NCBI GenBank assembly: GCA_964560525.1 | Contig: CAZLLO010000002.1 | Span: 18,221-82,220, forward strand | Source: an uncultured Candidatus Saccharibacteria bacterium | GTDB lineage: Bacteria; Patescibacteriota; Dojkabacteria; SC72 | Direction of reading: 5' to 3' | DNA: 64,000 bases | In this document: positions 1 to 64,000 of the stretch, piece after piece | Numbering within the stretch: the stretch's first letter is position 1 | Layout of the letters: the number at the start of each line of letters is the position of its first letter | The notes under the pieces: generated by a model | The model's input: the letters and a program-made list of their open reading frames with translations, nothing else | Told to the model about the DNA's origin: nothing | The model's database searches: none | Program-made: the position numbers and the translations under genes

Positions 1-133
1 CTGCTTTTGCAGTTGGATCTCCTAATTTGTATGCAGTCCAACCATGTGCGTATTCATGTACCGCAGAGGCAATTAGTATTGATGGAACAGCGAATATTAT
101 CCAATATATTGTATCTGTTGTAATCTGTAGCAT
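1..133 (-). CDS. M50-family zinc metalloprotease, N-terminal fragment (gene continues upstream of window start)
   Basis: Reverse-complement translation from ATG at 131-133 gives MLQITTDTIYWIIFAVPSILIASAVHEYAHGWTAYKLGDPTAKA. It has an HExxH zinc motif (HEYAH) in a TM helix followed by GDPTA, typical of the M50B/SpoIVFB-like family. Confidence 0.55.
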   Translation of the reverse strand, partial: MLQITTDTIYWIIFAVPSILIASAVHEYAHGWTAYKLGDPTAKA

Positions 134-163
134 TAGCTATTATATAATATATTAAGAAAACCT

Positions 164-193
164 TTGACAATAAAACAGATTTTAGTTTATAAT
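164..193 (+). promoter_or_regulatory. Sigma70-like promoter for rpmB
   Basis: TTGACA at 164-169, 18-nt spacer, TATAAT at 188-193. The rpmB ATG at 203 lies about 10 nt downstream of the -10 box, so the transcript is near-leaderless and there is no SD sequence. Confidence 0.45.
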
Positions 194-202
194 ACCTCCG
201 TT

Positions 203-421
203 ATGTCAAAAGAATGTTTCATTTGTTCAAAATCTACAATAGCAGGTCGCAGCATCCAACACAAACACTCAGTGGGTTGGAGATACAAGGCACCTAAGTC
301 TATTAGACAGTTCAAACCAAATTACAGAAATGTAGATTTGGATATTGATGGTACAGTCACAAACGTTACAGTTTGTATGAAATGTTACAAAAGACTCAAA
401 AAAGACGCTGAAGAAAAATAA
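203..421 (+). CDS. rpmB: 50S ribosomal protein L28
   Basis: MSKECFICSKSTIAGRSIQHKHSVGWRYKAPK...RNVDL matches the L28 family pattern (C-x-x-C...N-x-S-H-x-x-x-R-R/W...PN). The ORF track start at 164 is a TTG inside the promoter, so the start is reassigned to ATG 203. Confidence 0.8.
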   Translation: MSKECFICSKSTIAGRSIQHKHSVGWRYKAPKSIRQFKPNYRNVDLDIDGTVTNVTVCMKCYKRLKKDAEEK

Positions 422-513
422 TCAGCTTTCACTTTTCTCTCTAATTTCTTCCTCTCGTCATCTCTGTTTTTTAATGATAGAATCAATCAATATCTAGTTG
501 TATATATCAGTTT

Positions 514-1569
514 ATGAAACTTTTTGATTCAATCTGGGAACTTCTAACATATGATTTGGGAATAGACTTGGGTACTGCGAATACCATGGTATACATGCGT
601 AATCATGGTATCGTAGTTTCAGAACCATCTGTTGTGGCGATAGATAAGCGAACGAAAACTGTACTTGCGGTTGGTAAAGAAGCAAGGCAGATGATTGGTA
701 GAACACCTGCCAATATCGCTGCAGTTAGACCTCTTAAAGATGGTGTGATTTCTGACTTTGATACTACTCAGGCAATGATTCATCATTTCATACACAGAGC
801 ACATTCATATTTTGGAAACTCGTTTAAGCTTCCAAGGCCAAGGGTCATAATAGGTGTTCCTTCTTCTGTTACCGAGGTCGAAAGACAAGCGGTAATTGAT
901 GCTGCTAAAACTGCGGGGGCAAGAGAAGTCTTCATTGTTGAAGAATCGATGGCTGCTGCCATAGGGGCAGGATTACCTGTTGAAGATGCCTCGGGAAGTA
1001 TGATTGTAGATGTAGGAGGTGGTACTTCCGATATTGCAGTCTTTTCTCTGGGAGATATTGTGGTTGATAATACCCTAAGGATTGCGGGAGATGAAATGGA
1101 TCAAGATGTAGTGAACTATGTAAGAGAAAAATACAATGTATTAATAGGGGAGAGAAGTGCAGAAGACGTAAAGATAGCTATTGGTTCTGCTATGCCACTA
1201 AAGAAAGAAACTAAGATGGCTGTACAAGGAAGAGATCTTTTAACAGGTTTACCAAAAACAGTAGAGCTAAGTAGTGTAGAGGTGAGAGAAGCCATAATGA
1301 CCTCGATATACCAGATAACAGAAGCAGTTAAAGATGCCATCGAAGATACTCCTCCAGAGCTTCTTAAAGACCTTCTCACATCAGGATTACATCTAACGGG
1401 CGGTGGAGCGTTGATTAAGGGTTTGGATGCATACTGGACCTCTGAACTTAATTTACCTGTCAAAATAGTAGATGATCCACTCTCTGCAGTAGCAAGAGGA
1501 ACTGCACTGATGCTAGACCACATTGAGCTCCTAGAGAGAGTACAAAGGTCTTGGAATGAGTTAGTTTAA
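514..1569 (+). CDS. mreB: Rod shape-determining actin homolog MreB
   Basis: DLGIDLGTANT phosphate-1 motif, DVGGGTSDIA phosphate-2 motif, and full-length similarity to MreB/Mbl. Confidence 0.95.
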   Translation: MKLFDSIWELLTYDLGIDLGTANTMVYMRNHGIVVSEPSVVAIDKRTKTVLAVGKEARQMIGRTPANIAAVRPLKDGVISDFDTTQAMIHHFIHRAHSYFGNSFKLPRPRVIIGVPSSVTEVERQAVIDAAKTAGAREVFIVEESMAAAIGAGLPVEDASGSMIVDVGGGTSDIAVFSLGDIVVDNTLRIAGDEMDQDVVNYVREKYNVLIGERSAEDVKIAIGSAMPLKKETKMAVQGRDLLTGLPKTVELSSVEVREAIMTSIYQITEAVKDAIEDTPPELLKDLLTSGLHLTGGGALIKGLDAYWTSELNLPVKIVDDPLSAVARGTALMLDHIELLERVQRSWNELV

Positions 1570-1582
1570 ATACACTCAATAT

Positions 1583-2398
1583 ATGAAACAGGAGAATAGC
1601 CAATATTTTGGGAAAGATAACAATTTCATATATATATCCTTAGCGGTAGGTATACTTTGCTTAATCCTAAGCAGTGTTAGTAACCTAAATCCATTGAGAA
1701 ATGCTATGTCCTATGTCTTTGAGCCAATAACTAAAGGGGCAAATGTTGCAGGTAGCAATACAAGAGAATATTTCTCTACTTTCATACAGCTTGGCAAATT
1801 CAGAAAAGAATACAATCAAATGAAAGCAGAGCTGTATACTAAAGAGGCAGAATATTCTAAATATTTAGTATTAAAAAGTGAAAACGATGCATTGAAGCAA
1901 CAGCTTGAAGTGTCAAGTATTGATGGATCATTTGTAATGGCTAATGTCTTGCGTGATGATGATGTGAATTCCATCTTAATCGATGAAGGGAGCAAATCAG
2001 AGATCACCCAGGGAGATGTTGTTACTTTAGGTAATGCTTTTGTAGGTATAGTTACAAATGTAGATGCGAAAGGTAGTAGGGTAAGGCTTGCAACAGACAG
2101 CAATTCCCATCTTGAAGTTGTAATAATGAAACCTGGGGAGGAGAGTAGGAAGAATATCTCTAGTAGGGGTGTAGCTGTAGGTTCTGTAGAGGGTATAAGG
2201 ATAGAAAATATAGCCATGAACTCTAATGCTGCCAACGGAGATGTCGTGTATGTTAATGATTCTAAAATTGGAGGTTTTTGGACACTGGGCTATCTAGTAG
2301 GTTTGTCTGAAAACCCTGCCAGTACTTACAAGACAGCATTTGTTTCTACCGTTTTAGACTATGACGACTTAACTAAAGTATTTGTTAAACTCAACTAA
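1583..2398 (+). CDS. mreC: Rod shape-determining protein MreC
   Basis: Directly after mreB. N-terminal TM helix, coiled-coil region, then beta-rich domain (GDVVxT...GGxxxxG...). Position and architecture fit MreC. Confidence 0.6.
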   Translation: MKQENSQYFGKDNNFIYISLAVGILCLILSSVSNLNPLRNAMSYVFEPITKGANVAGSNTREYFSTFIQLGKFRKEYNQMKAELYTKEAEYSKYLVLKSENDALKQQLEVSSIDGSFVMANVLRDDDVNSILIDEGSKSEITQGDVVTLGNAFVGIVTNVDAKGSRVRLATDSNSHLEVVIMKPGEESRKNISSRGVAVGSVEGIRIENIAMNSNAANGDVVYVNDSKIGGFWTLGYLVGLSENPASTYKTAFVSTVLDYDDLTKVFVKLN

Positions 2399-2894
2399 TA
2401 TGGGAATTCTGTATACATTAATTGCAATATTTGGAGTGGTTTTCTTAGAAAGCTTCCTTGTTGCACTTTGTGATCTCAGAATCCTTTTCTTAGTCTCTGT
2501 TGTGGCCTTTAAGAAAATCAATTGGAGATACTTGTGTATAGCGATAGCTATTTCATCTATTGTTTTAGATGTGGTGTATCACTATGTTTTGGGTACTAAT
2601 CTGATTCTAATAGCCATTCCCATGCTATTGCTTCTTCTATTCTCGCTATTTGTTCCTCTAGGGCAGAGTCTTCCAGGGTATGCAGTTAAGCTAGGGATAT
2701 TTGTGTTTTACAACGTTTTACTTGTTACGGTTCCCAACTTTCTTCTTGAGGGTGTGTTTGGACAGCTTAGTTGGGCGATTCTTTTAGGAATTCTTGTAAA
2801 GTCATGCGTTTCTGTATTACTGTGCTTTGTAGCTGATTTAGTTTGGGACAGATTTAGAAAGAAAGAAGATGGTACAAAATTAAGATTAAAATAG
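2382..2894 (+). CDS. mreD: Polytopic membrane protein, probable MreD
   Basis: A 170-aa protein with 4-5 TM helices, located between mreC and PBP2 in the conserved mreBCD-mrdA order. Confidence 0.45.
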   Translation: MLNSTNMGILYTLIAIFGVVFLESFLVALCDLRILFLVSVVAFKKINWRYLCIAIAISSIVLDVVYHYVLGTNLILIAIPMLLLLLFSLFVPLGQSLPGYAVKLGIFVFYNVLLVTVPNFLLEGVFGQLSWAILLGILVKSCVSVLLCFVADLVWDRFRKKEDGTKLRLK

Positions 2895-2901
2895 TAAGGG
2901 T

Positions 2902-4908
2902 ATGGATTTGAAGTTCTCGAAACAATTAGATGTTACTCCTAAGAAGATACTTAAAGCTGTAAGTAAGCCAAAGATAGGTGATATTAAGAAGAGAGCGAAA
3001 GATCTTTTTATGCGGACTACAGACTCAGTAAAGGCTTCTCCATGGAACTATCTTTTGGCATTCTTCCTCTTCTTTTTAATTTTTGGTGTCTTAATATGGC
3101 AATTAGCAAGGCTTCAGATAGTGGAGGGGGAAGAGATGCTAGCTAAGTCGGAGAATAATCAAATTAGGCTAGAGAGTACAGCTGCATATCGAGGGGTTAT
3201 CTTTGATAGAAATGGGGTGAAATTAGTAGAGAATATTACCTCTTCGAATTTGTATCTATCGATAGAACCATATGAGAGTGTAAGGGGTAAATTAGACGAA
3301 TCAAAACTAGGGGAGGTTTCCAATACCCTCAGGGGTATACTAGGAGACAGCTGGAACAAGACATCTAAGGATGGTTCTGCAACATATTCCTCCATTATGG
3401 AAAGAGTGCAAAAGATATATGAAGAGAGTCCATACTTTACAGCTATATTAATTGCTAGTGATTTGAGTAATGATACCGTTATAAAAATAAAAGCACAGTT
3501 TGAATCTCTACCAGGTGCATATATAGATGATGGAAGTAAGCGAGAATATCCATTTAAGGATTCAATCTCAGCTGTTTTGGGATACACAGGAGAAGTGACA
3601 GCTGAGGATTTAGATGTTTTTGACTATGTAAGTGCTACAGATATCGTAGGAAGATCTGGCTTAGAGCGAAAGTACGATGAAATACTTGCAGGTGAGGATG
3701 GAAAGGTTGCGTGGGAAGTAGATAGCCAAGGTAGAAAGATTTCAGATGAAGGGCTGGTTGTATCAGAGCCTGTCTCAGGGCAGAATATGTATCTAACTAT
3801 AGATATGGATGTACAAAAGAAGATGTACGAACTACTTGCTGCGGGGGTAAAGAATGTAGATGCTACAGGTGGTGCTGGAATTATTGAAGATGTTAATACA
3901 GGCGAGATCATAGCTATGGTTACGTATCCTAGCTATGACAACAATCTTTTTACAGGAGGAATATCTGCTAAGGACTATGCTAAGTTAGTTAAGAATACAG
4001 CCAATCCATTACTGAACAGAGCAGTAGGGGCACAGATACCACCAGGTTCAACCTTTAAAACCATTGTCTCTGTTGGTGCATTAGATACTGGTGCCGTAAC
4101 GAGAAATACAAAGTACGTAAGTACATCAAGTTACAAATTCTCCAATGGTGCATCATTTCAAGAGTATATGAATCACTCATATGGTACTTTGAACCTCATA
4201 GATGCTCTTTCGGTGTCATCTAACGTTTTCTTTTGTGAAGTCATAAGGCACTGGGATATGAATGCGTTGGTACCATATATGGAGAAATTTGGTATAGGGA
4301 AGCTTACGGGTATTGATATTCCTGGAGAAGGTGCAGGAAGACTTCCATCTCCTGCGAACAAGCTTTTGTTAGCTACTACCAGTAGTCCATGGTTAGATCC
4401 TATCTGGTATCCAGAAGGGGATTCATGTAACTCAGTTATTGGGCAGGGTATCACGCTTGCAACTCCCATACAGATGGTCAATTGGGTCTCTGCCATAGCT
4501 AACGAGGGTACCTTGTACAAACCCCATATTGCTAAATATTTTGTAGATGAAAATGGAAACAAAACAGAGGTTCTAGCTGAAGTTTTGCAAAGCAACATTG
4601 CAGGCAAAGAGGCATTTGATATCACGAAAGAGGGAATGTGGTCTGTAGTTAATGGCAGCCGTGCTTTCATCCCGATGCTTGGAAATCTAGGTGTAGAAGT
4701 TGCTGCAAAGACAGGAACCGCAGAATTTGGAGCCTTAAACAAAAAGGGACAGTATGAGCATACGCACGCTTGGACCACGGGTTTTTTCCCATATGACAAA
4801 CCTAAATATGCATTTGTATTGTTCTTAGAAGATGGTGGTTTAAGTCTTAATGCTACGAAGATTGCTAAGGAGATGATTAGTTGGATGGTCAAAGAAGGAA
4901 AGATTTAA
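2902..4908 (+). CDS. mrdA: Penicillin-binding protein 2 (peptidoglycan D,D-transpeptidase)
   Basis: N-terminal TM anchor; transpeptidase motifs STFK (SxxK), SSN (SVSSNVFF), KTGTA (KTG); PBP dimerisation domain. Confidence 0.9.
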   Translation: MDLKFSKQLDVTPKKILKAVSKPKIGDIKKRAKDLFMRTTDSVKASPWNYLLAFFLFFLIFGVLIWQLARLQIVEGEEMLAKSENNQIRLESTAAYRGVIFDRNGVKLVENITSSNLYLSIEPYESVRGKLDESKLGEVSNTLRGILGDSWNKTSKDGSATYSSIMERVQKIYEESPYFTAILIASDLSNDTVIKIKAQFESLPGAYIDDGSKREYPFKDSISAVLGYTGEVTAEDLDVFDYVSATDIVGRSGLERKYDEILAGEDGKVAWEVDSQGRKISDEGLVVSEPVSGQNMYLTIDMDVQKKMYELLAAGVKNVDATGGAGIIEDVNTGEIIAMVTYPSYDNNLFTGGISAKDYAKLVKNTANPLLNRAVGAQIPPGSTFKTIVSVGALDTGAVTRNTKYVSTSSYKFSNGASFQEYMNHSYGTLNLIDALSVSSNVFFCEVIRHWDMNALVPYMEKFGIGKLTGIDIPGEGAGRLPSPANKLLLATTSSPWLDPIWYPEGDSCNSVIGQGITLATPIQMVNWVSAIANEGTLYKPHIAKYFVDENGNKTEVLAEVLQSNIAGKEAFDITKEGMWSVVNGSRAFIPMLGNLGVEVAAKTGTAEFGALNKKGQYEHTHAWTTGFFPYDKPKYAFVLFLEDGGLSLNATKIAKEMISWMVKEGKI

Positions 4909-4942
4909 CCAAGAGTTCATCTTTTCCTGCCATACTATATAT

Positions 4943-5614
4943 ATGGTAAGTATTTCAATTTCAGAAAATAGATATCCGTCTCTTCTTAAGGAAATATATG
5001 ATCCTCCTAAATGTCTGTATACAAAAGGAAATGTTCAGCTTCTTGGTAAACGTTGTATCTCAATTGTCGGTAGCAGGAATGCAACGAGCTATTCAAAATG
5101 GATAGTTGAAAATCTTTTAGATGAGAAGCTATTGAAATTAGATTTTTGTATTGTGAGTGGCTTGGCAAGAGGGGTGGATACATTGGTACATAGAAGATGC
5201 CTAGAGTTAGGAATTCCAACGATAGCAGTAATTGCAGGAGGTATTGAGAATATATATCCATTAAGCAATACTTCGTTGTATTACGAAATCGCAAACAAAG
5301 GGCTATTAATTGCTGAATATGAGGGTATGGCTCCAATGAAAAAAGGTATGTTCCCAAGAAGGAACAGGATTTTGGCTGGAATATCAGAGGCAACGATTGT
5401 AGTAGAGGCAGATATCAAAAGTGGATCACTTTTAACAGCCAGTTATGCGTTGGAGAGTAACAGGGATGTGTATGCGATACCTGGATATATTAACAAAAAT
5501 ACGTCACATGGTTGTAACACACTAATTAAACAGGGAGCACAAGTCATAACTTCAAAAGAGGACTTCGAACAGATCTTAGGAATTGAACAGGACCAGCTAA
5601 GAATGAGTATTTAA
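4943..5614 (+). CDS. dprA: DNA processing protein DprA (Smf), short form
   Basis: IVGSRNAT...GLARGVDTLVHR...GMFPRRNRILAGIS...DIKSGSL...AIPG is the DprA Rossmann-like domain signature. Confidence 0.85.
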   Translation: MVSISISENRYPSLLKEIYDPPKCLYTKGNVQLLGKRCISIVGSRNATSYSKWIVENLLDEKLLKLDFCIVSGLARGVDTLVHRRCLELGIPTIAVIAGGIENIYPLSNTSLYYEIANKGLLIAEYEGMAPMKKGMFPRRNRILAGISEATIVVEADIKSGSLLTASYALESNRDVYAIPGYINKNTSHGCNTLIKQGAQVITSKEDFEQILGIEQDQLRMSI

Positions 5615-5743
5615 TTGAAGGGGTAGTAAACCAACTAAAAAGAAAGGCGTCAAAGCTAAGAAATGTTTACGAATTGGGCGTGCAAGTTCTTTGCGCAGTT
5701 TGACAATGCTCATATATTTAATGTATTTTAAGAGGTCAAAATT

Positions 5744-7879
5744 ATGGAAAAAACAAAAAGCAAATACAAAAACCTTTTAATTGTTGAGTCTCCTGCGAAA
5801 GCAAAGACTATTAACAAGTATCTAGGTACAGATTACAAAGTCATGGCTACTGTTGGCCATATTATCGACCTCCCAAAGAGTAAGTTGGGAGTAGATGTTG
5901 AGCATAACTACGAGCCTTTGTTTGAAACGATATATGGTAAGGGCAAAATTATAACTGACCTCAAGCGAGCAGTACCTAAAGATGGAAATGTTTTCTTAGC
6001 AATGGACCCTGATCGCGAAGGAGAAGCCATAGCATGGCATGTAAACAGTGTATTAAAGGCTAAGAATATTAAGAGAGTAATGTTCAATGAAATAACTAAG
6101 GATGCAATTTTAGAAGCCGTTCAACATCCAACAGATATTGATGAAAATCTTGTAGAAGCACAGAAAGCAAGAAGAATACTAGATAGATTGGTAGGATACA
6201 AGCTTTCAGAGTTACTTTGGAAAAAGATATGGTATGGACTTTCCGCAGGTAGAGTACAGTCTGTTGCATTGAGATTAGTTGTTGAAAGAGAAGAGGAAAG
6301 AGAGGCTTTTAAAGCTGAGGAATATTGGGATTTTGGAGTAGAGGTTAAGGATGAAAGTGGCAATGTATTAAATGCAAAATTAGCTCAGAAAGATGGAAAG
6401 AAATATATTCCTACAAACAAAGATGAGGTAGAGGGAATTGAAAAAACACTTGGAGCTTCTGATTACATTGTTAAAGATGTAGTTGTTAAAAAGGTTAAGA
6501 AGCATCCATATCCTCCATTTACTACATCTACACTTCAACAAGCTGCAAATAATGTTTTGGGATATTCATCTAAGCGAACCATGGCTATTGCTCAGATCTT
6601 GTATCAGGCTGGTTACATTACATATATGAGAACTGACTCATTCAACTTGAGTGCTAAGGCTGTTGATTCAATTAGAGAATTGATAAACAATAGGTATGGT
6701 AAAGAATATTTACCTGCTACTCCAAACTACTACAAAACCAGAAGCAAGGGTGCTCAGGAAGCTCACGAAGCTATCCGACCTTCAGATATTAACGTTACTA
6801 GAGAGAAGATTGAGGCTCAGTTTGGTAGCGCAGAGGCAAAACTGTACGACTTAATATGGAAGCGAGCAGTTTCTTGTCAGATGACAGACAAGCAGGCTGA
6901 GATTCTAACGGTTTCCATTGTTAACAAGGATGTTAAGAAACCTGAATATGTATTTACATTGGGTGGTGAGATGACTTTGTTTGATGGTTTTAGAAAAGTT
7001 TTAGGTACTGGTAAGGTTGAAGATGATTTACAAGAGATTTCTAAGATTGAGAAGGGTGATACTTTGAAATGGAAGAAGTTTGTTAAGGAGCAGAAATATA
7101 CTCAACCTCCTGCTAGATATACTGATGCATCATTGGTTAAGAAGCTCGAGGCTTTGGAGATTGGTAGACCTTCTACATATGCAACCATAATCTCGACTAT
7201 TGAGGCGAGAGGATATATTACTAAGGAAGCTAAGGCTTTGATTCCTACTGATGTGGGTAGAATTGTTACTAATTTCCTTAGAGACAACTTTAAGAGGTTG
7301 GTAGATTACAAATATACGGCTAAGGTTGAGGCTGAATTGGATGGTATTGCTGCAGGTAAGATGAAGTATGCTCCAGTTATGGATGAGCAATACAAGCCTT
7401 TGGTAGAAGAGATTGCTAAGGCTGAGAAGGATGTTAACAAGGAAGACGTAGTCATACTTGGTAAGGCTGAGGACAAGTGTCCTGAGTGTGGTGGGGAGAT
7501 GATCATTAGAATTGGTAGATATGGTAAATTCCTTAGTTGTGCTAAATTCCCTGAGTGTAAGGGTATGAAGGATTTGTCTGGGAATGAAGAGAGTTTGGAT
7601 TTTAACAAATATCTTAGACCTGAGAAGTGTCCTAAGTGTGGTGGGGAATTGGTGTTAAAGAATAGCAAATATGGTAAGTTCTGGGCTTGTAAGGACTATC
7701 CTAAGTGTAAGGGTACAGTTCCTCTTCTTTTACAAGAGAAGTGTCCTGAGTGTAATCATCCTTTGGTTGAAAGAAGGAGTAAGTGGGGTAGAACATTTAC
7801 TGGATGTAGTAACTATCCTGAGTGTAAGTATATAAAGAAGACGTTTAAGGCTAAGAAGAAAAAGAAGAGTTCAGAGTAA
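5744..7879 (+). CDS. topA: DNA topoisomerase I
   Basis: Toprim start (LLIVESPAKAKTI), catalytic-Tyr region (GYITYMRTDS), and three C-terminal C4 zinc ribbons (CPECGGEM..., CPKCGGEL..., CPECNHPL...). Confidence 0.95.
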   Translation: MEKTKSKYKNLLIVESPAKAKTINKYLGTDYKVMATVGHIIDLPKSKLGVDVEHNYEPLFETIYGKGKIITDLKRAVPKDGNVFLAMDPDREGEAIAWHVNSVLKAKNIKRVMFNEITKDAILEAVQHPTDIDENLVEAQKARRILDRLVGYKLSELLWKKIWYGLSAGRVQSVALRLVVEREEEREAFKAEEYWDFGVEVKDESGNVLNAKLAQKDGKKYIPTNKDEVEGIEKTLGASDYIVKDVVVKKVKKHPYPPFTTSTLQQAANNVLGYSSKRTMAIAQILYQAGYITYMRTDSFNLSAKAVDSIRELINNRYGKEYLPATPNYYKTRSKGAQEAHEAIRPSDINVTREKIEAQFGSAEAKLYDLIWKRAVSCQMTDKQAEILTVSIVNKDVKKPEYVFTLGGEMTLFDGFRKVLGTGKVEDDLQEISKIEKGDTLKWKKFVKEQKYTQPPARYTDASLVKKLEALEIGRPSTYATIISTIEARGYITKEAKALIPTDVGRIVTNFLRDNFKRLVDYKYTAKVEAELDGIAAGKMKYAPVMDEQYKPLVEEIAKAEKDVNKEDVVILGKAEDKCPECGGEMIIRIGRYGKFLSCAKFPECKGMKDLSGNEESLDFNKYLRPEKCPKCGGELVLKNSKYGKFWACKDYPKCKGTVPLLLQEKCPECNHPLVERRSKWGRTFTGCSNYPECKYIKKTFKAKKKKKSSE

Positions 7880-7907
7880 TTTCATATATATCTTCTAAGA
7901 TATATAC

Positions 7908-8540
7908 ATGCTTCCAAGAGAAAAATATTTAGAAAGGGGTATAGATAGCCTCAGTGATATGGAGTTAATAGCCATAATTATTGGTTCTGGTATTAAGGGT
8001 CATGATTTTATGTCCGTTTCCAGATCTGTGGTATATCAAATACGAAAATCTATAAAGAAGAATGGGAATGTAGATATTAAGGATATTGTTGATATTCTTG
8101 GTATTGGTTTAGCTACAGCTATGAAGATTCTCTCTGGTATTGAATTGGGTAGGAGGTTGTATGACCTAGGTAACAAGGAGAAGATTTCTGTTAGAAATGC
8201 ACAAGAGGCTTACTATTTGTTAAAGGATATGCGAAACAAGAAACAGGAATATATTGTGGGATTGTTTCTTAATTCTAGATTTGAGTTACTAGAACAACGT
8301 ACATTGGCTATTGGTACAGTGGATGGGGCTGGGTTACTTCCGAGGGATGTTATTATTCCTGCATTAGAACTTAATGCTAGTTCTGTTATTATGGCACATA
8401 ACCATCCTTCTGGGGATTCTTTACCTAGTAATGAGGATATTGATGTTACACAGAGGGTAGGGAAAGCGTTAGATTTAGTAGGGATTAAACTACTAGATCA
8501 TATGGTTATAGGGAAGGATGATTGGAAAAGTATTTGTTAA
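7908..8540 (+). CDS. radC: RadC-family JAB/MPN domain protein
   Basis: N-terminal HhH-like region and C-terminal JAMM motif HNHPSGDSLPSNED. Confidence 0.85.
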   Translation: MLPREKYLERGIDSLSDMELIAIIIGSGIKGHDFMSVSRSVVYQIRKSIKKNGNVDIKDIVDILGIGLATAMKILSGIELGRRLYDLGNKEKISVRNAQEAYYLLKDMRNKKQEYIVGLFLNSRFELLEQRTLAIGTVDGAGLLPRDVIIPALELNASSVIMAHNHPSGDSLPSNEDIDVTQRVGKALDLVGIKLLDHMVIGKDDWKSIC

Positions 8541-8937
8541 GCGTATCTACCTTCATTTTGATTTTGTTAAAAATAGTTTCTACAGCAAAATCGAAAGGTA
8601 TAAAAACATCTTGGATATTCCAGATTTCATAATTTTTACCATTGTATCCCAGGGTTTTAGTGCAATACAGAAATTGCTTCTTGGTCATGAATATTATCAA
8701 ATCCTGTTCATCGAGGATCTCTTTTGTAGTTAAAGTCCAAATCTTGGAGGCATATTTCAATAGATCATTTTTAAGAAGAATCTTTTCTGTATATCTACAT
8801 ATTGGACCATCTAAATTTCTTGAAGCTTCAATACCACTTGAACTTACGTTGTTCCCTTTAACATCTTTTGATATTAAATATGCTTCTGCTAAACGACTTC
8901 TGAATGTATTCCCATTACAAACGAAATGAATTTTCAT
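8506..8937 (-). CDS. Low-molecular-weight protein tyrosine phosphatase / ArsC-like
   Basis: N-terminal P-loop VCNGNTFRS (C-x5-R-S) of LMW-PTPs, in a 143-aa protein. Its 3' end overlaps radC convergently by about 35 nt. Confidence 0.7.
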   Translation of the reverse strand: MKIHFVCNGNTFRSRLAEAYLISKDVKGNNVSSSGIEASRNLDGPICRYTEKILLKNDLLKYASKIWTLTTKEILDEQDLIIFMTKKQFLYCTKTLGYNGKNYEIWNIQDVFIPFDFAVETIFNKIKMKVDTLNKYFSNHPSL

Positions 8938-8961
8938 AAATATACTTTACTACACAATTAG

Positions 8962-9303
8962 ATGATTGGAAAAGTATATTATGATAAACTTGATATAGTA
9001 ATGCCAAAGAAATTTGAAAGAAAAATAGAAGACTTTGAATGTGAAAACTGTCATACAAAAGTAAAAGGAAATGGATATACAGACCATTGTCCCAATTGCT
9101 TGTACTCCAAACACGTAGATATTAATCCAGGAGATAGAAAATCTCCTTGTAAGGGCTCAATGATACCAATAGCAGTAGAAGTTAAAAGAGATGGTTACAA
9201 AATACATTACAAATGTAAGAAATGTGGATATATACATAGAGTTAAGTCAGTACAAGAGGATAACTTTGATAGAATATTGGAATTAGTAAAGAAGCCATTT
9301 TAA
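8962..9303 (+). CDS. RNHCP-like zinc-ribbon protein
   Basis: Two Cys pairs (CENCH...DHCPNC and CKKCGY) and a TDHCPNC motif resembling the RNHCP domain signature. This is a 113-aa protein at the start of the AT-rich island. Confidence 0.35.
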   Translation: MIGKVYYDKLDIVMPKKFERKIEDFECENCHTKVKGNGYTDHCPNCLYSKHVDINPGDRKSPCKGSMIPIAVEVKRDGYKIHYKCKKCGYIHRVKSVQEDNFDRILELVKKPF

Positions 9304-9368
9304 AAGTATTTACAGTGACGTAGAGTGCTGTTATAATTTGATGCAATAAGTTAATTATTGCACCCAAA

Positions 9369-10178
9369 TTGATTCTCTCCCTCAAAAAAAATATTTCAGA
9401 ACCCGGTTGGGAATACTTGTATAACCCTCATGTACTTTCTGTTTTTGCAGAATATATGAAAGATCCTACATCAATATCTTTATGGGGTATTACAGGAGAT
9501 TTAGATAATTTAGGTGTTTTTGTTGCGGAAAATGGTAGAGCAAAAGCAGAGAATTTAGTAGATTTATACAATCAGGTAACTAGGAATTATATTAGCAATT
9601 GGTATCGTGAAAACACTAACGATGTACAAGCAGTCTGTTTTCTACCTTGTGGTGAAGAAGTTTTAATTCTTGGAACGACAAAAAATACAAATGTTGTTAC
9701 AAAACTTTTTTCCGAAATCAAAGCAGCAATAAAAGAAAAGATTAATGAATATGATTTCATTGAAGTTGGTGGTACAGGTGCAAGTTTTGGATGCTCAATT
9801 TTGCAAGAAAATTCTACGGATACTCTGATATCTCAGTTGATAAAGGATTATAAAAAAACCAGTGATGACGAGATTATCTACCCACAATATTTAAAAATAA
9901 TTGAACGAATACGAACAATATTAGCGATAGAACTAGATAAGTCCAAATTTAATGATATCTTAGATGGCCAGTATCCAATTCAGATGAGGCAACTTGTATT
10001 ATCGAGAATGTTGTTATACAAATTATCTACGAAGGAACTCATTGCTTCGATGAACAAGTTTGATCCAGAGTGTTTGAAATTAATCTTGAATAGTTTGGGA
10101 GAATCATATGGAATGAATTATGAGAAATCCGCATTTATAGATAACCTTTTGAAAGAAAATGAATCAAATAAAAAATAG
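9369..10178 (+). CDS. Standalone divergent GGDEF-like (palm-domain) nucleotidyl cyclase
   Basis: GDLDNLGVFVAENGRAKAENLV matches the GGDEF block DxDxFKxxNDxxGHxxGDxxL. It is followed about 50 aa later by a PCGEEV (GGEEF-like) motif, then ILGTTKN...KLFSEIKAAIKEKI...EVGGTGAS, matching the post-GGDEF helix and loop. There is no sensory or TM domain; the alpha-helical C-terminal region is about 120 aa. Confidence 0.55.
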   Translation: MILSLKKNISEPGWEYLYNPHVLSVFAEYMKDPTSISLWGITGDLDNLGVFVAENGRAKAENLVDLYNQVTRNYISNWYRENTNDVQAVCFLPCGEEVLILGTTKNTNVVTKLFSEIKAAIKEKINEYDFIEVGGTGASFGCSILQENSTDTLISQLIKDYKKTSDDEIIYPQYLKIIERIRTILAIELDKSKFNDILDGQYPIQMRQLVLSRMLLYKLSTKELIASMNKFDPECLKLILNSLGESYGMNYEKSAFIDNLLKENESNKK

Positions 10179-10767
10179 ACAGACAATTCTGATAGGTGGT
10201 GGCCAGGTTTGGAAAAATGAGACTGTTCCAATAGACGAATATATTGTAAAGCTGGCCAAAGAAGATACCCAATCACCCCAATTATTATTGATTCCAACAT
10301 CATCCAATGACAGAGAAGATTACATACAGGCTGTTAAAAAGATTTATGAATCCTTAGGTTGTGAAGTGAATGTGCTAAGGTTCTTACATAATAAATATAC
10401 AAAGGAAAATGTTAGGGCAGAAATACAAAATTCTTCGATAATATATTTAGGATCTGGAGATCCAGCTATCCTCGAGAATGTATTGTCAGGAATGGATTTA
10501 AAGGAAACCTTTTTAGAGTGCCTTAACAAGTATTCAAAAATATTAGTTGGTTCAAGTGCAGGAGCTGCACTATTGTCGGAAAACTATATTGATGTCCTTT
10601 CCGATGATTTGAAACTCCAGAAAGGTTGGGGAATTATACCCCAAATAACCGTTGTACCGCATTATTCTGATAAGCTAAACATGGGAGATGAGGGCTTCCT
10701 TTTGCTTAGAGATTTGGAGATAGCACATTTTGATTTAGATAAACTTTGTAGAAAAATTCAATTTTAG
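10159..10767 (+). CDS. Peptidase S51 family (dipeptidase E / cyanophycinase-like)
   Basis: IIYLGSGDPAIL and the nucleophile elbow VGSSAGAALLSE (GxSAG) match PepE. The start overlaps the upstream gene by 20 nt. Confidence 0.7.
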   Translation: MNQIKNRQTILIGGGQVWKNETVPIDEYIVKLAKEDTQSPQLLLIPTSSNDREDYIQAVKKIYESLGCEVNVLRFLHNKYTKENVRAEIQNSSIIYLGSGDPAILENVLSGMDLKETFLECLNKYSKILVGSSAGAALLSENYIDVLSDDLKLQKGWGIIPQITVVPHYSDKLNMGDEGFLLLRDLEIAHFDLDKLCRKIQF

Positions 10768-10768
10768 A

Positions 10769-11842
10769 GTGATAGACAAATCAGAATCGATAAAAAGTGG
10801 ATCTGAGGTTTCTATTGTTAATCCAGTATCTGTCCAGCCAGAGAGATTTCATGCGAATGCAGAAGTTACAGATTATCTTGAAAATATAGGTTTCAAAGTA
10901 ACAGATTATACAGCTCTACAGGGGGACGATTTTGAGAGAGTTGATAGGTTTAATTCTGCGGTTGCTTCTGGGGCAAAGGCTTTATTCCCTGTCACAGGAA
11001 ATAACTTTGGAGAAAATCTGATAGATAAAATTGATTACGAAAAAATAAAGGAGTTGAAACCAATGTTTACAACATTTAGTGCAGCTTCTACCTTTCAATT
11101 AGCAATACAATCTCAGTCAGAGCTGGAAACATTTTATGGCCCACACATCTCCTTTATTCAATCTAAATCTAGCTATCGTGAGAATTCATATACGGTTACC
11201 TCATATTTAAATATGCTTTGTGGGACATCTGCAAGGTGGGGATTACAAGGAAAACTCTCTGGCCTTGCGTTTAGGAATAGGTTGGAAAGTGAGGGAACAG
11301 TTATGAGAAATATAATATCTAGAATAGACACTTTAGGTGATATATACAAAGGTGAACCGATACCATTTATAGGAAAAACAGAAGCATCTCAAATGTTTGT
11401 AACGGGGAAACTACTTCCAACTTTTTTGCAGGGTTTGGATGTTGCTGGAAAACTTGGAATAGAGCTAGACTTAAATAATAATATACTCCTTGTTGAATCA
11501 AATGATACCTCGTATGAGAAGGCGTTAGAGCATATGAAATCTATTAATGAAACATATGATTTGTCAAAACTTTCTGCAATCGTCTTAGCCTCTTTTATTC
11601 ATAGAAAGACGTCAGAAAAAGATTTTGGATATTCACTTTACGATAAAACCAGAGCATCAATCTTTGTTAGAGAAGTAGAGAAGATTGTAAAAAACAATAT
11701 TCCTGTCCTGTACGGTTTTCCAATTGGTCATGGAAGGTATAAATTAACCGTGCCAATAGGTATCAATGCAAAATTAGATCTTGCAACAGGCGATTTATAT
11801 TTAACAGAATCACCATATAAAGATGTCAAAAAATCAAATTAA
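10769..11842 (+). CDS. Peptidase S66 family (LD-carboxypeptidase LdcA / MccF-like)
   Basis: KPMFTTFSAASTF...ETFYGPHI aligns to the S66 nucleophile block nPKIfxGYSDiTaL...TfhGP with the Ser retained. The C-terminus YGFPIGHGRYKLTVPIGINAKLD matches the GFPxGH...LPxG...LD block with the catalytic His. The start is GTG. Confidence 0.65.
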   Translation: MIDKSESIKSGSEVSIVNPVSVQPERFHANAEVTDYLENIGFKVTDYTALQGDDFERVDRFNSAVASGAKALFPVTGNNFGENLIDKIDYEKIKELKPMFTTFSAASTFQLAIQSQSELETFYGPHISFIQSKSSYRENSYTVTSYLNMLCGTSARWGLQGKLSGLAFRNRLESEGTVMRNIISRIDTLGDIYKGEPIPFIGKTEASQMFVTGKLLPTFLQGLDVAGKLGIELDLNNNILLVESNDTSYEKALEHMKSINETYDLSKLSAIVLASFIHRKTSEKDFGYSLYDKTRASIFVREVEKIVKNNIPVLYGFPIGHGRYKLTVPIGINAKLDLATGDLYLTESPYKDVKKSN

Positions 11843-12884
11843 AGGAATTTCTCCTTATGACAATGTCGCTTTAGTTACACCAGGGGATTTATTACCACCG
11901 ATGTACAAAGAACAGAAAACAAATATAAAAAATTATCTTAAAAAGATAGGTTATACATGTAAAGACTTGACGAATTGTTATGGAGAAGATGCGGTAATTC
12001 AGAGGGCGAATAATTTGAATAATGCGTTCGAGGATAAAAGCATAAAAGCGGTATTTCCGATTTGTGGAGGTGAACGTTCAGATGAAATTGTAGATTTTTT
12101 AGATTACAGCTTAATATCTCAAAATCCAAAGATTTTTTGTGGATATGCAGGATTATCATATTTACTTAATAAAATAGCTTTTAATGCAAGGATAACAACT
12201 TTCTATGGGCCTCATTTAAATTTAATAAATGATGGAGCTACAAAAAGAGAAACCAATTTTACTATTTGGAACTATTGGAAATTGTTTTCGAATGAAGAAT
12301 ATAAAGAGGATTTAGATTTTAATGTGAATGAAAATGAATATAAAATGGAAAGCAGTCTTAATGGGTTGAAAACTATCAAATATAAAAATATTTTTGCATC
12401 GGAAATATATTCAAAAAGTAGTCCTGATAATTATTTCTTCTATAATAAAAATGCCAAGGGAAAATATTTAGAAGGAACTTCGGTTGTAACCTCTCTTAAT
12501 TCATTAGAAAAGGTTTGCTCAATGTTAATAGAGAATAGAATCGAGGATTTTCTTCTATTTGTTGATTTCTTTGATACGGGTGAAAAGGATATATTAAAAG
12601 TTTTTAAGAAGATATCAAAAGTCTTAATGTTGCAGCATTGTAGTGGGATAATAATTACAAATTTAACGACACACGGAGATTTCAATATGGATCATTTTTA
12701 CACTAGAGAAGAAATTAAAAGCATAGTTGATGATATCTCCGTTTTATTCCAAGAAAAACTAAGCATCCTTTATGGTTTTCCAGTAGGGCATAGTAAATAT
12801 AAATTTGTAGTGCCAATCAATTGGAAAGTTAAAGTTAATTGTGTAAATGGGGATATAACTTTTGCAAATCCTTTTAAAATATGA
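11823..12884 (+). CDS. Peptidase S66 family paralog, predicted nucleophile Ser replaced by Ala
   Basis: NPKIFCGYAGLSYLL...TTFYGPHL aligns to PKIfxGYSDiTaL with Ser to Ala and Asp to Gly. The C-terminal YGFPVGHSKYKFVVPI block is retained. The gene overlaps the upstream S66 gene by 20 nt. Confidence 0.6.
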   Translation: MSKNQIKGISPYDNVALVTPGDLLPPMYKEQKTNIKNYLKKIGYTCKDLTNCYGEDAVIQRANNLNNAFEDKSIKAVFPICGGERSDEIVDFLDYSLISQNPKIFCGYAGLSYLLNKIAFNARITTFYGPHLNLINDGATKRETNFTIWNYWKLFSNEEYKEDLDFNVNENEYKMESSLNGLKTIKYKNIFASEIYSKSSPDNYFFYNKNAKGKYLEGTSVVTSLNSLEKVCSMLIENRIEDFLLFVDFFDTGEKDILKVFKKISKVLMLQHCSGIIITNLTTHGDFNMDHFYTREEIKSIVDDISVLFQEKLSILYGFPVGHSKYKFVVPINWKVKVNCVNGDITFANPFKI

Positions 12885-13546
12885 AAATTCTATGTAAAAG
12901 AGAAGAGATGGAAATTCTGAAAAAGAGGGGAGTGCACAGTCTTGTTCACTTCACTCCGTTATCCAATCTTCAGAGAATTCTTGTTGAAGGACTTAAACCC
13001 TTAAACTCTGCAGGAGAAGAGTTAGTATGTGCAAATCAGAGTACGCGAATCCAAGCAGATGGAGATTTAATAAGCTTCTCAATAGAATATCCTGGTTACA
13101 TGTACCTTCAAAGTCTTATAAAAAAGTGTGGGGAAATATTTGTAATACTGTATTATCCAATCGAACTTCTTGCAGGCAAGAAAGTTTTCATATATAAAAG
13201 CAATCCGGCTATTCCTCGTTGGGGAGAAGCAGAAACTTTTGAGGATTTGTTTTTCGAAGAATTTAGATATAAGAAATTACCCTCCTATTACCCAAGTGAT
13301 CCAAGAGCCGAGATTCGTATGCAGGGATGTATCAATAGTTCTCAAATTCAAAAAATTGTGTTTCCTTCTGTGTTGAAGGAAGACATTCCCCAAATTCAAT
13401 CTCTTTTTCCCGATATAAAAATTTTAATAGATGACAATGTATTTGAACCAAGAATAGATTCCGATTACTGGACGAGTATCCGTACCCAGGGTTTAGATAT
13501 TTGCCCTTTAATATCGGAGACTTGTCCTTCGAAGGCGGTTTCATAA
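12881..13546 (+). CDS. DUF4433 / DarT-like ADP-ribosyltransferase-fold protein
   Basis: The N-terminal LVHFTPLSNLQRILVEGLKP matches the DarT/DUF4433 signature (hyHfTxxxNLxsILxxGL). The protein is about 220 aa, as DarT is. The 4-nt ATGA start overlaps the upstream gene. No adjacent macrodomain (DarG) gene. Confidence 0.55.
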   Translation: MKILCKREEMEILKKRGVHSLVHFTPLSNLQRILVEGLKPLNSAGEELVCANQSTRIQADGDLISFSIEYPGYMYLQSLIKKCGEIFVILYYPIELLAGKKVFIYKSNPAIPRWGEAETFEDLFFEEFRYKKLPSYYPSDPRAEIRMQGCINSSQIQKIVFPSVLKEDIPQIQSLFPDIKILIDDNVFEPRIDSDYWTSIRTQGLDICPLISETCPSKAVS

Positions 13547-13674
13547 AACCTTGCATAACCGTTATTAAATATGTATAATCCATCTGTTATTTAATCTCAT
13601 ATATCCCTGTAATTTTCCTGGATGATATATAAATATCACCCACCAGAGATATTAATAAAAGGAAAGATATAAAA

Positions 13675-14805
13675 ATGGAAAAAACAAAAGAAGTCTTAAC
13701 AGAGACAAAGACTCAAAACAAAGTCTCTAACGTAAAACTCCCAGAAATAATAGATCTACTAAAAGCAGGCTGTCATTTTGGACACAAGAAAAGTGCTTGG
13801 AATCCAAGAATGAAACAGTACATATATGAAGAGAGAAATGGTATTCATATCATCGACTTAGTAAAAACTCAAGAACTCATAAAGACAACCGTAGATGCAT
13901 TAGCAAACCTCTCTGACAAAGGAAACATCCTCATCGTTGGTACAAAAGGACAAGCAGCATCAATAGTTGAAAAAGTAGCAACCGAAAACGGTGCTTTCTA
14001 TGTAAACAAAAGATGGCCAGGTGGACTCTTCACAAACTTTGAAGTAGTAAGAAGAAGTATTCTTTCTTTAACAAAAATGGAAGAGAGTTTAGCAAAAGGT
14101 GGAGAAGATTTGGTTAAAAAAGAAGAACTATTAATGCAAAGAGAAGTTGTAAAATTGGAAAGAATCTACAAAGGTATTAAGTTCATGGATAAACTTCCAG
14201 AAGCAGTAATCATCGTAGATACAAAAGTTGAGAAATTAGCAATCAAAGAAGCAAGAATTGCAGGTATTCCAATCATAGGATTAGTAGATACAAACTGTAA
14301 TCCAGATTTAGTAGACTACCCAATCCCAGCAAATGATGACTCTCTAAAGAGTATCTCATTGCTCTTGGATATCTTAGGAAAAGTAGTTGGCGAATCTAAG
14401 AGATCTCAATCAATCATAGCTTTGAGAAATAGCCAGAAAGCAACCTTAGAACTTCTAAATAGACAGTTCTTGGAGCAAAAGGAAAGACAAGCTAAGATGG
14501 AAGCAGAAGACAGAGAAAGAATGAAGGCATTAAGAGAAGGAAAAGTAGCTGAGTCTAAGGGAACTGTAGTAAGAGTTGTTAAAAAAGATATCAGTGCAGA
14601 AATAGAAGCAGCAGAAGAAGCAAAAAAGATCTCTGATTCTAAGAGCATTGAAGACCTAGGACTTTCTGCAAGAATAGTAAAAGCACTTGAAGAGAACAAC
14701 ATTAAAAATGTAAGTGATCTCTCAGGTAAAACAAAAGAAGATTTAATGGAAATTAAAGGAGTAGGAGAGAAAGCTGCTTTGGATATTTTGAAATCTCTTA
14801 AATAA
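13675..14805 (+). CDS. rpsB: 30S ribosomal protein S2 with C-terminal (HhH)2-like extension
   Basis: S2 core (LLKAGCHFGHKKSAWNPRM...IHIIDL...). It is extended to 376 aa with a coiled-coil linker and a C-terminal IEDLGLSARIVKALEENNIKNVSDLSGKTKEDLMEIKGVGEKAALDIL resembling the RNAP alpha-CTD helix-hairpin-helix. Confidence 0.9.
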   Translation: MEKTKEVLTETKTQNKVSNVKLPEIIDLLKAGCHFGHKKSAWNPRMKQYIYEERNGIHIIDLVKTQELIKTTVDALANLSDKGNILIVGTKGQAASIVEKVATENGAFYVNKRWPGGLFTNFEVVRRSILSLTKMEESLAKGGEDLVKKEELLMQREVVKLERIYKGIKFMDKLPEAVIIVDTKVEKLAIKEARIAGIPIIGLVDTNCNPDLVDYPIPANDDSLKSISLLLDILGKVVGESKRSQSIIALRNSQKATLELLNRQFLEQKERQAKMEAEDRERMKALREGKVAESKGTVVRVVKKDISAEIEAAEEAKKISDSKSIEDLGLSARIVKALEENNIKNVSDLSGKTKEDLMEIKGVGEKAALDILKSLK

Positions 14806-14823
14806 CTTTAAACAAATACTGCA

Positions 14824-15540
14824 ATGGGAGTATCAATAGATGATATTAAAACATTAAGAGCTAAGACATCAGCTGGAATGGGACTTTGTAAAGAAGCTTT
14901 AGTTGCTTCTGATGGTGATATGGCTAAAGCAACAGCATACATAAATGAAAGAAGCGATGTAATCGGAAGACTTCATAACCTTACAGGTGCAAAGATTGGA
15001 CTATGTAAGATAGCTTTTGAAGAAGCTGAAAAAGACTTTGAAAAAGCAGTGGCCTTGATTAGTGAAAGAGGTTGGAACGAACCAACTGCAGACGAAACCA
15101 TTGAAAAAGGAGAGGGTGTTATCGAAACCTACTTGCACGGTATGGATCACAAGCTAGCTGCAATTGTAGAAGTAAAATGTAAAACAGATTTTGTTGCAAC
15201 CAATGATGACTTTAGAGCATTTGCTCATGAAGTAGCATTGCAGGTAGCAGCAATGAAGCCTCTCTATGTTTCTAAAGACAGTATACGTGCAGAAGATGTT
15301 GAGAAAATGAAAGTTATCTTTACCAAAGAAGCTGAGAGTGAAGGCAAACCAGCAAATATCATGGAAAAGATAATTGAAGGTAAATTCTCTAAATACTATG
15401 CAGAAAAATGCTTACTAGAACAGAAGTGGTTTAAGGATGAATCCAAAACAATGGGAAATCTTTTAGATGAGATTACTCAGAAAATGGGTGAACCTATACA
15501 GATTACCAGAATACTTTTCTGGGAATTTGGGACAAAATAA
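14824..15540 (+). CDS. tsf: Elongation factor Ts
   Basis: N-terminal UBA-like LRAKTSAGMGLCKEAL, core CKTDFVATNDDF; follows rpsB. Confidence 0.85.
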   Translation: MGVSIDDIKTLRAKTSAGMGLCKEALVASDGDMAKATAYINERSDVIGRLHNLTGAKIGLCKIAFEEAEKDFEKAVALISERGWNEPTADETIEKGEGVIETYLHGMDHKLAAIVEVKCKTDFVATNDDFRAFAHEVALQVAAMKPLYVSKDSIRAEDVEKMKVIFTKEAESEGKPANIMEKIIEGKFSKYYAEKCLLEQKWFKDESKTMGNLLDEITQKMGEPIQITRILFWEFGTK

Positions 15541-15559
15541 TCAGAGATATTTGTGTATT

Positions 15560-15590
15560 AAGGAGGGAGTTAAAAACTCCCTCCTTTTGT
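15560..15590 (+). terminator. Intrinsic terminator after tsf
   Basis: AGGAGGGAG-TTAAAAA-CTCCCTCCT perfect 9-bp stem followed by TTTTGT. Confidence 0.6.
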
Positions 15591-15627
15591 AGTACAATTA
15601 TTAATAATATTTGAGCTTTTAAAGAAA

Positions 15628-16173
15628 ATGGATATTGATGTGTTTAAGACAGATGTTCAAAAGTGTATAGACCATGTACACGAGGATCTTTCACAGATTA
15701 GGACAGGGAGGGCTACACCAGAATTGGTTGAAGAGGTAATTATTAATGCATATGAAATGCAAGCACCAATTAAAAACTATGCAACAATCTCTGTATTAGA
15801 TGCAAAAACCATCTCTATACAACCATGGGACAAGGGTATATTGGAAAATGTTTCTAAGGGTATAAATATGGCCAATATGGGGCTTTCTCCAATCATAGAA
15901 GGAGATAGGGTGTTGGTTAAAGTTCCTGAATTAACAGAAGAGAGAAGAAAAGAGTATGTAAAGATAATGAAAGATAGGATAGAAGATGGAAGAATAGCTG
16001 TAAGGCAGGTAAGACAGAAGTATATGCAAGAGATAGATGAATTGCAGAAAAATGGACTTTCTGAAGATGAGGCAGATAGAACAAGAGAAGAGATTGAGAA
16101 ATATGTAAAAGAGACTAATCAAAAGATTGAAGAGATAAGGGAACAAAAAGAAAAAGATCTTCTAACTATCTAA
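15628..16173 (+). CDS. frr: Ribosome recycling factor
   Basis: DLSQIRTGRATPELVE...ISIQPWDKG is the RRF signature. No pyrH lies between tsf and frr. Confidence 0.9.
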   Translation: MDIDVFKTDVQKCIDHVHEDLSQIRTGRATPELVEEVIINAYEMQAPIKNYATISVLDAKTISIQPWDKGILENVSKGINMANMGLSPIIEGDRVLVKVPELTEERRKEYVKIMKDRIEDGRIAVRQVRQKYMQEIDELQKNGLSEDEADRTREEIEKYVKETNQKIEEIREQKEKDLLTI

Positions 16174-16189
16174 GTTATACTGCTCTAAT

Positions 16190-17338
16190 ATGCTTTCCAT
16201 CCTTGTAAATGTTCTACTATTTATTTTGGTTATAGGTATACTTACTTTTGTACATGAATTAGGACATTTTCTTGCTGCCAAAATAGTAAAAGCTACAGTA
16301 GAAGAATTTTCATTGGGCTTTGGTCCAAAACTATTTTCAAAGAAAATCAAAGGTACTATATACAGTGTAAGGCTTCTACCTTTGGGTGGATACGTTAAAA
16401 TACTGGGAGATGGAGATCCTGAAGTTAAAAAAGGAGAGAAGATTAAGAAATCTGACAAGGGAAGTCTTGGTAAGAAATCCAGAATAGCACAGGCTTTTGT
16501 TATGCTAGCAGGTGTTACAATGAACCTTTTGTTTGCAATAATGGCATATTTCATAGTGTTAGCAGGGACAGGATGGAAGATGACACTGGATTGGTCTTTT
16601 GAGAATTTCAAACCTACAGGAGCGAGGATTGTAAAAGAGGTTGTAGGAGATGTTAAATATACAGAAGTTGTCGTAGATGGAAACGCTTCTAAAGCTGGAA
16701 TACCCGCAACGGGAGTAATAAAAAGCATAAATGGAACAGCAATAACATACTCTAATCAACTGGGGGAAGAATTATCAAAATACAAGAATCAAACAATATC
16801 TATGGAGATTTGTAATGAAAGTTGTAGTACATATTCAATTGATGTGTCCGAAAAAGGGACGATAGGAATAGCTTTTACAAGCAATTATTATGTTATCCTC
16901 TCGTATGAAGATAACAAAGCTACTGCAGGATTCGCACATTTAGTTAATACCTTAAGATTGATTGGTATTAGATTAGGTACACTTATGAGTGAGGCGAAAA
17001 CAACAGGAGATTATTCCGAGCTATCTAATTCTGTTTCTGGTCCAGTAGGAATATATTTCCTAATAGATTATTTTAAGAATCTAGGATTTATAAGTTTTGT
17101 AAGTGTGATGGGCGATCTATCACTGTCACTAGCAGTTATGAATATTCTCCCTATACCTGCTTTGGATGGAGGAAGAGTTTTGATATTAGCGATAGAGGGA
17201 ATTTTAAGAAAAAATCTAAATGAGAGAGTTAAGACACTTATAATAAATGGGAGTTTTATTTTCCTCATGATTCTTGTTATATTTATAATGATAAAAGATG
17301 TCCTTAATGTTGAGAATATTAAGAACATGTTTAAGTAA
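16190..17338 (+). CDS. rseP: Site-2 protease RseP-family zinc metalloprotease (M50)
   Basis: HELGHFLAAK HExxH in TM1, PDZ-like middle region, LDGGR motif near the C-terminus. Confidence 0.85.
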   Translation: MLSILVNVLLFILVIGILTFVHELGHFLAAKIVKATVEEFSLGFGPKLFSKKIKGTIYSVRLLPLGGYVKILGDGDPEVKKGEKIKKSDKGSLGKKSRIAQAFVMLAGVTMNLLFAIMAYFIVLAGTGWKMTLDWSFENFKPTGARIVKEVVGDVKYTEVVVDGNASKAGIPATGVIKSINGTAITYSNQLGEELSKYKNQTISMEICNESCSTYSIDVSEKGTIGIAFTSNYYVILSYEDNKATAGFAHLVNTLRLIGIRLGTLMSEAKTTGDYSELSNSVSGPVGIYFLIDYFKNLGFISFVSVMGDLSLSLAVMNILPIPALDGGRVLILAIEGILRKNLNERVKTLIINGSFIFLMILVIFIMIKDVLNVENIKNMFK

Positions 17339-17346
17339 ACAAAACA

Positions 17347-18471
17347 ATGAGAATGAATCTGTCCAAGAAAAAGAAGATTATTGTATCCGCTATATTTTTT
17401 ACAGTATTAGCTGGTACTGGTGGGTATTTACTTTGGAGAGTAAATAATAGAGAAACATTAGCAGAGGTTCCAGGATTAGCTTCCAATTGTTATGCTAGGT
17501 GTAAAAGAACAAGCGGTGATGACCCAGGTCATATCATAGATGCAGCTTGTACCGACCCTGAAAGATGTGCAGGATATACAAATGAAAACGGTGGACAATC
17601 TTTGTGTGAATATGAGACAGTATGTGATGCAGAACCAGCAGAAGTCTGTGGTAATGGTACTTGTGTAAGCGGAGTTGAGAATGTAACCAGTTGTCCTGCA
17701 GATTGCTCCGTATGTGGTGATAATCTATGTACAGGTACAGGCGCTGAAAATTTGACTACATGCCCAGGAGATTGTTCAGTATGTGGTGATAACAAATGTA
17801 CTGGTCCTGAGACATTAGCTACATGTCCAGGAGATTGTTCTGTATGTGGAGATAACAAATGTACAGGAAGTGAAACCGCTGCAACATGTGCTTCTGATTG
17901 TGTATGTAAAGATCTTACTTGGACAAATAAACCAAGTGGAAAATATAATCCTTCGAGAGAATTCCCTACAATTACAGTAACCAATACCAACAGTAAAAGC
18001 ACAACTAGTACAGGTACCACGATTAAACTTAACGATGTGGCTGTCGGAGCATGCTCTACCGCAAACACAGAAACCTGTTATAGTCTTAGTAATAACACAG
18101 ACGGTTTTCAAGTAGTATCAATAACCCTGTTTAAGGGTGTCAACGCAATAAAGGTAGGAACATACGCGTTAGCTATAGAGCTACCCGTTGATACAGGGTT
18201 GTGTGCACAGGATTCTGTAAATACATCAACATCATTTACCATTGAAGCCAATGCTGTAGTCGTTGTTCCTGAAACAGGAATATTAGATGGTGTGATGGGA
18301 AAAGTATATATAGGTACAGTATTTGTCTTCTTAGGGGTTATGACAACTCAATATCCAAAGATTAACTATGCTGTCCATATTCTGGGAGAGAAAAATAAAA
18401 TAGTATCCGACGAAAAGCGAAAGAAGAGAGAAGAAAGTAGAAGAAATAGATTCGAAAAAAGATTCAAATAA
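17347..18471 (+). CDS. Cys-rich tandem-repeat cell-surface protein
   Basis: N-terminal TM/signal; three tandem copies of CPxDCSVCGDNxCTGxE; Thr-rich linker; C-terminal TM helix plus a basic tail (KRKKREESRRNRFEKRFK). Confidence 0.5.
   Translation: MRMNLSKKKKIIVSAIFFTVLAGTGGYLLWRVNNRETLAEVPGLASNCYARCKRTSGDDPGHIIDAACTDPERCAGYTNENGGQSLCEYETVCDAEPAEVCGNGTCVSGVENVTSCPADCSVCGDNLCTGTGAENLTTCPGDCSVCGDNKCTGPETLATCPGDCSVCGDNKCTGSETAATCASDCVCKDLTWTNKPSGKYNPSREFPTITVTNTNSKSTTSTGTTIKLNDVAVGACSTANTETCYSLSNNTDGFQVVSITLFKGVNAIKVGTYALAIELPVDTGLCAQDSVNTSTSFTIEANAVVVVPETGILDGVMGKVYIGTVFVFLGVMTTQYPKINYAVHILGEKNKIVSDEKRKKREESRRNRFEKRFK
17690..17900 (+). repeat. Three tandem, nearly identical DNA repeats of about 60 nt encoding the CPGDCSVCGDNKCTG modules
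   Basis: tgcccaggagattgttcagtatgtggtgataacaaatgtac... repeated with few substitutions. This explains the spurious antisense ORFs 17529..18068 and 17815..18111. Confidence 0.6.
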
Positions 18472-18552
18472 AGAATTTGCAAAAACAGTGGCAAAAAGAT
18501 GAAAGGGTATGATATAATCACCGAGCATATATATTAAATAAAAGGAGTTCAA

Positions 18553-18753
18553 ATGTCAGTTATCGTACATTCTAACGAAAATATAGATAGTGCTCTTAAA
18601 AGACTTCACAGAGAAGTATTAAGAGAAAAGATTTTAGAAACTTACAGAGCTAAGGCTTTTAGAATCATCCCTGGAACTCTCAAAATCGAGAAGAGAAGGG
18701 AATGGGCCAAAATGAAGAGAAGAAGAAGAGCTGCAGCTAGAAGAGCAAAGTAA
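18553..18753 (+). CDS. rpsU: 30S ribosomal protein S21
   Basis: A 66-aa basic protein with ALKRLHREVLREKILET...KRRRRAAARR, matching the S21 family. Confidence 0.8.
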   Translation: MSVIVHSNENIDSALKRLHREVLREKILETYRAKAFRIIPGTLKIEKRREWAKMKRRRRAAARRAK

Positions 18754-18778
18754 GCAGTTAAATTTACTCTTACAATAT

Positions 18779-19222
18779 ATGTCCATTGTAGAAAATATCC
18801 GCAAAGATATGTTTACCGCTTCCAAAGAAGGAAGAGTTGATGAATCTGACATCCTTAAAATGGCTTTAGCAGCTATTAAGAATGTTGAAATTGAGACAGG
18901 CAAAGAACTTCCAGATGCAGAAATTGAAAAAATATTACGTAAAGAGACAAAGAAAATCACAGATTCGATAGATCAATATGAAAAAATGGGAAGGGCTGAT
19001 TTGCTAGAAAAGGAGAAAGGACAATTAGAAGTTTTAAATAGATATTTGCCCCAATTGCTTAGTGAAGAAGAAGTTCGAGTTGTTGTACAGAATAAGATAA
19101 AGGAATTAGGTGTAGAAAGCATTAGAGATATGGGTAGGGTTATGGGTGCTGTTATGTCAGAAGTTGGTTCTAAAACTGATGGTAACACCGTAAAAAATAT
19201 TGTCTCCCAGATATTAAAGTAA
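18779..19222 (+). CDS. yqeY: GatB/YqeY domain protein
   Basis: AMKxxxxxxL...EEEVRVVVQNKIKELG...MGxVMGxV pattern of the YqeY family. The rpsU-yqeY linkage is common. Confidence 0.75.
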   Translation: MSIVENIRKDMFTASKEGRVDESDILKMALAAIKNVEIETGKELPDAEIEKILRKETKKITDSIDQYEKMGRADLLEKEKGQLEVLNRYLPQLLSEEEVRVVVQNKIKELGVESIRDMGRVMGAVMSEVGSKTDGNTVKNIVSQILK

Positions 19223-19223
19223 T

Positions 19224-19634
19224 ATGAAGCTAGAAATTTTCAATAAGGAACTTCTAAATTTTCCAATAGAAGAATATCTCCCTAGGTTGGAAAATGCCTT
19301 TCCTGGTATGAACAATTCTGTTGTAAATATCATTTTCGTTAAGCAAGACTTTATCCATGATTTAAATATTAAGTACAGAAATGTTGATAGCATTACAGAT
19401 GTGTTGTCTTTTAATATTGATATGGATAATATGCTTGGTGAAGTATATGTATGTCCAGAGTACATAGTCTCTGCAAGACCAGAAATTGATTTAAAGGAAG
19501 AGGTATTAAGACTAATAATCCATGGAATATTACATCTTTTAGGACATGACCATACCGTAGAATTAAATGACAGTACAAAAGATATCGAGGAAATGTTTGT
19601 AAAACAGGAGAAGATATTAGAGAATGTATTATGA
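19224..19634 (+). CDS. ybeY: rRNA maturation endoribonuclease YbeY
   Basis: HGILHLLGHDH (H3xH5xH zinc motif). Confidence 0.85.
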   Translation: MKLEIFNKELLNFPIEEYLPRLENAFPGMNNSVVNIIFVKQDFIHDLNIKYRNVDSITDVLSFNIDMDNMLGEVYVCPEYIVSARPEIDLKEEVLRLIIHGILHLLGHDHTVELNDSTKDIEEMFVKQEKILENVL

Positions 19635-20191
19635 AATTAATAACAGGGTTAGGAAATCCAGGAAAGGAATATACTAATACCAGACATAACGCTGGTTTTG
19701 ATTTCGTGAATGTATTGAGAGAGAAGTTTCTGTATCAAAATACATTGTATCCAACAGAATGGAGAAAAGAAGAATCATTTCAATCAGAAATTGCCTTTAT
19801 CAAAAACGGTTCTAAGATAATTGCAATTCTTCAAAAGCCACTTACCTTTATGAATAACTCTGGTGATGCTGTCAAAAAAATTGTTGGGAAATTCGATATT
19901 GAACCTGTTAGTGATTTCATCCTAGTTCATGATGATTTGGATATACCCCTAGGGGATTTTAAAATACAGCTAGGGAAAGCTCCTTTTTGTCACAATGGGG
20001 TAAATAATGTAGAAGAAAGATTAGGAACAAAGGGTTTTAGAAGAATACGTTTGGGTATAGATGGAAGGGAAGACAAGACAATCTCAGGTATGGACTATGT
20101 CCTTATGCGATTCTCAAAAGAAGAAAGGGCTACACTTGACGAGGTAGTAGCTCAGGCTATACAAGGTATCCTTTCTGACATTATTTTGTAA
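19631..20191 (+). CDS. pth: Peptidyl-tRNA hydrolase
   Basis: LITGLGNPGKEYTNTRHNAGF start and HNG motif. Confidence 0.9.
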   Translation: MKLITGLGNPGKEYTNTRHNAGFDFVNVLREKFLYQNTLYPTEWRKEESFQSEIAFIKNGSKIIAILQKPLTFMNNSGDAVKKIVGKFDIEPVSDFILVHDDLDIPLGDFKIQLGKAPFCHNGVNNVEERLGTKGFRRIRLGIDGREDKTISGMDYVLMRFSKEERATLDEVVAQAIQGILSDIIL

Positions 20192-21413
20192 TCAAGAACT
20201 TCATATTACTTTCTGAGTAGTAGTTTGTCAGATCTGTATATGTATGTGTTTGCAAATTTTTGTCATATGGTAAAACAACACCTATATTTCCATTTGTAAG
20301 TACGATACAAGTATTAAGTACATTCTCTTTTTCATCAAGAACAAACATTACAGCACCTGATTCTGGGGCTGTATTTCTATCCCAATTAGTAAGTAATTCC
20401 TTTGTATTAAAATATTTGTAAAAAGCATTTAAAGAATTGTATTCCCATGAATACTTTTGTATGGACCCATCTTTGGTAAGCATATCCTTTAAAACGGGAC
20501 TAATTGGAGAATGCGAATTCCAATATGCTTGTGAAATTAATCTAAAAGATGTCAGGCCTCCCGCTTTGTATCGTATTTTACCTATTAAACTTGTATCATT
20601 GGGATCTGCTGTCCATTTCTTACTTTTTAAAATCTCCTCAGTTCTTGCTACTAATGTCTTCAGGTTGATATCAATGATATTATCCTTACCATCGTTGTCT
20701 ACATCCATATCCAATCCATCATACAGGGTATCATAGTCGATATCGTAGTTTGGTTTGTTGTCTTCTCCATACAAAATATTACTGTTGTAGGTGCTTACAT
20801 TGGTATATACCGTGTAAGAGAAGAAGAGGACACCGAGAGAGATAGCGAAGAATTTTACAACTTTGAGGACAGTACCTTTTTTAAAGAAGATATCTAAGAG
20901 CTTGGCTATGAAAATACCGATAATAACTGCTTCAACTCCAGCTGTGATACCGTAGAAATATCCAGTAAACAGATTCGGTTCAAGAGAATATTTAAAGAGA
21001 GTAAAGTATTGGGTTGAGAAAGGGTAGAACAACATAATATCCTCTGCGAAGATATCTCCCAATAGATGTAGTAGCGTTCCAATTAAAAAGGTATTAATTA
21101 AAATATCTGTAAACAAAGGGTTAAATACTCTGCGAGTAGATTTGTTAAAAAACTTGTCTAGAAGCTTGAATAACAGTTTTAAAAAGATCCAGATAGCGAT
21201 ATAGAAGAGAGGGGCGTGGGAAATAATGGAATGATGCATGAACGTAGGAGTGGTAGTCCCTAAAAGCACAAGCATATCAAAATCTGGAAGAATGCCAAAG
21301 AAAAGTGCAGCTAGACCAATGATAATATTTTCACTCTGATTCAGTTCTGTAAGATTTCTCTTCTGAATAATTCGATTAGTCAAAAAGGATATGGGGGCAT
21401 GTGCTAAGTACAT
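20181..21413 (-). CDS. Membrane-bound metal-dependent hydrolase-like (DUF457/YdjM-like) N-terminal domain fused to an extracytoplasmic C-terminal domain
   Basis: Multi-TM N-terminal half with HHSIISH and LHLLGDIFAED His/Asp motifs. The C-terminal half contains a DMDVDNDGKDNIID (DxDxDG Ca-binding-like) loop. Confidence 0.45.
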   Translation of the reverse strand: MYLAHAPISFLTNRIIQKRNLTELNQSENIIIGLAALFFGILPDFDMLVLLGTTTPTFMHHSIISHAPLFYIAIWIFLKLLFKLLDKFFNKSTRRVFNPLFTDILINTFLIGTLLHLLGDIFAEDIMLFYPFSTQYFTLFKYSLEPNLFTGYFYGITAGVEAVIIGIFIAKLLDIFFKKGTVLKVVKFFAISLGVLFFSYTVYTNVSTYNSNILYGEDNKPNYDIDYDTLYDGLDMDVDNDGKDNIIDINLKTLVARTEEILKSKKWTADPNDTSLIGKIRYKAGGLTSFRLISQAYWNSHSPISPVLKDMLTKDGSIQKYSWEYNSLNAFYKYFNTKELLTNWDRNTAPESGAVMFVLDEKENVLNTCIVLTNGNIGVVLPYDKNLQTHTYTDLTNYYSESNMKFLITK

Positions 21414-21491
21414 GGTCAGGTTTTTTAGAAGTTATTTCCATAGATTATACATACAAGGTTAAACCTTTAGAAGATGTGATAAAATAGCAGG

Positions 21492-23888
21492 GTGAAATAC
21501 GAATTTTTAGATAAAATCTCAGAAGAATTAGCAAAGGTAAGTGCCGATATCTTGTCCTCAAGACAGGTATCTGGTATAGACTCTGATTTCTATGAACTTA
21601 CCTCTGAAATATTGGGAAGAGCTCTTAAGAGGAAGGTCTGGCTTTTGTTTACGGATTTAGAATCTGAAAAGGAGAGGCTATTAACAATTAAAACCAAGGA
21701 GCACTTTGATATTCAGAAATTTTTAGATTTGGGATATGAAAGAGTAGAAAGAGTTTGGAATGAGGGAGAAATCTCCATCTTGGGTGATGTCGTAATTGTT
21801 TGGCCATACAGTATGAAAAATATTGTAAGGATAAGCCTGTATGGGGAAGAAATAGAGAGTATTGATATCCTTGATCTACAGACAAGAAAAAAGATTAAAT
21901 CTGTACAAGAGCGACTATTTTTAGCCAATGGTGTAGACATATATCTTGGTAATGAAGAAGCAGAGAAAGATGTGCAGATAAAGATAATGCATAGGCTAGG
22001 GGATGAAGATGGAAGTGTAGATATGGGTATCAGAACTATTCCAGGTATAGAGAATTTCAGTAATACTAAGATAGTAACAGAAATAATTAAAAATTTTAAA
22101 ACCAGAGGATTTAAAATCTGGTATATTACCAAAGACAAGGAAGAATTTGAGAAAGATCCGCTGCATGGTCAGATGGATTATGTTTTTGACGAAGATGATA
22201 TTCTTGGAAAGCAATTAAACAGAGGTTTTGTTTTCTCCTTATCGAAACTACTTGTACTTACTGACTTGGAGGTATTGGGTGAGATAGATCTTTTCAAATA
22301 TCAAAAGCTGAGTCGTAATATTGATCCAAGCTCAGTTGAGATCCTAAAGAAGATTGTTCCTGGCGACTATATTGTTCATGAGGATCATGGAATTGGGAAA
22401 TTTACGGGGATACAGGAACGTAATGGGGGACAATATATAGAGATTGCATATGCAGGACTTGATAGATTGTATGTACCTCTTACAGCAGCAGACAAGGTAA
22501 CCAAATATATTGGTGCTGGTAAGAATAGGCCAACACTTACGGGTTTGAATAGTGGTGTCTGGAAGAGAATTTCTCTTCGAGCAAAAGAAAAGGTTGAAGA
22601 AATCGCAAAAGAGCTTTTGCAATTGTATGCCCTTCGTAAAGCAACGGTTGCACCTGTCATACTTGATACAGAAGAGGCAATTGATAGTTATTGGACCTTT
22701 GTAAGTCAATTCCAGTTTACAGATACGGATGACCAGCTTTTAGCAACTAAGCATATCCTTGATGATTTCCAATCTAGTAAGCCAGCGGATAGGTTGCTTG
22801 TTGGAGATGTAGGGTTTGGGAAAACGGAAATAGCTATGCGTGCAGTATATGCTGTTGCCAATGCTGGATACCAGGTAGCAGTGTTAGCTCCTACAACAAT
22901 TTTAGTAGAACAGCATAAGATGGTCTTTAGAGAAAGGTTTAAGAACTCTGCCTTTAATATTGCCTCGTTATCTCGATTCTCTTCTGAATCAGAGAAAGAA
23001 TATGTCATAAATGGCTTGAAAAATGGAGTAATAGATATTGTAATTGGTACACACTCATTACTTTCCGAGGATGTAAAATTCAAAAATCTTGGACTTTTAG
23101 TAGTGGACGAGGAACAGAAATTTGGTGTTAAACAAAAGGAGAAGCTAAAGGAGGCAAGGGTAGATACCAATGTTCTCTCCTTAACCGCAACTCCAATACC
23201 AAGAACGTTAAACATGGCTTTAACGGGTATTCGAGATATTAGTGTATTGGCAATTCCTCCTTTAGGTAGGAAGGAAATAATTAATCACTTTGAGAAATTT
23301 AATTGGGATTCTGTACTCAAAGCTGTTGAAAAAGAACTCAGTAGAAAGGGACAGGTATATTTTTTGCATAACAGAGTAGGTAATATTCAAAGTATCTACG
23401 AGCAATTAGAAAAGCTCTTTCCTAAGGCGCGAATAGAGATAGCACACGGACAGATGAATACCGAGACCCTAACTAAAACAATGACGGCTTTTGTAGATGG
23501 GCATATTGATATACTAATTTGTACAACAATCATAGAGAATGGTCTAGATATTCCTACTGCCAATACATTAATTGTAGATGACGCAAGTAGGCTTGGGCTC
23601 TCCCAGCTGTACCAAATTAGAGGAAGAATAGGGAGGTCTGATGCACAGGCGTATGCATATTTCTTCTATGATTCTCTAGCAGGGGACGCCGAGCAAAGGC
23701 TTACAGCGCTTAGAGATTCTCAAGCACTGGGTTCTGGCTTCTTGCTCTCAAATAGAGATCTAGAGATTAGGGGGGCAGGAGATATCTTGGGACATAGTCA
23801 ATCAGGAACTATCAATTCTGTTGGGTATGGTTTGTATACACAGATGTTGCAGGAGGCAGTTGATGAATTAAGAAAAAAACAGCGTTAG
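21492..23888 (+). CDS. mfd: Transcription-repair coupling factor Mfd (short form)
   Basis: CarD/TRCF RNAP-interacting domain (GDYIVHEDHGIGKF), SF2 helicase motifs GDVGFGKTE, VVDEEQKFG, and a TRG region. At 798 aa it lacks most of the UvrB-homology N-terminal modules. Confidence 0.85.
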   Translation: MKYEFLDKISEELAKVSADILSSRQVSGIDSDFYELTSEILGRALKRKVWLLFTDLESEKERLLTIKTKEHFDIQKFLDLGYERVERVWNEGEISILGDVVIVWPYSMKNIVRISLYGEEIESIDILDLQTRKKIKSVQERLFLANGVDIYLGNEEAEKDVQIKIMHRLGDEDGSVDMGIRTIPGIENFSNTKIVTEIIKNFKTRGFKIWYITKDKEEFEKDPLHGQMDYVFDEDDILGKQLNRGFVFSLSKLLVLTDLEVLGEIDLFKYQKLSRNIDPSSVEILKKIVPGDYIVHEDHGIGKFTGIQERNGGQYIEIAYAGLDRLYVPLTAADKVTKYIGAGKNRPTLTGLNSGVWKRISLRAKEKVEEIAKELLQLYALRKATVAPVILDTEEAIDSYWTFVSQFQFTDTDDQLLATKHILDDFQSSKPADRLLVGDVGFGKTEIAMRAVYAVANAGYQVAVLAPTTILVEQHKMVFRERFKNSAFNIASLSRFSSESEKEYVINGLKNGVIDIVIGTHSLLSEDVKFKNLGLLVVDEEQKFGVKQKEKLKEARVDTNVLSLTATPIPRTLNMALTGIRDISVLAIPPLGRKEIINHFEKFNWDSVLKAVEKELSRKGQVYFLHNRVGNIQSIYEQLEKLFPKARIEIAHGQMNTETLTKTMTAFVDGHIDILICTTIIENGLDIPTANTLIVDDASRLGLSQLYQIRGRIGRSDAQAYAYFFYDSLAGDAEQRLTALRDSQALGSGFLLSNRDLEIRGAGDILGHSQSGTINSVGYGLYTQMLQEAVDELRKKQR

Positions 23889-23968
23889 GAAAGGCCTAGT
23901 TAACAATATCTTAATGAATACAAAAATTTCACTTGTTAAATTGCCACTTCATCGTCTAGTATATATCT

Positions 23969-25594
23969 ATGCCATCCGTACTATACCGAAAATATCGAGC
24001 CCAGAACTTCGACCAGTTGATAGGGCAGAATCATATTACCAAATTGCTTAAAAATGCTATTAAATCCGACCAAATCTCTCAGGCATATTTGCTAGTTGGT
24101 TCTCGTGGTACGGGTAAAACTAGTACTGCAAGAATTCTAGCGAAAGCAGTTAACTGTTTGCATCCACTTCCAGATGGCAATCCTTGTAATGAATGTGATA
24201 TTTGTAAAGCCATATCTAATGGCTCCATGATGGACTTGATAGAGGTTGATGCTGCTTCCAATCGTGGTATTGATCAAATCAGAGAGTTAAAGGAGAAGAT
24301 AGAGTTTTCTCCAACAGAGGGTAAGTACAAGGTATATATCATTGACGAGGTACATATGCTTACGACTGAGGCTTTCAATGCCCTCCTCAAGACCCTAGAA
24401 GAGCCTCCTGCGCATGTAATTTTCATTTTGGCTACAACTGATGTACATAAGCTTCCACCAACCATACTCTCGAGATGCCAGAGGTATGATTTCAGACTTG
24501 GTACTGATGATGAAATATCTAAAGTAATCTCAGATGTTGCAAAAGAGGAGAAGATTGAACTTGAAGACAAGGCGCTAGCTTTGTTAGTACAGAATGCTAA
24601 AGGTAGTTACAGAGATGCACTTTCTTTACTAGATGTGGTTTACAGTGGTCAGGAAAAGGATAACAAGAAGATAACGGATGAAGAAGTAAGGAAGATATTG
24701 GGATTACCAGATTTTGATAAGGTGACAGTATTACTAAATAGCCTTTTAGAAGGTAATGGCAAAAAAGCATTGGAAATTGTTGAAGGTTTAGAAGAGAAAG
24801 GTGTGAATCTTCAACAGTTTACAAGCTATACATTGAGTGTTTTAAGGGAGGTATTGGTTGGAAAGATTAAGGGCAAGTTAGGGAAGGAATATGAAATGTT
24901 TGGAGATTGGGATATTAGGACGATACATCGAGTTATTAATCTCTTCCTTGAGGCTGAGAATCGTATTAAGTATGCTAGTAATCAGGCTTTAGTTTTAGAA
25001 ATGATTATCCCTGAAATGATGAAGGATCTCCCCATCGCAGAGAATGAAATTAAAATTGTAAATACAGATGTAAAGAAAAAGATTGCACCCCAAGAGGAAG
25101 TAAAGGAGAAACCGAAGGAAGAGGTTTTACCAAGTGAAGTAGCTGAAGACTCTGAAGAAGAGGAAGATGATATTAGTGAGGGTGATATCTCAGTTGAGGA
25201 TATTAAGAAAAGGTGGGAGAGCTTTGTACTAGAAGTTAAGCCTTTTAACAATCATTTGTATGCATTCTTGGAGAATGCTAATGTTGTAGGCTTTGATGAA
25301 GGAGTGTTAACAATAGAGGTACCTTTTTCATTCCACAAGGATAGGATAGAGATTCCAAAGAGTAGGGAGGTCTTGGGTTCTGTGTTTAAGAAGATATTTG
25401 GGAGTTCATGTAAGATCGTTTGTAATGTTAATGACAAGATGAAGATTGCTAAAAAAGCAGATGCAGATTTTGTTTTAAGAAATTTACCTCAAGTACCTAA
25501 GAAAGAGGAAAAGCCTAAAGAAGAGGGCAAGAATAATTTTGCTAGAAGCAAGAAAAATATTGCTGAGATAGAGGCTGTCTTTGAAGGTATGTAG
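23969..25594 (+). CDS. dnaX: DNA polymerase III subunit gamma/tau
   Basis: GQNHITKLL...AYLLVGSRGTGKTSTARILAK Walker A, zinc module CNECDIC, SRCQ sensor motif. Confidence 0.9.
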   Translation: MPSVLYRKYRAQNFDQLIGQNHITKLLKNAIKSDQISQAYLLVGSRGTGKTSTARILAKAVNCLHPLPDGNPCNECDICKAISNGSMMDLIEVDAASNRGIDQIRELKEKIEFSPTEGKYKVYIIDEVHMLTTEAFNALLKTLEEPPAHVIFILATTDVHKLPPTILSRCQRYDFRLGTDDEISKVISDVAKEEKIELEDKALALLVQNAKGSYRDALSLLDVVYSGQEKDNKKITDEEVRKILGLPDFDKVTVLLNSLLEGNGKKALEIVEGLEEKGVNLQQFTSYTLSVLREVLVGKIKGKLGKEYEMFGDWDIRTIHRVINLFLEAENRIKYASNQALVLEMIIPEMMKDLPIAENEIKIVNTDVKKKIAPQEEVKEKPKEEVLPSEVAEDSEEEEDDISEGDISVEDIKKRWESFVLEVKPFNNHLYAFLENANVVGFDEGVLTIEVPFSFHKDRIEIPKSREVLGSVFKKIFGSSCKIVCNVNDKMKIAKKADADFVLRNLPQVPKKEEKPKEEGKNNFARSKKNIAEIEAVFEGM

Positions 25595-25638
25595 ATTTAG
25601 GATATAATATCCGTGTTTACTTTAATCATACAAATATC

Positions 25639-25932
25639 ATGATCAATCCTATTGAGTTAATAAAGATGCAGAATGAAGCTAAGAAGATGCAGAATAAGAT
25701 GAGAGAGAGAAAGATAAAGGGTGAGTCTAGGAATGGTATGGTAATTGTCTTTATGAATGGTGCTCAGGAATTTGAAGATATATATATTGATGATCAGTAC
25801 TTGGATCCTCAGATGTTCGATATGCTCAAAAATGGTATGAAGGAGGCTTTCAAGGACTATCAAAAGAAGCTTCAAAAGGATATGGCACAGGATGTGGATA
25901 TTGAACAGATTAAAAAGATGTTTGGTAAATAA
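25639..25932 (+). CDS. ybaB: Nucleoid-associated protein YbaB/EbfC
   Basis: A 97-aa protein in the conserved dnaX-ybaB-recR arrangement with family-like sequence. Confidence 0.7.
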   Translation: MINPIELIKMQNEAKKMQNKMRERKIKGESRNGMVIVFMNGAQEFEDIYIDDQYLDPQMFDMLKNGMKEAFKDYQKKLQKDMAQDVDIEQIKKMFGK

Positions 25933-25934
25933 CT

Positions 25935-26558
25935 ATGTCAGTACTTCCTAAGTCTGTTGAAAATGTAATTAATGAATTTAGTAGACTTCCAGGTGTTGGT
26001 CCTAAATCTGCTTCTCGTATGACTTACCACTACCTTCGTTCTTCCAAGTTGGATGCTACTAAGTTAGCTAATGCTTTGTTGGCTATGGAGGATGAGGTTA
26101 TGAATTGTAAGAAGTGTTTCAATGTTAGTGATAAAGAGGTGTGTGATATTTGTTCTAGTAAGCTAAGGAAACAGGATAAGCTTTGTGTTGTAGAAGAACC
26201 TCTTGATGTGGTTGCGTTTGAGAATTCTGGTATTTTTGATGGTTTGTACTTTGTCCTTGGTGGCGTTATATCTCCTGCTGAGGGTATAGGCGAGGAAGAG
26301 ATTAGATTTAAGGAGTTGAAGGCTAGGGTGGATGAATTATTAGAGGGTTGTGATTCTCTTGAGGTTATTGTTGCTACTAATCCTAGTTTAGAGGGTGAGG
26401 CTACTGCTAGCTATATTATTGATTTGTTTAAGGATGAATTAAAAAAAGAAAAAATAAAGATTACTAGATTAGCAATGGGATTACCTACTGGTGCTGATTT
26501 GGAATATGCTGATAGGCTTACATTAAAGAGAGCGTTGGAGGGGAGAAGGGGGATTTAA
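25935..26558 (+). CDS. recR: Recombination protein RecR
   Basis: LPGVGPKSA HhH, C4 zinc finger (CKKC...CDIC), Toprim domain. Confidence 0.9.
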   Translation: MSVLPKSVENVINEFSRLPGVGPKSASRMTYHYLRSSKLDATKLANALLAMEDEVMNCKKCFNVSDKEVCDICSSKLRKQDKLCVVEEPLDVVAFENSGIFDGLYFVLGGVISPAEGIGEEEIRFKELKARVDELLEGCDSLEVIVATNPSLEGEATASYIIDLFKDELKKEKIKITRLAMGLPTGADLEYADRLTLKRALEGRRGI

Positions 26559-27380
26559 CTATTCTGACCTTAATAGATCTTCGGTTAATTGAGCAAGAGA
26601 ATTCACAGTAGTTTCAATGCCGGGACGACCATTTATTTCTGCACGAGTATTCCGAATGTAGAAGTTAGTTATATCTTTGTATCTTTGGCTATCTTCAATA
26701 TTCTTTTGAATTCTGTTTTGTAGTTCTTCCTCGGATAAATTAGTAGCCCTTTCGATCATCTCATTTTGTGTTTGATCTAGGCTATCTGGTAACACAGTGA
26801 AGTTAACAATCTGAAACTCGTCTTGTGGAATTAATTGATTAAGTGTTACGGCTCCATTTATTTCAGTCCTAATGACTGGGATACACCAAGGATTGTCTGA
26901 TAGGGCAAGAGAACGCTTGGGAAGCCCATATAGGTTTAGATTGTGTACGTCATTTTCAATTAACTCATATTCCTGTCGTAGATTTTCATAATATTGCTCT
27001 TCTGTTCCATCGGCAGGTGTCATCCATCTCATCCAAACATATGCATTCTCGGGTTCTACAGTTGCAAGTCCCTTTTCCTCAAATTCTTTTAAAATGGCAA
27101 AGTATTGGCTTTGAGTCAATGCAGAGTCTGCTATCTCTTTAAGCCTTCCTTTGTCTTCATCTTTGATAGCCTTAAATCTTCTCAATCGGGAAGTTGCAGT
27201 TAGGATATGTCTAAAGAGATTTAGATTGGCCATCTCACATACGATTCTATCTTTTCCTGATCCTCCTGCACCGATGAGAATGCCAACTAGCTGGCGATTA
27301 TTTCTGGGGCCTAATTCTATTCCTTTGTAGATATTTGGATATATTTCTAGTCCTGGTATCTCGATTGATCCTGTTTCCAT
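26559..27380 (-). CDS. P-loop NTPase, guanylate-kinase-like with C-terminal extension
   Basis: Walker A GAGGSGKD and a TATSRLRR block resembling the GMK SATTRxxR motif. At 273 aa it is longer than canonical Gmk, and the GMP-binding YxF region is not evident. Confidence 0.35.
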   Translation of the reverse strand: METGSIEIPGLEIYPNIYKGIELGPRNNRQLVGILIGAGGSGKDRIVCEMANLNLFRHILTATSRLRRFKAIKDEDKGRLKEIADSALTQSQYFAILKEFEEKGLATVEPENAYVWMRWMTPADGTEEQYYENLRQEYELIENDVHNLNLYGLPKRSLALSDNPWCIPVIRTEINGAVTLNQLIPQDEFQIVNFTVLPDSLDQTQNEMIERATNLSEEELQNRIQKNIEDSQRYKDITNFYIRNTRAEINGRPGIETTVNSLAQLTEDLLRSE

Positions 27381-27591
27381 ATATTCCTAGTCATTATACA
27401 GACAAAACAACCGTTTTGTCACGTTTCTTAACATTGTGATATAATCACGCCATGTTCAATACAAACAGTAAAACTAACATCTGTTGTTGCCAATAATATT
27501 CCATTGGCTTTTTTACCGTATATTTTCATATTCAATACAAGATAAAGCCAATCCATTGGTTATTCTATTTAATCTGATATAATTTAAAACA

Positions 27592-29028
27592 ATGAAACTG
27601 TATTCAACACTAGATCGAAAAGTAGTAGATATCCAACCCATAAAAGATAACGAAATCTCAATATATAGTTGTGGACCAACAGTCTACTACAGAATGCATT
27701 TAGGCAATATTCGAGCATATGTAGCATGGGATGTAATGCATAGAGCATTAAAATACCTAGGTTACAATGTAAATAGAGTAATGAACTTCACAGATGTAGG
27801 ACATATGAGTCATGATGAAGACTTTGGAGAGGACAAAATGGACAAAGAAGCAGCAAAAGAAGGAATAACTGCCATAGATGTAGCAAACAAATATATAAAT
27901 ACGGTATTAGAAGATTTCAAAGCCTTGAATATCCTCACACCAAGTGGAGATGTGGTATCTGATGGTTTGGACTTTCATGATGTAGAAAAATATGGATGGA
28001 TGCGCGCAACTAATATGATTCCAGAGATCATATCCCTCATACAGAAGATGGAAACCAATGGATACACTTACGAAACCGATCATGCTTTGTATTTTGATGT
28101 TACTAAGGTACCTGATTACACCATTTTTACAGGCCAGAAATTAGAAGACAAAAAGGTAGGAGATAGAGAAGATGTAGTAGTAGATCCTAACAAAAAGAAT
28201 CCAGCCGACTTTGTATTGTGGATGAAATTAATAGGTAAATATGCCAATCATGATATGCATTGGAGCTCACCATGGGGTGAAGGATTCCCAGGATGGCATA
28301 TTGAATGTTCTGCTATGGTAAACAAAGCATTTGGAGAACATTTAGATATACATACAGGAGGTATAGACCATATACCTGTACATCATCCAAATGAAAGAGC
28401 ACAGAATATTGGTGCGTTTGGACAACCTGTTGTTAAATATTGGGTACATAATGAATGGGTAGTAACTAAAGATGATGCTAAACTTGCTAAGAGTGAGGGT
28501 AATGCTGATGATTTACCAGGTATTGTATCTCAAGGGTTTGATCCTTTAGATATTCGATATCTATTTGCCTCCGTTAACTATCATACGAAGCTACAGCTCT
28601 CTACAGAGGCTCTAAAGGGTGCTCAGAATGCCCGATTAGGGATTAACAAACGAGTTGCTGAGTTGGGAGATGTGAGAGGTAACCTAATACCAGAATATAT
28701 TGAAAGATTTAAGAATGCCTTAGAGAATAATCTTAATATGTCAGAGGTGATGGCGATTGTGAATGAGTTATTAAGATCCAACAATCCAAAAGAAGATATC
28801 CTTGTTACTGTTTTAGATTTTGACAAAGTATTAGGACTTGGCCTAGGTGCTGTACAGAAAGAACCAGAGACAGTTCCAGATGCTATTATTTCACTCTGGG
28901 GGAAAGAGAGAGATAAAGCTAGATCTGAAAAAAGATTCTCAGACGCGGATAATTATAGAAAATTAATGGAAGAAGCTGGTTACAAAGTAATGGATACACC
29001 AGAAGGTACTAAATATGCAAAATACTAA
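27592..29028 (+). CDS. cysS: Cysteinyl-tRNA synthetase
   Basis: CGPTVY...HLGN (HIGH), GWHIECSAM, KLAKSEGN (KMSKS). Confidence 0.9.
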   Translation: MKLYSTLDRKVVDIQPIKDNEISIYSCGPTVYYRMHLGNIRAYVAWDVMHRALKYLGYNVNRVMNFTDVGHMSHDEDFGEDKMDKEAAKEGITAIDVANKYINTVLEDFKALNILTPSGDVVSDGLDFHDVEKYGWMRATNMIPEIISLIQKMETNGYTYETDHALYFDVTKVPDYTIFTGQKLEDKKVGDREDVVVDPNKKNPADFVLWMKLIGKYANHDMHWSSPWGEGFPGWHIECSAMVNKAFGEHLDIHTGGIDHIPVHHPNERAQNIGAFGQPVVKYWVHNEWVVTKDDAKLAKSEGNADDLPGIVSQGFDPLDIRYLFASVNYHTKLQLSTEALKGAQNARLGINKRVAELGDVRGNLIPEYIERFKNALENNLNMSEVMAIVNELLRSNNPKEDILVTVLDFDKVLGLGLGAVQKEPETVPDAIISLWGKERDKARSEKRFSDADNYRKLMEEAGYKVMDTPEGTKYAKY

Positions 29029-29887
29029 ATCATTAAAGATAGAGAAATCACAAGAAGCAAACTTTAAGAAAACACTCCTTAATTTAGGTTGGAGAGAAGA
29101 AAAATCTACAAATGAATACATCGTTTGGAGAATGAAAAGCTATTTAGGTTCTGTAGCTATGCTATACACCAGCGGCAAATTGGTATTACAAGGAAGTGAA
29201 GATTTCTCAAATATCATAATTGATGGAAACAAAGGAGAAGAGGACATGCTTCCACACTTGGGAGTAGATGAAGTAGGAAAAGGTGATTACTTTGGTCCTT
29301 TGGTAATTGTCTCTTGTTTTGTAAATAAGGAAAATGTAGAAATCTTTAAAAATATTGGAGTAGGGGATTCTAAGAAGTTTTCGGACAAGAAAATTATGGA
29401 GATGTATTCTCAGTTAAAAGATTATGCATATTACTATGCAAGTATTGTAATGCCTTCTGAGTACAATCAGTTACAGAAAGAGACAGGGAATGTTGCAATT
29501 CTTCTAGCAAGGCAACATTCTAAAGTCATTGAGATGGGTTTGGGGGATCTTAAATCCAAAAATGTAGAATGTAATACTGTGGTTATTGATCAGTTCTCAA
29601 ACAGTAAGAGTAGGATACTAAATGAATTAGGAAAGTATGGAAAGGAAGCACAGATAGATCAGTTTCATAAAGGAGAGTCTGATATTGCGGTAGCTGCAGC
29701 CTCAGTTATTGCAAGAGGCATATTTGTAGAAGAGATGGACAAGCTTTCAAAGGTATATGGTTTTGATTTTCCCAAAGGTGCCTCAGATGTCATAGGGAAA
29801 GGGAGAGAGTTTGTAAAGAAATATGGAAAGGAAGAACTTAATAACGTTGCTAAGATATCGTTTAGAACTACTAAGAGTTTGATTTAG
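29015..29887 (+). CDS. rnhC: Ribonuclease HIII
   Basis: GVDEVGKGDYFGPLVIV RNase HII/HIII catalytic block preceded by an N-terminal domain of about 80 aa, typical of RNase HIII. Confidence 0.75.
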   Translation: MQNTKSLKIEKSQEANFKKTLLNLGWREEKSTNEYIVWRMKSYLGSVAMLYTSGKLVLQGSEDFSNIIIDGNKGEEDMLPHLGVDEVGKGDYFGPLVIVSCFVNKENVEIFKNIGVGDSKKFSDKKIMEMYSQLKDYAYYYASIVMPSEYNQLQKETGNVAILLARQHSKVIEMGLGDLKSKNVECNTVVIDQFSNSKSRILNELGKYGKEAQIDQFHKGESDIAVAAASVIARGIFVEEMDKLSKVYGFDFPKGASDVIGKGREFVKKYGKEELNNVAKISFRTTKSLI

Positions 29888-30800
29888 AAGTCTTACTTCT
29901 TTTGTCTGCTTTTACAGCTCTAGCTATAATGGCTATTAGTAGTATTACAAAAATCAATATCCCAGGATAGAGATAGTATGAAATCAGAGCATTATCTTTG
30001 GTAATAGAATTTTCATCTACACCATTGTAGAATCTTCCTACGACTTTTCTCCCAAAAAGGATATCTGATATATGCCAATCAGATATTGAGATTGTTTCCT
30101 CTATGCTTTCTTTGGGATAGAGCTTTTGATTATTAGCATTAATGTGCTTGTATATTGGAGCATAGGAGCTTTTCCCATCATAGACTTGTATCTCTCCTTG
30201 TGGTTGTTCTACATAGTTGGTTGTATTTTGATATGTATATTTAACAATTGTAGGTTTCAAGAAAGGTATTCCCTTGTCTACTATCTCTGTTGTAATTTGT
30301 GCAAACTCTCCACTGATACCTAGTACTGCAGCATCAGATTTCTCAAATATGTGTATCACAACAAGTTGTGAAAGTGTATCTATAGTTCCTAACTGATTTT
30401 GCTGGCTTAGATATCCAGGAGTTAGTACTTTCTGAAGGACAATGAGATTAAAATATGTTCCCATGGTAAGGTTGGTAGGGGGAATTATTTCGTAATTTAG
30501 ACTTAGGGTGCTTCCTGGTTGTACTGTATATGTCTCTTTGTCTAAACGTAGGAATATGGTTTTGTCACTGGTTATGAGCTGTAATGTTTTAGGATCATAT
30601 GCTGAAACAATGGGGTTAATAGTTACAGGAATACTACTTTCATTTTTGTAAGTGAATTTACCTGTAGCTTTTGTGTCTTTCGCAATACCTGCTTCATAGA
30701 TTGCAGGTGTAACTGAATCTGCATACGCACGAGAAGAGGTCAATGAAATTATTCCGATGGTACAGAATATTGTTATGAAGAAAAATATCTTGTTTCTCAT
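29871..30800 (-). CDS. Cell-surface protein, N-terminal signal peptide and C-terminal TM anchor with basic tail
   Basis: Signal peptide (FFITIFCTIGIISLTSSRAYA), beta-rich ectodomain, C-terminal ILIFVILLIAIIARAVKADKRSKTSKSNS. The topology is reminiscent of DUF916/DUF3324-type surface proteins. Confidence 0.45.
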   Translation of the reverse strand: MRNKIFFFITIFCTIGIISLTSSRAYADSVTPAIYEAGIAKDTKATGKFTYKNESSIPVTINPIVSAYDPKTLQLITSDKTIFLRLDKETYTVQPGSTLSLNYEIIPPTNLTMGTYFNLIVLQKVLTPGYLSQQNQLGTIDTLSQLVVIHIFEKSDAAVLGISGEFAQITTEIVDKGIPFLKPTIVKYTYQNTTNYVEQPQGEIQVYDGKSSYAPIYKHINANNQKLYPKESIEETISISDWHISDILFGRKVVGRFYNGVDENSITKDNALISYYLYPGILIFVILLIAIIARAVKADKRSKTSKSNS

Positions 30801-31789
30801 CTTGGTCGTGGATGATATATTTCTTTCTCTTTTTTCTTTTTCTTAATCAATTTGATTGTTACAATCACAGTAATGATTACTATTAAGGCAATTAGTATTA
30901 CCTTCCAGGGTATAATCCAAAAGGAGATTTCTGAAGTTAGTGGAGCGAATCCTGGTTGGAATGTACGATATGTTACTATTAATTTGGCTTTAATAGGGCC
31001 AAGCACTATGGAGTTATCTTTGGTTAGAAACGAGCCAAGGTTCCATTTGGTTTCGTAATTCCCAATATTGTCTCTAAGTACACTCTGGTTATTGGGATTG
31101 AATGGAATAGTGGCTATCTCTTGGTCGAATATGTTTGTGAGTATTATTTCTCCAGTTGGTGTTATATGTGTATCTCCTAAGTTTTTGATCCTAGTATCAA
31201 ATGTTATATCTGGATATTCATAGAAATTATCATCTGTTGTAAATTCCAAGAGCTCCGCATTCTCTACAAACTCTGTACCAATCTTTACGAGTATCGGCAT
31301 CCCCAGTGCAAGTGTAGTGGTTGCTCCTGTGCCTGTTAATTTGTCCTCATTTTCAGAGATGAAAGCGATAATTACGTTGTATTCTCCTTTAGTAGCATCT
31401 TTGGGAACATTTATCTCGTAATATATCTTCTCGTTTCTGTTTGGTACTAAATTAATACTGTTAATACTTGTAGTTGTCCATGTTGTGGCAGTGTACAAGC
31501 TTTTAGCTTCTTCTTCCTCTGTGAGTAGAACTGCTGTACCAGGCTGATTTTCAATCTGTCTAAATCCTCTGACTACAATATTGTATTTTGTTGTTTTCTC
31601 AGTTAGGTTCCAAACCACTAATTCACCATTGTATTTTTGTCCTGCGGTAAGTTGAAGCTTTTCAGAAGTAGGGGCTGTGCCAAGAGAAATATTGTCTGCA
31701 CTTACTTTACCACTAAAGAAGAAGGAGAATGAGAAAAAAAATAACAGAATGAATATTCCTTTAAAAAGCTGAGTATATATGTTTTTCAT
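30797..31789 (-). CDS. Cell-surface protein paralog-like (signal peptide plus C-terminal TM and Lys-rich tail)
   Basis: Same architecture as the downstream gene; C-terminal LIALIVIITVIVTIKLIKKKKKEKE. The stop/start overlap is 4 nt. Confidence 0.45.
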   Translation of the reverse strand: MKNIYTQLFKGIFILLFFFSFSFFFSGKVSADNISLGTAPTSEKLQLTAGQKYNGELVVWNLTEKTTKYNIVVRGFRQIENQPGTAVLLTEEEEAKSLYTATTWTTTSINSINLVPNRNEKIYYEINVPKDATKGEYNVIIAFISENEDKLTGTGATTTLALGMPILVKIGTEFVENAELLEFTTDDNFYEYPDITFDTRIKNLGDTHITPTGEIILTNIFDQEIATIPFNPNNQSVLRDNIGNYETKWNLGSFLTKDNSIVLGPIKAKLIVTYRTFQPGFAPLTSEISFWIIPWKVILIALIVIITVIVTIKLIKKKKKEKEIYHPRPR

Positions 31790-31792
31790 AGT

Positions 31793-32926
31793 CTAGTAAT
31801 AACCACCACAAACAAAGGTAACACTCTCTGAGTAGCTTCCTGCTTGTGCAGATGAACCTGCTCTTGCACCATATGTAATTGTAGAATTTTCTGCAGATGC
31901 TTGTGCACCATTCTGGTAAAGAATTAACTGTGCTCCTGAGGTTGTCCTATCCAAGGCTCCAAATGTACCCGCAGTCCCATCACTGAAATCAGAAGGTACA
32001 ACTGCTGCACCACCTGCATCAGGATCTGAGACTGTCATTCCAAAACCTTCTGCACCTACACCAGTAAGTGCAATTGTGCCACTTCCTGTTGAAGGAATAA
32101 GGTATGTTGTTGCGGAAGATTTGTACAATCCTGCATCTGTAGAGCTATCTCCTGTACCATATGCTGCCCAGTAGTATCCACTTGTTGTGGTTGAAGTTGT
32201 TGTCGAAATTGTATGTGTTACTGTTGAGTATGATCCACCAGGGTAGAGTGAGCCTAAGCTTACTGCACTGGTACTGATACTACAGTTTACAGAAGGAACA
32301 GCAGCAACTGTTGCAGAGATAACGACAGTATCACTTGCTACTAAGTATAGCCCAAAGGTACTAGAGTCGATGGTTGTTCCGTTTTTGGCCTCAACTGTTA
32401 CATCATGTTCTCCTGCAGAAGATGCAGTTCCAATAACGCCTGCAGCTGATCCATTTGTAATCTTTACACCGTAGGTGGTACCTGCGGTTAAAGCGCCTAC
32501 GTTTGATATTGTTATCTTATCTACTGATGATGATCCTGATCCTTGAGCGCATACTGCTGCCAAGGCGGTACCAGAATTTGGCATAACAGCATCAATTGCC
32601 CAGTTTGTAGTTGCATAGTCTGCAGCTGAAGATGAGACACCTGTTACTGTTAATGCACCTGCGGTTCTACACCAAGTGGAATCATCTCCATCAGGGAATG
32701 ATATTGTTACTGTCCCTCCAGAGGGTATTGTTTGTGCAGTATCGATAGCTAAGACATATTCTACGGTAGGAGAGGAACCATTGATATTGGTTTGAATTCT
32801 ACTAAGGTAGAGATATGATGCTGAAAGGGCACCTGCTTTAGAAGTGAAGTATGGGAAAAGTAGTACAAAGAAGATCGATAAGACGAGAATGGAGATACTT
32901 CCTGTAATCAAGCTAGACTTTTTCAT
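31793..32926 (-). CDS. Secreted Ser/Thr/Gly/Ala-rich surface protein
   Basis: N-terminal signal/TM, low-complexity T/S/G/A-rich beta-type sequence, C-terminal aromatic end (CGGYY). Confidence 0.45.
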   Translation of the reverse strand: MKKSSLITGSISILVLSIFFVLLFPYFTSKAGALSASYLYLSRIQTNINGSSPTVEYVLAIDTAQTIPSGGTVTISFPDGDDSTWCRTAGALTVTGVSSSAADYATTNWAIDAVMPNSGTALAAVCAQGSGSSSVDKITISNVGALTAGTTYGVKITNGSAAGVIGTASSAGEHDVTVEAKNGTTIDSSTFGLYLVASDTVVISATVAAVPSVNCSISTSAVSLGSLYPGGSYSTVTHTISTTTSTTTSGYYWAAYGTGDSSTDAGLYKSSATTYLIPSTGSGTIALTGVGAEGFGMTVSDPDAGGAAVVPSDFSDGTAGTFGALDRTTSGAQLILYQNGAQASAENSTITYGARAGSSAQAGSYSESVTFVCGGYY

Positions 32927-33057
32927 ATTTTTAGGGCAGAAATATAATGAGTACCTTTAATACAAGTATAATTTAATCAATATATGTATACTTTGTCAAA
33001 TAATTATATGGTAATAATAATCTCCTCCAAAAACATTGGAGTAGGGGGTATCCTTTA

Positions 33058-34263
33058 TTAGTACCTAGGTACTAGGATGAAGTATATTTCCTCAGAATAA
33101 TCAGTAGCAGGAGTCTTGTTGGTGCTAGCTTTTGCGATGAGATTGATTCCAATTCGACCATTTTGTATTGGACCACTTCCGTCATACATTTTACTTGCAG
33201 TTGTAAGTACTGCTCCTACATTGTTTATACTTCCTCCATAACCTGTAACGGTGGAGAGATTTCCTAGATATGCTGAAGTGTCATTGTACATATAGTAGTT
33301 TTGTAATCCAAAGCCCTCAGATGCTGCATCTAGATCTGCAGTTGCCGAGGCTATGGTTTGAGATGTGGTTGTACTTCTTAGTCCACCATTCTTACCATAT
33401 TGTATAACGGCTACACCACCAGAAGAGTTACTACTAATATCCAACCATACCAAGCTAGTTGATTTGGTTGCAGCCGCACCTGCTACTAAGTTACTTGCGC
33501 CTGAGAAGGAGATAGTATATGGAGAACTTGATTCTGTAGAGGTCCCACTTGATGGTGCAATATCAATATCAAAGAACACTGTCCCAATTGTAGTGGTTGC
33601 ACTAGAAGCTTTACTGTAATCTGATTGGGTGAAATCTCCACTCAATGCAGAGATTTCAATGTAGTAGGTAGTATTTGATGCTAATCCTTTAATATTGAAA
33701 ACCTCAGCTTCCCAATATGCTTGTGTTCTAAAATCATTAATATCATGATTTGCTAAAAGTTCTGGTTTAAATGTTGCTCCATCTATATATTGCACATCAT
33801 TAACAAAATTGTCTGTAGATATAGCTATGGTATATAGAGTGTCAGATGGATTACTGTTAGTTATGATTTCAAATCGAGCCTTGTCATAGCATCCATTACC
33901 TCCACACAGTGCTACCATTCCTCCACTTAATTCAGCAGGTCCTGTTAAGCAGTTGGTACTCCCATTTGTTGTAGTTTCAAAGCATTGGATACCTGGTTGT
34001 GCAGCTAAGAAGTTTGATGATGGGTCTTGTTGTAGTCTGTAGTTAGCAGAGTAGTTTCTAGGGTCTGCGGATATGTTACCTACTGTACTTGCTACGCTGT
34101 AATTACCTGATACTGAATCGAGTAGTCCACCTCCTGTGGATGTAGTAGCGCCTACAATTTTGTAGTTACCTGAATCTAGGTCTGTAGCGAATGCAGATTG
34201 TGCTAGTGTAAGGGATATCCCAGTTACAAGGATTACTTTGAATATGTTGGCAGTTTTCATCAT
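33058..34263 (-). CDS. Secreted Ser/Thr/Gly-rich surface protein
   Basis: Signal peptide (LTLAQSAFATD), long S/T/G/N-rich region, C-terminal ...YFILVPRY. Confidence 0.45.
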   Translation of the reverse strand: MMKTANIFKVILVTGISLTLAQSAFATDLDSGNYKIVGATTSTGGGLLDSVSGNYSVASTVGNISADPRNYSANYRLQQDPSSNFLAAQPGIQCFETTTNGSTNCLTGPAELSGGMVALCGGNGCYDKARFEIITNSNPSDTLYTIAISTDNFVNDVQYIDGATFKPELLANHDINDFRTQAYWEAEVFNIKGLASNTTYYIEISALSGDFTQSDYSKASSATTTIGTVFFDIDIAPSSGTSTESSSPYTISFSGASNLVAGAAATKSTSLVWLDISSNSSGGVAVIQYGKNGGLRSTTTSQTIASATADLDAASEGFGLQNYYMYNDTSAYLGNLSTVTGYGGSINNVGAVLTTASKMYDGSGPIQNGRIGINLIAKASTNKTPATDYSEEIYFILVPRY

Positions 34264-34278
34264 TAATGATATTGTAAA

Positions 34279-35268
34279 TTGAAACTATTAGTCAACAAAT
34301 ATATGAAAGAGACGGTTGTACATGTAAAAAATTTAAGGAAAATATATCATACTAGGGTTAGTAAGGGGTTGTTTAGTACTGAAAAGAGGGAGGTTGAGGC
34401 GGTTAAGGATATTTCTTTTGATATATATGGTGAAGAGGTTGTTGGTTTCATTGGTCCTAATGGTGCGGGTAAGACTACTACATTAAAGTGTCTTTCGGGT
34501 TTGTTAGTGCCTACTAGTGGTGAGGTTGAGGTGTTGGGGTTTAAACCAGAAAAAAGAAAGAAGGGTTTTCTACAGAAGATTGCACTTGTGATGGGTCAGA
34601 AGAGTCAGTTGTGGTGGGAGTTAGCTCCTGTTGAGACTTTTAAGCTTAACAAGGAGATCTATGGTATTTCGGACAAGGAATATAATGAGGTGGTTAATGA
34701 GATGGTTGAGATTTTGGATATCAAAGAGGTCATACTTAAGCCTACTAGGAATCTTTCTTTGGGTGAGCGTATGAGGTGTGAGATTGTTGCGGCGTTGTTG
34801 CATACTCCTGAGTTAGTTTTCTTAGATGAACCAACTATTGGCTTGGATGTGGTTTCTCAACATAACTTGAGGGAGTTCATAAAGGTGTACAACCAGAGGT
34901 ACAAGGCTACGGTACTGTTAACTAGTCATAACATGGAGGATGTTTCTAATCTTTGTAAAAGGGTTATAGTTATTGATCATGGTGTGGTTTTGTATGATGG
35001 TAAGATTTCTGAATTGATTAATGGTTTTGTTAAGGAAAAGCAGATTCATTTTGTACTAAAGGAAAATATTTCTCCTGATGATTTTAAAGCTTTAGGTAAG
35101 TTAACTGTGTGTAGTGGTAATGAGGGTACGCTTGAGGTGAGTAGGGAGAGGGTTAGTGATGTGTCTAAGGAGTTATTAAATTTGTTTGAGGTTGTTGATT
35201 TGGATATTAGTGAACCTAATTTAGAATCTGTTATTAAGGGTATTTTTGAGGGTGGGTACAAGATTTAA
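34279..35268 (+). CDS. ABC transporter ATP-binding protein (no adjacent permease)
   Basis: Walker A GPNGAGKTT, signature LSLGERMR, Walker B LDEPTIGLD, H-loop, plus a C-terminal domain of about 90 aa. Confidence 0.8.
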   Translation: MKLLVNKYMKETVVHVKNLRKIYHTRVSKGLFSTEKREVEAVKDISFDIYGEEVVGFIGPNGAGKTTTLKCLSGLLVPTSGEVEVLGFKPEKRKKGFLQKIALVMGQKSQLWWELAPVETFKLNKEIYGISDKEYNEVVNEMVEILDIKEVILKPTRNLSLGERMRCEIVAALLHTPELVFLDEPTIGLDVVSQHNLREFIKVYNQRYKATVLLTSHNMEDVSNLCKRVIVIDHGVVLYDGKISELINGFVKEKQIHFVLKENISPDDFKALGKLTVCSGNEGTLEVSRERVSDVSKELLNLFEVVDLDISEPNLESVIKGIFEGGYKI

Positions 35269-35306
35269 TAGGTTTTTTTTGGTATAATCCCTATGTTCAT
35301 ATATAT

Positions 35307-35393
35307 GGAGAGGTGTCAGAGTGGTCGAATGAGACGGTCTTGAAAACCGTTATATGGGTAACCATATCGGGGGTTCGAATCCCTTCCTCTCCG
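35307..35393 (+). tRNA. tRNA-Ser (anticodon TGA)
   Basis: GGAGAGG/CCTCTCC acceptor stem, anticodon stem ACGGT/ACCGT with loop CTTGAAA (anticodon TGA), long variable arm (TATATGG...CCATATC), T-loop GGGGGTTCGAATCCCTT, discriminator G. No encoded CCA. Confidence 0.85.
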
Positions 35394-35429
35394 GATTGAA
35401 CTTGAATCGTTATTATTTAGCTATTTGAT

Positions 35430-35990
35430 ATGATAAAAAGTTTAGCAGAAATCCAAACCCCAGATGTACGGACCAAACTGTCTCTCTTAGATCTTCATCA
35501 GGCAATTGAGTGGAGAAAAGGATTTGAATTCATTACAGATGATGTTTTGTTAAGAAATATCTCATATCAACTCCAATATCTAGATTTCTTAATTGAACTA
35601 CATAATAAATATCAAGTATATGGAGTAATTGATTCACTTCTTTGTAAAAATATCATTGTGAATATCAATTCAATTGTGGAGGCATGTCTCGACTATACAG
35701 CAAGACAAGCTATGAAAAAATCTAACAACTTACATTGCAATGAGCAGATTGCATATGTGGACTTAATAAATATGGCATGTGAGGATTTCGGAATTATTAG
35801 TACCACATTAGTTAAAATGTTACATCAGTTAAGGAAACAAAGAAACTTTCAACATTTTCAGAGTCAAGAGGAAAGAGAGTTGGATAAATACAAGCCAAAG
35901 GATGCCAATTACGCGATAGAAATTCTTAAAATATTTAGAGATCAGTTGAAAGAATACTATAATAGATATTTGCAAGAGGAGAAGGAATAG
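35430..35990 (+). CDS. Hypothetical protein (first gene after tRNA-Ser)
   Basis: A 186-aa soluble alpha-helical ORF with no recognisable motif. Confidence 0.4.
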   Translation: MIKSLAEIQTPDVRTKLSLLDLHQAIEWRKGFEFITDDVLLRNISYQLQYLDFLIELHNKYQVYGVIDSLLCKNIIVNINSIVEACLDYTARQAMKKSNNLHCNEQIAYVDLINMACEDFGIISTTLVKMLHQLRKQRNFQHFQSQEERELDKYKPKDANYAIEILKIFRDQLKEYYNRYLQEEKE

Positions 35991-36036
35991 CAAACCTTAA
36001 AACATAATCGGGAAGGAAGAATTTGGATTATATATA

Positions 36037-36234
36037 TTAATCTTGACAGTTAGTATAAGGATAAGAACAGTTATGAGAGCTACTACCCGAGAAGAATATA
36101 ATATGAATAATCAAACTCAAGGCAAGTATTAAGAATAGGAATTGGATATACTCTTTAGCACTGGAGGGTTTCTTTTCTGCTACTAGAAAAACTAGAATAG
36201 TGACGACAGGAATAATAAAAAGATATTCAACCAT
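36037..36234 (-). CDS. Small 2-TM membrane protein
   Basis: A 65-aa ORF with two hydrophobic helices; weak support. Confidence 0.3.
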   Translation of the reverse strand: MVEYLFIIPVVTILVFLVAEKKPSSAKEYIQFLFLILALSLIIHIIFFSGSSSHNCSYPYTNCQD

Positions 36235-36255
36235 ATTATTTTTTTAGTACTAAAT

Positions 36256-37116
36256 TTACATAGCAACTATCTTCTTATCCAATAACCATCTTCCATTAGT
36301 TACTTTCCATTCATTGTAGATGCCGCTAATTGATTGCATGGACGGATCGTAGAAGTATGTAATTAGTCTAAAGTCAGATTTGCTATCATCAGTGAAAGCC
36401 ATATATAAATCCATATTTCCTCGGGTTAATTTATCTTCTGATATAAAAGTTTTAAAATCAAAATATAGCCTAGAATAGGTATCTTTGGTTAGTTCATAAG
36501 CGACAATATTGTAAGATGATCCTACATAATCGAGAGTACTAAAGAATAAGTATTTATTTTCTAGGTTTTCATTCTCGTATATTATTAATTGAATTTCTTG
36601 CTTACATCCTGCGTTATTGTCATAATCCTCGCATACAACATCGGATCTTAAGTTATCTGTCAAAGTAGAGTTGTTTAACTTCAAACTACAAGATGGCCAG
36701 TAGGGTGGGATTGATAGAGAATCTTTATCTATTTCACGGCATTCTAAATATAAATAGTCACTATCCCCAATATCAAATTTGTCTTTTACGATACTTCCCG
36801 TTTGAATATCATATTGTGGGGTATCTACTGCCTTTTCAATTTTAATATATCCATTGGGGTTCCACTTATCATTTGTAAATATGTCAGCTCCTTCATAATA
36901 TGTCTTATCTTCAGGATCAAGGAGACTGATATCTGCAGTACCTAAAACCAGTGGCTTAGAGGTTGATTTTGTTGGAAACAATATATCCGCATAATATGAT
37001 CCTATTGCAAATGTCATAATCATACATGGAAGAGAAATAGCAATACCCTTCATTATCCTTTTTACACTAACTTCTTTAGATAAGAATGGGTTACTACTCA
37101 TGCCAAAATAGTACAC
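36256..37116 (-). CDS. Secreted/membrane-anchored hypothetical protein
   Basis: N-terminal hydrophobic segment (IAISLPCMIMTFAIG) then a Cys-containing beta-rich domain. Confidence 0.4.
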   Translation of the reverse strand: MYYFGMSSNPFLSKEVSVKRIMKGIAISLPCMIMTFAIGSYYADILFPTKSTSKPLVLGTADISLLDPEDKTYYEGADIFTNDKWNPNGYIKIEKAVDTPQYDIQTGSIVKDKFDIGDSDYLYLECREIDKDSLSIPPYWPSCSLKLNNSTLTDNLRSDVVCEDYDNNAGCKQEIQLIIYENENLENKYLFFSTLDYVGSSYNIVAYELTKDTYSRLYFDFKTFISEDKLTRGNMDLYMAFTDDSKSDFRLITYFYDPSMQSISGIYNEWKVTNGRWLLDKKIVAM

Positions 37117-37247
37117 AAAAAGTTAAGAATTATCAATTCATATCCAATAATTATGTATATTGTTAATCTGTGGCTCGAGGTTTCGCTTTTTGTTATCTAT
37201 AGGATTCCACTTTAATTAAGGTTTTGATATAATCAACAAGCAAATAT

Positions 37248-37667
37248 ATGGTATTGATTAGAGCTATGGGGCAGAAAGAAAAACACTTAGAAATGATCCA
37301 AGAGATCATAAAAAGGATTGCGAATAATTCTTTTTTTATAAAAGGATGGGCTATTACCCTTGTTGCAGGATTGTTAGCATTACTTTCTAAAGATCCATCA
37401 TTTGCTTATGCAGTGATTATTTTCATTCCTGTGGCTTTTCTTTGGTGCTTGGATGCATACTTTATATCGCAAGAGCGATTATTTCGAGATTTATATGAAT
37501 CGGTGCGAAAACTCAAGGATGAAGAAATAGATTACTCTATGGATGTTACCCAATTTCGCAAAAAGAAAAGAAATTCTTGGCTTTGCTCCTTCTTTTCACA
37601 CACACTTATTCCTTTCTACTTATCCCTAATTGCAACAATATATTTCATATTGTTAATTTTATTTTAA
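37248..37667 (+). CDS. Small membrane protein: N-terminal amphipathic helix, 2 TM hairpin, cytoplasmic linker, C-terminal TM (SLATT-like 2TM+1TM topology)
   Basis: IQEIIKRIANNSFFIKGWAITLVAGLLALL / AYAVIIFIPVAFLWCLDAYF hairpin, charged linker of about 45 aa, C-terminal LIPFYLSLIATIYFILLILF. Sits immediately upstream of the TIR gene with an 18-nt gap. Confidence 0.5.
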   Translation: MVLIRAMGQKEKHLEMIQEIIKRIANNSFFIKGWAITLVAGLLALLSKDPSFAYAVIIFIPVAFLWCLDAYFISQERLFRDLYESVRKLKDEEIDYSMDVTQFRKKKRNSWLCSFFSHTLIPFYLSLIATIYFILLILF

Positions 37668-37684
37668 TTTTTATATAAAAAGAT

Positions 37685-38182
37685 ATGTCAACAAAAAGAC
37701 AAGTTTTTTATAGTTTTCATTATAAACCTGATAACTGGAGGGCCGCTCAGGTTCGAAATATTGGAGCAATAGAAGGAAACAAACCTGCGCCTGATAATGA
37801 TTGGGAGGATATTGCCAGTGAGGGAGATGATGCGATAAAAGAGTGGATTGATGATCAACTTAAATATAGATCTTGCACCATTGTGCTAGTTGGGAGTAAT
37901 ACAGCAAATAGAAAGTGGATTAATTATGAAATAATAAAATCCTGGAATGAAGAAATGGGAGTGGTAGGGATATATATTCATGGATTGAAGAACAAAGATG
38001 GATATATTAGTGAAAAAGGAGAAAATCCTTTCGATTACATTGGTTATGGAGATGAAAAATTATCTTCTGTTGTAAAATGTTATAACCCTCAGGGTACTAA
38101 TAGCCAGGAAAGATATGATTGGATAAGCAGGAACATCTCAGTTATCGCAGAGCAGGCTGTTAATATTAGGAAAAGCAATTAA
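37685..38182 (+). CDS. TIR-like domain protein (ThsB-like, DUF1863-type)
   Basis: QVFYSFHYKPDNWRAAQVRN N-terminal block, VLVGSNTANRKWINYEIIKS (a Glu at the position of the catalytic Glu of ThsB-type TIRs), GIYIHGLKNKDGYISEKGENPFDYIGY C-terminal block. The protein is 165 aa. Confidence 0.65.
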   Translation: MSTKRQVFYSFHYKPDNWRAAQVRNIGAIEGNKPAPDNDWEDIASEGDDAIKEWIDDQLKYRSCTIVLVGSNTANRKWINYEIIKSWNEEMGVVGIYIHGLKNKDGYISEKGENPFDYIGYGDEKLSSVVKCYNPQGTNSQERYDWISRNISVIAEQAVNIRKSN

Positions 38183-38248
38183 TAAAAAAGAAAAGTATAT
38201 AATAGGTGTTGCTCAGTTGTGGCTTTTTATTTTATTTTACAATAAACC

Positions 38249-38788
38249 ATGTTAACCATAACCTACTTTGTACATGGTACAACTACAGATAATGAACAAC
38301 ACATATCCAGTGGTTGGAAAGATGTAGATATATCTAAAAAAGGTATACAACAATCCATAGAACTACCCACCTTAAATACCACACCCTTTGATACAGTATT
38401 CTGTAGTGATCTATTAAGAGCCATACATTCCACAAACCTATCATTTAAAGATAAATATCCAATAGTTATAGATAAAAGATTAAGAGAATGTAACTATGGT
38501 GATTACAATGGTAAACCATCGGATATGGTAGAACCATTACAAGAACAAATGATATATACAAGATTCCCTAATGGAGAATCATATGAAGATGTAAAGGAAA
38601 GAATAGGGTTATTCTTAAACGATATTAAAAGTAAATACGATGGTAAACATATAGCTATAGTTGGACATAAAGCACCCCAATTAGCATTAGATGTATTACT
38701 AAAGAATATGACATGGGAAGAAGCATTTAAAAACGATTGGAGAAAGATAGGGAAGTGGGAAGCAGGGTGGGTGTATACAATGAACTAA
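38249..38788 (+). CDS. Histidine phosphatase superfamily (PGAM-like) protein with a non-canonical Val in place of the RHG Arg
   Basis: YFVHGTTTDN (HG...N of RHGxTxxN), second His block IAIVGHKAPQLAL. The conserved Arg preceding the catalytic His is replaced by Val. Confidence 0.6.
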   Translation: MLTITYFVHGTTTDNEQHISSGWKDVDISKKGIQQSIELPTLNTTPFDTVFCSDLLRAIHSTNLSFKDKYPIVIDKRLRECNYGDYNGKPSDMVEPLQEQMIYTRFPNGESYEDVKERIGLFLNDIKSKYDGKHIAIVGHKAPQLALDVLLKNMTWEEAFKNDWRKIGKWEAGWVYTMN

Positions 38789-39032
38789 TTAAAAACTAGA
38801 AATCTTTTCTAAGGTAATATATAATATAAATACAAAGATCTAGCGTCCGAATTGTCACCGCATGGTGCGCGTTCCTAGACAAGCACTAGGATAGGCGTTA
38901 GATCGAATTTTTATATATCCATTCTTCTCCAATCTTATTTCTTATAACTTGCCTGTAAACTTTACTATCGAATGGACACATTTGATCTTGTCCCTCTGGG
39001 GTTAACACAATAACACAACTTAACAAAGAACT

Positions 39033-39071
39033 ACGGCATCCGTAAACAAACACGGGTGCCGTTTTTCTTTT
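39033..39071 (+). terminator. Intrinsic terminator, copy 1 of a duplicated ~60-bp element
   Basis: ACGGCATCCGT-AAACAAAC-ACGGGTGCCGT (11-bp stem with one G-U) followed by TTTTTCTTTT. Confidence 0.6.
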
Positions 39072-39198
39072 AACAGCCATTGTACCACGTAGACCCCTAT
39101 AGTAATTATTAGACGATTATTATATAATTTTCTCGTCTGTACAAAGACATAAGTTCTTTTTCAATTCATAAAACTCAAGAGAGAGAGGGTTGTTACAA

Positions 39199-39576
39199 AT
39201 GAAAAAATGGATGGAATTAAGTGAGAAGGTAATTGGATTCCTGGCTTCGGTTAAGCAAGGAATTACTTTCTCAACCTCAAGTCGAACAATTGCTACTCTG
39301 GAGGGTGGAATAAAGGTTACTTTCTTGGAAGAAGTTTACGGGGAAGAAGGACGTCTTTCCGTGAAATTCCCCTCTATGACAAGAGGAAATCTTCCTGTGG
39401 AAGTACCAATTCTTGAAAGAGCTATCAGTAGCGCAATTGAGACTTTACCAGTCTGTTCTTTTTGGGAAAAGGGTTCGCCATATGCATTTACACTTATATG
39501 GGATGATGACCCACTCAAAGCGTTTGCGGAGATAGGCGAGAAGAAAGGAGTCCTCGACTTAAAGAGTTTATTGTAA
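39199..39576 (+). CDS. Hypothetical protein flanked by duplicated terminators
   Basis: A 126-aa ORF with RBS GAGAGGG 8 nt upstream of ATG 39199 (the ORF track's 39190 TTG is less likely). No recognisable motifs. Confidence 0.45.
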   Translation: MKKWMELSEKVIGFLASVKQGITFSTSSRTIATLEGGIKVTFLEEVYGEEGRLSVKFPSMTRGNLPVEVPILERAISSAIETLPVCSFWEKGSPYAFTLIWDDDPLKAFAEIGEKKGVLDLKSLL

Positions 39577-39589
39577 CTGATTAAAGAAC

Positions 39590-39628
39590 TACGGCATCCG
39601 TAAACAAACACGGGTGCCGTTTTTCTTT
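39590..39628 (+). terminator. Intrinsic terminator, copy 2 of the duplicated element (2 mismatches to copy 1 over ~60 bp)
   Basis: Same hairpin ACGGCATCCGT-AAACAAAC-ACGGGTGCCGT plus TTTTTCTTTT, located 14 nt after the stop of the 39199 gene. Confidence 0.6.
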
Positions 39629-39727
39629 TACCCGCCATACCCCATATATATATCTTCCTTGTTATTCTAACCATTTTAGAATATACTCACTACTGTCCGT
39701 ATTAAAATTAAAAAGAAAATATATACA

Positions 39728-40372
39728 ATGAGAGACTTTAATAGATCAGGTGGAAACAGTAGAGGCGGAGGAAGAAGCTTCGGTGGAGGTGGTAGAGGTA
39801 GAAGTTTTGGAGGAAGAAGCGAAAGACCAGAAATGTTCGATGCAGTATGCGATCAATGTGGAAAAGACTGTAGAGTCCCATTTAGACCATCTGGAGACAA
39901 ACCAATATACTGTAGCGAATGTTTTGAATCAAAGAGAGAAGACGGTGGTAGAGATGACAGAGGAGGAAGATTTGAAAGCAGAGATAGAAGACCAAGCTTT
40001 GATAGAGGTGGATTCAGGGATAGAGAAGAGAAGCAAATGTTTACAGCAGTATGTGATCAATGTGGACAGGAATGTGAAGTTCCATTCAAACCATCAAGTA
40101 ACAAACCAATATTCTGTAGCAAATGTTTCGAAGGTAAAGAAGGAAACAAGAGTAATGGTAGAGGTGGATGCAACTGTGATTGTAAAGCAGAGATTGAAGC
40201 ATTAAACAAGAAATTGGACAAGATTATTAGTATTCTTGAACCTATTAAAGAGGTAAAAGCTACTAAGAAAGCTATAGAAAAGGAAGTTGCTGAAGTAGTT
40301 AAGGAAGTAAAGAAAACAGCAAAGAAAGTAGCTAAAAAGGCAAAAGAAGTTAAGGAAGTAATTACTGAATAA
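39728..40372 (+). CDS. RGG-rich tandem zinc-ribbon nucleic-acid-binding protein with Lys-rich histone-H1-like tail
   Basis: N-terminal RGG/GGRS repeats; two copies of MF(D/T)AVCDQCG(K/Q)(D/E)C(R/E)VPF(R/K)PS(G/S)(D/N)KPI(Y/F)CS(E/K)CF(E)(S/G)K (CxxC...CxxC ribbons); C-terminal KKLDKIISILEPIKEVKATKKAIEKEVAEVVKEVKKTAKKVAKKAKEVKEV. Confidence 0.55.
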   Translation: MRDFNRSGGNSRGGGRSFGGGGRGRSFGGRSERPEMFDAVCDQCGKDCRVPFRPSGDKPIYCSECFESKREDGGRDDRGGRFESRDRRPSFDRGGFRDREEKQMFTAVCDQCGQECEVPFKPSSNKPIFCSKCFEGKEGNKSNGRGGCNCDCKAEIEALNKKLDKIISILEPIKEVKATKKAIEKEVAEVVKEVKKTAKKVAKKAKEVKEVITE

Positions 40373-40396
40373 TTCTTTTGTAAAAGTTAGTATCAT

Positions 40397-40423
40397 AGCC
40401 GAGCGGAAACGCTCGGTTTTGTT
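40397..40423 (+). terminator. Intrinsic terminator after 39728..40372
   Basis: CCGAGCG-GAAA-CGCTCGG followed by TTTTGTT. Confidence 0.55.
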
Positions 40424-40487
40424 ATATATATACTTTGAAATCTAGGGAAATCGTAGTAATAGCGGTATAATAACGAATTAGTTCCTT

Positions 40488-40835
40488 ATGGAGGAATTAA
40501 AATCTTGTACGATCATTAAAAAAGGGAGGCACAAAGTGCTACTTAATATACTGTATGCAGAAAAAACATTGATTGTTCTAAGCCTTCTATTCTTAGTATT
40601 AGCGTTTTTAGTACTAGGAATGTGTGCTAATGGAAAAATCTTGGGCTACCGTGTTGTTTCGATTATAGCGATCCTGGTTGCTGCTATCTGTTGTTATCTT
40701 TCTATCATACAGAAAGTTGTAGCCCTAGCGTGGATATCAGGTATAATCACAGTAATTTGCATAATAAGTATCTTTTTCTTCTGGAAGAACCCAGATATCA
40801 GAATAGATAAAACAGAAACGTCTTTCTGGCACTAA
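40488..40835 (+). CDS. Hypothetical 3-TM membrane protein
   Basis: A 115-aa ORF with three hydrophobic helices. Confidence 0.4.
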   Translation: MEELKSCTIIKKGRHKVLLNILYAEKTLIVLSLLFLVLAFLVLGMCANGKILGYRVVSIIAILVAAICCYLSIIQKVVALAWISGIITVICIISIFFFWKNPDIRIDKTETSFWH

Positions 40836-40852
40836 ATGATGTACAAGGTGGG

Positions 40853-40888
40853 CCAGTGGCTTATATATTTCTAAGCCACTGGTTTAAC
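40853..40888 (+). terminator. Hairpin terminator after 40488..40835
   Basis: CCAGTGGCTTA-tatatttc-TAAGCCACTGG perfect 11-bp stem followed by TTTAACTT, a weak U-tract. Confidence 0.5.
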
Positions 40889-40958
40889 TTCAATTTGTAA
40901 ATATACCCCTTTCTTAGTATCATTGTGAATTCCATAAGAATATACATATAACAAAGCT

Positions 40959-41570
40959 ATGGATCTTGTTGCACTAATAACACAAATAATTTCAACTGCT
41001 AAATACCCTGTCATATTCTTGATGTTTTTCATCGATGGATCATCTACCAATTTCATAGCTTCGACATTAGCTGGGAGTGGATTACTAAATATATGGATAA
41101 TAGGGGGAGCTGCAATAGTAATAGAACTAATGGTAGATATGTTTTACTTCTTACTTGGCCATAAGGTATCAGATACCGATATTGTAAAAAGATTAACTAA
41201 TAGTGAGAAGAGTAATTTCATAAAGACAATAGAGGGAGCATACAAAAAACACCCTGGAATTACATTGATGTTAGTAAAATTTGCAGGACCTTTGGCTATT
41301 CCAGGAATTCTGTATATGGGAAAAATGAAAGCTATGAGTATTCCAAAGTTTTTAGGATACGCAGTAATTGTGGCTGGTATTAGAGCTGTTTTGTTGTCAT
41401 TTATAGGGTATATGGTTGGAAAAGGAGTGGGCCAGTTTATGAAAATATATGACCTTTTCAAAGCCATGGGGGTTATTCTTCTCATAGCTGTTATAATGTT
41501 TATTGTATACAAAACATTTGAGAAAAAGATACAAGCCTTTGTTCTAAATATATTTAAGCAAATAAAGTAG
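40959..41570 (+). CDS. Polytopic membrane protein, DedA/SNARE-associated-like
   Basis: A 203-aa protein with 4-5 TM helices and Gly-rich re-entrant-like segments. Assignment is by topology only. Its stop abuts the start of the glycosyltransferase gene. Confidence 0.35.
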   Translation: MDLVALITQIISTAKYPVIFLMFFIDGSSTNFIASTLAGSGLLNIWIIGGAAIVIELMVDMFYFLLGHKVSDTDIVKRLTNSEKSNFIKTIEGAYKKHPGITLMLVKFAGPLAIPGILYMGKMKAMSIPKFLGYAVIVAGIRAVLLSFIGYMVGKGVGQFMKIYDLFKAMGVILLIAVIMFIVYKTFEKKIQAFVLNIFKQIK

Positions 41571-43949
41571 ATGGGAAATAAAATATTACCAATATCTATA
41601 GTCATTCCTGCGAAAAATGAAGAAGCCAACATAACTGCTTTGATGGAAAGCATAAAAAAACAGGCATACCAACCAAAAGAAATCATATTAGCAGATGCTA
41701 AATCTCAAGACAGGACAGTAGAAATTGCTAAAAGGTATGGTGCAAAGGTGGTAGAGGGTGGACCAATTTCTATAGGAAGAAACAACGGATTCAAAGCATC
41801 TACTCAGGATACAATTGTATTTTTTGATGCAGATGTACAACTTTTGGGAGAAAACGATTTAGAAGAAATAATAAATATCTTTAAAGAAAAAGAATTAGAT
41901 TGTGCGACATGCCACTTTGAATATACAGGAAAACGATCTTTTTCCAAATATATGACTACCAAGTTCATAAATATTGCAAAGGATATAAGTGCGATGTCTC
42001 CATTACCAGGTTTGAAATGGGACTGGGGAACAGTATTGATAATAAAGCGTGACGTTTTCGAAGAAGTGGGAGGCTTTGCTGCAGAATTCAAGTACATGGA
42101 AGATAGCCTAATGATTCAGAGAGTTGTGAGTATGAAATACAAGTACAAGGTTATTAACAAGAGAGTAGGTGTAGTTATTAATGGGAGGCAAAGTAGAACG
42201 GGAAAGTTTTTTTCAAAATCAAAAGAATCTCTTGCTGCTATCTTAGGTATTATATCCGTGAACATGGTTAGATTCTCTTTAACAAGAGATTGGGGATACA
42301 AACTCAATAAGGTTAGTAGCAAATTGTATGGAGAACTCGGGGGAATCATAAAATACAATAACCCATACAAACCACAGGATAGAGATGGAGGATTTCCTAC
42401 AGAAACATCCAAGTTTATGCGAAGAGTGTATGAAATTATTCCTGGTTTCTTTACTTGGCTATTTATTCTTTCTCCTGTAATTTTTGCGCTATTACAATGG
42501 AACCAAGTCTTCGCTATATATGTTGCTTTCCTAGTGGCATATTGGTCATTGAGAACTATAAAGTTCATGACAGGTATATATATTGGTCTTAGACGGACAA
42601 AAAGAGACACAACAACAGATTGGGTTGGAAAGATAGATAATGAGGCGAAAGAAGAAGCTAAAGAAATTAGGTTTGTATATTTGTGTCCTGTATCTTCAGA
42701 AAGTTTAGATATTTTGGAACCCTCGTTTGAGGCATGGGCTAACAGTGACATTGGTGCAGACAAGATAGATGTGGTAATTGCAATGGAGGAGAAAAAGAAA
42801 GATCTACAGCTAGAGAATCTTAAACATTTGAAAGAAAAATATGGGAAAAAGTTTGGAAGTATCCGCCACTATATCCATCCTTTTGGAATAGAAGGAGAGG
42901 TGGCTGGTGTCAAAGGAGCTAATATTAACTGGGCGGGTAGACATTTTGTTATGGATTTAGAAAAGGAAGGTAAGGATATTTCTAAATATCTTTTAATATC
43001 TTGCGATTCTGATTTAAGGCCACATCCAAAATATCTTTCTGCAGTATTGTACAAATATCTTACTGTAGAAGATAGAGATAATCGGTACTATGCAAGTGCA
43101 TTGCACACCTTTAATAACAATATATGGCACGTACCATCATTGATTAGGGCACAATCCAATATGTTAACGCTTGTACTCTTGCAGAACTGGGTAGTGGATA
43201 AATTAAAGCGAATACCATTTGTTGGGGAGAATATATATGTAAGAGACACATTCTCTTCATATATAGTTAATCTTGGAACATTGAAAAAACTAGAATTTTG
43301 GAATCCTGAGATTGCTAATGATGACACCGCTTTCTACTGGAATGCAATGGTTAGAACTAAGGGTACATTTAAAAGTCAAGAAGTATATATCCCAACATAC
43401 AATGATGCTGTTGAAAACGAAACTTTTGTTAAATCCCATGTATCATATTACAAACAGCAACATAGGTGGGGATGGGGTGTTATCAATGTCCCAATTACAA
43501 TGGCTGCGCTATTTAGTAAAAAAAGTGAGTTCCCAATTTACAGGAAGTTGTTCTTACTTAAGAACATCTTTGAATACCAGATTTGGTATCTAACTGTTGT
43601 CTTCATACTTACATTTGGACTTAGTATCATGGGTTGGTTAAGTCCAACATATCAATATACTGTGCTTGCGTACAATCTTCAGAGAGCCCTCAGCTATATC
43701 TTTACTGCTATTACCCTTACCAACATCCCAATGGTCATATTCAGAAGACAGATAACTCCTGTACCGAAGGATTGGAAATGGTGGAGACATGTATTAGACT
43801 TCGCAGAGACATTTCTTGTTACTGTAAATATGCTAACCTTTGGATTCATACCATATGTTCAAGCTCAAACAGAAATGATGCTTGGTCAAGCGGCATTCAA
43901 ACGTAATTTCTACATTACGGACAAGGTGCGTATGAAAAAAGCAAATTAA
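41571..43949 (+). CDS. Bifunctional dual-GT2 membrane polysaccharide synthase (N-terminal GT-A domain plus processive QxxRW synthase domain)
   Basis: Domain 1 has ISIVIPAKNEE...FFDADVQ (a DxD motif). Domain 2 has ISCDSDL (a DxD motif) and QQHRWGWG (the QxxRW motif of processive beta-glycan synthases). There are multiple TM helices in the middle and at the C-terminus. Confidence 0.7.
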   Translation: MGNKILPISIVIPAKNEEANITALMESIKKQAYQPKEIILADAKSQDRTVEIAKRYGAKVVEGGPISIGRNNGFKASTQDTIVFFDADVQLLGENDLEEIINIFKEKELDCATCHFEYTGKRSFSKYMTTKFINIAKDISAMSPLPGLKWDWGTVLIIKRDVFEEVGGFAAEFKYMEDSLMIQRVVSMKYKYKVINKRVGVVINGRQSRTGKFFSKSKESLAAILGIISVNMVRFSLTRDWGYKLNKVSSKLYGELGGIIKYNNPYKPQDRDGGFPTETSKFMRRVYEIIPGFFTWLFILSPVIFALLQWNQVFAIYVAFLVAYWSLRTIKFMTGIYIGLRRTKRDTTTDWVGKIDNEAKEEAKEIRFVYLCPVSSESLDILEPSFEAWANSDIGADKIDVVIAMEEKKKDLQLENLKHLKEKYGKKFGSIRHYIHPFGIEGEVAGVKGANINWAGRHFVMDLEKEGKDISKYLLISCDSDLRPHPKYLSAVLYKYLTVEDRDNRYYASALHTFNNNIWHVPSLIRAQSNMLTLVLLQNWVVDKLKRIPFVGENIYVRDTFSSYIVNLGTLKKLEFWNPEIANDDTAFYWNAMVRTKGTFKSQEVYIPTYNDAVENETFVKSHVSYYKQQHRWGWGVINVPITMAALFSKKSEFPIYRKLFLLKNIFEYQIWYLTVVFILTFGLSIMGWLSPTYQYTVLAYNLQRALSYIFTAITLTNIPMVIFRRQITPVPKDWKWWRHVLDFAETFLVTVNMLTFGFIPYVQAQTEMMLGQAAFKRNFYITDKVRMKKAN

Positions 43950-44014
43950 ATTCAGTTGAATTTAATTTCCTCTTGGTAATGTATATACAATAAATTATTA
44001 CTGTATATACATAT

Positions 44015-45202
44015 ATGTTTCTCAAGATCCTTAAAATGATTGTGTATTTCTTCATCATATTTGCAAAACCAGTCTATGCAGATAGTTTTGAAGAGACATC
44101 TGATGCTCAAAACAATCAGTACTATCAAACAGTAGCATTCGCATCTAATGGGTTTCCAGATATCCAGGATATACTGTATGAGAGAAGAGATTTCTTAGCA
44201 GAAGATACAAATACTGTTTTAAATAGCAATCTGAGTGCATATGCAGATTTCGATCTTACAAGGCGTATTCCTAATGTTGCAGACCATATAGATGCACCAC
44301 CAGGCACACAGGTAGACATTGTCTACCTGTACAAGAATAGTACTGGACATGATCTTAATATTGATAAAATTGGTTTGATTCTAAGCAGAAACATAAAAGA
44401 AAATGGTGACCTAACTCAAATATTGGAAATATCAGAAACCAAAGAAGGTAATTTATTTTACAAGTATTCTGGACAAAATCTTCTAAAGTCAGGTATATAC
44501 AAAGAATATCCTGGAAAAGGGATAATCTTTGCAAATGAACAAGGAGCAGACATCCTTGAGAACGTTAACATAAAGAATCCATTGTCAGTTGAACAAGTAA
44601 GTTTAGCAAAAGATCTTAAGGGAGATATTCTGGCTAAAATATTTGTACAAAATACAAGTAATGAATATCTTAGCAACTTACAATTTAAATATGGTACCTT
44701 CGAAAAAACGTTTAATCTCCCAGCATATCAAGAAGAGATTGTAGAATTTACTATTGAAAATTCACAAGAAGAATTAGGGTCATTTAGTATATATAATCCA
44801 AATATTCAAGAGGTTTGTGCAGTGTATGGAAATGAATATTACAACTATTTGGGAACAGATGCGATTTCAGTTTTTGCATATCGTGAAGAAAATATTGTCC
44901 CTGGTGCATTGGTTCAACCTGCACGAGAGAGCATGTGCATCAAACGCATCCCATATACTATGATTTCTGAGCCATTGGTTTTTGTTGAAGAAGATAGTGA
45001 ACCAGAAGTATTGGGTGTTTCTGAGGGAATTAAAATATTACCTAAAACATCCAAAGTGGATTGGATATTTGTAGGCTTACTTGTTGTTGATGGGCTTCTT
45101 TGGTATTCTTTTGGTATATTAAGGAGGAAATATGAAAGTAAAAATATCAATACCAGAGTACGTACAAAAAGTAGCAAGGATGTTGGAGAAGGAGGGGTTT
45201 GA
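44015..45202 (+). CDS. Secreted hypothetical protein with C-terminal TM anchor
   Basis: Signal peptide (IVYFFIIFAKPVYADS), ectodomain of about 330 aa, C-terminal WIFVGLLVVDGLLWYSFGIL TM. The 3' end overlaps cca by 71 nt. Confidence 0.4.
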   Translation: MFLKILKMIVYFFIIFAKPVYADSFEETSDAQNNQYYQTVAFASNGFPDIQDILYERRDFLAEDTNTVLNSNLSAYADFDLTRRIPNVADHIDAPPGTQVDIVYLYKNSTGHDLNIDKIGLILSRNIKENGDLTQILEISETKEGNLFYKYSGQNLLKSGIYKEYPGKGIIFANEQGADILENVNIKNPLSVEQVSLAKDLKGDILAKIFVQNTSNEYLSNLQFKYGTFEKTFNLPAYQEEIVEFTIENSQEELGSFSIYNPNIQEVCAVYGNEYYNYLGTDAISVFAYREENIVPGALVQPARESMCIKRIPYTMISEPLVFVEEDSEPEVLGVSEGIKILPKTSKVDWIFVGLLVVDGLLWYSFGILRRKYESKNINTRVRTKSSKDVGEGGV

Positions 45203-46550
45203 ATGTTACCTTGTTGGAGGTGCTGTTAAAGATATTGTAATGGGAAAAGAACCTCATGACTATGATTTAGCAACAAATGCACTTCCAGATGAAATGTTAA
45301 ATATCTTTCCAAAATCTGTATCAGTTGGTGCGAAATTTGGGACAGTAATGGCACTAGTACAGGACAATATGGGAGAAACTCATGAAATAGAGGTTACTAC
45401 ATATAGGAGTGAATCAAACTATACCGATGGTAGATGGCCAACAGATGTTAAATTTGTAGGTGAGATAGACAAGGATTTAGGAAGAAGAGACTTCACCTTT
45501 AATGCTATGGCGATTGATTTAACGGTAGCAAATTTGGATGGAAATGATGAAACGAAAGAGGTTGATATTCATGATCCATTTGGTGGTATCAAGGATATTG
45601 AATTAAAGAAAATACGTGCAGTTGGAACTCCGATTGAGAGGTTTAAGGAAGATGGTCTGAGAGCATTTAGAGCTTGTAGGCTGGCATCTCAGTTAAACTT
45701 TGATATTGATGAAGCAACATTTGAAGCCATGTCTGAGTCTGTTCCTGTTGCTGCCCAAGTTTCCATGGAGCGTATCCGAGATGAGTTCATGAAGATGCTT
45801 CTAAGGTCTTCCAAGCCATCTGTGGGTATTGATTTGATGCGAAGAGCAGGATTACTGACTCTCTTTATACCCGAGCTCTTAGAGGGGTTAGAGGTTGAAC
45901 AGAAGTTGTATCATCATGATGATGTATATTGGCATAACCTTCGAACATGTGATGTAGCACATGACAGTGTAAAATTGGCAGCCTTGTTACATGATATAGC
46001 TAAGCCTCGAACTGATATGGGTAATGGTCATTTCTATGGTCACGATAGCATGGGCGCAGACATGACGGAAGAAATTATGAAGCGTATGAAATTTTCTCAA
46101 GCAGAGATAAAGAGGGTAAAACTTCTTGTAAAGAATCATATGTTCTACTACCCACATATGGAAGAAAATATGACAGAGGAAGAAAAAAACAATATTGAAT
46201 TACACCAATGGTCTGATTCTGCAGTTAGAAGATTTCTGCAAAGAGTAGGGATAGAGAATATTGATGATCTGTTTAAATTGAGATTGGCTGATGCTCAATC
46301 TAATCCTAAGACAGCTTTTAAACCAGAAGAGATAACCTTACTTCAACAAAGGATATCAAAGGTATTACAACAGGATATGGCACTTAAGGTTACAGATTTG
46401 AAAGTTAATGGTGAGGATATTGCTCAATTAGGTATTCCGAAGGGTCCAGAAGTAGGAAGGATATTAAAGGAATTGTTAGAAATAGTTATGGATGATCCTA
46501 TGCTTAATACTAAAGAAAAGCTCTTGGAAAAAGCTGAAACACTAAGGTAG
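45132..46550 (+). CDS. cca: CCA-adding tRNA nucleotidyltransferase with HD domain
   Basis: GGAVKD...DYDLAT class-II NTase head, RDFTFNAMA, HD motif LLHDIAKP. Strong RBS AGGAGGAAAT before ATG 45132. Confidence 0.85.
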   Translation: MKVKISIPEYVQKVARMLEKEGFECYLVGGAVKDIVMGKEPHDYDLATNALPDEMLNIFPKSVSVGAKFGTVMALVQDNMGETHEIEVTTYRSESNYTDGRWPTDVKFVGEIDKDLGRRDFTFNAMAIDLTVANLDGNDETKEVDIHDPFGGIKDIELKKIRAVGTPIERFKEDGLRAFRACRLASQLNFDIDEATFEAMSESVPVAAQVSMERIRDEFMKMLLRSSKPSVGIDLMRRAGLLTLFIPELLEGLEVEQKLYHHDDVYWHNLRTCDVAHDSVKLAALLHDIAKPRTDMGNGHFYGHDSMGADMTEEIMKRMKFSQAEIKRVKLLVKNHMFYYPHMEENMTEEEKNNIELHQWSDSAVRRFLQRVGIENIDDLFKLRLADAQSNPKTAFKPEEITLLQQRISKVLQQDMALKVTDLKVNGEDIAQLGIPKGPEVGRILKELLEIVMDDPMLNTKEKLLEKAETLR

Positions 46551-46620
46551 CTATTTCTTCAGTTTCATTTTTTCCTCTTTTCCTCTATCATATACATATC
46601 TTAATTAACAAAACTGCCGT

Positions 46621-48051
46621 ATGAAAATACAGTTCTGTGGAGCTGCCAAAACAGTAACTGGATCCTGTTACTATATAGATACTGGAAGTATTAAATTTGT
46701 AGTAGATTGTGGAGCATACCAAGGCTCAGATGAACAAGAAGCACTCAACTACGAGCCATTTCCATTTGATCCATCTAGCTTGGATTTTGTATTCCTTACC
46801 CATGCACACTTTGATCACTGCGGAAGACTACCTGTACTTGTTAAGCAGGGATTTCATGGAAGAATCATATGTACACAACCAACAAGAGATTTGGCAAAAG
46901 TAGTGCTTTTGGATGCAGCTAATCTCCAGGAAGAGGAATATGAAAGATGGGTAACCAGGGCAAAAGAAGATGGAACATTTAAAAGCTCTTCTGCAGAAGA
47001 AGGTGCTACATATGTCAACAGAAAACCACTTTTTACAGTAGCAGATGTAGAAGCGATGATGAGTTTCTTTGATGTATATCCATACAGCTCATCTGTAAGT
47101 ATTAATGATAGTTTTGAATTTAGACTTAGAGATGCGGGACATATATTAGGTTCTGCAATGATGGAATTCTGGGTTAAAACAGAACTCGGTAGAACTAGGA
47201 AATTAGTATTCTCTGGCGATTTAGGTCAACCAGGTGCAAGAATAGTAAAAGATCCAGATATGGTTAGAGAGGCTGACTATGTCATTTGCGAATCTACATA
47301 TGGAGACAGAATACACAGAGACAGAAATGAAACAGTATTGGAACTTTTGGCAATATTACAACAAGCCCAAAAAGATGAAGGGAATGTATTGATACCAGCT
47401 TTTGCAATTGAAAGAGCACAAGAACTGTTGTATGAAATTAACCTATTTGTGGAGAATAGGCTACTATCTGGATTACCAATATATATAGATAGCCCAATGG
47501 CATCTAAATCTACAGAAATATTCAAACAATACCCTGATTTCTACGATGAGGATGCTAAACGACTTCTTAAAAAAGGAGATGATCCATTTACATTCCCAGG
47601 TTTACATACGGTAGAAGATGCCGAGGAATCAAAACGTTTGATATCCAAACGAGGGATTGTCATCATGGCTGGTAGTGGTATGTGTACAGGGGGAAGAATA
47701 TTACATCATTTGAAGAACAATATTGAAAACAGTAAAACACATGTTGTATTTGTTGGATTCCAAGTCAAAGGAACTTTGGGGAGAAAAATAGTAGATGGGG
47801 AGAAGTATGTACGAATATTTGGAAGAGAATATGAGAATAGGGCACATGTACATACTTTAGGAGGATTCTCTGCCCATGCAGATGAGCATGATTTAAGATA
47901 TTGGTTAGGAAGTTTTGGACATACACCAAAACGAATATTCTTTGTCCATGGGGAAGAGCAAGTTGCTAATGGCTTTGCTGAGAAAGTATATCAAGAGTTA
48001 CAGATAGATACATATGTTCCTAATTTAAATGAAGTTATTGAATTGAAGTAG
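46621..48051 (+). CDS. MBL-fold beta-CASP ribonuclease (RNase J / CPSF-like)
   Basis: HAHFDHCG motif 2, beta-CASP motifs A-C, C-terminal HxHGxxxE-like region (HVHTLGGFSAHAD); 476 aa. Confidence 0.75.
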   Translation: MKIQFCGAAKTVTGSCYYIDTGSIKFVVDCGAYQGSDEQEALNYEPFPFDPSSLDFVFLTHAHFDHCGRLPVLVKQGFHGRIICTQPTRDLAKVVLLDAANLQEEEYERWVTRAKEDGTFKSSSAEEGATYVNRKPLFTVADVEAMMSFFDVYPYSSSVSINDSFEFRLRDAGHILGSAMMEFWVKTELGRTRKLVFSGDLGQPGARIVKDPDMVREADYVICESTYGDRIHRDRNETVLELLAILQQAQKDEGNVLIPAFAIERAQELLYEINLFVENRLLSGLPIYIDSPMASKSTEIFKQYPDFYDEDAKRLLKKGDDPFTFPGLHTVEDAEESKRLISKRGIVIMAGSGMCTGGRILHHLKNNIENSKTHVVFVGFQVKGTLGRKIVDGEKYVRIFGREYENRAHVHTLGGFSAHADEHDLRYWLGSFGHTPKRIFFVHGEEQVANGFAEKVYQELQIDTYVPNLNEVIELK

Positions 48052-48052
48052 T

Positions 48053-49000
48053 ATGGAAAAATATCCTGAGATAGAGAAAATATATGAAGATATACAAAAG
48101 TTGAACATACAGGGAGCAACCAATGTAGCTATTTCTACCTTTGAGGGTATCAAGATTTACTTGGAAATGACAAAGGAAACAGATGCTCAAAAGGTATATC
48201 AAGACATATTTGACATTGGGGATCGACTATCTAAGGTGAGGCCTAATGAACCGTTGGCAGTGAATGGTATGAAATATGTAAAACATATTTTCAAAAAAGA
48301 ATTTTCTGTTTTACCAAGCGTGTCCATTATGAAACAAAGGTTTGTTGAGCTTTGTGATGAATATCTTCAAATGATTTCCGAATCGAAGAAAAATATCATA
48401 GAGAAGAATAAGGAATATCTAAAAAACTATGACAAAGTGTTTACACATTGTCACTCTTCCACTGCAGAAATCCTGATCAAGGAATTAGAACAGAAGGATA
48501 AGGAGTTTGAGGTAGTGTGCACAGAAACTAGGCCAAGATTCCAAGGTAGGATTACAGCAAAGAATTTAGTAAATGCGGGGGTCAAGACTACATTGATAAC
48601 GGATAGTGCAGCTGATTCTTTCGTTATAAATCGTGGGAATGTCCCGATAGACGTGGTTTTCTTAGGGTGTGATGAGATCATGAAAGGTGGATATATAATA
48701 AATAAGATTGGAAGTTGGGGCATAGCTATGAGTGCCCATTATGCGGATAAACCTGTATATGTAATTGCACCTCTTCTAAAAGTAGACGAGAGCTCATATC
48801 ACGGAAATGTTGAGATAGAAGTGAGGGAGGATTCCGAAATATGGCCAGAGGCACCAAGAGGGTTGGAGATATATAATCCTGCATTTGAGATAGTGGATAA
48901 TGTCCTAATTACTGGTTTTGCCACAGAATTTGGTATAGTTAAACCATCAGATATAGATTCTGTTACCAAAGAGAAATATCCATGGATATTTGATAGCTAA
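48053..49000 (+). CDS. eIF-2B alpha/beta/delta-family sugar-phosphate isomerase (probable ribose-1,5-bisphosphate isomerase)
   Basis: VFLGCDEIMKGGYIINKIGSWGIAMSAHYADKPVYVIAPLLKVD matches the family C-terminal GAD-x-I...NKIGT...P-x-YV block. It is adjacent to the AMP phosphorylase gene. Confidence 0.55.
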   Translation: MEKYPEIEKIYEDIQKLNIQGATNVAISTFEGIKIYLEMTKETDAQKVYQDIFDIGDRLSKVRPNEPLAVNGMKYVKHIFKKEFSVLPSVSIMKQRFVELCDEYLQMISESKKNIIEKNKEYLKNYDKVFTHCHSSTAEILIKELEQKDKEFEVVCTETRPRFQGRITAKNLVNAGVKTTLITDSAADSFVINRGNVPIDVVFLGCDEIMKGGYIINKIGSWGIAMSAHYADKPVYVIAPLLKVDESSYHGNVEIEVREDSEIWPEAPRGLEIYNPAFEIVDNVLITGFATEFGIVKPSDIDSVTKEKYPWIFDS

Positions 49001-49017
49001 CTTTTTACTTACTAGTT

Positions 49018-50529
49018 ATGTCTTTTTACTTAAGAAGCAAAATATTGGATTTGGGAGAAGATAATAGTTTTAATGTTGTTCTCCATAGGAAAGATGCTGA
49101 GAAATTGGGTGTAAAAGAGGGAGAACTTTTGTATGTTGGTATTGGTGATGTTGAACTGTATGCGGATGTTATAGAAACGGAAGATAGAGTTAATCCAGGT
49201 GAGATAGGTTTGTTTGAAGAAATATGGAAAGGATACAAAATAGTTGGAGGACGTACAATCTTTGTAGATATTCCTGAGCGTAGTAAATCATTAGAAGCAA
49301 TTAGTAGGAAGCTTTTAGGTCATGATCTTTCTAAAGAGGATTTGGAATTAATTATGCAAGATATTGCATCTAGGAGATTGAGAGAAACAGAGATTGCTTT
49401 TTTCATATCTACGTTCTTTAATCCTGGTTTTAATGAAGAGGAGATATATTGGATGACTCAGGGTATGGCACAATCAGGGGATTCTTTGTCGTTTAAGGGC
49501 TTGAGAGGTAAGGACTCAGTTATAGCGGATAAGCATTCCATTGGTGGTGTGGCTGGTAAGGGTATTACACCCGTACTTGTACCTATCTTGATATGTGGAG
49601 GGTTAGTTGTCCCGAATACTTCTTCTAGGGCCATAACAGCTCCTTCAGGTACCTCAGATATCCTTGAGGTTGTTATGCCTGTTTCATTAACAGAGGAACA
49701 AATTAAAGAGGTTGTTAAAAGAACGGGTGGTTGTTTGTTCTGGGGTGGTTCTTTGAGCATCTCTCCAGCAGACGATGTAATTATTAATGTTGAGAGATCC
49801 CTTCGTATTCAGGAGTACCAAAAGGTATTGGTGAGTATTGTAGCTAAGAAAGTTGCTTTGGGGATAGAGAATATTTTAATAGATCTTCCATATGGTAAGG
49901 GTAGTAAGATAGAGGTTACAGAGGATGTGTTTAAATTAGCAAAAGAGTTTAAGAAACTGTTTAAGAAATTTGGTATCGAATGTGAAACGACGACTCGTAA
50001 GGTTAATGGTCCTGATGGTAGAGGCATAGGTCCTAACCTTGAAATTAAAGAATCACTTAAAATACTTGAGAGAGAAGGTACTGCATCCCTAGAAATGGAA
50101 AAGGTATGTATTGATATGGCTGGAATCCTCTTTGAAGCCACAGGGATATCAAAAGAGGGGGAGGGTAAAGTTCTTGCTCAAGAGATATTGGATTCTAAAA
50201 AAGCATATGAAAAATTCTGGGAGATAGGTTTTGCTCAAGGTGCTACTAAGATTGTAAGAGCAAGTGATATTAAGACAGGAAATCTAAGCTATGATATTAA
50301 ATCAAAGGTTAGTGGTGTTGTTAAAATGATTAGTAGTATAGAGATCGTTAATGTAGCTCGTGCTCTTGGTTGTCCTCGTATAAAGGAAGCGGGTATGTAT
50401 ATGCACAAGATGCCAGGAGAGAGTGTAAGCAAGGGTGATGTACTTTTCACCATGTATGCTACTTCTGAAGATAGGTTAGAGAATGGTAAGAAAGCAGCAA
50501 ATATTGAAAAGATGTATGAGATAATTTAG
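49018..50529 (+). CDS. AMP phosphorylase (thymidine-phosphorylase family, archaeal-type with N-terminal extension)
   Basis: Pyrimidine-nucleoside phosphorylase core (KHSIGGVAGKGITPVLVPI...TSSRAITAPSGTSD) with an extra N-terminal domain of about 80 aa; 503 aa total. Confidence 0.6.
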   Translation: MSFYLRSKILDLGEDNSFNVVLHRKDAEKLGVKEGELLYVGIGDVELYADVIETEDRVNPGEIGLFEEIWKGYKIVGGRTIFVDIPERSKSLEAISRKLLGHDLSKEDLELIMQDIASRRLRETEIAFFISTFFNPGFNEEEIYWMTQGMAQSGDSLSFKGLRGKDSVIADKHSIGGVAGKGITPVLVPILICGGLVVPNTSSRAITAPSGTSDILEVVMPVSLTEEQIKEVVKRTGGCLFWGGSLSISPADDVIINVERSLRIQEYQKVLVSIVAKKVALGIENILIDLPYGKGSKIEVTEDVFKLAKEFKKLFKKFGIECETTTRKVNGPDGRGIGPNLEIKESLKILEREGTASLEMEKVCIDMAGILFEATGISKEGEGKVLAQEILDSKKAYEKFWEIGFAQGATKIVRASDIKTGNLSYDIKSKVSGVVKMISSIEIVNVARALGCPRIKEAGMYMHKMPGESVSKGDVLFTMYATSEDRLENGKKAANIEKMYEII

Positions 50530-52391
50530 ATAACGATCTTATTTCTCTCTTTTCTTTTTACTTTTCGTACAATACTTCTAGTAACAAATACTATTATAGA
50601 TATTACTACGACAAGGAGTATAACAGGTCCCGTTATGATGATCGCTTTACCTACAGTAGTTGTCTTTAAGAATGTATTAAACCATTGCCCAACACTATAT
50701 CCATTGCTTTGAGGAAGATCTTCAGTAGATTCATATCCTTTATCAGGTACTAAGTCTATATATGTTTTTAATGTCTTAAAATCAATATTACTACTATCTA
50801 CACCATAAACATTTAAGTTATATCCATCTGTAGTCAATACATCTATATTATCTGCTGAATATACCTTTATATTTGAAAGCGTATCACCGTTGAATACCTC
50901 CCAAAGTACTCTATCTATACTCTGTCCAATCTTCATATTACTACTCTCTAAGGTAGGATCTACAGAAAGCCATCCATAATCTGGAATCCAAATTTGTACC
51001 CATTGGTGTCTTACTTGAGATTCCTCTTTTTCTCCTAGACTCGCATATCCTAGTGCTGCTCTTGCTGGAATACCTTGGGCTCTAAGTAATGCAATCATGG
51101 AATCTGCATATTCCATACACACGGAAGCACCACCTTCTAGTGCTGCTTTTGCCCCGATTCTTTCATTTTCTGAATTGGCCTTGTTCTGATCATATGTTAA
51201 TTTACTTCCTACATACTCATAATCCGCCCTTATGATATCCATGATAGTGACTTTTCCCTCAAGTAGTTTGCTTGCCTCTGCCTGTACAAAGGAGTCTGTA
51301 GATTGCCAATATGTTGTAGCATTTAAATACCTATTTAAATATGAGCTTTCCTTTACCTTCGATTTGTAGTTATCCCAACCTAAGTCCATGCTAGCCTTGG
51401 TAGCATCGTAGCTATCTTGGTTAACAACAATATATCCTTCAACAGTGATCGTACCAATCTGGTTAGAAGCTACTTCGAAAGACGCTATGATATTACCCTC
51501 TTCATCTTGTGAGATATTCGAGGGAGTAGGGGTTACATTGGTGAAATATACCTTTTGTTTAGTTTCATCAAATTCTCTAGGTAGAGAGATCTCAAATATA
51601 TTTGTAGAGAGGGCTTTAAATACGTCTGCATATTTTTCGGGTATGAGGGTATCTGTCTTTGGAGTAGTGTATGTTAATGCAAACTTGTAGGTTACAGAAT
51701 TCCCAAATTCTAGATATGGAGAATTCTCAATCCTATTATCCTGTGCAAATGAATATGTAGTTTTTCCACTCTTTGTAGTTTTGGTAAATTCAGATGGATA
51801 TATCTTGGCTAATTGTCCAATGTTGCTATCTGTAATTATGCTTAGATTGTAGTTAAATTGTGTAAGAGTATTAGTATTTTTGTCTGTTTGCTGAAATGCA
51901 ATATCTTCTGGTAATGCTGGAGCTTGGAGTGTCACAAAGTTCATAACTTTAGTTACGTAATCGTGTGTAAGGTAAGAGATTTGGATAGCGTATGGCGAGC
52001 TTGAAGTTGTTTGCTTGTAATTTGGTACATTTATATATATTCCTTCGCCATCATCTTTTTGTTCTACGGTATATTTAATTTTTGTTCCATTCGCACTCGT
52101 GACTTTGAGAGAGTCTAGTTTGTATTTTCGCTCTGCGGTAATTTTCTCTGTTGTTATATTGGGTAGGTCTGGAATATTGAAAACCTTTTCTCCTGTTGCA
52201 GGGTAGTAGTAATCACTATTTACAACGGTTCTTGTATATTTGGTTGTTACATTGGTAAAGGTGTCCCCAGTTGTATATTCAATGTTTGTAGTTGAATCTA
52301 TAACGAAGTCTGCTGATTTAGCAAATATCCTAGTCGGAAAAAGTATGCACAAAAAGGCAATACTAAGAATATATATGAAGAGCTTTTTCAT
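50526..52391 (-). CDS. Surface-anchored transglutaminase-like cysteine-protease-fold protein
   Basis: Signal peptide, large ectodomain, transglutaminase core Cys (GASVCMEYADSMIALLRAQGIPAR), His (HQWVQIWIP), Asp (SVDPT). C-terminal TM plus basic tail. Confidence 0.6.
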   Translation of the reverse strand: MKKLFIYILSIAFLCILFPTRIFAKSADFVIDSTTNIEYTTGDTFTNVTTKYTRTVVNSDYYYPATGEKVFNIPDLPNITTEKITAERKYKLDSLKVTSANGTKIKYTVEQKDDGEGIYINVPNYKQTTSSSPYAIQISYLTHDYVTKVMNFVTLQAPALPEDIAFQQTDKNTNTLTQFNYNLSIITDSNIGQLAKIYPSEFTKTTKSGKTTYSFAQDNRIENSPYLEFGNSVTYKFALTYTTPKTDTLIPEKYADVFKALSTNIFEISLPREFDETKQKVYFTNVTPTPSNISQDEEGNIIASFEVASNQIGTITVEGYIVVNQDSYDATKASMDLGWDNYKSKVKESSYLNRYLNATTYWQSTDSFVQAEASKLLEGKVTIMDIIRADYEYVGSKLTYDQNKANSENERIGAKAALEGGASVCMEYADSMIALLRAQGIPARAALGYASLGEKEESQVRHQWVQIWIPDYGWLSVDPTLESSNMKIGQSIDRVLWEVFNGDTLSNIKVYSADNIDVLTTDGYNLNVYGVDSSNIDFKTLKTYIDLVPDKGYESTEDLPQSNGYSVGQWFNTFLKTTTVGKAIIITGPVILLVVVISIIVFVTRSIVRKVKRKERNKIVI

Positions 52392-52491
52392 TGTATTGGT
52401 TTGGGCTATGTAATGTAGTTAATATGATAGCATAATTGAAAAAGAATGAGGGAGGACCTATAATGGCAGTTCGATTTACACATCGAAAGGA

Positions 52492-52827
52492 TTGTTCAAA
52501 AAGGAGAAAAAAGAGGTGTTTAGGATTGGTGCAAGTGAGGATGTAGTTGATATATACAATGGATTGTTGGATGAAGGGAAGGCAGACTTAGAGGTAGCGG
52601 GTATTTGCTTTAATGAGATCGAACGTAGGTTTGGGACCTGGGATAGGTTGAAGAAAGTGTATGATGTGCTTCATCCTAGTATCCTAAGACAGATGGTTGT
52701 TCATCTTCTAGCGAAAGCAGCGTCTACAACAGAAGAGTTGGAGGAGACACTTTTGTTTTGTGATGACAATAATCCTGGTCCAAGAGGCTTGGTTCAAGAT
52801 AAGTTAGTAAAACTTTCTAATGTGTAA
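52492..52827 (+). CDS. Hypothetical small protein (TTG start), ends in ...LSNV
   Basis: A 111-aa ORF. The hairpin repeat begins within its last codons. Confidence 0.35.
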   Translation: MFKKEKKEVFRIGASEDVVDIYNGLLDEGKADLEVAGICFNEIERRFGTWDRLKKVYDVLHPSILRQMVVHLLAKAASTTEELEETLLFCDDNNPGPRGLVQDKLVKLSNV

Positions 52828-52832
52828 ATCTG

Positions 52833-52901
52833 AAAAACCTGCTCAATCTGTTGAGCCTCTATTTTGATTTTATTATCAAGAGGCTCACAGAATTGGTTTT
52901 C
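52833..52901 (+). repeat. Long imperfect hairpin element, copy A (AAAAACCTGCTCAATCTGTTGAGCCTC ... GAGGCTCACAGAATTGGTTTTC)
   Basis: An inverted repeat of about 25 nt around a 20-nt AT loop, followed by TTTTC. Likely a terminator for 52492..52827. Confidence 0.5.
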
Positions 52902-52994
52902 CTGTATTTAAGAATTGAAAAACAAAGGCCGAAAGCCTATAATGTTATCTGCGACATACACATTCGAGGAACATTAAAAATTCGGAGGGATAAG

Positions 52995-53387
52995 ATGAGT
53001 GACCTAGAAATAGCATTTAGCAATTGTTATCGCGAGGCTCGTAATCTCGGGATTATGAATCCTACATTGGAAGCAGGGTTTTTCACTGCTACCAAACAGT
53101 TCTTTGGCAAAAGTTGGGAAGAACTGGATCATTTCTGGGGACATCTTCCAGCGGCAAGTACTCTTTTCCAAAGCGTCGAGGAAGAACTAACTCTTCTAGC
53201 TACCACGCCTAAACAATTAGTTGTTTGTTCAGCTGTTGGAAAGCAAGGGGGTATTTGGCCAGTGCCAAAGATCTTGGAGGACAAGATTAGAGAGTTCGCA
53301 AAAGTGCCTGGGAACAGAGTGGAATTTCAAAATCACTCACATGGTTGGAACGACAAAGCAATAGTGAAATATTTTGAGAATGTGTAG
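52995..53387 (+). CDS. Hypothetical small protein, ends in ...FENV; possible distant paralog of 52492..52827
   Basis: Perfect RBS GGAGGGA 4 nt before ATG 52995. Putative promoter TTGAAA(17)TATAAT at about 52914-52942. A 130-aa acidic helical protein. Confidence 0.4.
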   Translation: MSDLEIAFSNCYREARNLGIMNPTLEAGFFTATKQFFGKSWEELDHFWGHLPAASTLFQSVEEELTLLATTPKQLVVCSAVGKQGGIWPVPKILEDKIREFAKVPGNRVEFQNHSHGWNDKAIVKYFENV

Positions 53388-53389
53388 CT

Positions 53390-53449
53390 TAAAAACCTGC
53401 TCAATCTGTGAGCCTCATATATACTATGAAGCTCACAGAATTGGTTTTC
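53390..53449 (+). repeat. Long imperfect hairpin element, copy B (AAAAACCTGCTCAATCTGTGAGCCTC ... GAAGCTCACAGAATTGGTTTTC)
   Basis: Same arms as copy A with a different loop. Starts immediately after the stop of 52995..53387. Confidence 0.5.
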
Positions 53450-53489
53450 ATATATCCAAAACCTTAATATTAGGATATAATTCAACATT

Positions 53490-54581
53490 ATGTCAGTAAA
53501 AAGATCACATTCATTGTCACTAGGTATTGTAGGACTTCCTAATTCAGGAAAATCTACAATATTTAATGCTCTAACCAAATTAACAGTACCTGCAGAAAAT
53601 TTTCCTTTTTGTACGATAGATAAAAACGTTGGGGTCGTAGAGATCCCAGATGAAAGATTAAAAAGAATGTCCGAATTCTTCCGTGCACAAAAGATTGTAC
53701 CTTCAGCTATGACCTTTGTAGATATAGCGGGATTGGTAAAAGGAGCATCAAAGGGAGAAGGATTGGGGAACCAATTCCTTTCACATATTAGAGAAACTGA
53801 TGTCATTATGTATGTACTTAGAGCTTTTGAAAGTAAAGAGATAGTACATGTATATGAAAGAGTAAATCCTGTAGAGGATTTTGAGATTGTGCAAGCTGAG
53901 TTAATATTCAAGGATATTGAAACAGTAGAGAAGAGAATGGGTGCTGTAGAGAAGATGGCTAGAGTAGGTGATAAGATAGCGGGGGAGGAGAAAGAGCTTC
54001 TAGAGAAAATACTAGATGGATTGAACAAGGGTATTCCAGTTGTAGAGATGAATTTTACGGAGAGAGAAAAAGAGATGGTATATGATTTATGGTTGTTAAC
54101 AAGCAAGAGAAGAATGTTTGTTTTGAACTGTAAAGAGGGTTTGGAGAATGAAAAGATTGAACAATGGAAGAAGGAATTAGAAGAGAAAACAAAAGACTTA
54201 GTAATCATGGCTGATGTGAAATTAGTAGGAGAGATGGAGGATGAAAATGAATATGCTGAGTTATTGGGTTATGTTCCTAAATCTGTTAAGGATATTATTA
54301 AAGGGGCATATGATGCTCTCAATCTCATAACTTTCTATACTGGTTCTGAGAAGGAATGTAATGCATGGACTATTGAGAAGGGTGCTAATGCTAAGGAGGC
54401 TGCTGGGGTTATACATACTGATTTAGAAAACAATTTCATCACGGCTGATGTGGTTAATGTTGATGCTTTGTTAGATGCTGGGGGTTGGGTTAAGGCTAAG
54501 GAATTGGGTTTAGTTAAGAATCATGGTAAGGATTACATTGTTCAGGATGGTGACTACATTATTATTCTTGCGAACAAGTAA
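53490..54581 (+). CDS. ychF: Ribosome-binding ATPase YchF (Obg-like ATPase)
   Basis: GIVGLPNSGKSTIFNALT G1 motif, NxxD, C-terminal TGS domain. Confidence 0.9.
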   Translation: MSVKRSHSLSLGIVGLPNSGKSTIFNALTKLTVPAENFPFCTIDKNVGVVEIPDERLKRMSEFFRAQKIVPSAMTFVDIAGLVKGASKGEGLGNQFLSHIRETDVIMYVLRAFESKEIVHVYERVNPVEDFEIVQAELIFKDIETVEKRMGAVEKMARVGDKIAGEEKELLEKILDGLNKGIPVVEMNFTEREKEMVYDLWLLTSKRRMFVLNCKEGLENEKIEQWKKELEEKTKDLVIMADVKLVGEMEDENEYAELLGYVPKSVKDIIKGAYDALNLITFYTGSEKECNAWTIEKGANAKEAAGVIHTDLENNFITADVVNVDALLDAGGWVKAKELGLVKNHGKDYIVQDGDYIIILANK

Positions 54582-54719
54582 GAATTTTTCAAAAAAAATA
54601 CTGTTGTAGTAGATATTTACAACGAATTAAATATCCCATAGAATTATGTTGTCTTTTTGTTGGAACTTATGTTCCATATCGTATTCGCTCATTATATGCT
54701 TGGGGAAAGGAGTACAAAG

Positions 54720-55187
54720 ATGTTTAGATTTGAGAGGAATATAGGCGTCGGAGTGCCATATTTTCTAAGAAAAAGAGCTATTTTCTTGCAAGAAAATATG
54801 TTGGGAGAAGCTTTCCTTTTTCAGAAAATAACACTAACAGTTCCACCTGTTGCCAGTGTCATTATTGGACTGCAGGTTGGGGATTTCGATGATGATGAAA
54901 TGTTTGAACTTAAGGAAGGAAAAAAAGATCTTGAACAGATTAAGGCAATTTTTGAAGAACATCGATTTCATAATATGAAAGAGGTAGGGGAATATGTTTA
55001 CTTCGTTATTGACCGCAGATCATTGGCACCATCTCTCCTACTTGGTTTTTCAAATGGCCCCAAAAAGAAAGACCTTGTTGGAATTTGGAGATTTGATCCT
55101 CGAGCCGATGCACCAGTTTTCGGTGAACGAGGAGAATTTCTTAGATTTGTAAAAAAAGGATCTACTGTAGTGGATTTTGATTATTAA
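54720..55187 (+). CDS. Hypothetical protein
   Basis: ATG at 54720 preceded by GGAAAGGAG. The ORF track's longer 54657 start lacks an RBS. No recognisable motifs. Confidence 0.35.
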   Translation: MFRFERNIGVGVPYFLRKRAIFLQENMLGEAFLFQKITLTVPPVASVIIGLQVGDFDDDEMFELKEGKKDLEQIKAIFEEHRFHNMKEVGEYVYFVIDRRSLAPSLLLGFSNGPKKKDLVGIWRFDPRADAPVFGERGEFLRFVKKGSTVVDFDY

Positions 55188-55343
55188 CAAAAAGACAAAA
55201 AAGGGTAGTGGACTATTCGAATGTTGGATTTATCCAATTTCTGGTCCACTGCACCACCCTTTTGGATAAAGATAGTTGTATTACCTAATATTTTCTGCTA
55301 AAATCCTTTCCTGTTACAAACATAAGTTATATATATTGGTTAA

Positions 55344-55700
55344 ATGTCAGCAAAAGAAGTAAAAACAACAAAAAACTATGAAATGGCAGTAGCTTTAAAG
55401 CCACTATTACCAGATGATGTTAGAAAAACAATTCACAAAGAGTTTGTAGATTTGGTAAAAGAAAAGGGTGGAGAAGTACTAGATGTAGATGTATGGGGTA
55501 AGAGGTATTTAGCATACAAAATTGGTGGTCATAATGAAGGCTACTACATTATATATACTTTCACATCTGATCCATCAAATATCCTAGAAATTAGGAGACA
55601 GATGGAATTAAAACAAGAGGTGTTAAGATATATGGTAGTAGAGGTATATGATGTAGAAGAGATTGGAAAGAGAATTAAGAAAAAAGAAATAGAGATTTAA
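55344..55700 (+). CDS. rpsF: 30S ribosomal protein S6
   Basis: YEMAVALKP...WGKRYLAYKI family pattern; rpsF-ssb-rpsR order. Confidence 0.85.
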   Translation: MSAKEVKTTKNYEMAVALKPLLPDDVRKTIHKEFVDLVKEKGGEVLDVDVWGKRYLAYKIGGHNEGYYIIYTFTSDPSNILEIRRQMELKQEVLRYMVVEVYDVEEIGKRIKKKEIEI

Positions 55701-55759
55701 GAAGAAATTAATATTTGTGGTGTATATTAAAGGTAAGTTAAATTATTAAATTAAAAGAA

Positions 55760-56254
55760 ATGGCAGCAAGATCGTTAAACAAGGTTATCTTAATTGGTAA
55801 TCTAACAAGAGATCCAGAGATGAGATATACAAATTCTGGAACACCAGTTGTAACTTTTGGAATGGCAACAAACAAGTCATGGAAAGATACAAATGGAGAA
55901 GTAAAGGAATTAGCAGAATTCCATAACTTAGTAGCATGGAACAAGATGGCTGAGATATGTCAACAGTTACTTGCAAAGGGTATGAAGGTATATATCGAGG
56001 GTTCTTTAAATACTAGATCATGGAATGCAGAAGATGGTTCTACAAGATACAAGACAGAAGTTAGAGTTGAGGATATGATTCTTTTGGACAGTAAGGGTAA
56101 GCAAGGTGCAGGTACCGATGAGGATGCAGCACCAAGTGAGAAACCAGCTAAATCTTCTAAAAAAGATGAAGCTATTGTTGATGAAGCAGCTCCTGTTGAA
56201 GAGGAAGCTCCACAAGCAGATCAGGATCCATTGGAAGAAGATTTGCCATTTTAA
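55760..56254 (+). CDS. ssb: Single-stranded DNA-binding protein
   Basis: OB fold LNKVILIGNLTRDPEMRYT...FHNLVAWNKMAE, acidic C-terminal tail ending DLPF. Confidence 0.9.
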   Translation: MAARSLNKVILIGNLTRDPEMRYTNSGTPVVTFGMATNKSWKDTNGEVKELAEFHNLVAWNKMAEICQQLLAKGMKVYIEGSLNTRSWNAEDGSTRYKTEVRVEDMILLDSKGKQGAGTDEDAAPSEKPAKSSKKDEAIVDEAAPVEEEAPQADQDPLEEDLPF

Positions 56255-56273
56255 TTTGATATATGATTAAGTA

Positions 56274-56597
56274 ATGTCAGAAGAAGTTATTAAAGAAAAT
56301 ATAGGGGTAGTTGCAGAGACATCAGTTAATACTGAAGAGTCTTTTGAATCACATGGTAAGAAGAATGTAAGACGAAGGAGAAAGATAATTCAGAATCTTA
56401 AATGTCCTCTATGTGAGTCTGGTGTTAAGACTGTTACATACAAGGATGTGTATCAATTGAAGAAGTTTACTTCTGTTAGAGGTAAGGTTATATCTGTTGA
56501 GAAGTCTGGAGCATGTCACAAGCATCAGAAGATGTTAAAGAGAGCTATTAAGAGAGCTAGATTTATGGCATTACTACCATATGCATCTAATGAATAA
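56274..56597 (+). CDS. rpsR: 30S ribosomal protein S18
   Basis: RRRRKIIQ...VTYKDVYQLKKFTSVRGKV...KHQKMLKRAIKRARFMALLPY. Confidence 0.85.
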   Translation: MSEEVIKENIGVVAETSVNTEESFESHGKKNVRRRRKIIQNLKCPLCESGVKTVTYKDVYQLKKFTSVRGKVISVEKSGACHKHQKMLKRAIKRARFMALLPYASNE

Positions 56598-56623
56598 TTA
56601 GATATATGTTTTTGAATTGAGAA

Positions 56624-56650
56624 GGGGACCGAAAGGTCCTCTTTTTTTTT
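56624..56650 (+). terminator. Intrinsic terminator after rpsR
   Basis: GGGGACC-GAAA-GGTCCTC followed by TTTTTTTTT. Confidence 0.65.
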
Positions 56651-56710
56651 GTTACCTGTGCTAGACGATTGTTATCATCCAGCACAGGCTGAAAAACTGT
56701 TTACGGAAAC

Positions 56711-57019
56711 TCATGCTACTTGTATGCGATTGCAGCATCCGTTAACAGCTTTCTGGAGGGAAGGGTCTATTCCAACCATGGCAAGGAGGATTTGTCTCCT
56801 CAGATTATGCAATGTTGAATAATCTGTTAGAGGCAGGATATCTCTCATTTCTACCATAATATCGAAAATCTGGCGAACGAACTCATCTGGAGTCCATTCT
56901 TCGGGAACGTAATTTTCGATACATGCCTGGATTAACTCTTGCGGAACTGGGGGAGAAATCCCTCGTAATCCCTCTGTTATTTGATCCTCACTCAAATTGA
57001 TAATGAGCTTTTGGGACAT
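56711..57019 (-). CDS. Hypothetical protein
   Basis: A 102-aa acidic ORF with no recognisable motifs. Confidence 0.35.
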   Translation of the reverse strand: MSQKLIINLSEDQITEGLRGISPPVPQELIQACIENYVPEEWTPDEFVRQIFDIMVEMRDILPLTDYSTLHNLRRQILLAMVGIDPSLQKAVNGCCNRIQVA

Positions 57020-57155
57020 TAAGCACCTCCATTTAAGCTATTTGAATAATAGCAATGAAATTATATCAATATCTGTTAGTTATTCCTATACTATGGGGAA
57101 TGTATTGCGTTCCAGGTCAAGTTTTTGGGCTTGACCTGGAGTAGGTCTTAAAAAT

Positions 57156-57476
57156 TCAGAGTGATGTTTTCTTCTTAAGCTTTTCGTAGATTTTTGATTC
57201 TACAGCCATAGTGATTAATACAGGAACTAAAAAGAGAAGAATCTCTACTTCTGTACTAATGTCAGCATTGAGTCTAAGTGCAAGCACAAGAGAAATATAC
57301 ATCATTATGCAGGCAAGATTCATTGCTATTTTGAATGGCTTGGGGAAGATGGCTCCTGGTTTGGATTCGGAATCTTCGAATCTTTCCTTTTTTATAGCCC
57401 AAAGTATGAGTAATATTGTCGATGCAAGGGCTAGAAGGAAACCTAAAATCCCAAGATATATACAAAAAATTACCAT
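57156..57476 (-). CDS. Hypothetical 3-TM membrane protein
   Basis: A 106-aa ORF with three hydrophobic helices. Confidence 0.35.
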   Translation of the reverse strand: MVIFCIYLGILGFLLALASTILLILWAIKKERFEDSESKPGAIFPKPFKIAMNLACIMMYISLVLALRLNADISTEVEILLFLVPVLITMAVESKIYEKLKKKTSL

Positions 57477-57588
57477 ATCTCACAACCTTTCTCTGAAATT
57501 TGTAACGATCTAAGATCAATTATACCTCTGAGATATACTATAAGACAAGGACTAGAGAGGTTAATGGGGGATTTAAGAGAATGAAATG

Positions 57589-57619
57589 CTTGGGCAATCA
57601 AAGTTGTTGATTGCCCAAG
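57589..57619. repeat. Perfect 13-bp inverted repeat CTTGGGCAATCAA-AGTTG-TTGATTGCCCAAG
   Basis: Located 18 nt beyond the 3' end of the minus-strand gene 57637..57867. No U-tract on either strand, so it may be a protein-binding palindrome or an RNA stem-loop. Confidence 0.5.
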
Positions 57620-57636
57620 ATGGAGCAGAAAGGGGG

Positions 57637-57867
57637 TTATTTAGCGAATAGGCCAATAATGAAACCAACTAGCGCTATCGCACAGCCGACGAGAAAAAGG
57701 ATAAAAACTAGACTTTCAATCATAGCTAGTCGCTCTTTTTCTTCTAGACTTACCAAGCCTGCTTTCTTCTCGTGTTGGACGGTAGCCACAATTTCTATCA
57801 CAATAGCTACTATGGCGATTAACCATCCCACACCTTCAACAATCTTACTTGCAATAGCCAATTCCAT
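57637..57867 (-). CDS. Small 2-TM membrane protein
   Basis: A 76-aa ORF with two long hydrophobic helices separated by EKKAGLVSLEEKERL. Confidence 0.35.
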   Translation of the reverse strand: MELAIASKIVEGVGWLIAIVAIVIEIVATVQHEKKAGLVSLEEKERLAMIESLVFILFLVGCAIALVGFIIGLFAK

Positions 57868-57995
57868 TTTAGAGTATCCTCCTGAAAAGATTTGTCTTGA
57901 AAGCCATTCATTATATCATTCTCATAAACCTGAGACTATAGGTAGGAAACGTTTTTCATTGCAACTATGTATCCTTTCAAGTAATATATTTAGAT

Positions 57996-59351
57996 ATGTC
58001 TACACTGCCAATATTAGATAAAAACTCATACCTAAGCCTTGTAATATCAGATAACAGTATCTGGGCACATCTGGCTTACACAGATCACAATGCTAATAGA
58101 GAATACATACTCTCAGACTATACAGACCTCAATCCATTGAAAGAAAGATTAGATGATGAATTCTTTAACAAACAATTCTGGTATGAATATTTTGATAATT
58201 TAGAAAAGGTATACAACTGGAATATCGTAGACAAGAATGGATATGGAATTTTCTCGTTTAGAAAATTCAAAGATGAGGGAGACGGAATATCTGGAATTAG
58301 GATATTAATAGACGAAAATCAAAAATTCTTTAGTAAGATATTTACATCCTTAAGAGAGTTCTCAAATGATATATCTTTGAGAATAGTAGATGACAAATAT
58401 ATATATGGAATGATAGAGGGGGTTGCCGAAAAGCTATCATACAATGATCTTTTGTTTTTGGATTTGGATCTGATGGATTTCAAAGTGTATCGAACCATTA
58501 AGGATCCCCAAACAGGCAAGAGAGAAACAACTAAATCGAAAATCTCTTGGAACAATGAATATGGCCTAATTGATAGCATGAAGGATTCAAGATTAAAAGC
58601 ATTCTTAGCTACAGACCTGAATACAAAAGATTTGATGAATTACTGGAGCAATTTTGTATTGAATAGGGTAGCTTTCTGTGAAGATCCCAATATATTGGAT
58701 ATGCTAAGAGCATATACAACGATACAGGCACACTCCATATATCAAGAAAACAAAGAAAAATTAGAAGGTGTAGGACTACAAGGGAATACAGCGATAATAC
58801 TTACTGGAATGGTACCTTTGGTTCTTGGAAAAGCAAAAACATTATTATCCATTATCGATGGATTGGAAATAGCTGGTAACCTTGATTACTACCATGATAC
58901 AGAGTCTAGACTTATATCTTTTGGCAGAAGCTATATCTCTGGCCCACAATCTACAGATATTATTCTAACCAGAAAAGAAGTAATTTCTAATGCAACCAAA
59001 GTACTAATACCAGAAATCAAACGGTCAAGAAATATGAGTAAAGTAGTTTTAAGCGGATACACAGACTCATTGGAAGGAGAGAAACAAAATTTCTTTGTAC
59101 TTTCCCCTGAGTTCACATTTATGCAATTACCATTACATAGTGAAAAACTAGTTATTGAGGGAGATTTTAAGAATGGTACATATCTACCCAATTGGGTCCA
59201 AGAGAACAGTATTAGCTTCATATCAATACCTGAAAAACAGAAATATGATTCAATACTAATTGATGCTAGGCCAAAACCAATAATATATGGTCCAGATGTA
59301 TATTCAAACAAATTAAAATTACAGCAGTGGTTTAATGATATTAAAACATAG
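57996..59351 (+). CDS. Hypothetical protein (possible divergent actin-like ATPase fold; very tentative)
   Basis: A 451-aa ORF. YLSLVISDNSIW and LDLDLMDFKV are loosely reminiscent of actin-fold phosphate motifs, but no glycine-rich loops are present. Confidence 0.4.
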   Translation: MSTLPILDKNSYLSLVISDNSIWAHLAYTDHNANREYILSDYTDLNPLKERLDDEFFNKQFWYEYFDNLEKVYNWNIVDKNGYGIFSFRKFKDEGDGISGIRILIDENQKFFSKIFTSLREFSNDISLRIVDDKYIYGMIEGVAEKLSYNDLLFLDLDLMDFKVYRTIKDPQTGKRETTKSKISWNNEYGLIDSMKDSRLKAFLATDLNTKDLMNYWSNFVLNRVAFCEDPNILDMLRAYTTIQAHSIYQENKEKLEGVGLQGNTAIILTGMVPLVLGKAKTLLSIIDGLEIAGNLDYYHDTESRLISFGRSYISGPQSTDIILTRKEVISNATKVLIPEIKRSRNMSKVVLSGYTDSLEGEKQNFFVLSPEFTFMQLPLHSEKLVIEGDFKNGTYLPNWVQENSISFISIPEKQKYDSILIDARPKPIIYGPDVYSNKLKLQQWFNDIKT

Positions 59352-60348
59352 GTTGCTAGAAAAATATAATAAGTATGTGTTTAAAATTCCGATTACCAAT
59401 AGGGATATGGTTATGTTAAAAGCTGGAGATTTACTTAGTAAAGGAACTGATATGTATCGTAGAGTAGAGAATAATGTACGATATTCCTTTTATCTTCCTG
59501 ACCAATTAAACTGTAATCTACAAAATTGCACAGAATATGTTACTTGCATTGATGGAGAATTTGTAAAGGCAGGAGATGAGCTTGCTGAGAAAATGGCAAT
59601 GGGAGGTTTAACAATCAAGAAATTGGTTTCTCCATCCAATGGTATTGTAGATCTCTCAAGGTTAAAGATGGGGTATATTGATATATTAGGAGAAGAGCAA
59701 GAAAAATGTGTTCAAGGTACATTTAAAGGTCATGTCTTAGATGTAAATCCTGTTGATGGTATACAAATAGAAGCATCGGCTTTGGCGTTTGACCTGTTAA
59801 GTATTTCTCAAACTGACAAAGGAACAATATCTGGAACTTTTGTGACATTGAATACTGGTAAAGATATTAAACTCGTAGGTGAAGATCAAAGCTATGAAGA
59901 CAAAATAGTATTTGTAGGTAAACATTTACATGCGGGACTATTAAGAGATCTTTTTGAGAAAGGTGCAAAATTTGTACTGACATATGCTATGGATTATCAA
60001 GACTTTAGAAACCAAGGGCTACCAGTGGGTATAATTGGTGGATTTGGAGAAATATACTCTGGAGATGCTATTTTAAAACAGTTGTCCGAATTAGATGGCT
60101 CCTTCGTTATCGTAGATTCAGAAGAAAAACAAATGTTCTTTGTTACAGATATGGCTAATACAAAGGAAGAAAAACCTATGTTTGTAAAAACTTTAGTTGG
60201 TAGTAAAATAATATCTCATGCCCTTGGTAATTATGGAATGGTAGGCGAAATAGTTGAGGCAGAAGAGGGTACGTATGTTACAGTAGAATGGGAGAACAAA
60301 GGAAGAAGTGTTGTTAATATCGGGACATTAGAGTTCATCGCTTGCTGA
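59335..60348 (+). CDS. Hypothetical protein
   Basis: A 337-aa ORF overlapping the upstream gene by 17 nt, forming an operon with 57996..59351. Confidence 0.4.
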   Translation: MILKHRLLEKYNKYVFKIPITNRDMVMLKAGDLLSKGTDMYRRVENNVRYSFYLPDQLNCNLQNCTEYVTCIDGEFVKAGDELAEKMAMGGLTIKKLVSPSNGIVDLSRLKMGYIDILGEEQEKCVQGTFKGHVLDVNPVDGIQIEASALAFDLLSISQTDKGTISGTFVTLNTGKDIKLVGEDQSYEDKIVFVGKHLHAGLLRDLFEKGAKFVLTYAMDYQDFRNQGLPVGIIGGFGEIYSGDAILKQLSELDGSFVIVDSEEKQMFFVTDMANTKEEKPMFVKTLVGSKIISHALGNYGMVGEIVEAEEGTYVTVEWENKGRSVVNIGTLEFIAC

Positions 60349-60372
60349 TATATAATTTGACCTGAGAATTAG

Positions 60373-61584
60373 ATGAAAAAAGATTACAAAAGGAATACAG
60401 GAATTGCGATATTAATGGTTTGTTTGTTTGTTGTTGGTTTTGTTGCTGGAAGGGTATTTCAAGCTAACAAGAGTAGTATCTTAGGCTCATCTTCCGAGAG
60501 TACCGTAGATTTTAGCTTGTACTGGGATGTTTGGGATCTGATGAAATCTAAATATGTAGATTCTTCTAAGGGAGAAGATCAAGAGATGGTATATGGGTCC
60601 ATTAAGGGAATGGTCAATTCGTATGGAGATGCTGCAACAGTTTTCCTAGATCCTGAAGAAACTACTACATTCAATGAGACAAGTGAGGGGAAATATTTTG
60701 AAGGAATTGGTGCAGAGCTAGGGTACAATAATGGGCAAGTTATTGTTGTATCTCCATTGGAAGGATCTCCAGCGAAAGCTGCAGGTATCCGATCTGGTGA
60801 CATTATACTAGCTGTTGATGATAAGGAAGTGACTTCAGACCAAACAGTCTATGATATTGTTGCATTGATAAGGGGGAAAGCTGATTCACAAGTAAAACTA
60901 AAGGTGTTACATAAAGGGGCTAGCGAATCCGTAGAGATTACTATTACACGAAGTGAAATCACTGTTCCAAGTATGAGTGTTGAGTATGTAGGTCAGAATA
61001 AGGATATTGCACTATTCAATGTGAATCGTTTTACCGATGCTACTTACAGCCAATGGATAGAGAATTGGAATACGAATGTGAATGCGATTGTTAAATCGGG
61101 TGTTAAGAAAATGATTTTAGATTTAAGGGGTAATCCTGGTGGGTTCTTTGATGCTGCCATATATGCCGCGGATGACTTTGTAGATGAAGGAAAGGTATTG
61201 GCACAGCAACAAGATAGTAAGGGTGATATTGAGAAGTTTAACTCTACTAAGGGTGGAAAGCTTGTAAATATGGAAGTAATAGTGCTTGTAGATGGTGGTA
61301 GTGCATCTGCATCTGAGATATTATCTGGAGCCCTTCAGCAGTCCGAGAGAGCAACAATTCTTGGAGAAAAGACATATGGAAAAGGTACTGCACAAAGCGT
61401 AATTGATTTAACAGGAGGAGCAAGCTTACATGTAACAATACTAAAATGGTTACTTCCAGATGGTGGATGGCTTAACAAGGATAACCCAATAACTCCAGAT
61501 ATTGAAGTAGTTAAAACTAATGAAGATTTCTTAAAAGGTGTAGACCCGCAGTTAGATAAAGCGATAAGTGAGCTCTCAAAATAA
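60373..61584 (+). CDS. ctpA: Carboxyl-terminal processing protease (S41)
   Basis: N-terminal TM, PDZ domain (GIRSGDIILAVDD), S41 catalytic block LDLRGNPGG and KTYGKGT Ser/Lys dyad region. Confidence 0.85.
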   Translation: MKKDYKRNTGIAILMVCLFVVGFVAGRVFQANKSSILGSSSESTVDFSLYWDVWDLMKSKYVDSSKGEDQEMVYGSIKGMVNSYGDAATVFLDPEETTTFNETSEGKYFEGIGAELGYNNGQVIVVSPLEGSPAKAAGIRSGDIILAVDDKEVTSDQTVYDIVALIRGKADSQVKLKVLHKGASESVEITITRSEITVPSMSVEYVGQNKDIALFNVNRFTDATYSQWIENWNTNVNAIVKSGVKKMILDLRGNPGGFFDAAIYAADDFVDEGKVLAQQQDSKGDIEKFNSTKGGKLVNMEVIVLVDGGSASASEILSGALQQSERATILGEKTYGKGTAQSVIDLTGGASLHVTILKWLLPDGGWLNKDNPITPDIEVVKTNEDFLKGVDPQLDKAISELSK

Positions 61585-61602
61585 TTTTTAAATATTATAA
61601 TT

Positions 61603-62736
61603 ATGGAAGAGAAGAAAACTGAAAAGAAGAAGTTTCCAAGGAAGCTTTTATTCATATCTGCAACTATATTGGGTCTCTTGTTAGTTTCTGTTATCCTCAC
61701 AGCCGTTATTGTTCTCAATATCGAACAGATAAATAGCTGGTTAGGAATTAAAACCACATCCCAAGAGGAAACAGTACAAACTATCACTGTAACAGAGGAA
61801 GAAAAGAATACAATTGAAATTGTAAAAAATACTGCACCAGGGGTTGTTAGTATTGCTGTGTCTCAGCTTTCACTTAACCAAGACAAAGGAGTAGTAAGTA
61901 CGGACAGCAACATTGGTACGGGTTTCGTTGTAGATGCAAGTGGATGGATTGTAACAAACCAACACGTGGTTTCAAGCACGACAGCTTCATACAAGGTAGT
62001 CACAAGTGATGGGAGTCAATATGATGTTAATGATATTGTGAGAGACGATGTTAACGATATTGCAATCTTGAAGATAGATGCAAAAGATTTGAAAGTTTTA
62101 ACTCTTGGGAATTCTGATAACCTAGTTGCAGGTCAGGAAGTAATCGCAATCGGTACACCTCTGGGTGAGTATGCAGGGAGTGTAACAAAAGGAATTATTA
62201 GCGGACTAGATAGGACAGTAACTGCAAGTTCAACCTGGTTTGATGGCACATCTAAAACATATGAAGGAGTAATACAAACAGATGCCGCAATAAACCCAGG
62301 AAATTCTGGAGGGCCATTACTAAATAGTCAGGGTGAAATTATAGGTGTGAACTTTGCAACTACTTCTGGAGCTGAAAATATTTCATTCGCATTGCCAATA
62401 AACAGGGTAAAAGAGAAAGTTGAGGAATACAGGACGTATGGTAAATTCATAAAACCATATATGGGTGTATCTTACCAGATGATTTCCGAATATGAAGCAA
62501 TGTACTATACAAATGTTGTAGCTGGAGCTTTGATTCAGAGCCTTGATGCTTCAGGACCAGCCTACAAGTCAGGTATTAGGAAAGGAGATATAGTTACTGA
62601 GCTCGGGGGAGAAAAGATAGAGTCTTCACTTTCCTTGTATATCCAAAAACATAAGGTAGGGGAGAAAATAGAAGTAAAGGTGTATAGAGCGGGTGCAGAA
62701 AAAACATTTGAGGTTACTCTAGTCGAAGCTGATTAA
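61603..62736 (+). CDS. htrA: HtrA/DegP-family serine protease with PDZ domain
   Basis: N-terminal TM; catalytic triad context TNQHVV (His), DIAILKID (Asp), GNSGGPL (Ser); C-terminal PDZ. Confidence 0.85.
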   Translation: MEEKKTEKKKFPRKLLFISATILGLLLVSVILTAVIVLNIEQINSWLGIKTTSQEETVQTITVTEEEKNTIEIVKNTAPGVVSIAVSQLSLNQDKGVVSTDSNIGTGFVVDASGWIVTNQHVVSSTTASYKVVTSDGSQYDVNDIVRDDVNDIAILKIDAKDLKVLTLGNSDNLVAGQEVIAIGTPLGEYAGSVTKGIISGLDRTVTASSTWFDGTSKTYEGVIQTDAAINPGNSGGPLLNSQGEIIGVNFATTSGAENISFALPINRVKEKVEEYRTYGKFIKPYMGVSYQMISEYEAMYYTNVVAGALIQSLDASGPAYKSGIRKGDIVTELGGEKIESSLSLYIQKHKVGEKIEVKVYRAGAEKTFEVTLVEAD

Positions 62737-63507
62737 TACAAACCGATCTTTACCATATTGATCCTTGAAGATCTTTTGTGGTTTGGAGGAGAAATTTTCT
62801 AAAGTAGAGGGTTCTATCTCAAAAATACCACATCCTGTTATATTCTTTGTTTTAATCTGTGCTAATAATTCATTGTAATACTTAAGCCCATCTGGCCCGC
62901 CATCCAATGCTGTTCTTGGTTCATAGTCAATCACACTACTATCAAGTTTTAAGTATTGTGTCGTTGGAATGTATGGAAGATTAGCAAGTATTAATACCTT
63001 TGAACCTGATGCAAAAGGTATCCCCTCAATGAGGTTTGTCCTAACAAAATCAATAGTTTTTGTTTCTAGTATCACCATCTCATTCTCTTTTGCGATACTT
63101 AAAGCTTCTGGAGAGGTATCTGTAGCATGAAATCTTGATTGAGTATCGGATAGTTCTTTCTTAAGTGAAATGGCAATACAACCACTACCAGTACCTACAT
63201 CTACAATGTCTGAATATGGAGTAGGAGAGTTTCTAATCTCTTCTTTTGCTAGATCTACTAACATTTCTGTCTCAATTCTGGGTATTAAAGTAAATGTATT
63301 TACTTTAAAATTTTCATTTCTGAACTCTGCATATCCTCTGATATATTCCCAAGGTTCATTTCCCCTAATTCTTTGCAATATATCCTCAAGTGAAAGATTG
63401 TTAATTCTTGAATACTCATATATCTCATTAGAAATCCTGGATATATCGTAATAGTTTGCAGATTTAAGGGCGTTTTGTATAGTAAAGATATCTTTAAGCT
63501 TGTCCAC
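62719..63507 (-). CDS. prmC: Release factor glutamine-N5 methyltransferase PrmC (HemK)
   Basis: SAM motif [11 protein letters not shown] and the NPPY-type motif NLPYIP. Confidence 0.85.
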
Positions 63508-64000
63508 CTTTTTCTTGTTGCTCTAAAATTTGTAACTGAATACCTTTACGAACATCATCAATGATATTTTGGATATCTCCTGCAAGTATTCCTTCCATAT
63601 TAAACCAAGAAAGTTTAACTCTATGATCTGTTACTCTGTTTTGGGGGAAATTGTATGTTCTAATCTTCTCTGCTCGCATATTTGAGCCAATTTGTGATGA
63701 TCTCATATCTTTTCGTTTTGCCATCTCTTCTTGCTTTTTCATATCGTACAATCTAGAACGTAGTAGGGCCATTGCTTTCTCTCTGTTTTGTGCTTGATGT
63801 TTAGTTTCCTGACAACTAACCACAATTCCAGTAGGGAGGTGTGTTATTCTAACTGCAGAGTCTGTTCTGTTTACACATTGACCTCCAGCTCCAGAGGCTC
63901 TCATAACTTCCACTTTAATTTCTTCTGGTTTGATCTGAATATCAATCTCTTTTGCTTCTGGCATTATTGCTACTGAAGCAGTAGAGGTGTGTATTCTCCC
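63494..64000 (-). CDS. prfA: Peptide chain release factor 1, C-terminal part (gene continues beyond window end)
   Basis: [15 protein letters not shown]...[44 protein letters not shown] matches RF1, including the GGQ motif. The 3' end overlaps prmC by 14 nt. The reading frame is open to position 64000. Confidence 0.85.

Follow-up and report, generated by a model that had tools for sequence, protein, structure and literature searches.

DarTG1 phage defense is a precedent for an effector that ADP-ribosylates DNA. Its DarT1 toxin modifies guanine in ssDNA, and the partner protein relieves the toxicity. To our knowledge, S66 and S51 are the only peptidase families that have been demonstrated to split the carboxamide linkage joining an amino acid to a nucleotide. 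MccF, a member of S66, and MccG, a member of S51, both act on processed microcin C by hydrolyzing its aminoacyl-nucleotide bond (PMC9239234). As for DarT1, residues R52, D54, M71, N104 and E152 are essential (PMC11543638). In the 64,000-nucleotide stretch of DNA analyzed here (hereafter, the window), S51 and S66 peptidase genes, a DarT1-like gene and a gene for a GGDEF-fold protein that we call PALM lie together between radC and rpsB. Since the same combination recurs in unrelated bacteria, these genes probably constitute a new nucleotide-based conflict module. The original prediction took the combination to be undescribed, and we likewise found no published description of PALM together with an S51/S66 peptidase and a DarT-like protein; PADLOC returned no matches.

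The insert between radC (left flank; Pfam RadC, E 3e-34) and rpsB (right flank) is a true accessory island (8541-13546, no strand assigned), as had been proposed, since three close relatives with TopA at least 90% identical carry other small genes there instead (385 plus 83 aa, 202 aa and 280 aa, respectively) and blastn synteny with two relatives of about 79% DNA identity is lost at 8538-8540 and regained at 13544-13547. The 5-kb island is horizontally acquired and its insertion site is hypervariable. With 32.6% GC versus 36.2% for the remaining window, it is the lowest-GC 5-kb stretch of the window and, among sliding windows, falls in the bottom 1.5%; locally, at 12.0-12.75 kb, GC dips to 27-28%. 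The predicted drop in GC is real, but smaller than the 27-30% against 38-40% first claimed.

Five plus-strand genes, encoding PALM (9369-10178), an S51 peptidase (10159-10767), two S66 paralogues termed S66a (10769-11842) and S66b (11823-12884), and a 221-aa DarT1-like ADP-ribosyltransferase (12881-13546), follow one another: PALM and S51 overlap by 20 nt, S51 and S66a are 1 nt apart, S66a and S66b again overlap by 20 nt, and S66b overlaps the DarT1-like gene by 4 nt. The ORF list agrees with the original prediction in these positions and in all four junctions, and the view of the five genes as one unit is borne out by the same five-gene order, at 45-54% identity, at three other loci (L001, L003 and L004). 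The promoter-like site of this operon (9309-9337, plus strand; TTTACA-17-TATAAT with an upstream TG, 11 of 12 matches) lies 32 nt upstream of the PALM start; it is the best-scoring site of the region, as a consensus match only, the total of such sites there being not above chance. The island cannot accommodate a peptide gene as well, since the sole intergenic gap, 9304-9368, holds this site.

Two further genes precede the operon. The RNHCP zinc-ribbon protein (8962-9303, plus strand) had been correctly identified (Pfam RNHCP, E 1.4e-25) but does not belong to the same unit, because a strong promoter-like site separates it from PALM and their adjacency is not conserved: among the other PALM loci examined, RNHCP is found near PALM at L037 only, 8 kb apart. 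The opening codons of the listed ORF lie inside a 17-nt repeat copied from the 3' end of radC, and the true start is perhaps the internal ATG at 9001. The copies of this direct repeat, GATGATTGGAAAAGTAT (8517-8533 and 8961-8977, plus strand; repeat family D7), are 100% identical, spaced 444 nt apart, and bracket a low-molecular-weight phosphatase/ArsC-like gene (8506-8937; Pfam LMWPc, E 4.6e-6, with weak NCBIfam arsC matches), which lies on the minus strand, unlike the other six island ORFs, and is absent beside PALM at the other loci examined. Both genes are island cargo outside the conserved module.

PALM is an orphan nucleotidyltransferase-like protein whose predicted fold comprises a palm (beta-alpha-alpha-beta-beta-alpha-beta), superposable on GGDEF domains, and an extra C-terminal helical domain of about 120 aa with invariant Arg, Lys and Tyr residues of its own. 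The structural part of the initial claim of a GGDEF-like cyclase is thereby confirmed, but the label is a statement on fold only: PF00990 matches neither the window protein at E<=0.1 nor any of 30 family members at E<=1, and Pfam, NCBIfam and PADLOC give the call no support. Residues D44, D46, G95, E96 and E97 are invariant in the family, as are the motifs GDLD and P(S/C)GEE(V/I), matched by eye to DxD and RxGGEEF, respectively; these invariant acidic residues are consistent with a catalytically competent site. In a manual register against the PleD motif, the positions of the guanine-specifying Asn/Asp pair, PleD N335 and D344, are occupied by Val or Phe and by an invariant Glu, respectively. 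In addition, PALM::S51 fusion proteins followed by S66 are encoded on 10 contigs (P0085 and P0123, for example).

The original S51 and S66 assignments are well founded: the S51 protein (PepE/cyanophycinase/MccG family) matches Pfam Peptidase_S51 with E 5e-22, and S66a and S66b each contain both the N- and C-terminal S66 domains of Pfam. Regarding the three serine peptidases that had been claimed, S51 and S66a retain intact triads and S66b does not. The GSSAGA serine and the PH histidine are kept across module S51 proteins, and at the third triad position the window protein and most of the others have Asp, like MccG. The complete triad of S66a was located by motif alignment in TFSAAS (Ser), LLVES (Glu) and GH (His); the protein has as ortholog, in Microgenomates-type loci, the S66 encoded after PALM-S51, and its top PDB match is LdcA, a muramoyltetrapeptide carboxypeptidase (E 2e-6), followed by MccF (E 6e-5). 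S66b, whose gene adjoins that of the DarT-like protein, has lost its nucleophile Ser (Ala in the window, GYAGLS; Gly in the L001 ortholog, GYGSLS) and therefore probably does not add a third active peptidase; its acid residue is changed from Glu to Asp and its His is retained.

The DarT-like identity and fold claimed at the outset are supported by phmmer against the PDB, which matches E. coli C7 DarT1 (chain 8baq, E 2e-7), and by Foldseek, which, for a model with pLDDT 80.7, places the same DarT1 first (E 8e-11, TM 0.68/0.72) and DarT2 structures next. The window protein has no match to Pfam DarT (PF14487) at E<=0.1, and NCBIfam and PADLOC likewise give no support; its clade members P0003 and L005 pass or nearly pass PF14487. 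In a profile search, all other matches beyond P0008 are PF14487 proteins, save the weakest (P0215), and a score gap separates the clade (at least 295 bits) from canonical DarTs (at most 136 bits). Residues R56, S67, M74, N108 and E144 correspond to DarT1 R52, S63, M71, N104 and E152, and the last four are invariant in the clade; DarT1 D54 is aligned to Gln58, at a position that varies within it. The protein looks catalytically competent and, as a DarT1-type transferase, would be directed at guanine.

Canonical relatives encode NADAR-DarT1 directly downstream of DarT (E 1e-82 to 1e-91). An HMM built from these canonical NADAR-DarT1 proteins has no match in the window or in L001-L040, and Pfam detects neither a NADAR domain (PF22397) nor a macrodomain, the antitoxin type of DarTG2, in the island genes. 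Upstream of each DarT-like clade member examined lies an S66 gene of the S66b type, and none has a NADAR antitoxin beside it; the clade is always embedded with PALM. The DarT-like gene, found in 7 clusters, is a rare add-on to the module and so cannot be the general effector output that had been suggested.

The module itself is rare: 1.84 billion proteins yielded 93 clusters, and a pattern scan of 185,579 species found it in 28. Among 28 species-level genomes, PALM adjoins an S66 gene in 22, with three gene orders represented, and S51 in 14. The conserved core is PALM plus S66, usually with S51 or another serine hydrolase and sometimes with a methyltransferase. Where S51 is absent, it is replaced by an S33-like hydrolase (L035, L038) or by PF06821 (L021-23, L025), and exopeptidases recur beside the module, with M29 adjoining it in L009. 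In a census of 144 flanking genes, hydrolases and SAM methyltransferases alone recur; transporters and cell-wall genes (Mur, AmpG, Mpl) do not, which argues for a self-contained and intracellular module.

PALM, S66 and DarT-like genes are also found together on gut-metagenome contigs, in an order that differs from that of the window, so that the co-localization anticipated by the original prediction is seen both there and in L001, L003 and L004; none of the refuting outcomes that the prediction had named came about. In gut clusters L005 and L079 the order is S66-(MTase)-DarT-like-HprK-like-PALM-TIM-LeuRS-NTP_transf_5-carrier protein-ABC exporters. These gut-type clusters, of two diverged lineages, carry, in the operon of the module, a LeuRS that is bona fide (998 bits) and looks like an extra one, and they lie beside ABC exporters on an element with integrase, transposase and TraG. 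For aminoacyl-adenylate mimics, the classic sign of self-resistance is a synthetase gene within such a cluster (agrocin 84, mupirocin, albomycin).

The reading that we favor, with limited confidence, is that the operon makes and destroys an amino-acid–nucleotide conjugate inside the cell, for biological conflict. The operon would be self-contained and mobile, and the conjugate, an aminoacyl- or peptidyl-nucleotide, would serve a toxin/immunity or abortive-type system. PALM would build the nucleotide-containing product from NTP, and S51 and S66a, on family-level precedent, may hydrolyze this product or its toxic form as the immunity or turnover arm. In the window, the core module would have gained a second pair, namely the DarT1-type transferase and the S66b that lacks the nucleophile; S66b, at the place of an antitoxin, might hold or regulate the transferase via binding, not catalysis. 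The pairing of a synthase with hydrolases is suggested by the fact that S51 (MccG) and S66 (MccF) enzymes both hydrolyze aminoacyl-nucleotides, and the peptidyl-nucleotide option of the original prediction gains support because MccG, besides MccF, cleaves processed microcin C (PMC9239234).

In line with the conjugate, the PALM::S51 proteins recall fused synthase/hydrolase pairs, LeuRS lies inside the gut-type operons, the island site is hypervariable, and the DarT1 residues are kept in a clade that lacks NADAR. Against it, PALM is unrelated to MccB, the window has no precursor-peptide gene and no exporter, the substrates of S51 and S66 are deduced from family alone, and S66a is nearer to LdcA than to MccF. 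A dead S66 as antitoxin cannot be general, since the S66 beside the DarT-like gene in gut clusters retains its nucleophile serine. More tentatively, we propose that PALM founds a new palm-fold enzyme class whose product is an acylated nucleotide signal or toxin, its level set by MccG/MccF-type amidohydrolases (sometimes fused), and that in the DarT1-like clade a dead S66 has taken over from the glycohydrolase antitoxin and would couple ADP-ribosylation to the same molecule.

It is possible, though rather doubtful, that the locus is a second-messenger defense, with PALM as a Cas10/mCpol/GGDEF-type cyclase or oligomerase, the DarT1-like protein as DNA-ADP-ribosylating effector and the peptidases as effectors or regulators. 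At L018, PALM occurs with a CARF-sigma54 regulator and without a peptidase, which favors an oligonucleotide signal over an amino-acid conjugate, but the CARF link is limited to this one locus. No sensor domain (CARF, SAVED etc.) is recognizable in the peptidases or in the DarT-like protein, and the latter, encoded at a handful of PALM loci, is therefore not a general effector. The silence of PADLOC and the viral contigs, where no PALM was found, also weigh against such a defense, which leaves the amide hydrolases as obligate partners and the PALM-S51 fusion unexplained.

An exported Trojan-horse antibiotic appears unlikely. Here PALM, the DarT-like protein and the kinase, methyltransferase and TIM-barrel phosphodiesterase of the gut clusters would make or tailor an aminoacyl-adenylate mimic, with S66/S51 as self-immunity and LeuRS as resistant target. 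The gene order of L005 and L079, including LeuRS, carrier protein and ABC exporters, and the MccF/MccG precedent speak for it; however, exporter, operon LeuRS and carrier protein are all missing from the island and from almost every CPR locus, the sole CPR LeuRS neighbor (L009) is within chance expectation, and no known pathway has a palm-fold or ART-fold enzyme in such a role.

Still less probable is pure resistance or scavenging, in which S51, S66a and S66b would detoxify or catabolize imported peptidyl-nucleotides or peptides and PALM and the DarT-like protein would be unrelated passengers. Stand-alone MccG and MccF homologs do confer basal McC resistance (PMC9239234), and the exopeptidases recurrent beside the module fit this idea, but it explains neither the near-obligate PALM-S66 linkage across phyla and the PALM::S51 fusions, nor the translational coupling, nor why the DarT-like gene is again with PALM in rearranged clusters. 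Finally, routine recycling of peptidoglycan peptides by LdcA and PepE as a trait conserved in the lineage, the mundane muropeptide-scavenging alternative of the original prediction, is highly improbable: although S66 is the LdcA family, LdcA is the best PDB match of S66a and a weak NCBIfam LdcA match exists, the scores (47.1 bits for S66a, 25.1 for S66b) are far under the 378-bit equivalog cut-off, the module S66s share only 22-23% identity with a canonical S66 of GYSD type that L001 encodes 2 kb away, the three close relatives lack the island, the module is rare, and Mur, AmpG and Mpl are not recurrent among flanking genes.

If the proposed scheme holds, PALM would add to the nucleotide-signal/toxin repertoire a new enzyme family of GGDEF fold that no sequence model recognizes, and the operon would be the first setting where hydrolases of MccF and MccG type act jointly on an endogenous product instead of microcin C. 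It would also provide the first DarT-family transferase under control other than that of a macrodomain or NADAR hydrolase, and, for CPR/Patescibacteria, a group whose accessory genes have hardly been characterized, a rare and directly testable way into conflict biology. The combined logic of a PALM conjugate and an S66-coupled DarT1, mainly in CPR and gut mobile elements, would be new to bacterial conflict systems, and the gut-type clusters with embedded LeuRS may specify a new natural product directed at an aminoacyl-tRNA synthetase.

Taken together, the locus resembles several described systems in part. With the mcc system it shares the two peptidase families, with Ser-His-acid triads in S51 and S66a, and a mobile-element location; however, it lacks the MccA peptide, the MccB (ThiF-like) adenylyltransferase and the MccC exporter (Pfam and NCBIfam detect no ThiF-like gene or transporter among island genes), the partner is a GGDEF-fold enzyme, and the sequence similarity to MccF is no stronger than E 1e-4 to 1e-11, the aminoacyl-nucleotide activity of the island enzymes being predicted. 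With DarTG1 it has in common a small stand-alone ART in an operon, the DarT1 fold and the equivalents of R52, S63, M71, N104 (guanine-coordinating) and E152, whereas D54 is not conserved, an upstream S66 (pseudo)peptidase takes the place of a NADAR or macrodomain partner, and the clade always accompanies PALM.

PALM shares its palm fold with GGDEF cyclases, the Cas10 palm and mCpol (Panoptes OptS), its D-x-D and G-E-E motifs fall at metal-ligand positions in a by-eye alignment with GGDEF, and one PALM locus has a CARF-domain neighbor, as is the case for mCpol and Cas10 systems. PALM differs from these in having a hydrophobic residue for the guanine-binding Asn of GGDEF and the additional C-terminal domain, and it is obligately partnered by serine amidohydrolases instead of CARF, SAVED or TM effectors. 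As in GGDEF-EAL, RelA/SpoT and the toxSAS-SAH toxin-antitoxins, which pair or fuse synthases and hydrolases of small nucleotides, the enzyme that builds the nucleotide is linked genetically, and at times by fusion, to a hydrolase, and this analogy suggests production and removal of one molecule; the island hydrolases, however, are of peptidase type (amide/ester) rather than phosphodiesterases or pyrophosphohydrolases, which implies an acyl linkage in the product.

The radC-rpsB region encodes a minus-strand ORF of 143 aa (8506-8937), with a weak LMW-phosphatase/ArsC-like match in Pfam and NCBIfam, and six plus-strand ORFs: RNHCP (8962-9303), a GGDEF-fold protein here called PALM (9369-10178), S51 (10159-10767), S66a (10769-11842), S66b (11823-12884) and a DarT-like protein (12881-13546). 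The last five adjoin closely: PALM overlaps S51 by 20 nt, S51 and S66a are 1 nt apart, S66a overlaps S66b by 20 nt, and S66b overlaps the DarT-like gene by 4 nt. The gene map of the original prediction is reproduced by the ORF list. Its RNHCP, S51 and two S66 calls were matched in Pfam (both S66 domains being found in each of the two genes), which also placed RadC in the upstream flank. Relatives were chosen via TopA, the window TopA belonging to a cluster of at least 90% identity present on long contigs. Three of them share with the window the order MreB-MreC-PBP2-DprA-TopA-RadC ... S2-Tsf-Frr, with the radC-rpsB gap occupied by proteins of 385 and 83 aa, by a 202-aa protein or by one of 280 aa that weakly matches Prok-JAB. 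As the genes found there differ, the gap is a hypervariable cargo site. In blastn comparisons with two relatives (about 79% identity), synteny is lost at 8538-8540 and regained at 13544-13547, which delimits the island to 8541-13546 and makes it a true accessory island, as had been claimed. Over the 64 kb, no 5-kb stretch has a lower GC content, and within the island GC falls locally to 27-28% around 12.0-12.75 kb; the GC dip is real but smaller than described (32.6% for the island vs 36.2% for the rest of the window).

With regard to the cargo of the relatives, the 280-aa gene lies at 9501-10343 of contig L078 and the 202-aa gene, encoding an acidic protein that matched nothing, at 11858-12466 of contig L077, while the 385- and 83-aa proteins of the remaining close relative are unknowns. 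One close relative has an extra 177-aa gene between topA and radC. Downstream of the island, rpsB (13675-14805) encodes an S2 of 376 aa in the window lineage (relatives L077 and L078), and S2 orthologs show an unusual fusion in precomputed Pfam data, with an RNA_pol_A_CTD/HHH_5-like C-terminal extension beside Ribosomal_S2.

No convincing direct or inverted repeats flank the whole island. The sole standout is a perfect 17-nt direct repeat, GATGATTGGAAAAGTAT, at 8517-8533 and 8961-8977, the left copy being the radC 3' end and the right copy the start of the listed RNHCP ORF. Since the repeat brackets the phosphatase-like gene, it suggests that this gene arrived separately, by insertion with target duplication. 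The sequence further suggests an internal ATG at about 9001 (MPKKFERK) as the true RNHCP start. The promoter-like site that scored best in the region (TTTACA-17-TATAAT plus TG; 9309-9337) separates RNHCP from the PALM gene; therefore, the operon proper consists of the five overlapping genes. These are the five coupled genes of the original prediction, and RNHCP falls outside the unit; neither RNHCP nor the phosphatase-like gene co-occurs with PALM at other loci. A riboswitch and a precursor-peptide gene were sought in the island, and Rfam gave no match there. The only non-tRNA Rfam match of the window is a DUF3800-IX RNA at 38837-38908 (+), with a gathering-level score of 56.6 bits.

PALM found no match in Pfam, NCBIfam, PADLOC or PDB sequences and, as with the DarT-like protein, which Pfam and NCBIfam also missed, its assignment came through structure prediction and PDB searches. 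Homologs (55 word-indexed) come for the most part from CPR bacteria, and an exhaustive profile search of 1.84 billion representatives returned only 93 clusters at 50% identity, so the family is small and rare. Its alignment shows two invariant motifs, TGDLDNLG..NGR.AENLVD.YN and P(S/C)GEE(V/I), and further conserved Tyr, Arg, Lys and Asp residues in the C-terminal half. In a manual register, the acidic motifs coincide with the metal-ligand positions of GGDEF domains, and the guanine-specifying Asn is not kept. No family member matched PF00990 at E<=1, and one weakly matched Cas10-Cmr2_palm2. The term GGDEF-like is thus right as a statement of fold, and cyclase activity is putative. A Uhrbacteria homolog (L027, 9896-10765) reads GDLNNLG, with the second Asp replaced by Asn, and lies among glycosyltransferases without an S66 or S51 neighbor; it may be degenerate or repurposed.

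Three other loci (L001, L003 and L004) carry all five genes in identical order and with similar overlaps, at 45-54% identity, and the island genes are accordingly co-localized in other genomes. Among 28 species-level genomes, analyzed by our own ORF calling and phmmer, S66 directly adjoins PALM in 22 and S51 does so in 14, in three layouts (PALM>S51>S66; PALM> <S66<S51; PALM>S66). The hosts comprise Microgenomates/Daviesbacteria, Saccharibacteria, Paceibacterota, Kaiserbacteria and several gut 'Alphaproteobacteria' MAGs. The viral contigs of IMG/VR yielded no PALM. Where S51 is missing, a different serine hydrolase substitutes for it: PF06821 in L021-23 and L025, and an alpha/beta hydrolase of S33 type in L035 and L038. 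PALM is fused to S51 in two cluster representatives; one of these PALM::S51 fusions, with S66 coming after it, was recovered from independent samples on 10 contigs. A SAM methyltransferase lies 3' of S66 in five loci, and in L009 the module lies next to an M29 aminopeptidase gene. When 144 flanking proteins were surveyed with Pfam, hydrolases and methyltransferases were the only ones to recur; transporter, cell-wall and known defence genes did not.

Two loci have further neighbors. In L084 (897-10334), archease and RtcB (RNA ligase/repair) immediately precede the PALM::S51 fusion and S66, which are flanked by proteins of 564 and 598 aa that matched nothing in Pfam. In L009, the PALM-S51-S66-methyltransferase operon is followed after 366 nt by ThiF-like and YcaO genes (12809-15149), a pair of azoline/RiPP type, and preceded by M29 aminopeptidase and LeuRS genes, an arrangement absent from other loci. 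This LeuRS adjacency in a CPR locus was set aside as within chance expectation.

From these folds, residues, linkage, fusions and island status, we infer the chemistry and biology of the module. As the best-supported reading, we tentatively propose that the conserved core may make and hydrolyze an amino-acid–nucleotide conjugate, as a self-contained, intracellular synthase/hydrolase module and conflict element that would spread horizontally. PALM would be the enzyme that uses an NTP, with S51 and S66 as the hydrolytic arm for immunity or turnover. The conjugate reading fits the PALM::S51 fusions, the exchange of S51 for other serine hydrolases and the presence of LeuRS within gut-type operons. 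In line with this notion, the two hydrolase families of PALM are, according to published findings, exactly the two known families of aminoacyl-nucleotide hydrolases (PMC9239234).

A defence system based on a cyclic oligonucleotide, in which DarT is the effector, appears rather unlikely. It would draw on the faint Cas10-like signal and on a Zixibacteria/Zixibacteriota MAG (L018, 5319-8058), in which a 634-aa Cas_NE0113 (CARF)+sigma54-AAA+ activator lies 23 nt 3' of PALM; this neighbor is the sole hint that the PALM product may be a CARF ligand. That locus has no S66 or S51, and XRE-like and DUF5906 primase-like genes lie upstream. However, sensor domains are lacking and the DarT-like gene is rare.

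The gut-metagenome contigs bear on a third reading, an exported Trojan-horse antibiotic pathway. In L005-L008, S66 is followed by the DarT-like gene, an HprK-like P-loop protein, PALM (240 aa), a TIM-barrel protein (weakly CbiR-like), LeuRS, NTP_transf_5, a carrier protein and ABC exporters, with TraG, integrase and transposase upstream. L079 and L080 hold the same set with an inserted methyltransferase and diverged sequence; L081 shows S66, DarT-like and HprK-like genes before the contig ends. In L005 (6960-16645) and L079 (329-8514), the genes from S66 to a full-length bacterial LeuRS form one operon, with NTP_transf_5, carrier protein and ABC exporters in its vicinity, and resemble a biosynthetic cluster in which the synthetase confers self-resistance. 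The Trojan-horse pathway matches these clusters well but the exporter-less CPR island poorly, and is improbable for the module. Resistance or scavenging alone is more improbable still.

Just upstream of S66, these clusters conserve a tRNA-like 3' fragment (…TTGGTTCGAATCCAAC.CCAG…; L005 about 6870-6960, L079 about 2230-2372), uncalled by ARAGORN and Rfam, which is possibly the integration-site remnant of a mobile element. A dedicated tRNA-Leu beside the clustered LeuRS was discarded, as ARAGORN reported tRNA-Val(AAC) in L079 and none in L005. A 38-aa 'gene' upstream of the L079 S66, considered as a precursor peptide, is really tRNA.

Two of the three predicted Ser-peptidases keep their catalytic Ser: S51 retains GxSAG and His, with Asp at the third triad position in the window (the MccG triad is Ser-His-Asp; PMC9239234), and S66a retains Ser, His and Glu. 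S66b, however, has Ala in the nucleophile column (Gly in L001) and Asp in place of Glu, with His kept, and is predicted to be inactive. The single S66 of each gut cluster retains Ser, so nucleophile loss came after S66 duplication. The module S66s share only 22-23% identity with the canonical S66 of GYSD type that L001 encodes 2 kb away from its cassette, score far under the NCBIfam LdcA cut-off, and have a mixture of LdcA, MccF and MccF-like proteins as PDB neighbors. Peptidoglycan recycling, the mundane muropeptide or peptide operon of the original prediction, is highly implausible and was rejected on phyletic, score and neighborhood grounds, the island being absent from three close relatives, the LdcA score low and cell-wall genes not recurring.

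The predicted DarT-like identity of the 221-aa protein was borne out by phmmer against the PDB (E. coli C7 DarT1, E 2e-7) and by Foldseek with an AF2 model of pLDDT 80.7 (top match DarT1, E 8e-11, TM 0.68/0.72, DarT2 structures ranking lower). When the essential DarT1 residues (PMC11543638) were mapped onto it, R52 (window R56) was conserved, and S63 (S67), M71 (M74), the guanine-coordinating N104 (N108) and E152 (E144) were invariant in its clade; D54 (Gln58) was not conserved. A profile search recovered a tight clade of seven clusters (at least 295 bits), one intermediate, and canonical PF14487 DarTs at no more than 136 bits. The more distant relatives, from 33 metagenome loci, are canonical DarT1, and a check of their neighbors found no S66, S51 or PALM; the S66 link is thus specific to the small clade. 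Among 15 canonical loci inspected for neighbors, 11, the majority of those with sufficient downstream sequence, have directly downstream a NADAR-type gene of about 230 aa, MA(I/N)RPVF-type, and the three of these genes that were scanned matched PF22397, 'DarT1-associated NADAR antitoxin', at E 1e-82 to 1e-91. A custom HMM built from canonical NADARs found none in the window or any PALM locus.

In the window, the proposed conjugate module has gained an ADP-ribosyltransferase of DarT1 type, guanine-directed and apparently competent, the usual NADAR partner being replaced by the upstream, translationally coupled, nucleophile-less S66b, for which a binding or regulatory, antitoxin-like role may be proposed. 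That this amounts to a truly new logic, in which a palm enzyme carries out acylated-nucleotide chemistry and a DarT has a peptidase-fold antitoxin, is a doubtful but conceivable extension. Together, our findings confirm the original observation and part of its interpretation, with corrections to GC, RNHCP, cyclase and S66b.

No island protein was matched by PADLOC, so the island does not belong to the catalogued defence systems, and our literature search found no papers linking S66/LD-carboxypeptidases to DarT, GGDEF/mCpol or phage defence, in keeping with the earlier statement that no system of such composition had been described. We rate the island as a probable nucleotide-centred conflict system of undescribed composition, which is partly like mcc, DarTG1 and GGDEF systems and lies outside each of them by their defining features.

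Follow-up and report, generated by a model that had tools for sequence, protein, structure and literature searches.

The described systems closest to the protein studied here are the GGDEF diguanylate cyclases, the Cas10 proteins and the stand-alone Cas10-like synthases (mCpol) of Panoptes systems, the last characterised only in 2025. Stand-alone mCpol makes c-di-AMP or cA3, and these products are read by 2TM-beta or CARF-TM effectors (PMC12657230, PMC13577387). The 64,000-nucleotide stretch of DNA analysed here (the window; contig CAZLLO010000002.1 of assembly GCA_964560525.1, from an uncultured Candidatus Saccharibacteria bacterium) encodes a palm-domain protein that a first-pass annotation had described as a standalone, sensor-less GGDEF-like enzyme. 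The reading frame and the quoted motif strings are present exactly as described, DLDNLGVFVAENGRAKAENLV at residues 44-64 and PCGEEV at residues 93-98. Features of the locus are collected in Table 1.

Table 1. Features of the palm gene and its operon (positions in the window; residues refer to the palm ORF)
Feature	Position	Strand	Description
Putative operon promoter	9309..9337	+	TTTACA-17 nt-TATAAT, upstream TG, 11/12 matches, ~30 nt 5' of palm ORF
Palm ORF	9369..10178	+	269 aa, TTG start; predicted GGDEF/Cas10-fold palm and family-specific helical domain; unannotated family
Palm domain	9477..9806	+	Residues 37-146
Palm secondary structure			Beta1 37-46, alpha 48-55, alpha 57-81, hairpin 86-94 and 97-104, alpha 107-126, beta 137-144
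Beta1 motif	9492..9515	+	T42-G-D44-L-D46-N-L48-G49; predicted metal and phosphate site
Hairpin motif	9645..9659	+	P93-C94-G95-E96-E97; counterpart of GG[DE]EF or GGDD
C-terminal helical domain	9810..10172	+	Residues 148-268; invariant R182, D190, K193, F194, R207, K218
Peptidase_S51	10159..10767	+	Cyanophycinase/PepE-like; 20-nt overlap with palm gene
Peptidase_S66 (S66a)	10769..11842	+	LdcA/MccF family; Ser, Glu, His kept
Peptidase_S66 (S66b)	11823..12884	+	Nucleophile Ser replaced by Ala (CGYAGLS)
DarT-like protein	12881..13546	+	Divergent ssDNA ADP-ribosyltransferase; last operon gene, 4-nt overlap

Predicted structure and family of the palm protein

The AF2 model of the palm ORF is confident (pLDDT 91.6, pTM 0.86) and supports its assignment to the palm-domain proteins with the GGDEF/Cas10/class III cyclase fold. 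The predicted beta-alpha-alpha-beta-beta-alpha-beta core is superposable on GGDEF domains, which are its best structural matches, and is also recognisable as a Cas10-like palm. Cyclase-type palms score above polymerases, and Foldseek searches against Cas10 Palm2 gave the longest alignments (E ~1.6e-3). The GGDEF-like palm proposed in the first-pass annotation is confirmed at the level of fold, with invariant metal-binding acidic residues. Only ~35 N-terminal residues precede the palm in the model, and residues 148-268 are all-helical, in agreement with the tail of about 120 aa that had been described. This helical domain has no specific structural relative and is unlike D4, Cmr5 or Csm2. PAS, GAF, REC and TM domains were likewise stated to be absent, and none was detected in Pfam, NCBIfam and PADLOC scans.

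A search of 1.84 billion proteins returned 55 homologous clusters and 91 representatives at 50% identity, nearly all of 250-280 aa. The palm family is therefore real and under selection, tiny, and not annotated before; the resemblance is beyond chance, given the motifs common to all clusters and representatives and the confident model. Residues D44, R57, G95, E96, E97, R182, D190, K193, R207 and K218 are invariant in the 81 aligned members, and on beta1 L48 is invariant together with D44, while D46 and G49 are present in 79/81. Scans of the query and of each member against Pfam, NCBIfam and PADLOC assigned no family, and phmmer and profile hmmsearch of PDB sequences found nothing. No member was found in IMG/VR viral contigs, PLSDB plasmids or GenBank phages; given this absence, and that from the PADLOC models, a defence role is not established.

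The family shares with the diguanylate cyclases PleD, DgcZ and WspR an acidic residue on beta1, a G-E-E hairpin and an S-x-G strand, spaced similarly (43 and 45 residues in PleD, 52 and 44 in the palm ORF). The metal-binding Asp of beta1 and the signature Glu are kept throughout (D44, E96 and E97 in 81/81 members). In place of the two-Gly GG[DE]EF, however, the palm ORF has C-G-E-E-V. The non-canonical signature noted in the first pass extends to the family, in which the first Gly is usually Ser (position 94: S59/A12/C5/G4) and position 98 is V/I rather than F. Beta1 reads D-x-D-x-L-G, unlike PleD DIDFFK (D-I-D-x-F-K); the RxxD I-site is absent (residues 85-88 are DVQA), a helical bundle replaces the C-terminal part of the domain, and there is no input domain. 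In an ungapped register drawn from motif spacing and predicted helices, which no significant alignment reproduced, position 52 corresponds to PleD N335 and position 61 to PleD D344. Position 52 is V77/I3/S1 and never Asn, which extends to all 81 members the replacement of the guanine-reading Asn reported for the single protein; position 61 is E70/Q11, and the guanine-reading pair appears not to be kept. A block-for-block match to the GGDEF core had been claimed: motif spacing and predicted secondary structure agree with it, whereas no alignment tool returned that register significantly.

Profile searches gave a similar picture. PF00990 did not match the palm ORF at E<=1 or reach its gathering score, and it matched a single one of the 81 members (E 0.08), the other 80 failing at E<=1. 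A PleD-family HMM missed the palm ORF, yet scored a control GGDEF domain at 1.4e-16. The profile-profile comparison with GGDEF and Cas10 that had been suggested as a check turned out negative, with hhalign probabilities of <1% for the family profile against PleD, SiaD, Thermus Csm1, Cmr2 and a PleD-type GGDEF profile, the latter a shallow one (122 sequences) since its source search gave close PleD orthologues only. A palm-only family HMM gave uninformative scores against PleD, SiaD, Csm1 and Cmr2, negative for Thermus Csm1 and Cmr2. Judged by its sequence, then, the palm ORF fails the definition of a diguanylate cyclase, and canonical guanine recognition is probably absent; both statements are supported.

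That the protein is nonetheless an ordinary, divergent diguanylate cyclase making c-di-GMP is highly improbable. The failure of PF00990 for 80/81 members and of the PleD-family HMM, the missing Asn, Gln at position 61 in 11 members, the altered beta1, the helical domain in place of C-terminal GGDEF elements, and peptidase and CARF partners instead of EAL, HD-GYP or PilZ ones all speak against it. It would explain why GGDEF domains are the best structural matches and why G-E-E is retained, as in GGEEF enzymes, and the Glu at position 61 of 70/81 members brings a carboxylate by which guanine N1/N2 could still be recognised. On the contig of one relative, a canonical PF00990 GGDEF gene lies directly beside the module described below. 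C-di-GMP may therefore exist in these lineages, and the earlier premise that a CPR-type genome should not use c-di-GMP signalling is weakened.

The operon and its peptidase partners

The most informative feature of the locus, missed by the first-pass annotation, is the operon: the palm gene heads five genes, followed by S51, S66a, S66b and DarT-like genes. The word standalone is thus valid for domain architecture only. The putative promoter is the best sigma-70-like match in the region, from a consensus scan in which the total number of sites was not above that of shuffled sequences. RNHCP and LMW-phosphatase genes lie upstream and are not counted in the module, because the promoter-like site lies between RNHCP and the palm ORF and P0002-type loci differ upstream, with no called gene or a different one. 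The same two genes are found upstream in L059, a locus of an identical or almost identical organism.

The S51 protein of the window keeps the GSSAGA nucleophile motif and the PH motif. S66a carries a subfamily signature (GFPxGHxxYKLTxPxG) that is private to the palm partner; this S66 subfamily matches the palm family in rarity and is equidistant from LdcA and MccF, and its JGI label is LdcA. The Ser-His-Glu triad is kept in S66a and in the other aligned palm-linked S66 copies, with the exception of S66b. As the identical nucleophile loss recurs in L053 and L054, S66b is considered a conserved pseudo-peptidase. The DarT-like protein matches Escherichia coli DarT1 (8baq_A, E 2.2e-7, residues 10-178), with conserved HFTP...NL..IL..GL and DPRAEIR motifs and the catalytic-motif Glu kept.

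Among 27 non-redundant loci, an S66 gene adjoins the palm gene in 23, in three different arrangements, an S51 gene in 16 and a methyltransferase gene in 6; there are no other recurrent neighbours. Palm and S51 are naturally fused in P0057/L047 and P0093. The five-gene order with the dead S66 and DarT-like genes is kept down to 54% palm identity, and the DarT-like genes of these relatives give weak or faint matches to PF14487 (DarT). Flanking genes differ among loci, which indicates that the module moves as a unit; recurrent 4.43-kb contigs holding exactly the module had no terminal overlap in a circularity check. The module was found in 24 of ~185,000 species. ThiF, YcaO and M29 genes occur near the palm gene in some loci, ThiF and YcaO in few. 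M29 aminopeptidase or Mur-ligase genes lie near some loci, and one homologue sits inside an mraY-ftsW-murG cluster. A microcin-C-like or RiPP cluster was considered and is kept as a low-probability rival only, since the neighbouring ThiF, YcaO, M29 and methyltransferase genes vary from locus to locus.

With S66 a near-universal neighbour and S51 at times fused to the palm, a fusion that suggests coupled chemistry, the palm might instead move an NMP onto an amino acid- or peptide-type acceptor. S66 and S51 would then process, recycle or detoxify the conjugate, and the methyltransferase would decorate it. MccF, a hydrolase of aminoacyl-nucleotides, belongs to the S66 family, and the palm-linked S66 is no farther from MccF than from LdcA; a SAM-dependent methyltransferase completes the operon in the 6 loci mentioned, and ThiF, YcaO or M29 genes are nearby in some. 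Cas10 itself can join ATP to an acceptor other than an NTP, yielding SAM-AMP. This conjugating role is unlikely, however: a conserved precursor peptide, exporter or biosynthetic core is absent, ThiF and YcaO are confined to few loci, a sister clade without any peptidases keeps every invariant palm residue, and we know of no palm-fold enzyme that nucleotidylates a carboxylate or amine.

The catalytic triads kept in S66 and S51, the LdcA annotation of the S66 partner, and the M29, Mur-ligase and mraY-ftsW-murG associations would also suit a salvage pair for peptides or muropeptides (LD-carboxypeptidase and dipeptidase) in auxotrophic Patescibacteria, with the palm as its non-signalling ligand-binding or scaffold subunit. 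We regard this as distinctly unlikely. Strict invariance of two-metal acidic residues and several basic residues argues for catalysis by the palm; moreover, peptidase partners are missing in the sister clade, the window module contains both a dead S66 and a toxin-like DarT homologue, and the module is rare.

A sister clade with AAA+ partners

In the sister clade (clade II), peptidase partners are absent and all invariant palm residues are kept. A CARF(Cas_NE0113)-Sigma54 AAA+ gene directly follows the palm gene in L015, L036-L039, L041 and L043, and in L035, L044-L046, L048 and L052 the following gene encodes a Sigma54 AAA+ protein; domain scans of L046, L048 and L052 recognised nothing in its N-terminal region. 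Sigma-54 promoters were looked for near the clade II pairs, and none was found. A CARF-like N-terminus joined to a sigma-54-interaction AAA+ domain is shared with the RtcR-like CARF-NtrC AAA+ proteins encoded outside rtc operons, and the clade II partner is sometimes near restriction-modification or mobile genes (PMC4012209). The likeness is that of the partner, not of the palm family, and the window module contains no such protein. For the orphan RtcR-like CARF-AAA+ proteins, the excerpts of Makarova et al. 2014 do not name a ligand synthase (PMC4012209).

RtcR-type CARF domains are described as sensing RNA ends and not cyclic oligoadenylates (PMC4012209, PMC7790460), and DarT acts on ssDNA. 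Both would fit a palm that works on RNA or DNA ends and not on free nucleotides, as a template-independent oligonucleotide polymerase or a Thg1/primase-like enzyme. Such an activity is very unlikely, given that cyclase-type palms outscore polymerases, that fingers, thumb and nucleic-acid-binding domains are absent, and that the helical tail has no relative.

Proposed role and comparison with known systems

We favour, at a probability of roughly one half, the reading in which the palm ORF is an active nucleotidyl transferase producing a nucleotide-derived signal within a compact mobile module, and is not a canonical c-di-GMP cyclase. The enzyme would be a two-metal nucleotidyl transferase or cyclase turning NTP into a nucleotide-derived small molecule, presumably for signalling, and its private helical domain would supply invariant basic residues, probably aiding triphosphate or acceptor binding. 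In the window clade, the module pairs the palm with an S51 hydrolase, an active S66, a catalytically dead S66 and a DarT-like toxin. The dead S66 may sense the ligand or regulate the toxin, with turnover, processing or effector functions falling to the active S66 and S51. The output in the sister clade would be the sigma-54-type AAA+ ATPase, which often carries a CARF domain for nucleotide sensing at its N-terminus.

Several observations count against a signal synthase. No sequence model or profile comparison ties the palm family to a characterised synthase, a CARF domain is recognisable in only about half of the AAA+ partners in clade II, and the S66 and S51 partners carry no recognisable nucleotide-sensor domain. 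To our knowledge, peptidases are not effectors or degraders of nucleotide signals, and a synthase fused to a hydrolase, as in palm-S51, is seen more often where metabolic steps are coupled than where a signal diffuses.

A more specific proposal, and a rather improbable one, is that the palm makes a new class of signal by coupling a nucleotide with an amino acid or a short peptide. Degradation of this signal by the active S66 and S51 would form an off-switch analogous to ring nucleases, and the dead S66 would bind the signal uncleaved and thereby gate the DarT-like DNA ADP-ribosylating toxin. If true, Patescibacteria would possess a conflict or stress module complete in itself, read out in the sister clade by CARF-AAA+ proteins.

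With DarTG, a toxin-antitoxin and anti-phage system, the window operon shares a terminal DarT-like ADP-ribosyltransferase that keeps its catalytic-motif Glu. It differs in that the DarG macrodomain antitoxin is absent, a dead S66 precedes the DarT-like gene, and the latter is co-oriented with palm, S51 and S66 genes. We know of no other nucleotide signalling system with such partner sets, namely S66/S51 peptidases, a pseudo-peptidase, a DarG-less DarT-like protein, or a CARF-sigma54 AAA+ protein.

The first-pass view that the protein is closer to mCpol and Cas10 is supported in part, by the Cas10-type beta1 motif, by a Cas10 family match in a few members and by the CARF operon of the sister clade. 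Cas10-Cmr2_palm2 (PF22335), matched by 3/81 members at E ~1e-3, below cutoff, is the sole Pfam family with matches from more than one member. At motif level only, DLDNLG of the palm ORF resembles DADRMG/DGDRMG in both Thermus Cas10 proteins, and CGEEVLILG resembles GGDDLFLLG, with the G-(D/E)-(D/E)-x4-G spacing of Thermus thermophilus Csm1. The HD, Palm1, Zn-finger and D4 domains of Cas10 are, however, absent, and neither cas genes nor a CRISPR array lie near the palm ORF.

Compared with mCpol, a single palm of ~125 aa (120-130) with a GGDD site, the palm family has (S/C)GEE, and the 269-aa palm ORF includes a conserved 120-aa helical domain; a sequence-level match between the two is absent, as are 2TM-beta and CARF-TM (or Csx1 fusion) partners at the window locus and in the sister clade. 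Common to both are a stand-alone, sensor-less Cas10/GGDEF-type palm, a compact operon with an output protein and, in the sister clade, a CARF-domain partner, as in type II Panoptes. For the orphan RtcR-like CARF-AAA+ proteins noted in 2014, the palm family offers a candidate producer of the ligand, and the module could be an entry point to small-molecule signalling or conflict systems, which are almost entirely unexplored in ultra-small Patescibacteria. Under the favoured reading, the palm family would be a second minimal palm synthase family, unrelated in sequence to mCpol.

A conserved palm family with a cyclase-type predicted fold

The palm gene, lying exactly where the first-pass annotation had placed it, is real and conserved. 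A search of 5.8 billion proteins returned 55 homologous clusters of about 250–280 aa, all 'hypothetical', one named as from Candidatus Daviesbacteria and none carrying a precomputed Pfam domain. When 1.84 billion representatives were searched exhaustively with a profile, 91 proteins passed E≤1e-3, none of them a canonical GGDEF or Cas10 protein; the sole non-family match was a TPR-repeat protein (P0140). Pfam, NCBIfam and PADLOC scans of the ORF gave no domain of any kind, GGDEF included, at E≤1 beyond noise, in agreement with the earlier view that PAS, GAF, REC and transmembrane input domains are lacking. In the representative P0066 (314 aa), a TACO1/YebC N-terminal domain precedes the C-terminal two-thirds of a palm family protein, a combination that probably arose as a chimera in gene calling or assembly.

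The AlphaFold2 model, calculated from family alignment A1, is confident (pLDDT 91.6, pTM 0.86). It comprises a short N-terminal helix, a β-strand (37–46), two helices (48–55, 57–81), a β-hairpin (86–94, 97–104), a helix (107–126), a β-strand (137–144) and an all-helical C-terminal region (148–268). In the combined alignment of A1 and the divergent set A3 (81 members), D44, L48, R57, V64, G95, E96 and E97 are invariant, as are R182, D190, K193, F194, R207, K218 and G248, while D46 and G49 are kept in 79.

The motifs occupy residues 44–64 (DLDNLGVFVAENGRAKAENLV) and 93–98 (PCGEEV). In an ungapped register against the actual PleD sequence, consistent with the helix boundaries of the predicted structure, D44 corresponds to D327, V52 to N335, G56-R57 to G339-H340, A60-E61 to G343-D344 and G95-E96-E97 to G369-E370-E371, PleD residues with established roles. 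Asn does not occur at position 52 in any of the 81 members, which have Val (77), Ile (3) or Ser (1) there; position 61 carries Glu (70) or Gln (11), and the first signature Gly has its counterpart in position 94, occupied by Ser (59), Ala (12), Cys (5) or Gly (4). The reported motifs, including replacement of the guanine-reading Asn by Val, are therefore valid family-wide in this ungapped register, which no alignment method applied, profile comparison included, recovered at a significant level: hhalign probabilities stayed <1% whether the target was a single sequence or a shallow GGDEF profile, and with a palm-only HMM just the GEE-to-SxG half could be aligned.

Relationship to GGDEF, Cas10 and mCpol

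The evidence for GGDEF or Cas10 affinity is split. The β1 motif D-L-D-N-L-G matches D-A-D-R-M-G / D-G-D-R-M-G of Thermus thermophilus Csm1 / Cmr2 and differs from the D-I-D-F-F-K of GGDEF, and G-E-E-x4-G matches the Csm1 G-D-D-x4-G. Cas10-Cmr2_palm2 is the sole Pfam family matching more than one member (3/81, E about 1e-3, below threshold); Pfam GGDEF matches one of the 81, at E 0.08. To this extent the proposed proximity to mCpol and Cas10 is partly supported. Our conclusion is that the family forms a lineage of its own within the palm cyclase superfamily, fitting neither PF00990, Cas10 nor mCpol. On the PF00990, residue and motif comparisons, a canonical c-di-GMP cyclase is unlikely.

The additional argument that a CPR genome would not run c-di-GMP signaling is weak. 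The 64-kb window contains no canonical GGDEF domain; on a 308-kb contig of a relative (L057; organism 32% GC), the same five-gene module has a genuine PF00990 GGDEF gene (DINDFKIINDTLGH...RYGGDEF) about 500 bp upstream in divergent orientation. PHP-like and KAP NTPase/BrxC-like genes lie downstream of that module.

The window operon and its peptidase partners

The first-pass annotation did not include the operon context. In the window, five co-directional, overlapping genes begin with the palm gene.

Coordinates of features in the window and in related loci
Feature	Location	Strand	Remarks
Phosphatase-like, low molecular weight	window 8506-8937	-	just upstream of module
RNHCP zinc-ribbon protein	window 8962-9303	+	just upstream of module
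Sigma-70-like site	window 9309-9337	+	strongest in region, directly upstream of palm ORF
Palm ORF	window 9369-10178	+	TTG start, 269 aa
Peptidase_S51	window 10159-10767	+	GSSAGA and PH kept
Peptidase_S66, first copy (S66a)	window 10769-11842	+	Ser, Glu, His kept
Peptidase_S66, second copy (S66b)	window 11823-12884	+	Ala at nucleophile position (CGYAGLS); GH..YK kept
S66 second copy, relative	L053 2561-3622		no nucleophile Ser; GH..YK kept
S66 second copy, relative	L054 2704-3735		no nucleophile Ser; GH..YK kept
Predicted DarT-like ORF	window 12881-13546	+	221 aa; match to E. coli DarT1 in PDB
Ribosomal protein S2	window 13675-14805	+	376 aa, unusual fusion
Canonical PF00990 GGDEF protein	L057 6152-7132	-	contig Ga0528475_000060; 326 aa, coiled-coil N-terminus, RYGGDEF
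Palm and CARF-sigma54 pair with neighbors	L015 913-8058		Zixibacteriota MAG JAOZPT010000072.1
Clade II pair with flanks	L052 1710-15007
M29, ThiF, YcaO region	L001 4645-12149
M29, ThiF, YcaO region	L004 953-2862, 9373-11814
Palm homolog between glycosyltransferases	L021 6665-10181		Uhrbacteria MAG

The last ORF, unannotated and without a Pfam match at E≤1, is by sequence a predicted divergent DarT-like ssDNA ADP-ribosyltransferase: residues 10–178 match E. coli DarT1 (PDB 8baq_A, E 2.2e-7), with the HFTP... and DPRAEIR motifs kept. Its gene, in the same position in relatives, shares 4 nt with the end of the S66 gene before it; the genes scanned included no DarG macrodomain gene. The closest relatives (palm identity 92% and 54%) have the identical gene order. 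The window and two relatives share the DarT-like motifs and have lost the second S66 nucleophile (Ala, Ala, Gly), and S66b is accordingly named here as a predicted, conserved pseudo-peptidase directly upstream of the DarT-like gene.

Three Logan contigs from different sequencing runs (L054–L056, about 4432–4434 bp) have a common start and ends within a few bases; each holds the five-gene module and nothing else, and its ends do not overlap, so circularity is not evident. The shared breakpoints point to flanks that vary or are repeated. The RNHCP and phosphatase-like neighbors recur in L059, whose organism is the same or nearly identical, and a promoter-like site separates the RNHCP gene from the palm ORF. 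Residues 314–376 of the S2 protein form an RNA-polymerase-alpha-CTD / helix-hairpin-helix domain (PF03118, E 4e-13).

Loci were collected by looking up exact proteins and by scanning 185,579 species genomes. The genome scan gave 24 loci, mostly in Patescibacteria MAGs, the remainder being one Zixibacteriota MAG and several labeled Alpha- or Gammaproteobacteria. All neighboring ORFs were clustered, with no families chosen beforehand. In 27 non-redundant loci, the palm gene adjoins S66 in 23 cases, S51 in 16 and a SAM-methyltransferase gene in six, with no other recurrent neighbors. Three arrangements occur: overlapping palm>S51>S66>methyltransferase; convergent palm> <S66 <S51, with a gap of 23–44 bp (mostly 33–36 bp); and overlapping palm>S66 without S51. 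Flanking genes differ and are unrelated from locus to locus. The palm-linked S66 proteins are dedicated partners: they have their own signature (GFPxGHxxYKLTxPxG), and the S66a subfamily (about 14 clusters, followed by generic LD-carboxypeptidases at 26–27% identity) matches the palm family in rarity. An unlinked S66 gene that shares the L017 contig with a palm-linked one lacks the signature.

Some loci of the window's clade (clade I) have M29 aminopeptidase, ThiF and YcaO genes close to the module, and the L004 operon runs on to weakly PRTase-like (449 aa) and kinase-like (362 aa, RIO1/TCAD9) proteins; none of these is conserved between loci. The L021 palm homolog, with no S66 or S51 neighbor, lies between murG-type GT28 and GT4 glycosyltransferase genes, with mraY and ftsW upstream (ORFs judged by eye) and a Mur-ligase-like ORF downstream.

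The sister clade and a proposed signaling role

CARF domains sense nucleotides or oligonucleotides. In the Zixibacteriota locus L015, which lacks the peptidases, the gene 23 bp after the palm gene encodes a 634-aa protein that combines a CARF domain (Cas_NE0113, E 6e-22) with a sigma-54-interaction AAA+ domain (E 5e-43). The pairing recurs among divergent representatives and in scanned metagenomes: a CARF-Sigma54 AAA+ gene comes directly after or overlaps the palm gene in L036–L039, L041 and L043, and the gene for a similar-size Sigma54 AAA+ protein comes after it in L035, L044–L046, L048 and L052; the N-terminal ~285 residues were unrecognised in domain scans of L046, L048 and L052. This sister clade (clade II) keeps every palm invariant residue.

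The L015 pair adjoins XRE-type HTH and DUF5906 primase/helicase-like genes, which suggests a mobile element or island. The L052 pair is flanked by phiEco32-like COOH-NH2 ligase, class II glutamine amidotransferase and radical-SAM SPL-like genes and, as judged by eye, an ORF with an HsdM-like N-terminus and an integrase-like ORF; the surroundings look like an island.

The best explanation, at roughly even odds, is that the palm ORF would encode an active synthase that uses NTP to make a nucleotide-derived signal, given the invariant two-metal-type acidic residues, the modeled cyclase-type fold and the CARF partner in the sister clade. The product may instead be an aminoacyl- or peptidyl-nucleotide, an alternative kept alive by natural palm-S51 fusions (representatives P0057 and P0093; locus L047) and the MccF relationship of S66. 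Under the signal-synthase reading, the dead S66 copy in the window's clade could be a ligand-binding regulator of the DarT-like toxin, and the active S66 and S51 might serve in turnover or processing, or as effectors. A role in defence is made plausible by the toxin, the mobile, patchy distribution, the BrxC/KAP NTPase neighbor in L057 and the restriction-modification and integrase-like neighbors in L052 (judged by eye); absence of the family from PADLOC, viral contigs, and plasmid and phage collections counts against it.

Within incomplete literature coverage, no link was found between a GGDEF/Cas10-like protein and S66/S51 peptidases or orphan CARF-sigma54 proteins. In 2014, RtcR-like CARF-NtrC AAA+ proteins with no link to rtc operons were described as probable sensors of phage-related nucleotides, the relevant passages naming no ligand synthase (PMC4012209). 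A precedent for a stand-alone Cas10-like synthase is mCpol, which is read by 2TM-beta or CARF-TM effectors (PMC12657230, PMC13577387); clade II has a CARF-Sigma54 AAA+ partner instead. The palm family would represent a minimal stand-alone palm synthase module with a new architecture and new partners.

Follow-up and report, generated by a model that had tools for sequence, protein, structure and literature searches.

What is left for a peptidase to do once its nucleophile has been lost? The question is raised by two tandem genes on the forward strand of the 64,000-nucleotide stretch of DNA analysed here (the window): S66A (10769-11842, +), which encodes an MccF/LdcA-family peptidase presumed to be an active hydrolase, and S66B (11823-12884, +), which encodes a paralogue lacking the nucleophile and predicted to be a pseudo-peptidase. 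The two ORFs, which overlap by 20 nt, are present as described in an earlier note on this DNA, and both products exceed the gathering score of the Pfam models Peptidase_S66 (PF02016, N-terminal) and Peptidase_S66C (PF17676), with respective E-values of 2.8e-10 and 8.8e-12 for S66A and of 8.7e-20 and 1.1e-08 for S66B. The proteins are 25% identical to each other, and in both a long insertion lies between the two domains. Because proteins identical to those of the window are encoded on independent assemblies (L005 and L006), and because an S66B orthologue in L038, 82% identical, likewise carries the Ala codon GCA, a sequencing artefact is excluded.

S66A retains a complete catalytic triad, Ser104-Glu243-His321, the nucleophile of which is set in a non-canonical T-F-S-A-A-S elbow (codons at nt 11072-11089) that is identical in 8 loci. 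Ser104 aligned to Ser111 of Lmo1638 (4h1h), and the S111A mutant of the latter (4inj) has Ala in that column. In S66B, from which the canonical G-x-S-D-x-T elbow is absent, the column in which canonical GYSD[IT]T sequences have their Ser is occupied by Ala109, within G-Y-A-G-L-S (12141..12158, +); its codon, GCA (12147-12149), differs by a single base from TCA. Two genomes have Ala in this column and three orthologues at a greater distance have Gly, the flanking G-Y-x-x-L-S being fixed, and no other serine of S66B aligns to the nucleophile position. The catalytic His of the GFPxGH block is retained in both proteins (H321 in S66A, H323 in S66B). The catalytic Glu, the first E of L-F-x-E-x-x-E, is E243 in S66A and is replaced by Asp (D248) in S66B; this column was set by spacing, with Ser115/Glu242/His312 of P0039 corresponding to Ser116/Glu243/His313 of Ba3275. 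Asp at this position is found in S66B and nearly all of its wider lineage and, since the lineage members with Asp otherwise retain Ser and His, it may serve as a workable substitute for Glu. The motif readings given earlier (TFSAAST in S66A, GYAGLSYL with Ser replaced by Ala in S66B, and the C-terminal GFPxGH block in both) were thus borne out by alignment; the accompanying view of the triad was right about the Ser-to-Ala change but had overlooked the change from Glu to Asp.

Loss of a nucleophile could simply mark a decaying gene. The reading frame of S66B is, however, intact in five genomes, and its dN/dS of 0.145 indicates purifying selection; the values across the five operon genes span 0.04-0.18, with 0.06 for S66A. 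The AF2 model of S66B is confident (pLDDT 89, pTM 0.91), finds its best match in B. anthracis MccF (E 2e-21) and reaches TM values of 0.65-0.79 when superposed on structures of MccF and LdcA. Ala or Gly at the nucleophile in five orthologues, purifying selection and a confident fold are together the marks of a pseudo-enzyme, and they uphold the prediction that S66B does not act as a serine hydrolase. From its sequence, S66B is predicted to be a pseudo-enzyme and not a pseudogene, because the gene is under purifying selection. The idea that it might be a binding or regulatory partner is also favoured, as purifying selection fits this better than decay: since the nucleophile has been lost but the gene is under selection within a conserved five-gene operon, S66B is probably a binding partner, not an enzyme.

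To which S66 enzymes are the two proteins related? A profile built from 24 palm-linked S66 proteins (the palm-domain protein is described below) matched BA_5613 at 1.7e-33, Lmo1638 at 3.6e-29, Ba3275 at 7.9e-29 and MccF at about 1e-27, whereas the values for the E. coli and P. aeruginosa LdcA proteins were 5.9e-11 and 4.7e-07. The Foldseek order for the S66B model agrees with the profile, MccF-clade structures ranking above LdcA. S66A and S66B share with MccF (E. coli 3TLA, B. anthracis 3GJZ) and its clade the two-domain S66 fold, in S66A the triad, and genomic company made up of nucleotide-handling enzymes, not cell-wall genes. They differ from MccF in the TFSAAS and GYAGLS elbows, in the missing Ser and the Asp-for-Glu change of S66B, in the interdomain insertion, and in the lack of an mcc cluster, the window operon containing no MccA precursor, ThiF-like MccB or exporter. 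This lack leaves MccF-like chemistry possible, since many characterised MccF homologues are stand-alone (PMC8323819). With LdcA (P. aeruginosa 1ZRS, E. coli 5Z01) the pair shares the MEROPS/Pfam family and the fold, but the similarity is much weaker, the motifs differ, and no murein-recycling synteny was found across about 30 loci, where the neighbouring genes that are conserved encode palm, S51, methyltransferase and DarT-like proteins; the pair falls outside orthodox LdcA. The NCBIfam LdcA model gives weak matches far under its cut-off. Orthologues are annotated by JGI as 'muramoyltetrapeptide carboxypeptidase LdcA'. The adenine-stacking Trp loop of E. coli MccF (W186) would lie in the region of the long insertion.

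S66A and S66B are two old lineages of one distinct MccF-like S66 branch. A recent tandem duplication was rejected on the grounds of their 25% identity and of the closer relationship of each to orthologues in other phyla-level lineages, so the view of the genes as local duplicates gives way to one of ancient lineages brought together. Within the B lineage, Ser is retained in 16 of 16 single-S66 loci (15 in the neighbour-joining tree with motif table, plus L040), and the tandem-B sequences (n=5), all from loci with S66A, have Ala or Gly. The restriction of Ser loss to loci with S66A comes from a single clade and hence represents just one or two changes in evolution; it should not be taken as a statistical association. 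In most of its loci S66A is accompanied by neither S66B nor DarT, and S66A without S66B was seen in at least six loci (L007-L009 and L016-L018).

The genomic setting of the pair is an operon with the order palm, S51, S66A, S66B and DarT1-like ADP-ribosyltransferase. Just 5' of its first gene lies a promoter-like site (9309..9337, +; TTTACA, 17 nt spacer, TATAAT, with an upstream TG) that matches at 11 of 12 positions and is the best in a scan of 8400-13800; the scan yielded no more sites in total than shuffled sequences, so that only the position and quality of this site are suggestive. RNHCP (8962-9303) was considered as a further operon member and rejected, because L001 lacks it and the strong promoter-like site separates it from the palm gene. 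The first gene (9369..10178, +) encodes a 269-aa protein with a GGDEF/Cas10-like palm and a C-terminal helical bundle, a putative nucleotidyltransferase or cyclase. Its motifs, T-G-D44-L-D46-N-L-G and P-C-G95-E-E-V, contain D44, D46 and G95-E96-E97, which are invariant in 41 sequences. In its AF2 model (pLDDT 91), the top Foldseek PDB matches are GGDEF domains and Cas10/Csm1 palm domains, with a probability of about 1 and weak E-values near 1e-3. The protein had no match in Pfam, NCBIfam or PADLOC, and no GGDEF model of Pfam or NCBIfam was matched at E <= 0.1. The family comprises 55 clusters, none of them named, with 91 representatives among 1.84 billion proteins, and the gene has a dN/dS of 0.04. 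It resembles GGDEF cyclases, Cas10 and mCpol (Panoptes) in its palm fold and in the D-x-D ... G-E-E motif layout; unlike these, it matches neither the Pfam GGDEF nor the mCpol model, belongs to a sharply separate family, and is partnered by peptidases, not by CARF, SAVED or TM effectors or phosphodiesterases.

The second gene (10159..10767, +), which overlaps the palm gene by 20 nt, encodes an S51 peptidase of the PepE/cyanophycinase/MccG family (Pfam Peptidase_S51, 5.4e-22) that aligns to the cyanophycinase-like exopeptidase 6nqc and, as in that family, retains Ser133 (G-S-S-A-G-A) and His168. It scores under the NCBIfam cut-offs for cyanophycinase and PepE. MccG, also an S51 protein, cleaves the aminoacyl-nucleotide amide of processed McC, as MccF does (PMC9239234). 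The operon protein differs from MccG in its coupling to the palm enzyme, to which it is fused in P0120 and P0159, an arrangement undescribed for MccG; as synthase-hydrolase fusions, these palm-S51 proteins resemble GGDEF-EAL proteins. The earlier note had linked the S66 genes, through MccF, to an adjacent nucleotidyltransferase. The S66 genes and the putative nucleotidyltransferase do lie in the same operon, but they are not directly adjacent, since the S51 gene intervenes; the link itself is strengthened by the MccF-clade profile scores, the S66B model, the S51 protein of the MccG family and the palm fold.

The last gene (12881..13546, +), overlooked in the earlier note, overlaps the S66B stop codon by 4 nt (ATGA) and encodes a 221-aa DarT1-like ADP-ribosyltransferase. 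The assignment comes from the family profile, which matches DarT1 (8baq) at 3.9e-23 over nearly its full length, and from the Pfam DarT model, matched by six of the eight family members; the dN/dS is 0.095. Each essential residue of E. coli C7 DarT1 (F18, R52, M71, N104 and E152; PMC11543638) is retained, as F24, R56, M74, N108 and E144. As in the DarTG1 and DarTG2 toxin-antitoxin and phage-defence systems, a tight coupling links the gene to a partner upstream of it, but the putative partner has an S66 fold and is not a DarG macrodomain or NADAR protein, and the two genes are part of a longer operon that also contains palm and S51 genes. Searches with Pfam and NCBIfam found no DarG macrodomain or NADAR domain in the five operon proteins or the two upstream genes, and these were likewise absent from the L001, L011, L013 and L040 loci.

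The five-gene cassette recurs in L001 (44-62% identity) and in L038, where its flanks differ. More widely, among 30 loci the palm gene adjoins an S66 gene of the branch in 27 and S51 is present in 18, and in all five known locus types the B-lineage S66 gene is directly upstream of a DarT-like gene or one gene away from it. The operon thus looks like a merger of a palm, S51 and S66A module with an S66B and DarT-like module. LeuRS genes lie within 5 kb of the cassette in L004, L007, L011/12 and L013, and are translationally coupled in L011 and L013; ThiF is found near it only in L007 and L008. Several candidates were rejected: two ORFs considered as LeuRS within the window proved to be Mfd-like (798 aa) and a GT2 glycosyltransferase (792 aa), a 38-aa ORF upstream of the L013 S66 gene, considered as a precursor peptide, was a tRNA-Val gene read as protein, and an ARAGORN 'tRNA-???' in L004 was unsupported by Rfam. 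PADLOC gave no match for any cassette protein and, for neighbours in L001, L008 and L011, only an SspD-like gene and a weak QatA match, so the defence-island context is weak. Scans of viral contigs with the DarT-like and palm profiles, and of metagenome contigs with the DarT-like profile, found no copy.

We tentatively favour, at a little below an even chance, a reading in which S66B has no catalytic role but serves as a binding or regulatory subunit, with the co-translated DarT-like toxin as its most likely target, and in which hydrolysis is left to S66A (and S51). The hydrolytic job in the window would then fall to these two, S66B having been reduced to binding; its role towards the toxin would be antitoxin-like or regulatory, replacing the missing DarG or NADAR protein. 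Degenerate EAL receptors, catalytically dead hydrolases used as binders, offer an analogy. S66B may also bind a nucleotide-containing ligand that its active relatives cleave. By analogy with MccF (S66) and MccG (S51), both of which hydrolyse the aminoacyl-nucleotide carboxamide bond (PMC9239234, PMC8323819), the expected substrate would be an amide of the aminoacyl- or peptidyl-nucleotide type, with the palm enzyme assisting in its synthesis or modification. Several points speak against a role of S66B towards DarT. His323 and Asp248 have been retained over a long divergence, so that residual chemistry is possible, and the DarT-like protein might modify a small molecule and not DNA, in which case an antitoxin would be unneeded. 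Moreover, we know of no way in which an S66 hydrolase would reverse or block ADP-ribosylation. The two modules may also be mere neighbours, since S66A lacks S66B and DarT in most loci.

Among the alternatives, the two proteins might form an obligate S66A:S66B heterodimer in which S66B, itself inactive, shapes or regulates the S66A active site and has no specific connection with DarT; we regard this as unlikely. S66 enzymes are dimers, as seen in MccF and LdcA structures, and PDB S66 entries hold two or more chains; the overlapping S66A and S66B genes are co-conserved in the window, L038 and L001, and the confinement of nucleophile loss to loci with S66A would also be expected of such a pair. 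An obligate partnership is at odds with the loci in which S66A occurs without S66B, and the closest relatives of S66B occur as single S66 genes whose coupling is to DarT-like genes and not to S66A. The heterodimer and a DarT-directed S66B are not mutually exclusive.

It is rather unlikely that the operon serves self-immunity or resistance to (or biosynthesis of) an aminoacyl-nucleotide 'Trojan-horse' inhibitor of an aminoacyl-tRNA synthetase (aaRS), with S51 and S66A detoxifying the compound in the manner of MccG and MccF, S66B acting as a non-hydrolysing sponge or decoy, and the linked LeuRS genes providing resistant target copies. Such a function would account for the joint presence of S51 and S66, the two peptidase families that cleave processed microcin C (PMC9239234), for the MccF-like character of the branch in profile and structure, and for the LeuRS genes near the cassette, as immunity aaRS copies such as agnB2 are known (PMC8323819). 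Some loci further contain a methyltransferase, ThiF/YcaO, a PLP-decarboxylase fusion, NTP_transf_5, a PP-binding protein or an ABC exporter. The window operon, however, lacks a LeuRS, an exporter, ThiF/MccB and a precursor peptide, and neither a GGDEF-like palm enzyme nor a DarT-type ADP-ribosyltransferase has a precedent in such pathways. Distinctly unlikely, too, is a signalling version in which the product of the palm enzyme would be a signal or toxin containing a nucleotide, perhaps of the aminoacyl- or peptidyl-nucleotide kind, that S51 and S66A turn over, and S66B would be the receptor restraining a DarT1-like DNA ADP-ribosyltransferase.

We consider it improbable that S66B is still a hydrolase with altered chemistry, using Ser112 (+3) as nucleophile or a water molecule activated by His323 and Asp248. 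Both of the latter residues are invariant in the tandem-B clade despite an overall identity of 44%, Ser112 is nearly invariant across the branch, and in orthologues of the L001 type the position following the lost nucleophile is occupied by Ser (G-Y-G-S-L-S). Yet Ser or Thr at +3 also occurs in all canonical Ser-containing S66 proteins and is therefore no replacement, the variation between Ala and Gly at the nucleophile position is as expected of a disused site, and engineered Ser-to-Ala S66 proteins are, according to structure-entry descriptions, standard inactive mutants for crystallography. That the two proteins are ordinary LdcA paralogues for murein tetrapeptide recycling, with S66B decaying, is very improbable, for beyond the JGI name and the weak NCBIfam matches it faces LdcA scores of 1e-11 and 1e-7 against 1e-33 to 1e-27 for the MccF clade, about 30 loci in which murein-recycling genes are not conserved, non-canonical nucleophile motifs, and an S66B that is intact in five genomes and under purifying selection.

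The cassette is apparently undescribed: a literature search turned up neither an S66 pseudo-enzyme nor a palm-S66 gene pair, nor a DarT with a partner other than a macrodomain or NADAR protein. If S66B were only a silent partner of S66A, it would represent a modest case of subfunctionalisation within a peptidase family. The recurrent LeuRS linkage hints at an aaRS-directed compound. If the signalling version were true, palm-S51 fusions would be a counterpart of GGDEF-EAL proteins, and the operon would be a nucleotide-signalling toxin or defence system of candidate-phyla-radiation and gut bacteria, with a pseudo-peptidase of the MccF fold in the place of DarG or NADAR. If S66B does act on the DarT-like protein, as we tentatively favour, it would be a third kind of DarT partner and would provide the first functional handle on an unannotated GGDEF/Cas10-like family, and the 'aminoacyl-nucleotide hydrolase' theme of MccF and MccG would reach candidate-phyla-radiation bacteria and gut mobile elements.

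The neighbouring S66A (10769-11842, plus strand, 357 aa, GTG start) and S66B (11823-12884, plus strand, 353 aa) genes overlap, and both products score above the Pfam gathering cut-offs in the N-terminal as well as the C-terminal S66 domain, which bears out their earlier identification as a tandem S66 pair; matches to the NCBIfam LdcA equivalog were far below threshold. Pairwise HMMER alignment with S66 proteins of known structure puts T-F-S104-A-A-S of S66A on the G-F-S111-D-I-T elbow of Lmo1638, with Ser104 on S111, and G-Y-A109-G-L-S of S66B on the same elbow; multiple alignments with canonical S66 proteins confirmed these placements, and all key codon coordinates were verified. The earlier note had proposed a retained nucleophile in the first ORF, a Ser-to-Ala replacement in the second and a G-F-P-x-G-H block in both, and all three were recovered, the histidines being H321 and H323. 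We took the first E of L-F-x-E-x-x-E as the catalytic Glu column, because Ser, Glu and His of a canonical member (115/242/312) are spaced as in Ba3275 (S116/E243/H313, from PDB titles). This column holds E243 in S66A, whose Ser-Glu-His triad is complete, and Asp248 in S66B, a change missing from the earlier list.

The alanine of S66B is not an assembly error, because independent Logan assemblies contain the same proteins and an orthologue in the comparison locus L038 (82% identical) has the same GCA codon. Full-length orthologues share 82, 46, 45, 44 and 38% identity with S66B; the nucleophile position is Ala in the window and L038 (P0002; G-Y-A-G-L-S), Gly in P0003, P0004 and P0005 (the B protein of locus L001; G-Y-G-S-L-S) and Ser in P0006, and the surrounding G, Y, L and S are invariant. 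Between the window and L038, Nei-Gojobori dN/dS was 0.04 for the palm gene, 0.18 for S51, 0.06 for S66A, 0.145 for S66B and 0.095 for the DarT-like gene; S66B is under looser constraint than S66A, yet clearly constrained. Its AlphaFold model (pLDDT 89, pTM 0.91) best matches the microcin C immunity peptidase MccF (E ~2e-21, TM 0.70-0.74), with LdcA behind (~1e-14). To judge from its sequence, S66B has been retained under selection rather than decaying after losing its nucleophile, and we consider it highly probable that the protein is functional but no serine hydrolase.

The pair lies in an operon of five genes with overlapping or abutting boundaries throughout, directly preceded by the region's best promoter-like match (11/12 positions, with TG). 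Upstream of S66A are the gene for a 269-aa palm-domain protein (9369-10178), which matches no Pfam or NCBIfam family, and an S51 peptidase gene (10159-10767; Pfam 5.4e-22). T-G-D-L-D-x-L-G and P-x-G-E-E are invariant motifs of the palm protein, whose model (pLDDT 91) resembles GGDEF domains and the Cas10/Csm1 palm and continues into a helical bundle. Downstream, the gene for a 221-aa DarT-like protein (12881-13546) overlaps the S66B stop codon (ATGA). This protein has no direct Pfam match; its family profile matches E. coli C7 DarT1 (8baq) at 3.9e-23, and six of eight family members match Pfam DarT. Its F24, R56, M74, N108 and E144 align with the essential DarT1 residues F18, R52, M71, N104 and E152 (PMC11543638), so that the ADP-ribosyltransferase is predicted to be catalytically intact. 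The DarT partners known so far are macrodomain and NADAR proteins, neither of which is encoded in the window operon. The operon links S66B to a DarT1-type ADP-ribosyltransferase, and S66A to S51 and the palm enzyme. An RNHCP-domain zinc-ribbon gene (8962-9303, plus strand) lies immediately upstream, parted from the operon by the strong promoter-like site; such genes occur within ~7-8 kb of the palm/S66 loci in L004 and L034 and are absent from L001. At 17347-18471 (plus strand), a predicted 374-aa protein carries an N-terminal hydrophobic segment followed by three tandem Cys-rich repeats (T-C-P-G-D-C-S-V-C-G-D-N-K-C-T-G).

The whole cassette recurs in two other settings with entirely different flanks: L038 and the 308-kb contig L001, where the proteins are 44-62% identical to those of the window. 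The palm family, with 55 clusters that are all unnamed, has just 91 representatives in a set of 1.84 billion proteins and does not grade into ordinary GGDEF proteins; it occurs in CPR (Daviesbacteria, Microgenomates, Saccharibacteria, Kaiser-, Uhr- and Paceibacterota) and in gut 'Alphaproteobacteria' MAGs. Among 30 distinct palm loci annotated with HMMs built from our alignments, 27 have an adjacent S66 gene, 18 have S51 and about eight a SAM-methyltransferase, and a DarT-like gene is found in five locus types. Two representatives, P0120 (488 aa) and P0159 (425 aa), are palm-S51 fusions, a Rosetta-stone link between the first two operon genes. Rfam-confirmed tRNA genes lie directly upstream of the cassette in L001 (tRNA-Asp-GTC, 5137-5213) and L013 (tRNA-Val-AAC, 2296-2372; an AAC anticodon for Val is unusual in bacteria), consistent with a mobile island inserted at tRNA genes. 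Conjugative or mobile-element genes lie next to the gut-metagenome cassettes of L011 (1-5670) and L040 (1-1221), including those for a TraG-like ATPase, an rve integrase, an SspD-like PAPS reductase and a CHAP-like cell-wall hydrolase, which suggests carriage on integrative elements. In the gut-type operon, genes for two conserved family-less proteins are interspersed among the DarT-like and palm genes: one protein, of ~311 aa, shows a weak P-loop signal (L011 7684-8619, L013 4797-5741), and the other, of ~233 aa, an N-terminal CxxC (L011 9351-10052, L013 6456-7154). Split palm genes and truncated or split S66A genes in L020 (9989-12247) and L016 (3255-4407) reflect either decay or assembly frameshifts. 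Peptide-handling or RiPP-type genes (ThiF and YcaO, M29 aminopeptidase, proline-iminopeptidase-like) recur near palm/S66 loci (L007 10809-13149, L008 1953-3862, L032 2119-3030, L035 11802-12728). In L004 (1463-3988), a Pol-beta-type nucleotidyltransferase and a PLP-dependent decarboxylase are fused into one 841-aa protein; this gene, with a radical-SAM gene after it and a LeuRS-S66-methyltransferase-palm run further downstream, recalls MccE/MccD-type tailoring.

In a neighbour-joining tree with a motif table, palm-linked S66 proteins cluster together, separate from canonical GYSD[IT]T/E/H proteins, and fall into two lineages. The TFSAAS elbow is invariant in lineage A (eight loci), which also has Glu and His; in lineage B the elbow reads G-[YSF]-S-x-[LI]-S, accompanied by His and by Asp (Glu in one sequence). 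Since S66A is closer to A-type proteins of other loci (37% identity) than to S66B (25%), the tandem pair represents juxtaposed old paralogues. In every known context of the DarT subfamily (window/L038, L001, L011/12, L013 and L040-42), a B-lineage gene lies directly upstream of it or one gene away. B-lineage proteins keep the serine where they are the sole S66 of a locus (15 in the tree, plus L040) and have lost it in all five cases where they share an operon with S66A; as the losses are confined to one clade, they represent one or two events. The pattern is consistent with subfunctionalisation.

We tentatively favour a reading, somewhat less than an even prospect as a whole, in which S66A and S51 would be working hydrolases, probably acting on an aminoacyl- or peptidyl-nucleotide-like compound tied to the palm enzyme, and S66B would be reduced to binding alone. 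Its likeliest target would be the DarT-like toxin, whose gene is translationally coupled to it; the alternative is the ligand. A plain S66A:S66B heterodimer is an unlikely explanation of the pair. Slightly less likely is an immunity or biosynthesis cluster for an aminoacyl-tRNA synthetase inhibitor, with S66B as a sponge: leucyl-tRNA synthetase genes lie in or adjoin the palm/S66 loci of four locus types (L004 4950-7385; L007 3229-5604, minus strand; L011/12, L011 10049-12469, and L013 7168-8514, both overlapping the preceding operon gene) and may represent resistant target copies for a Leu-AMP mimic, but the window has no other hallmark of such a cluster. That S66B performs an altered chemistry seems rather improbable. 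Ordinary LdcA enzymes are a very remote prospect, because a profile made solely from palm-linked S66 proteins scored MccF-clade structures at 1e-33 to 1e-27 and the LdcA of E. coli and P. aeruginosa at 6e-11 and 5e-7, and murein-recycling genes are not among the conserved neighbours in the 30 annotated palm loci. Neither finding that the earlier note said would refute its own reading was therefore made: no nucleophile Ser lies elsewhere in the second ORF, and the two proteins do not belong with cell-wall LdcA enzymes in murein-recycling synteny.

Full-text literature searches turned up no account of an S66 paralogue lacking its nucleophile, of palm proteins associated with S66 or S51, or of a DarT whose partner has the S66 fold. 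The S66 pair represents a new form within a known family, and the surrounding cassette may amount to a new system. The observation of the pair is solid and provides a testable hypothesis of a putative pseudo-enzyme, together with an unannotated enzyme family to study.
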